A DNA stretch of 13,602 nt from Candidatus Methylomirabilota bacterium. Its GTDB lineage: Bacteria; Methylomirabilota; Methylomirabilia; Rokubacteriales; CSP1-6. Where the stretch lies: the NCBI GenBank assembly GCA_046726415.1, contig JBKPAK010000185.1:1-13602 (forward strand), given 5' to 3'. A program made the position numbers and the translations under genes. A model generated the notes under the pieces. It searched no databases. It had not been told where the DNA came from and worked only from the letters and a program-made list of their open reading frames with translations. Shown piece by piece: positions 1 to 13,602 of the stretch. How positions within the stretch are numbered: the stretch's first letter is position 1; every line of letters begins with the position of its first letter.

Positions 1-1
1 C

Positions 2-196
2 GAGATTTCCTGCTCGGAGTGCTTCGATCTCGTGCCGCAGTACGTGGATCTCGAGGTCGCGGGCCAGACCAGCGAGGCGATTCTCCCCCGGCTGCAGCAG
101 CACCTGGGGCAGTGCGGCGTCTGCCGCGAGGAATACGAGGTGCTGCGCGACCTCGTCCGGCTCGACGCCGACGGCCGCCTGCCAGCCGCCGACTGA
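2..196 (+). CDS. 3' part of zinc-binding anti-sigma factor (ZAS / zf-HC2 type), truncated by window edge
   Basis: Not in the ORF track. Frame 2 reads EISCSECFDLVPQYVDLEVAGQTSEAILPRLQQHLGQCGVCREEYEVLRDLVRLDADGRLPAAD*, with the HxxxCxxC motif (HLGQCGVC) and an upstream Cys. Confidence 0.85.
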   Translation, partial: EISCSECFDLVPQYVDLEVAGQTSEAILPRLQQHLGQCGVCREEYEVLRDLVRLDADGRLPAAD

Positions 197-265
197 CCGG
201 CGGCACCGTCGCGCCCTTTCGCTCCACGTAAGAATCCCCGTCGCCGCGTCTCTAACGGTGGAGTC

Positions 266-538
266 ATGCGCAGGCCGCTGACCGCTCGCTGTGATTACTG
301 CCGGAAGCTCCTCCGCGCGGGCCGAAGCCTGGCCGGCCTCGGCGGCACGCAGTTCGATACGGTCACCTGCCGGAAGGCGTACGTGAACACGCAGGAGTTG
401 AAGGGTCTTCAGAACGGCGTGCGCGTCGCCCGATCGCGGCTGAAAGCCGCCGTGATCGGGCGCGCGGGCGGCGCTTACCGTCGCCTCGGTGGCCGAGACT
501 GGCCTCTGGTGGAGCGCCTGCTTCGATCGCTGCTGTAA
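266..538 (+). CDS. small basic hypothetical protein with possible metal-binding motif
   Basis: GGAG upstream of ATG; co-oriented with neighbours; CDYC...FDTVTC pattern reminiscent of TRASH/FCS-type fingers. Confidence 0.55.
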   Translation: MRRPLTARCDYCRKLLRAGRSLAGLGGTQFDTVTCRKAYVNTQELKGLQNGVRVARSRLKAAVIGRAGGAYRRLGGRDWPLVERLLRSLL

Positions 539-653
539 CGCGCGCTCGATTTCGCGCGCGATTCATGCGGGAAAACGCGCGCGGTTGGTAACGTTGACCC
601 GCCGGTCCTCGGTTGGCCCACTTAAGAAGTAACAGACCCGTCGGAGGACAACC

Positions 654-1838
654 ATGCCCTCAGTGATTCCACGCATCGTCCTGTTGGTGACGTCGCTCCT
701 GGTTCTAGCGGTCGCGGTGACGCTCGGGGTGGCGAAGACATCGCGCGCGAAACCAGCCGTGGCTCCCGCTGATGGCCGATCGATTTTCCGGTTCGACACC
801 TTCGGTGACGAACAGTTCTGGACCGATACGCTGCAACTCCACACCGTGATCCAATCGTCCATCAGCCCGGTGATCGCGCTCGGCGTCGGACTCAGAGTCG
901 ACGCGTCCGCTCTCCCGCCGGGCTTCCTCGGTAGGCACGACCTGAACGATCCGGCCACGACGGTGGAGCTGATCCGCCTCAATGCGGTCGTGGGCGTGGT
1001 CGGCAAGGTCACCGGCGGTCGGCTGAAGTCGGTGGGCATCACGTGCGCGCTCTGCCATTCGACGGTCGACGACTCGGTGACGACGGGCGTCGGCAACCGA
1101 CTCGACGGCTGGGCGAATCGCGATCTCGACCCTGGTGCGATCATCGCGCTTTCGCCCGTGCTGACCGCTGCGCAGAAGGCGATCTACAACTCGTGGGGCC
1201 CCGGGAAGTACGACGCGCGCTTCAACATCGACGGCATCAGCCTGCCCGCCGTCATTCCGCCGGCGTTCGGCCTGCAGGGCGTCGGGTTCGAGACCTTCAC
1301 CGGCGACGGACCGATCTCGTACTGGAACAACTACGTCGCCGTCACCCAGATGGGCGGTCATGGCAGCTTCTCGGATCCGCGCATCGGCGTGAGCGTCACG
1401 CAGGAGCCGGACCTCGTCCCTCCCAAGCTGCCGGCCCTCCTTCAGTACCAGCTGAGCCTGAAGACGCCCCCGCCACCGCCGGGCAGCTTCGATCCGCAGG
1501 CGGCGAAGCGCGGAGAGAGGCTCTTCAAAGGTAAGGCCGCATGCGCCGCGTGCCACATTCCGCCGACGTTCACGGATGTTCTCGCCGGCGGCGATCCCAC
1601 GGTTCCGCTCCTTCACGAGCCCGACGCCGTGGGCACCGAGCCGGTCTATGCCTCCCGCAGCGCGACCAAGCGGTACCGCACGACGCCGCTTCGCGCGTTG
1701 TGGCAGCATCCGCCGTACTTTCACGACGGCAGCGCGGCTGATCTCCCCGCCGTCGTCGATCACTACGACACGTCCTTCGGGCTGGGCCTGAACGTCAGGC
1801 AGAAGGCGGATCTCGTCGAATTCCTGAAAACACTCTGA
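654..1838 (+). CDS. exported di-heme cytochrome c (bCCP/MauG/RoxA-superfamily-like)
   Basis: SD GGAGG before ATG; hydrophobic N-terminal signal/anchor; two CxxCH motifs (CALCH, CAACH); C-terminal TTPLR..PPYFHDGS motif of di-heme peroxidase-like proteins. Confidence 0.88.
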   Translation: MPSVIPRIVLLVTSLLVLAVAVTLGVAKTSRAKPAVAPADGRSIFRFDTFGDEQFWTDTLQLHTVIQSSISPVIALGVGLRVDASALPPGFLGRHDLNDPATTVELIRLNAVVGVVGKVTGGRLKSVGITCALCHSTVDDSVTTGVGNRLDGWANRDLDPGAIIALSPVLTAAQKAIYNSWGPGKYDARFNIDGISLPAVIPPAFGLQGVGFETFTGDGPISYWNNYVAVTQMGGHGSFSDPRIGVSVTQEPDLVPPKLPALLQYQLSLKTPPPPPGSFDPQAAKRGERLFKGKAACAACHIPPTFTDVLAGGDPTVPLLHEPDAVGTEPVYASRSATKRYRTTPLRALWQHPPYFHDGSAADLPAVVDHYDTSFGLGLNVRQKADLVEFLKTL

Positions 1839-1872
1839 GCGCGCTCACTGGGTGCCCGCGGCTGGATCGACG

Positions 1873-2146
1873 GTGATCGGCGCGGAAGTCCACCGAGCAG
1901 CATGGCGTCGCCGACGAAGCCAGGTCCGTCATCCGGCAGATCGATCACGCTCGGGCCTACGCTGCGGCGAAGGACTGGACCGTCAATGACGAGCACGTCT
2001 TCGCAGACGACGGTATCAGGGGCGCGGAATTCACGACGCGGCCGGGCTGCGGCGACTCATGAATTCCCTCCGTGGGCGGCGCCCGCCGTTCCAAGTCCTC
2101 ACCATGAGCGAGAAGTCGCGGCTCGGACGGGAACAGCTTGAGACCG
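1873..2146 (+). pseudogene. serine recombinase (large serine integrase-type) N-terminal catalytic-domain fragment
   Basis: From 1880: ARKSTEQHGVADEARSVIRQIDHARAYAAAKDWTVNDEHVFADDGIRGAEFTTRPG, then frameshift at ~2047 to LRRLMNSLRGRRPPFQVLTMSEKSRLGREQLET. Resolvase motifs (Y)ARxS, DxGxxG, RPG and SRLGR are present. GTG 1873 is out of frame and the gene is truncated after ~90 codons. Confidence 0.88.
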
Positions 2147-2173
2147 AGGCCCGGCCCTCAGCCGCCGGCCACC

Positions 2174-2469
2174 GTGGATCCCCGTGAATTTCTGTACTGA
2201 ACCCCCGAGGAGTCTGCCAACGAGCTCCGGGTGAGCGTCAAGACGATCTACCGGTGGGCCGCTCAGGACAGTACGCTCCCTCAGCTCGCCTGGGCACAGG
2301 GAAGGGCTCAACACTACGTTTCCCTCTTGAAAGGACCTTGAAGTGGTTGCGCCAGCGCGAGGGTCAATTGACCGAGCGTCCGTTCCGGAAACTGATGCCC
2401 TCTCGCCGTGAACCCCCTGATTTTGTTGCCATCCCATCGGAGCGCCACGGGGCATGCGCCAATTCATGA
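2174..2469 (+). pseudogene. excisionase-like winged-helix (HTH_17) DNA-binding protein remnant
   Basis: VDPREFLY*TPEESANELRVSVKTIYRWAAQDSTLP with in-frame TGA at 2198-2200, then frameshift near 2285 to RLGTGKGSTLRFPLERTLKWLRQRE. Confidence 0.78.
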
Positions 2470-2636
2470 GTCATTAGGCCGACGAAACTTCTGAAGGCCA
2501 ACGACTAATGCATCATGATTGACGAAATAACGGTACCCGGATTCGATTGCGAATTCATAGGAGTCCCGTTTCCTCCCGCCACGCCCCCCCGGGCCGCAGT
2601 CACCTGTCTTTTACAATTACAGGGCTCGGTGATGTA

Positions 2637-2665
2637 GGGCTTCGGTGAGAGGCCTCCCGAAGTCC
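2637..2665. repeat. hairpin / REP-like inverted repeat
   Basis: GGGCTTCGG-T-GAG-AGGC-CTC-CCGAAGTCC; one G-U pair when read on the + strand. Confidence 0.5.
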
Positions 2666-2738
2666 ATTCCAACGAAAAGCGGGTTCCCGACCGCTGAACC
2701 GGGCCCACGTCATCCGGGCGGTGGCGATGCTCGCGTGA

Positions 2739-2775
2739 GCGGGCCTGACTAGTCAAGGGCCCGCGCCATGCGGGC
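2739..2775. other. GC-rich hairpin downstream of the peptidase operon (possible terminator or stabiliser)
   Basis: GCGGGCC (2739-2745) pairs with GGCCCGC (2758-2764) around palindrome TGACTAGTCA. Alternative stem GCCCGC/GCGGGC at 2759-2775. No U-tract. Confidence 0.35.
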
Positions 2776-2824
2776 GTGCCTCGTCCACCGAATCGCGCCG
2801 CTCCGCAACCTGAGATGACCGGAC

Positions 2825-3049
2825 CTATTTCTTACGGCCCTTCTTGATATGATCCTTCTTGATCCGGTTGTGAAGAGCGGTTGGATCAAGGCGCGCGACG
2901 TCGTCGTCGATCTCGACCTGTACGACCTTTTGCCTTGGTCCGGCCACGAGCATGACTTGTTCCGGGCCCGATTCGCCCGCCCTGTGGCTCACCTGCCACG
3001 TGCCCAGGACATCTCCCTTGTCGTTGACAAGGACGTGAAGTATTGGCAT
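2825..3049 (-). CDS. 74-aa hypothetical protein, third gene of peptidase operon
   Basis: TAAGGAGGGAGGCG-ATG: strong SD directly after the upstream stop. Start revised from 3082 to 3049 (MPILHVLVNDKGDVLGTW...IKKGRKK). Confidence 0.8.
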   Translation of the reverse strand: MPILHVLVNDKGDVLGTWQVSHRAGESGPEQVMLVAGPRQKVVQVEIDDDVARLDPTALHNRIKKDHIKKGRKK

Positions 3050-3060
3050 CGCCTCCCTCC

Positions 3061-3309
3061 TTAGAACCCCCCGCCGCGCCATTGAAAACTGACGGTGACC
3101 GATCCGTTATTCACAACCGTTGCGAAGTACGTGAGGTGGCCGTTGCTGTCGAGGCTCTCGGCGATCTGCGTTGTTGCGAGCTCTCCCGAGGCGCCGAGCG
3201 GCTCGGCTTGGATCAGCTGCGGTCCGACGTCGCCATTGCCTCCCCAACTGAACCACCATTCCTGACTTGTACCGGGGGCGATCGTGCCCAACCCTGCTGT
3301 CCACGCCAT
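3061..3309 (-). CDS. 82-aa beta-rich protein; free-standing paralog of the upstream peptidase C-terminal domain
   Basis: GAGAGGAGGAGTG-ATG SD; 62/80 residues identical without gaps to the domain at 3323-3565. Confidence 0.92.
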   Translation of the reverse strand: MAWTAGLGTIAPGTSQEWWFSWGGNGDVGPQLIQAEPLGASGELATTQIAESLDSNGHLTYFATVVNNGSVTVSFQWRGGGF

Positions 3310-3565
3310 CACTCCTCCTCTCTCATCGTCCGCCGCCTCGCCATTGGAAGTTGACCGCGACCGATCCCTTGTTCACGACCGTGGCGTGGTACGTGAGGTG
3401 ACCGCTCGCGTCACGGTCCACGGCGATTTGCGTCGTCGCCAACTGGCTCGGCGCGTTGAGTGGCTCGGCTTGGATCAGTTGCGGCCCCACATCGCCGTCG
3501 CCTCCCCAGCTGAACCACCACTCTTGACTCGCATGGGGCGCGATCGTCCCCGAGCCGGCGGTCCA
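3061..3565 (-). repeat. diverged tandem duplication (243-bp coding units, 262-bp period)
   Basis: 3323-3565 versus 3061-3303 are collinear with many third-position changes. Confidence 0.95.
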
Positions 3566-4597
3566 GAACGGGCCGGAACGATTCCAGAGGTCGACCTCTC
3601 CACTCGGCAGATCATCGTCGAATCGGAGCGTGTGCTGACCACATTCTGTGGCGGCGTCGGTGATCGTCCAAGCCAGCGAGGGGCGGGTCGTGCCCGTCTG
3701 GATGTCGATCTCCGACATCGCCGTCTTGGGTGTGTCCGGATAGTCGGAACATTTCGTGATCCCGTAGCACTCGAGCGTCTCGACGCACCAGGTGAGTTGC
3801 GGAACGTTCTGTATCGCTAGGTTTGTATTGGCGATACCCTGGAACTGCGAGTTGTAGCTGAAGCCCGCAGCCGACTGGCCGGTCAGCGTCATCACCCCGA
3901 CGAGGACATCTCCCGGGTTCACTCCAACGAGCGTTGAGTGGAACGCAGAGCCATCGAACCCGACGTACCAACTGGCGACGGCCCAGTTGTTCCCCCCTCC
4001 GGCACCGGAAGGGCCCCACTGCAGGACAGGCTGGTAGATACCCCATGAGTTCTGGATCCCATTGAAGAGGAAAACGGTTTGACCTGAGCTCGATGGCGGC
4101 GCAGGGGGCACAGTCCATGTCGTTGTAAAGAATGAAACGGGGTTGCCTGTTCCGTTCGCCCAGGACGCATAGGTGATCCATCCGGAACCGAAGGCGGGGA
4201 GGGGCGCAGGTACTGCCCGAGCGTCCTGCTCAGTTCGAGGAGGATGAACCACGTTGCGCGGCATGAGAGGGATACCCGTTGGACGTATCTCGACGACTCC
4301 GAGGTCGGCGAGGACCTTTCCAGAGCGGTCCAGGATACGTTGATGACAATCCGTGAGGTCGAGCACTGCTTGAGGCGCCATGTGATGGACGAGAGACTTC
4401 GGCCGGAGGCCTCCTGGAGTGATCACCAGCTCCTCCGGCATGGACGCCCTCCCTTCGCCTATGCCCTGCGCCTCGCGAACCACGACGTAGGTTCCCTCGC
4501 GCGTTCGTCGGACGGTCTCGCCGGGCGCCACCGGATACACCGAGCTCCTCCGGCGCGGGCCTCCGGGCGTGATAACGACGTCATCGCTGTTGGTCAC
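3323..4597 (-). CDS. putative glutamic peptidase (G1/eqolisin-like fold) with duplicated pro-motif and C-terminal 80-aa domain
   Basis: 424-aa ORF. Motifs GWITYASW, TTWTVPPAP, QTVFLFNGIQ, IYQPVLQWG, ASWY, GDVLVGVM and VETLECY resemble the G1 pattern (WTVP, W.GID, lQ.G, AWYE, GD.i, EWIVE) with candidate Gln/Glu dyad. Alternative ATG with strong SD at 4441. The CDS is certain; the function is inferred. Confidence 0.8.
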   Translation of the reverse strand: MTNSDDVVITPGGPRRRSSVYPVAPGETVRRTREGTYVVVREAQGIGEGRASMPEELVITPGGLRPKSLVHHMAPQAVLDLTDCHQRILDRSGKVLADLGVVEIRPTGIPLMPRNVVHPPRTEQDARAVPAPLPAFGSGWITYASWANGTGNPVSFFTTTWTVPPAPPSSSGQTVFLFNGIQNSWGIYQPVLQWGPSGAGGGNNWAVASWYVGFDGSAFHSTLVGVNPGDVLVGVMTLTGQSAAGFSYNSQFQGIANTNLAIQNVPQLTWCVETLECYGITKCSDYPDTPKTAMSEIDIQTGTTRPSLAWTITDAATECGQHTLRFDDDLPSGEVDLWNRSGPFWTAGSGTIAPHASQEWWFSWGGDGDVGPQLIQAEPLNAPSQLATTQIAVDRDASGHLTYHATVVNKGSVAVNFQWRGGGR

Positions 4598-4702
4598 AAC
4601 GAACCCCGACGGACGCCTCGTCCAAGAGCATCAACAGCGGACCTGTCCCCGCTGGTGGCTCACGGACCAAGAGGAAGGCGGAATCATGCTCCAACGCTAG
4701 CT

Positions 4703-4711
4703 ATCGTACCA
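4703..4711 (-). promoter_or_regulatory. possible extended -10 promoter element for peptidase operon
   Basis: TGGTACGAT (TGn-TAnnnT) on the minus strand ~105 bp upstream of GTG 4597; no clear -35. Confidence 0.25.
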
Positions 4712-5171
4712 AAGCAGGACTACCCGTTCACATCTGAACGGGCAAGTGGACGTGATCGTAGTCTGAGCCGTCGGTTACCTCGGATTCAGCATCGAGCTCC
4801 GCCGTGCGGCTGACGACGAAGCCCGTGCTGGCCTACGTCGTTCAGTGAGAAGGCGACGCTGTCGCGGGGGGCGGGCGGCAAGCGCCACCCGCTGACGCGT
4901 GGGGGGAGCGCCGACTTCTGAGAAGGCGAGCTTGTGTCGATAGGTTAGCGCAAGGAGTCTGCCGAAGAGACATCGGATCAGAACGCGCGCATAGTGGTCT
5001 GCTGTGCACCGGCGCTCCAGCGAGCGCCCGAACCTGTACACGGAGCCCAACCCACAAAGTCCTCCTCGCCAGCTTCCCGTGCGGCCCCAGCCGGCAGCGT
5101 AGACGACGAAGGTGCGTCTTGCGGCGCACCTCCGTCTCCGGCCGCGCGCGATCTTCGATCGCGATTCGCGT

Positions 5172-6830
5172 CTAGGGCTTGCCGAGGGCGTCCGCACCGA
5201 GGAGCGCCGGATCGTCCTGCAGATGCACATCACAGTGGAAGCTTGCCTCGTTGTTGGTGCTCCCGGCGCCGTTGTAGACGAGGACGTCGGGATATTTGCA
5301 GATCTTGCGCGTACGGGTCGCGCCGTCGCCGAGATTCTGTGTGGCGACGACGTGGTCAGGCGCGATCCCGTGCTCGACCCAGTTGACCAGGGCGTCGAAC
5401 AGCACGTTCGTGTCGATTTGCGGGCCTTTTCCACCGCCACAGTGGGCGTTGTTCGGGTACGGGAAGAAGCGGTAGAACTCCTGCAGGGCCGCCATGCCGC
5501 TGGCCGCCGACGGCTTTCCCGCGCCCGAGCCCTTCATCTTCTCGGCGGCGCGATTGTAGTAGTCGTAGCTGCCGCGCGGGAAGATCAACTGGTCGAACAG
5601 GCCGTGATACATGATCATCTTGCCGCCGCCGTTTCGGAACGCGTGGAGGTTCGCCTGGTCGGTGCCGATGGCGTCATGGAAGAGGGCCTGCGAGGTCGCG
5701 AAGTCGTTGACGAACGAGGCCTCCGTCACCGTGTGCCAGTCGAAGGTCGGATCCTGCTTGATCCAGTATCGGAAGTGGTCGACGGTAATCGAGAACGGGT
5801 TGGTGCCCGCCAGGCCGCTCAGCGACGCGCCTCGCTCGAGCCCGAACCAGATCTTATCGCCCTTGGCGTTCACCGGTCCGTTCCAGATCTTGTTGACCGC
5901 CGCCGCTTCCGCCGGGGTGAGGCAGTTCGCCGGGCCTCCGGGATTGCCGGTGCAGACGAACGCGGTGGCATCGTAGTGACACTGGCGAGGGTCCTGAAGG
6001 ATCCCGTCCATGATGCCGTCGATGGCATCGCAGGCAGCGATCGAGGCATTGGTCACGGCCGCGAGCTTGGCGGTCGAGATCGGGCCGCCGAGGTCCTGGA
6101 ACATCACGATCTGAGGCCAGAGCTCGGAGGGGATGAAGCGGTCCCAGTTGAAGGCCGGCGCGCCTGCGAGGATACCGTCGTAGTCCTTCGGGAACGTCTG
6201 CGCCTGCTGATGGCCTTGACGCCCACCCGTGGAGCAGCCCGTCCAGTATCGACGGGTCGGGGCGCTTCCATAGTACGTGTTGGCGATCGCCGTGCCCCAT
6301 ACGTGTTGCGCGTGTATGCCGTCCACCGCGAAGTCTTTGATCAATCCCCAGTTCAACGTGTTGTCCGGATTGAGCGCGAACGAACCTCCGGGTGTGGAAT
6401 GGCCGGTGTCGGTCGCCGAGCCGACATAGCCGAGATTGGTCGCCGCCGTGACGCCGCCCACCGAGCCGACATAGCCGCCGCCGCCGAGATCTCGTTGCTT
6501 GCCGTTCCAGGCTCCTTGCACGCCGCCCGTTCCGCCGTCCGCCAGGCTGAGTGGAAGTCCCACGCGGACTCTGATTTGCTCCGACTGGCCCGGCAAGTAT
6601 CCGGCCGCCTCTCCCGACTCGCTGGAGACGGTGATGTTGACCTGACAGTAGGCGGCGTTGGTCCCCGCGGCGGGAACGAGCGCGCTCGTCACCGCGCTGA
6701 GGTGAGGATTTCCGACCAGACCTAAGGCCGGATCGGTCCCGAGCGCCACGCACGTCGGCAATGCGGAGGCCGCCGTCGAGGACAGCGCCAGCGACAGCAG
6801 CACGATAGCGGAGAAGACGAGTGCGAGCAT
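5172..6830 (-). CDS. secreted tannase/feruloyl esterase family alpha/beta hydrolase
   Basis: GCSTGG nucleophile elbow, Asp in HGLFDQLI, AHCGGG (CS-D-HC motif), WNG..GGGG, TDTGH, YDGILAGAPA; signal peptide. SD GGGAGG before ATG 6830; alternative in-frame start 6917. Confidence 0.95.
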   Translation of the reverse strand: MLALVFSAIVLLSLALSSTAASALPTCVALGTDPALGLVGNPHLSAVTSALVPAAGTNAAYCQVNITVSSESGEAAGYLPGQSEQIRVRVGLPLSLADGGTGGVQGAWNGKQRDLGGGGYVGSVGGVTAATNLGYVGSATDTGHSTPGGSFALNPDNTLNWGLIKDFAVDGIHAQHVWGTAIANTYYGSAPTRRYWTGCSTGGRQGHQQAQTFPKDYDGILAGAPAFNWDRFIPSELWPQIVMFQDLGGPISTAKLAAVTNASIAACDAIDGIMDGILQDPRQCHYDATAFVCTGNPGGPANCLTPAEAAAVNKIWNGPVNAKGDKIWFGLERGASLSGLAGTNPFSITVDHFRYWIKQDPTFDWHTVTEASFVNDFATSQALFHDAIGTDQANLHAFRNGGGKMIMYHGLFDQLIFPRGSYDYYNRAAEKMKGSGAGKPSAASGMAALQEFYRFFPYPNNAHCGGGKGPQIDTNVLFDALVNWVEHGIAPDHVVATQNLGDGATRTRKICKYPDVLVYNGAGSTNNEASFHCDVHLQDDPALLGADALGKP

Positions 6831-7039
6831 TGGTGCCTCCCATCGTTGTGGCGTATGCAGAGGTGGTTGCCTCGTGTCCGGCTTAGGTGGCAACCGGGAT
6901 TTCCGATATGGACCCATGTCTCCCCTCCCTCGTGGCGTTGAACGGGCGGATCATCCCATCGCTCAGCTCGTTCATCCCTCCCCCCGGGGTGAGGGAAGTC
7001 ATGCTCGCGACGCATGAACCGTCCGCGGCCGGCCCAGCG

Positions 7040-7187
7040 GCCGCGGGCCGCAGCGTCGTGGCCGCATAGACGCTGGAGCGGGGCACCCGGAAGACCGCGC
7101 AGATCATCGTAAGCGGATACCGCCGTCCGGTCGCCGGACTCACGCCCGCCCTCATCGCCTGTGCTTCCTCCACTCGTCCGCGAAGCG
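7040..7187 (-). mobile_element. IS3-family fragment (orfA end / orfB start)
   Basis: RFADEWRKHRR* overlaps (ATGA at 7155-7152) MRAGVSPATGRRYPLTMICAVFRVPRSSVYA, a typical IS3 OrfB N-terminus (Y.l..iC.v..v.RS..Y). No integrase core. Confidence 0.65.
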
Positions 7188-7299
7188 CTTCTATGGAAAG
7201 CTGTTGCCAAATCCTTCGCCCGGATGTTCTCCGTTCTCTGTCCAACCGATCGTGTCCGTGAGCGATCTCGAGGATCACCCTCCATTCGCGGCGCCCCGG

Positions 7300-7869
7300 C
7301 GGCCGCGCTTGGCTCAGCACCCGAGGCACGATGGTCAGTAACCGACGTGCCGTTGCGATCTTGGCCGGGTTCGGCCCCTTTCGGTGCCGGCGCCGCTCGT
7401 AGTCGGCGCGCAGCTCCCGATCCGTCTTCACTGCGGGGCGCACGGCTTTCAACCAACGCCCAGCGGAGCCACCTGTTCCCCTGCTTTGTGAGGCGCCCGT
7501 GAAAGACCCTGCCCCCGGACGCATAGACGGCCGGTACGAGGCCAGCATATCCGCACAGGTTTGCGGGGCGGGCAAACCGGGTGACGTCGCCGAGCTCGTT
7601 CACGATGCGTACGGCGAAGAACGGCCCGATACCCGGGATGCTACGGACCCAGCGTACGCGCTCATCCCCGCTCCCGAGCCGGCGCACGAGCCGGTCGCTC
7701 TGCCGGACCCGCGCCCGGACGGCTTCGAGCAGGATCATCTCGCTGTCAACAGCTGCCGTTCCGCGGGCGATAGCGGAACGGCCTGGAGCCAAGCCCAACC
7801 CGCCTGGCCAAAGAGATCCGTCCACTGCCCAGCCTGCTCCCGGATCTCCGGCTGACGATCGATTAGCGC
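7300..7869 (-). pseudogene. IS110-family transposase, C-terminal half, frameshifted
   Basis: ALIDRQ..TDLFGQAGWAWL / SIPGIGPFFAVRIVNELGDVTRF..LCGYAGLVPAVYASGG..HGRLTKQGNRWLRWALVE / AVRPAVK..KGPNPAKIATARRLLTIV. Frameshifts near 7750 and 7447; DEDD RuvC domain absent. Confidence 0.92.
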
Positions 7870-8081
7870 CGACGAGCCTCTGGCTTCAGAGCGCAACGCC
7901 GATTTTCCCCGAGGTGTTGGGGATGGCACGGGAACCCCCGCGTTGCGGGCTGAGGAAGGCACACGTAGGCTGAGCCCATGCCGGGCACACGCTGCGCACC
8001 CCGAAGTCTCCCAACATCCACCCTGCTGTGCCCCCACCGCTCGTTAGAGACTTCGGCGCCCGCGGCGCACGCTGGCAGAGG

Positions 8082-8618
8082 TCAGCGGGCGAAGGCGCAG
8101 ATCGCCCAAACGAACAGGGCGTAGGGCCCATCATGCGTCGCTCGCGCCGCCCATCCGATCGGCGGGACATCTTCTGTGAACGCCGTACCGTAGGGATGGG
8201 TACCGATCAGGATTCGATCGCTGAACTGGCCCCCCTCGTTGATCCACACGCCGCCCCCGAGTGGCACCTTCCCAGCAGGACACGGGACCCTGTGGAAGGC
8301 GTCTCCGTCCGCCGCAATGAACTCCACGACCACTTCGTAGCCGCTGACGCCGCTCGCCCCTGCTGGCCCGGGAGGCCCTGGAACACCCTGGGGCCCCTGC
8401 GGTCCAGGTTGCCCTGCGGCGTTCCAAGACACCTCGGTCTCGTTGTTCTTACACTGTCCGGCACCGGAGGCCAAACGGAGGTCGCCGCCATTATTCTTGG
8501 CGCACGCGTAGATCTGCTGCGCCGCCGCTTCCGTCCCGAGGCCGAGAACTGCCAGGACCAAGGCACCAGCTAGAGCACTCACGAACCACTGTTCACTCCC
8601 GATGCTTCGATGACTCAT
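8082..8618 (-). CDS. exported collagen-like protein (178 aa)
   Basis: SD GGAGGAG before ATG 8618; signal peptide ending AAA-Q; IYAC..G.LRL..C..NETEVSWN module; ~8 Gly-X-Y triplets; C-terminal SGYEVV..CPAGK..LGGG..GW..VWAICA domain. Confidence 0.88.
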   Translation of the reverse strand: MSHRSIGSEQWFVSALAGALVLAVLGLGTEAAAQQIYACAKNNGGDLRLASGAGQCKNNETEVSWNAAGQPGPQGPQGVPGPPGPAGASGVSGYEVVVEFIAADGDAFHRVPCPAGKVPLGGGVWINEGGQFSDRILIGTHPYGTAFTEDVPPIGWAARATHDGPYALFVWAICAFAR

Positions 8619-8920
8619 GCCGACTCCTCCATCAAGTGACCTAGCGCACGAGCCAGCCGTGCGCCTTCGTGTGGCGGTGGTCAAGAGCAAGGCTCGGGCC
8701 ACGCTAGGGAGGACAGCCAAGTAAAGATGGAATCGAGCGCTTGGTGCTGTCAGACAGGCGCGCGGGTTCACTCGATTCGTGCAATTCGCACGGTGGCGAG
8801 GCGCCAAGGTCGCGTTGAGGCAGTGTGTTTCTCGAACATATCGTCCGGGGCCTCGGCGCCTCGGCTACCATCCGGACATGCCAAACCATCCAGAACCCAA
8901 AGCCACCAACACCAGCCGAG

Positions 8921-9222
8921 ATGCGCCCCGCTGGTTGCTGCCGGCCCCGACGATCGCCTCACTCGGCGATGACGTCCCAGAGCGCCGCATGCTCTGCGCC
9001 TGGCTCGACTCCTGGTCCGGCTCGCGTGAGGTGATCGACGCGATGAACGCCCACGGCTATGACGCCCGGCTCAGGCAATCGCCTTTCGGTTGGTGGGCGG
9101 AGTTCTGCGCTCCCGAGTCAGCACTCTCCCGAAGTGGCTCGGCCAAGGCCACGACGCCGAGCCAGGGAGGGCGGTTCGGTTCCGCGACGCTGGATGCACT
9201 CAGGCGGGATAGGGTCGAGTGA
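8921..9222 (+). pseudogene. degenerate hypothetical protein (WLDSWSG family), copy 1
   Basis: PERRMLCAWLDSWSGSREVIDAMNAHGYDARLRQSPFGWWAEFC, then an alternate frame gives SRVSTLPKWLGQGHDAEPGRAVR, returning to TLDALRR. The start is uncertain. Confidence 0.55.
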
Positions 9223-9315
9223 GCCGCACGGTGGCTAAGCGCCCATCCTCACGCACAACCGACCAGCCCGAGCTGGCGTTCTCACCGAAGAAGGCCTCTA
9301 ATCTCGGCGGAGGAG

Positions 9316-9498
9316 GTGGCACGGAAGGCGGTCGAGCGCCGGCCGACCACACCATCCGGGCGGGTCAGCTACAAGTTCACGGTTGCGCTGCCTCGCGACC
9401 TGGCCGAGAGGCTCACGGCCCGTGCCATCCGCGAGGGGAAGAGCCTCGAAGGGCTCGTTGCGGAAATCCTCGAGGCGGAGGCGCGGCGACGCGGGTGA
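9316..9498 (+). CDS. ribbon-helix-helix (CopG/Arc-like) DNA-binding protein
   Basis: Alternating strand YKFTVALP, helix RDLAERLTARAIREG, turn KS, helix LEGLVAEILE. Confidence 0.78.
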   Translation: MARKAVERRPTTPSGRVSYKFTVALPRDLAERLTARAIREGKSLEGLVAEILEAEARRRG

Positions 9499-9547
9499 CA
9501 TTTCGTTCCGCATCGGGCTGACTCCCTCGCGAGCCCGACCCGGTCAC

Positions 9548-9683
9548 CGCCTGAATCAGGCTGATGGTCTTGGGCCGAGTTTGCCGGGACGAGGTCAACC
9601 CGCTGCCCAAATGGAATCGGGAGGGCCGTTACGCAACACCCTGGCAGGCCGTGCAGCGGGCGGCGCCGGACACGTTGCGGCCG
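9548..9683 (+). pseudogene. second, partial copy of the same hypothetical family (C-terminal part)
   Basis: RLNQADG / WAEF / CRDEVNPLPKWNREGRYATPWQAVQRAAPDTLR aligns with copy 1 (WAEFC..LPKW..P.RAV..D.LR). Confidence 0.55.
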
Positions 9684-10471
9684 ACCGACGGCGACCGTGG
9701 CGGAGCGGCTCACGTGTGGTCGGCTCCCGCAGGATCGCGGCCCAGCGCTCACCCGAATCCACGTCGCTGAGTTCCTTCACGGTCCATCACGGCGGTGGTC
9801 ATAGCAATGGATGCCTCCAAGGCCGGCAGGTCGGCGTGAGCGACGTCGCAGTCCCGGAAAGGATGTGCTCTGCCCACCGGGTGACCATGACCACCCATCT
9901 CGGTGGTCACGATGCCGATGTCGGTGACCACGATCGACCGTCCGGGTGCCCACGATGCGCCGATCTACCCGCCCACGATCGGCCGAAATGCGCACCTGTG
10001 TGCGCTGTGCCTACGGCTCCTGAGAGGGAGAACGTCCGAGTACCGAGCGTTACTACGCTTAATGCGGACTACGCTCTCCGGGAAAAAGGCGAAGGAGGTT
10101 TGTCATGACACTTCCTGACGGGCAAGGGCCGCACCTGGACCCGGATGTATCGCTTGCTCTCGGAGAGCGAAGTGGTTCATCGTTCGGTTCGAGCCTTTCA
10201 TGCGAGATGTCGTGAGTCTCACTTTTTCTCTCGCCTCGCCCAGCACCACGGAGGCCGAGGCGTTGTTGCACCGCTGGGAACCGGCGTCACCACGCTCAGG
10301 CCCTAGCTCTGTGGCGGTGCCTGGCGGCGCGCGCCCACACGGCGCTAGGGATCGTGTAGCGATCGGGCGGTTGAGGCCGGTTCTCAGGTACCATCGTGAG
10401 GATCGTTCATCTGCTGAAACCGCTGGCTCTGGCCAGGAACTGGGTAGAACCGGCGCGTCGGGAGGTCCCAG

Positions 10472-10825
10472 ATGAGGTGTCCCCGGTGCCAGCACGAGAA
10501 CCGTGAGGGCCGCCGCTTCTGCTCGAGGTGTGGGGCCGGCTTGACTGGCGTCTGTCCGCCATGCGACTTCACCAACGAGCCGGGCGACGAGTTCTGTGGA
10601 GGATGTGGCGCTCGTCTTGGCGCTGAGCAGCCTGCCCAAACAAAGTTCACCTCCCCTGACATCTACACCCCCAGGCACCTCGCCGAGAAGATCCTCACCT
10701 CCAAGGCCGCCCTGGAGGGCGAGCGGTAAGCAGGTCACCGTCCTCTTCCCCGACCTGAAGGGCTCGATGGAGCTGCTCGCCGACCGGGATCCGGAGAAGC
10801 ACGGCGGATCCTGGATCCGGTGTTG
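10472..10825 (+). pseudogene. double zinc ribbon + adenylate/guanylate cyclase protein, frameshifted and truncated
   Basis: SD GGGAGG; four CxxC pairs; YTPRHLAEKILTSKAALEGER, +1 insertion, KQVTVLFPDLKGSMELLADRDPE, frameshift, ARRILDPVL, then abrupt loss of similarity. Confidence 0.92.
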
Positions 10826-10865
10826 CCGCCCGGGTCCTGCGGCCGAAGGGGAGTCTGTGTTTCTT

Positions 10866-11981
10866 ATGCGCTGGCGGTGGTGGAAACGAACTAGACCCGC
10901 GAGGGCCTTTTTGTCTATGGCATCCACCACAGTCCTCACCTCAATTTTGTTGCTCTTTATATTCAGCGCCGGCCAGCTGGCGCATGCCAACGGCCCGAAG
11001 GGTCAGGTGGTGCTGGCCAGCGGTGATCTGCGCCGCGATGTCTTCGATCGGATCAGATATTTTCAGCCGGGGACGGATCGTTACCACATCCCGTCGCAGG
11101 AAGACCTCGACACCTTTCGCCAAGCGGCCATTGCCACACTGCGGGGTGATCTCGAGATGGCCGCCCGCCTGCTACCTGAACCGTACAAAGCCGTCATCTT
11201 CACCGATACTTCGACAAAAAAGCAGAAGCCCTCCAAGATTTACCATCTGCTGATCGAAGCCGATGTGACGCCGACCGGAATCATACCGCGGCAGGTCCAG
11301 GATCTGGTCCACGGCTGGGGCACTTACTTCTTCGATCCGCAACCAGTGCGCGAACTGGCCATCGAATCTCCGCATCCGCAAGACGATCGCTTCACCGAAA
11401 CGCAAGGCTTCGAAATTTTCACCCAGCTCGCCGCTCGCAGCTTTCTTCTCGCTGGCTCGCGCCGCTGCGCAAGCGCGACCGCGACCTCCTGCACTAATCC
11501 CGGCTTCGGAGGGTGTGGGCCGATAACGTCCGTCGCGGACGCGGCCCACGGCGGCTTCGGTGCGGGCCGTGTGAACGCCTTTCAGGTTGTCCACGAGGAA
11601 GTCGTCAGAACTTTGCCGAACACGATCACGATTCAGCTTCACGGCAACATACAATGTTCGAACCTGGATGTCTTTCTCAGCAACTCGGGGAGTGGTCGGA
11701 CCGTGCTACCTGGTGGCAACATCGCCCGCCTGAGAAAGAACCTTGTCGCGCGCAAACTCATCGTCGGGCTGTGCGGGCAGAGCACGTGCACTCTGTGCGG
11801 GACGACTAGCGTCCAGGGTCGCTGGACCAATGGCTCACGGACCAATCCCTGCAACGTCGCGCGGTCCGTACCCCAGATCGAGCGGTTCATCCATGTCGAG
11901 CAGAATGACCGAATGCGCCGGCAGCCAGAAAACCGTGAGAAACTGATCGACGCGATCGCGGCCACCAAGTTTATTCGGTAG
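10866..11981 (+). CDS. exported Cys-rich putative Zn-dependent amidohydrolase (PghP / N-formylglutamate amidohydrolase-like motifs)
   Basis: Basic n-region, hydrophobic h-region and AHA-N cleavage site; motifs GWGTY, IESPHPQDD, DAAH, IQLHG, GTTSVQGR, FIHVEQ. Alternative start 10917. Confidence 0.75.
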   Translation: MRWRWWKRTRPARAFLSMASTTVLTSILLLFIFSAGQLAHANGPKGQVVLASGDLRRDVFDRIRYFQPGTDRYHIPSQEDLDTFRQAAIATLRGDLEMAARLLPEPYKAVIFTDTSTKKQKPSKIYHLLIEADVTPTGIIPRQVQDLVHGWGTYFFDPQPVRELAIESPHPQDDRFTETQGFEIFTQLAARSFLLAGSRRCASATATSCTNPGFGGCGPITSVADAAHGGFGAGRVNAFQVVHEEVVRTLPNTITIQLHGNIQCSNLDVFLSNSGSGRTVLPGGNIARLRKNLVARKLIVGLCGQSTCTLCGTTSVQGRWTNGSRTNPCNVARSVPQIERFIHVEQNDRMRRQPENREKLIDAIAATKFIR

Positions 11982-12043
11982 CCCGTAAGGGCTCCGTTAC
12001 CACAGGATGCCTGGACATCAGCCAGGATAGAGAGCGCGCCTAG

Positions 12044-12827
12044 GTTTCCTCCGCGTGGGTTAGATCCTCATTCAACACTAAACCAGGAATGACGGTCCTC
12101 ACTCGGGATGGTACATCGGTGTTCGTAGCCGATCGAGACGGTGAAAACGTTCTGATTATTGATCTAGAGACGGAAACGGTCAGTAATATTGTTGCCGTAG
12201 GATCGACCCTGAGCGAAACCTATCCCCAAGGAGTCTCCCTCCCCGACTCCCCCTTCATCAGCGTCTTTGAAGAAAGCGACGAAATCGGCGGTCGGGGTGC
12301 CCCCCATGGCCGTTTCACCCGATGGACGCTTCTTGTATATAGGTCCTACTCGGGCCGATGAAGCAGGACAGCGCACACCGTTAGCTGTTCTAAGATTGGC
12401 TGATAACGCATTAACGGTGATCAGCGGGGAAGGAATTCGCTTCCCGATCTGTGTAGAACCGAACCCTCTGCATTCCGAGCTCTACGTTTCGGGAATCGAT
12501 GAAACGGTCGTCGTGAATCTTATCACGCACGCAGTAAGCCACAGCCTTGGTCCTGGCCGGTTGACCGGACTCAAAGTCGCCCCTAATGGGGAATGGGCGG
12601 CCGGCGTCGATGTATTCTATGAGAAGATCTTCGTTTATGATCTCCACAAGAAAGAGATCCAAAAGATTCCTTTTGCCGGACTAGCCCAGGAAGATGAGGA
12701 GTTTGACAAGGTACCAGTGTTAGTAGATGCCTCTTCCCAAGTGGCGGTCGTCGCCGATATACCAGCAAACCAAGTGGTTGTACTGAAAGTGGACCGGCCT
12801 AAGAAGAGAAACGGGATCGGACTCTGA
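12044..12827 (+). pseudogene. YVTN/YncE-type beta-propeller, probably 5'-truncated, split by a frameshift
   Basis: Blades LTRDGTSVFVAD..VLIID, AVSPDGRFLYI, VAPNGEWAA..IFVYD. ORFs 12089-12361 and 12267-12827 join if one C is removed from C6 at 12300-12305. Confidence 0.75.
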
Positions 12828-12835
12828 AGTATTCC

Positions 12836-12976
12836 ACATAAGTCCAGCGACTCATTCCGCTCCCTGATCTGCTCCCACACCTTCACGCCGTACTTGTTGT
12901 GCCTCGTCACCAAACGTTCGGCCCGCAGCTCGGCGAAGAACTCCTCGCCGCAGTCGTCGGCGTCCAGCCACCTCAG
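12836..12976 (-). pseudogene. phage terminase large subunit (lambda gpA-type) C-terminal fragment
   Basis: LRWLDADDCGEEFFAELRAERLVTRHNKYGVKVWEQIRERNESLDLC matches the gpA nuclease tail (F.QL.AE....W......RNEaLDC). Confidence 0.82.
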
Positions 12977-13009
12977 TCCCGCGCTTGCAGCGAGTGCTCG
13001 TCGACCATC

Positions 13010-13387
13010 TCAACGTCCACTCCTTCGGATCTCGGCCACGTCACCATCGACGGTGAGCTTTACCAACGTGATCATTTGCAATGCTTCTCTCGTCGTTCCT
13101 GCAGTGGCCCGGACACCAAACAGCTCCCTCGTCGTCCACACTCGCCCGCGGTTGACTCCCTCGCGACCGACCATGCTCGCGTCCCGCTCCTCCGGCACAA
13201 ACCAGAGGGTGACGTCGAGCCAGGGAACGCGGACCTCCAGAAGCGGGCCCTCCCGGGCGAACTGGTCGAGCGGCATGGCGAGAATTGTTTCGAGGTGATA
13301 ATTCTGGATGACCGCCCCTCCACCACGGACGGTGCCCGCAACGAGTCTCTGGGCGAGCGCGTCAAGCGTGAGCCCTGGGCCGCCCAT
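13010..13387 (-). CDS. phage/satellite-associated hypothetical protein (start uncertain, possibly degenerate)
   Basis: Protein-like core LEVRVPWLDVTLWFVP..GVNRGRVWTTREL..KLTVDGDVAEI; lies between iteron-like repeats and the terminase fragment, on the same strand. Confidence 0.55.
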   Translation of the reverse strand: MGGPGLTLDALAQRLVAGTVRGGGAVIQNYHLETILAMPLDQFAREGPLLEVRVPWLDVTLWFVPEERDASMVGREGVNRGRVWTTRELFGVRATAGTTREALQMITLVKLTVDGDVAEIRRSGR

Positions 13388-13420
13388 TGATGTACGCTTC
13401 GCCCTCGTTCCTTCCGCGGT

Positions 13421-13550
13421 GCGTTGACACGTTAACTATCCCTTTGTTCTTGGTTGCTTACAACGCACGTCGTGCCAGCGTGTCAACGCTTCGCGAAAAT
13501 TGCGTAAATGCCCGTCGCCATAGCGTTTGCAACGCTTGTCAACGCTTGTC
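13421..13550. repeat. iteron-like repeat cluster (core CAACGC)
   Basis: AACGCTTGTC x2 tandem (13531-13550); CGTGTCAACGC (13479-13489) with perfect inverted copy GCGTTGACACG (13421-13431); CAACGC at 13461; AT-richer spacers. Confidence 0.75.
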
Positions 13551-13602
13551 ACGGATTTCTGATACCGGGGCCGCGCCCACGCCTTCAAGCGCCCCCGGGG
13601 TG

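Follow-up and report, generated by a model that had tools for sequence, protein, structure and literature searches.

In a soil bacterium of the Candidatus Methylomirabilota, three adjacent genes encode a protein that represents a new family variant within the glutamic-peptidase fold (gene 1), together with an undescribed accessory pair (genes 2 and 3). We give a little better than an even chance to the explanation that best covers the whole module, namely a latent glutamic-peptidase-fold enzyme with an accessory tail domain, a free paralogue of this domain and a small partner. The features are collected in Table 1; the window means the whole stretch of DNA analysed, 13,602 nucleotides in length.

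Table 1. Features of the three-gene module (positions in the window)
Feature	Position	Strand	Description
Gene 1	3323..4597	-	424 aa from GTG; remote glutamic-peptidase (eqolisin/neprosin-fold) homologue with N-terminal prosegment-like region and C-terminal small beta-sandwich
N-terminal repeat 1 (aa 5-48)	4454..4585	-	Additional copy of the region with the TPGGxR...PG motif
Prosegment-like all-beta region (aa 53-134)	4196..4441	-	Near-invariant TPGGxRxxSxVH; starts at an internal ATG
Catalytic-type beta-sandwich (aa 135-340)	3578..4195	-	Gln189, Gln193 (QPVLQWG), Glu273/Glu276 (ETLE)
Fused C-domain (aa 345-424)	3326..3565	-	Six-strand beta-sandwich, C-terminus WRGGGR
Gene 2	3061..3309	-	82 aa, ATG; free C-domain paralogue, C-terminus WRGGGF
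Gene 3	2825..3049	-	74 aa, ATG; small fast-evolving partner, no known family

RESULTS

Organization of the module and its flanks

Reading frames and gap sequences agree with the earlier note, which had described three intact, co-oriented genes with 13- and 11-nt gaps; the gaps are 3310-3322 between genes 1 and 2 and 3050-3060 between genes 2 and 3. The Shine-Dalgarno (SD) sites that it claimed for genes 2 and 3 were also found, as purine-rich SD-like runs at 3312-3320 (GAGGAGGAG) and 3052-3060 (GGAGGGAGG), respectively. The reading frame of gene 3 is open as far as 3082, and its start was placed at 3049 because homologues begin at the second Met.

No sigma-70-like promoter was found, and the single terminator-like site, at 2678-2695, was no better than chance. 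An Rfam search of the window gave no family, and a plasmid search with the window gave no near match. Terminal repeats bounding the module were not convincingly found; two 17-nt segments, at 2208 and 4953, are 88% identical, a resemblance put down to chance. As to the view that mobile genes around the module are mostly broken, the part of the region that was surveyed includes an IS110-type ORF at 6722-7825 with the Transposase_20 part only. Short contigs from RNA-labelled libraries cover 4344-4574 (X20), 2754-2904 and 2935-3085 (X18), and 3467-3750 (X19). These contigs were not taken as evidence of transcription, since DNA may have been carried over and the contigs have neither strand nor transcript ends.

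The core of gene 1 has the fold of glutamic peptidases

In the AlphaFold model of gene 1 (pLDDT 87.4, pTM 0.79), residues 135-340 are predicted to adopt the eqolisin/neprosin glutamic-peptidase fold, in line with the eqolisin fold suggested earlier for the central domain. The best Foldseek matches were scytalidoglutamic peptidase (E 1.6e-6, TMt 0.61), neprosin and CPAVM1. VIA-align placed residues 135-340 on residues 1-206 of 2ifr with Z 17.5 and rmsd 2.9 over 180 aligned residues, and its Z values for the model were 17.5, 17.4 and 16.9 with SGP entries, 16.3 with neprosin and 10-11 with glucanases. A Foldseek-independent search of 48,161 chains ranked neprosin top (Z 16.2 and 15.5). Glutamic peptidases were thus top-ranked in three fold searches with this model. 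Non-peptidases share the same fold, including a Ustilago lectin-like protein (Z 15.1) and YncM (13.1), and gene 1 also aligned with a putative sugar hydrolase (13.0) and with GH16/GH43-associated sandwiches (8-11).

Sequence searches place gene 1 in a family of 2,551 representative clusters that has no Pfam model at threshold. Gene 1 itself had no Pfam match at E values up to 1, including PF01828, and neither NCBIfam nor protein and profile searches of PDB sequences gave anything relevant. Neprosin (PF03080) and Neprosin_AP matched neither gene 1 nor 50 relatives. Two of these 50 relatives matched PF01828 below its curated cut-off of 22.3 bits (P0234, E 8e-4, 19.3 bits; P0317, E 0.028, 14.3 bits), and PF01828 is the sole catalytic family touched by any member. 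Applied to 251 related genomes, the same search detects true G1 peptidases in two of them, with 112-122 bits. Direct comparison of the family with two true G1 peptidases gave no meaningful hhalign alignment (probability 0.24), and with hmmsearch the alignment of the core profile was confined to the W-x-V-P stretch. At their C-terminus, distant members of the family have DUF346, FG-GAP or GH43-like parts.

The Gln (YQPVLQ) and Glu (ETLE) picked earlier as the candidate dyad prove to be among the most conserved residues of this large family. In an alignment of 266 relatives, Q193 is kept in 263/265, Q189 in 260/265 and E276 in 252/257, and Glu273 is replaced by Gln in 31/257. The family has one invariant Glu and one E/Q position, as against the Glu pair of neprosin. 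By linear mapping of the sub-threshold PF01828 matches, W-x-V-P corresponds to profile position 22 and the glycine of N-G-I to position 41, in agreement for both with a true G1 peptidase from a related genome (L059). By the same mapping the conserved Gln residues fall at about 53-61 and E-x-x-E at about 137-144, so that either Q189 or Q193 and either E273 or E276 may correspond to the SGP pair, which is Q53/E136 in the accessible part of PMC6154417. Taken on models and alignments, the peptidase reading of gene 1 is largely supported, and we infer peptidase activity of its product.

N-terminal region and secretion

The first part of gene 1 contains an internal repeat, in which residues 5-48 match residues 55-98 at 13 of 44 positions (E 1e-5), and repeat 1 is kept at the protein level in full-length homologues. 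Many other homologues start exactly at the aa 53/TPGG region, and the internal ATG at 4441 has its own SD-like GGGAGGG at 4447-4453, 5 nt upstream. The TPGGxRxxSxVH motif is found in 212 of 247 full-core relatives, and the model is confident here (pLDDT 95-98 over aa 60-110).

A Sec or Tat signal had been reported absent from all three proteins, and a Kyte-Doolittle hydropathy check likewise showed no signal-like hydrophobic segment in any of them. The maximal 19-residue mean within the first 60 residues is 0.32 for gene 1 (0.99 when read from Met53), 0.63 for gene 2 and 0.44 for gene 3. A hydrophobic run ahead of the TPGG motif occurs in just 9 of 247 gene 1 relatives.

Fused and free copies of the C-domain

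Gene 2 re-encodes the last 80 residues of gene 1, as had been noticed from the translations: residues 345-423 and gene 2 are identical at 62 of 79 positions (E 2e-41), and the DNA carries a 236-nt direct repeat, 77% identical, between 3068-3303 and 3330-3565. This duplication is far beyond chance.

The two kinds of copy differ systematically at one position only, the last residue, which is F or Y in 29/29 free copies (F 28, Y 1) and R or K in 29/29 non-redundant fused copies (R 28, K 1). N25, E43 and L53 are present in every free copy, whereas fused copies vary at these positions. The conserved surface of the domain comprises an invariant D-x-G-P-Q-L-I-Q loop and the W-R-G-G-G tail. Gene 2 relatives form 93 clusters of about 82 aa. 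Over 153 pairs, mean pairwise identity was highest for the free copy (0.76), followed by the fused copy (0.69), the core (0.65) and gene 3 (0.45), which is the least conserved part of the module.

Within 32 loci, dS between fused and free copies ranged from 0.43 to saturation and dN from 0.10 to 0.27; purifying selection acts on both copies. In a tree of 70 rows and 80 columns, fused and free copies did not form two clean clades, with 8 label changes of which at least 4 are forced by well-supported branches. Concerted evolution, raised by this mixed tree, was not adopted: with a within-locus dS of 0.43 or more and a tree of just 80 columns, it is unproven.

For the fold of gene 2 (model pLDDT 84.2), Foldseek gave no match with E of 1e-3 or lower in either PDB or BFVD, and the best score of a VIA-wide search, Z 7.2, was at background level. 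Comparisons with PPC/collagen-binding jelly-rolls reached Z 5.7-7.0 over 70-74 residues, also background for this library. Pfam searches of 44 C-domain/gene 2 members gave no PPC or H-type lectin (PF09458) match, and those of the gene 2 and gene 3 families gave scattered matches only, at E of 0.01 or above. An H-type lectin lead for gene 2 found no further support, with an atlas score of 0.83 (below the 0.9 line), a Foldseek E of about 1 and no place among the 50 best VIA rows.

The module in other genomes

The three genes had been proposed to form a unit, and dozens of unrelated contigs from soil do carry all three in the order seen here. The order of core with C-domain ending in R/K, free C-domain ending in F/Y and gene 3 was found in 37 of 46 informative soil-metagenome loci, and an Actinomycetes MAG has the same three genes in this order at 65% identity. 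The next gene after gene 2 is a gene 3 homologue in 51 of 53 metagenome loci; gene 3 has no Pfam or atlas assignment. Among named species, Streptomyces chrestomyceticus has a homologue of gene 2 and Actinoplanes subtropicus one of gene 1. No conserved fourth gene was found beside the module.

Several loci depart from this order. In two of them (L012 and L050), genes 2 and 3 are present, but the 624 and 511 nt ahead of them, respectively, contain no gene 1. In L048, the C-domain is joined to an unrelated 255-aa N-domain, and the free copy and gene 3 come next; this arrangement suggests that the module is portable and serves binding or assembly. L044-46 and L047 contain natural fusions. In L031, the cassette lies behind an LTD/fn3 secreted protein; this contig may be a chimera, because its C-domain is near-identical to the free copy of L016 with a junction at residue 6.

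Gene 2 relatives were found in no viral contigs or plasmids. PADLOC assigned 0 families to the three module proteins and the L048 protein, and PHROGs gave matches only at E above 0.08. A literature search of main texts returned no description of the gene 1 family or of the three-gene module. The suspicion that this is not a described system is thus borne out by the library searches (Pfam, NCBIfam, PHROGs, PADLOC) and the literature.

Comparison with known systems

Known G1 and G3 enzymes are secreted and active at acid pH, whereas none of the three module proteins has a signal-like segment. With the eqolisins (G1; 2IFR/2IFW/1S2B, and aspergilloglutamic peptidase 1Y43), gene 1 shares the two-sheet beta-sandwich across the mature enzyme, the W-x-V-P, G-I-x, Q-x-G and W motifs in true-G1 order and spacing, one invariant Glu and invariant Gln residues that would lie on the cleft strands, and an N-terminal prosegment (prosegment-like in gene 1). 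However, identity in the structural alignment is 15%, gene 1 has no PF01828 match and no signal-like segment, and it has a longer all-beta N-terminal segment with the TPGGxR motif and an extra C-terminal domain. Position E69 of SGP is Val or Ala in the gene 1 family.

Neprosin (G3; 7ZVA/7ZU8) matches the fold at Z 15.4-16.3 and has an all-beta pro-domain on the catalytic sandwich, as in the gene 1 model. The zymogen alignment begins in the pro-domain linker, with model residue 55 on chain residue 112, and gene 1 probably has a basic residue near the position of Lys118, the plug of neprosin in the accessible part of PMC9343461. The same part of that paper describes a Gln and a Trp beside the catalytic acid as essential, and a Q-W pair is invariant in the gene 1 family. 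Neprosin differs in its identity of 7-9% to gene 1, in its two catalytic Glu and in being secreted into acid fluid (PMC9343461, as far as accessible). HC7, a di-glutamate mucinase of Bacillus cereus with a CBM5 (8PMU/8PN3; PMC13003899, accessible part), resembles gene 1 in joining a glutamic-type sandwich to a small binding module. Its alignment extends into the C-domain (model residues 136-381) at Z 12.1-12.4, lower than for SGP and neprosin. Unlike gene 1, HC7 is secreted, and the accessible part of PMC13003899 reports no free copy of its binding module.

PPC/collagen-binding jelly-rolls (Tk-SP 3AFG, KP-43 1WMD, ColG 1NQD, 5SV5) are C-terminal beta-sandwiches of similar size on peptidases. 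We know of no second, free-protein copy of these domains. A free excess copy of a domain and a copy fused to an enzyme or anchor co-assemble in the phage lambda C/Nu3 and herpesvirus protease/assembly protein pairs, in which protease and scaffold have a C-terminal part in common, and in the Streptomyces long/short chaplin pairs. These pairs resemble the module in logic only, with no relation in sequence or fold, and they are nested genes or amyloid-forming domains, unlike the module.

DISCUSSION

In our preferred reading, the gene 1 product, from a large bacterial family that lacks annotation, would be a latent enzyme resembling a zymogen. The family appears to share its two-sheet beta-sandwich with the eqolisins (G1), neprosin (G3) and the di-glutamate mucinase HC7. 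As catalytic pair we propose Glu276, on the ETLE strand, with either Gln193 or Gln189, on the QPVLQWG strand. The all-beta TPGGxR segment may be a prosegment packed on the enzyme, and by analogy with neprosin it probably covers the catalytic Glu with a basic residue. At the C-terminus, the final 80 residues would form a small accessory beta-sandwich that binds a ligand or partner, of a kind common at peptidase C-termini. Gene 2 appears to be an old paralogue of this domain, translated separately through a ribosome-binding site of its own, and gene 3 a small partner probably translated directly after it. Free and fused domains most likely use the same conserved surface, the loop and the tail. 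The free protein would then join, or compete with, the tail domain of the enzyme and so set the place or time of peptidase action. Such a scheme presumes contact among the three proteins, which we infer.

Other readings take different parts of these data as their starting point. Gene 1 might be a concanavalin-type lectin or glycan-acting protein instead of a peptidase, with the C-domain and gene 2 as carbohydrate-binding modules of a glycan-recognition set. The Ustilago lectin-like protein, the sugar hydrolase and the GH16/GH43-associated sandwiches among the fold matches agree with this, as do the C-terminal parts of distant family members and the H-type lectins that are the nearest named atlas clusters of gene 2, below the acceptance line. 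Nevertheless, we regard it as very unlikely: glutamic peptidases lead all three fold searches, both Gln and the invariant Glu seem from the alignments to be kept on the two strands of the G1 dyad, PF01828 is the only catalytic family touched, and H-type lectins are missing from the best VIA rows of gene 2. A different role for the small genes, which we hold to be unlikely, is that the free domain and/or gene 3 silence a non-secreted peptidase in the cytoplasm, as an inhibitor or immunity protein. Cytoplasmic staphostatins, encoded behind staphopains, resemble such an arrangement. The lack of signal peptides by hydropathy and the small genes downstream in a tight operon are consistent with it, and the very last residue is the sole kind-specific position. 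In neprosin crystals, according to the accessible part of PMC9343461, a C-terminal tail mimics a product in subsites P6-P1, with a Lys plugging the catalytic Glu; by analogy, the flexible GGG tail with its terminal Phe (free) or Arg (fused, in cis) would occupy the non-primed subsites like a product. However, the same free domain and gene 3 follow a non-peptidase N-domain in L048, genes 2 and 3 lack a gene 1 upstream in L012 and L050, and gene 2 is the slowest-evolving part of the module, whereas inhibitors usually outpace their enzymes.

The cargo swap of L048, the fusions of L044-L047 and the strongest constraint on the free copy make a binding or assembly module a better, though not decisive, fit than a peptidase-specific inhibitor. 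In the fullest form of that idea, which takes up the main suggestion of the earlier note, the 82-aa protein would homo-oligomerize into a ring, filament or shell into which few C-domain enzymes are built, with gene 3 as an assembly factor or cap and the peptidase as one possible cargo. The highest conservation of the free copy relative to the core and its three invariant residues would suit a subunit, and the SD of its own means that the amount of gene 2 protein can differ from that of the enzyme. The cassette behind unrelated proteins in L048 and L031 and the mixing of fused and free copies in the tree point the same way. On the other side, searches of PDB/BFVD with Foldseek and with VIA matched the fold of gene 2 to no known shell, pilus or filament subunit, L031 is possibly chimeric, the within-locus dS argues against ongoing homogenization, and the tree has few columns. 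We consider this scaffold-and-cargo arrangement rather unlikely. A more specific proposal, which we advance as improbable speculation, is that C-domain, free domain and gene 3 would form a portable assembly or targeting cassette of soil bacteria. Its 82-aa homo-oligomeric platform would recruit enzymes ending in the C-domain (a signal-less glutamic peptidase or the unrelated 255-aa domain), the last residue, Phe in the free subunit and Arg in its cargo, would set polarity or stoichiometry, and gene 3 would act as a chaperone.

No catalytic class of proteases is smaller or less studied than the glutamic peptidases, whose known members are mainly those of acid-secreting fungi, of one thermoacidophilic bacterium and of pitcher plants, and a single mucinase. 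Neprosin is under study as a gluten-degrading enzyme (PMC9343461, accessible part). A soil-bacterial family of more than 2,500 clusters with this fold, the conserved Gln/Glu set and neither signal peptide nor annotation would, if it consists of peptidases as we prefer to read gene 1, considerably enlarge the class. The family also raises the question of the role of such an enzyme at cytoplasmic pH. Moreover, the tail domain has a strictly linked free copy that is better conserved than the enzyme, which makes the module a simple system for testing how a domain made both free and fused may control an enzyme.

Gene layout and the duplicated domain

The putative glutamic peptidase gene (gene 1), the gene for a free copy of its C-terminal domain (gene 2) and the gene for a small partner (gene 3) are intact and co-oriented, with 13 nt between the gene 1 stop and the gene 2 ATG, 11 nt between the gene 2 stop and the gene 3 ATG, and SD-like purine-rich runs (Table). 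ORFs and coordinates thus bear out the arrangement described in the earlier note. Its statement that gene 2 re-encodes the end of gene 1 also holds: 62/79 residues are identical to gene 1 aa 345–423 (E 2e-41), and the DNA of this pair is a direct repeat of 236 nt with 77% identity. As it had further stated, a check confined to hydropathy found no signal-like hydrophobic segment in the three proteins (19-residue Kyte–Doolittle mean over the first 60 residues, maximum ≤0.99).

The region of the TPGG motif is present twice in gene 1 (aa 5–48 against 55–98, 13/44 identical, E 1e-5). An internal ATG (Met53, 4441–4439), with its own GGGAGGG 5 nt upstream, is the starting point of many homologues; judging from the sequence, gene 1 may be made as a long and a short form.

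Table. Positions of genes and signals in the window
Feature	Position (nt)	Strand	Description
Gene 1	3323–4597	minus	Intact ORF, 424 aa, GTG start, stop TGA 3323–3325
Gene 2	3061–3309	minus	Intact ORF, 82 aa, ATG start, stop TAA 3061–3063
Gene 3	2825–3049	minus	Intact ORF, 74 aa, ATG start
SD-like purine-rich runs	3312–3320 and 3052–3060	minus	Sequence reading
Tannase/feruloyl-esterase gene	5172–6917	minus	PF07519, E 2.7e-86; upstream of module
IS110-type ORF	6722–7825	minus	Overlaps tannase gene; probably a remnant because only the Transposase_20 part (residues 60–126) is present
394-aa ORF	654–1838	plus	Weak cytochrome-c-type: PF13442 E 2.8e-4, RoxA-like 6e-3; each below cut-off

Fold and family of gene 1

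The AlphaFold2 model of gene 1, built on a 50-sequence alignment, has a mean pLDDT of 87.4 and a pTM of 0.79, with pLDDT of 95–98 over aa 60–110 and 140–300. In the PDB, Foldseek placed scytalidoglutamic peptidase (SGP) at the top (E 1.6e-6, TMt 0.61) and neprosin next. VIA-align, run first on the chains ranked top by Foldseek, aligned model residues 135–340 with residues 1–206 of the SGP chain (Z 17.5/17.4/16.9, rmsd 2.7–2.9, 174–180 residues), followed by neprosin (Z 16.3), an Ustilago lectin-like protein (15.1), CPAVM1 and YncM (13–14), HC7 (12.1–12.4), described as a di-glutamate mucinase in PMC13003899, aspergilloglutamic peptidase (11.7, heavy chain only) and glucanases (10–11). A Foldseek-independent run against 48,161 representatives again had neprosin at the top (Z 16.2; zymogen 15.5). 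With SGP and neprosin heading these lists, the fold expected by the earlier note for the central domain is recovered, and gene 1 is very probably a homologue of the glutamic-peptidase fold. Alignment with the neprosin zymogen begins at model residue 55 (chain residue 112), within the linker that carries the Lys118 'latency plug' (PMC9343461). Gene 1 aa 53–134 are read as a prosegment because of this starting point, and we give this model-based assignment an even chance.

For gene 1, searches of Pfam, NCBIfam, PHROGs and PDB sequences gave no match. A word-indexed search found 898 relatives at E ≤0.001 among 8,000 scored candidates; an exhaustive search of 1.84 billion 50%-identity representatives found 2,551 at ≤0.001, 1,432 at ≤1e-10 and 419 at ≤1e-30. 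They are labelled 'hypothetical protein' in their sources, and named organisms include Actinoplanes and Branchiibius. Most match gene 1 from aa 53 to ~340, so that the conserved unit consists of the N-terminal segment led by TPGGxRxxSxVH and the central domain. Among 267 sampled proteins, 247 had a full-length core (the central beta-sandwich); a TPGG-like motif lies ahead of it in 212 of these, a hydrophobic run of ≥10 residues ahead of the motif in only 9, and the C-domain is carried by 89. The part downstream of the core varies: some proteins end there, others continue into the 80-aa C-domain, and others into long stretches with DUF346, FG-GAP or GH43-like signatures.

Putative catalytic residues and relation to G1 peptidases

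When 266 relatives are aligned to the core profile, Q193 (263/265), Q189 (260/265), G195 (262/265), W210 (263/265), Q321 (243/255) and E276 (252/257) are kept, and position E273 is Glu in 212/257 and Gln in 31/257. Glu276 is the sole invariant acidic residue of the catalytic-type domain. Candidate counterparts of the SGP dyad Q53/E136 are Gln189 or Gln193 and Glu273 or Glu276, and true G1 sequences have the same motif order as the gene 1 family (W-x-V-P, G-I-x, Q-x-G, W, then E).

The direct sequence link to G1 (eqolisins, PF01828) is weak. Two of 50 relatives matched PF01828, both below the cut-off: P0234 (E 8e-4, 19.3 bits against 22.3) and P0317 (E 0.028). Profile positions were calibrated with L059, a true G1 peptidase from a related genome, which has the Trp of W-x-V-P at 22 and the catalytic Gln at 53; SGP numbering (PMC6154417) agrees with both. 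Mapped linearly, P0234 and P0317 have W-x-V-P at 22, the N-G-I glycine at 41 (G41 of SGP), the conserved Gln pair at ~53 and ~57–61, and E-x-x-E at ~137–144. Profile–profile and profile–sequence comparisons of the family with two true G1 peptidases gave no usable match. Thus, the earlier reading as a glutamic peptidase stands on the fold and the conserved Gln/Glu set, but by the PF01828 profile definition gene 1 stays outside G1. Fold-level homology to G1 is well supported, with the candidate Gln/Glu set at or near the expected places, and we lean towards predicting peptidase activity that would use Glu276 with Gln193 or Gln189.

True G1 peptidases were matched by PF01828 in 2/251 related genomes. 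One of the same family as the present assembly (G084) encodes a true PF01828 glutamic peptidase (L060, 1411–2577, E 9e-32) that is extended by 150 residues at the N-terminus and shows no obvious signal peptide. Glutamic peptidases lacking such a signal may be commoner in bacteria of this kind than assumed.

Conservation of the three-gene operon

A pattern scan of metagenome contigs for the gene 2 family gave 354 matching stretches, 54 of them encoding a relative, at 53 loci. Seven loci that begin within gene 2 or stop short of it were set aside, leaving 46. At 37 of these, a fused C-domain ending in R/K precedes a free copy whose last residue is F/Y; the peptidase core is visible in 33 and cut off by the contig edge in 4. 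The three genes also stand in this order in an Actinomycetes MAG (L003), whose gene 1 is 65% identical. A gene 3 profile found gene 3 directly behind the last C-domain in 51/53 loci (49/54 in an earlier ORF-based count), the exceptions being L013, which lacks it, and L049, where the contig ends earlier. Since word-indexed protein search gave just two near-identical proteins, the gene 3 family was recovered through synteny only; its members are 33–54% identical to the gene 3 of the window. The co-occurrence that the earlier note had put forward for checking is thus found at other loci, and clustering of all flanking ORFs gave no fourth gene common to unrelated loci.

The remaining nine loci are variants (L012, L031, L044–L048, L050, L052). 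In the single lineage L044–L046 (protein P0021 is of this type), gene 1 has two in-frame C-domains and ends in F, followed by gene 3 and then another free copy; in L047 gene 1 ends in F and is followed by gene 3 with no free copy. In L048 (1970–2983) a 337-aa protein has the peptidase core replaced by a ~255-aa unrelated N-part, with no Pfam or PADLOC match, ahead of the C-domain; a free copy and gene 3 lie behind it, and its two C-domain copies are sisters (100/98 support). The 1,072-aa protein of L031 has a signal-like N-terminus, three LTD domains and one fn3 domain and leads into the C-domain, with gene 3 next; the contig is possibly chimeric because this C-domain nearly equals the L016 free copy, joined at residue 6. 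L012 and L050 have genes 2 and 3, and the upstream sequence of 624 and 511 nt that their contigs offer contains no gene 1; L052 looks decayed. At a further locus, L036, the gene 3 ORF (1679–2053) is extended by ~50 residues resembling the TPxGP...PGETV N-terminal repeat of gene 1, which may be a fusion or the beginning of another gene-1-like gene, and the free gene 2 is split across two frames.

Selection on the fused and free copies

Between fused and free C-domains of the same locus, dS ranged from 0.43 to saturated and dN from 0.10 to 0.27 (32 loci); on these sequence comparisons, the two are old paralogues, each under purifying selection. Across 18 loci with complete parts and core identity <95% (153 pairs), mean pairwise identity was 0.76 for free gene 2, 0.69 for the fused C-domain, 0.65 for the core and 0.45 for gene 3, and the free copy exceeded the fused copy in 130/153 pairs. 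Among 29 free and 29 fused non-redundant copies (leaving out L031, L035, L043–L048, L050, L052, one artefact row, non-80-residue rows and duplicates), the sole column separating them is the last residue: F 28 and Y 1 in free, R 28 and K 1 in fused copies. N25, E43 and L53 are invariant in the free copy only, and an invariant D-x-G-P-Q-L-I-Q...P loop and a W-R-G-G tail are common to both. A maximum-likelihood tree of 70 C-domains has no fused/free clade split and 8 label changes, at least 4 forced by well-supported branches; with 80 columns and dS so high, gene conversion is not considered proven by this tree.

Host and spread

The window is the whole of contig C185, from a 7.6-Mb assembly of 352 contigs. 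Among the 319 contigs ≥8 kb its G+C of 63.8% is the lowest (mean 67.5%, sd 1.1) and its tetranucleotide distance ranks 5th. Positions 1633–7543 (5,911 nt) are 99.78% identical to a contig in an Actinomycetota-labelled MAG. This deviation could come from mis-binning, horizontal transfer or a wrong label. A dispersed repeat at 10453–10829 recurs in stretches of 134–370 nt at 80–89% identity on at least 8 other contigs of the assembly (seen on C333, C196, C205, C247, C5, C97 (twice) and C139), which speaks for C185 belonging to it. Soil metagenomes from at least 5 studies contain near-identical DNA; in one of these studies, a contig of 2,349 nt spans exactly 2545–4893, with breaks at either end. 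Immediately upstream of gene 1, 4861–4939 (80 nt) matches contig C291 at 92.5% and coincides with loose ends (4859–4933) where soil contigs of run X1 break or diverge. Gene 2 was found in 0/250 other genomes of the assembly's phylum and in none of 400 genomes sampled from the class to which the L003 MAG belongs. The module is rare and patchy, and may be either foreign to the present host or mis-binned.

Discussion

We propose that genes 2 and 3 would be binding or assembly partners, with gene 2 sharing the surface of the fused C-domain; this reading, taken together with its scaffold rival, has slightly less than an even chance. The set of C-domain, free copy and gene 3 behaves as a unit able to sit behind differing N-parts; this pattern, seen in very few loci, speaks more for binding or assembly than for a peptidase-specific inhibitor. 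A product-mimic or immunity-type inhibitor is an unlikely reading of genes 2 and 3.

The fold of gene 2 (44-sequence alignment, pLDDT 84.2, six strands) had no Foldseek match ≤1e-3 in PDB or BFVD. A full VIA search gave a best Z of 7.2, background by the tool, with an R-pyocin fibre tip and the YPM mitogen on top, and C-terminal jelly-roll domains of peptidases (Tk-SP, KP-43, collagenase CBD, PPC) scored 5.7–7.0. In the protein atlas gene 2 met its own family only, the nearest named clusters being H-type lectins at 0.83, under the line of trust; gene 3 had no assignment in Pfam or the atlas. Gene 2 is therefore called a small accessory-type beta-sandwich without family. A glycan-binding set without proteolysis is the least probable of these readings.

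Neither the gene 1 family nor the three-gene set is described in Pfam, NCBIfam, PHROGs, PADLOC or the literature searched, and within that scope the linkage of a free C-domain and gene 3 to an enzyme is without described counterpart. The predicted gene 1 enzyme itself adds a new family variant of very large size to a known fold and catalytic class.
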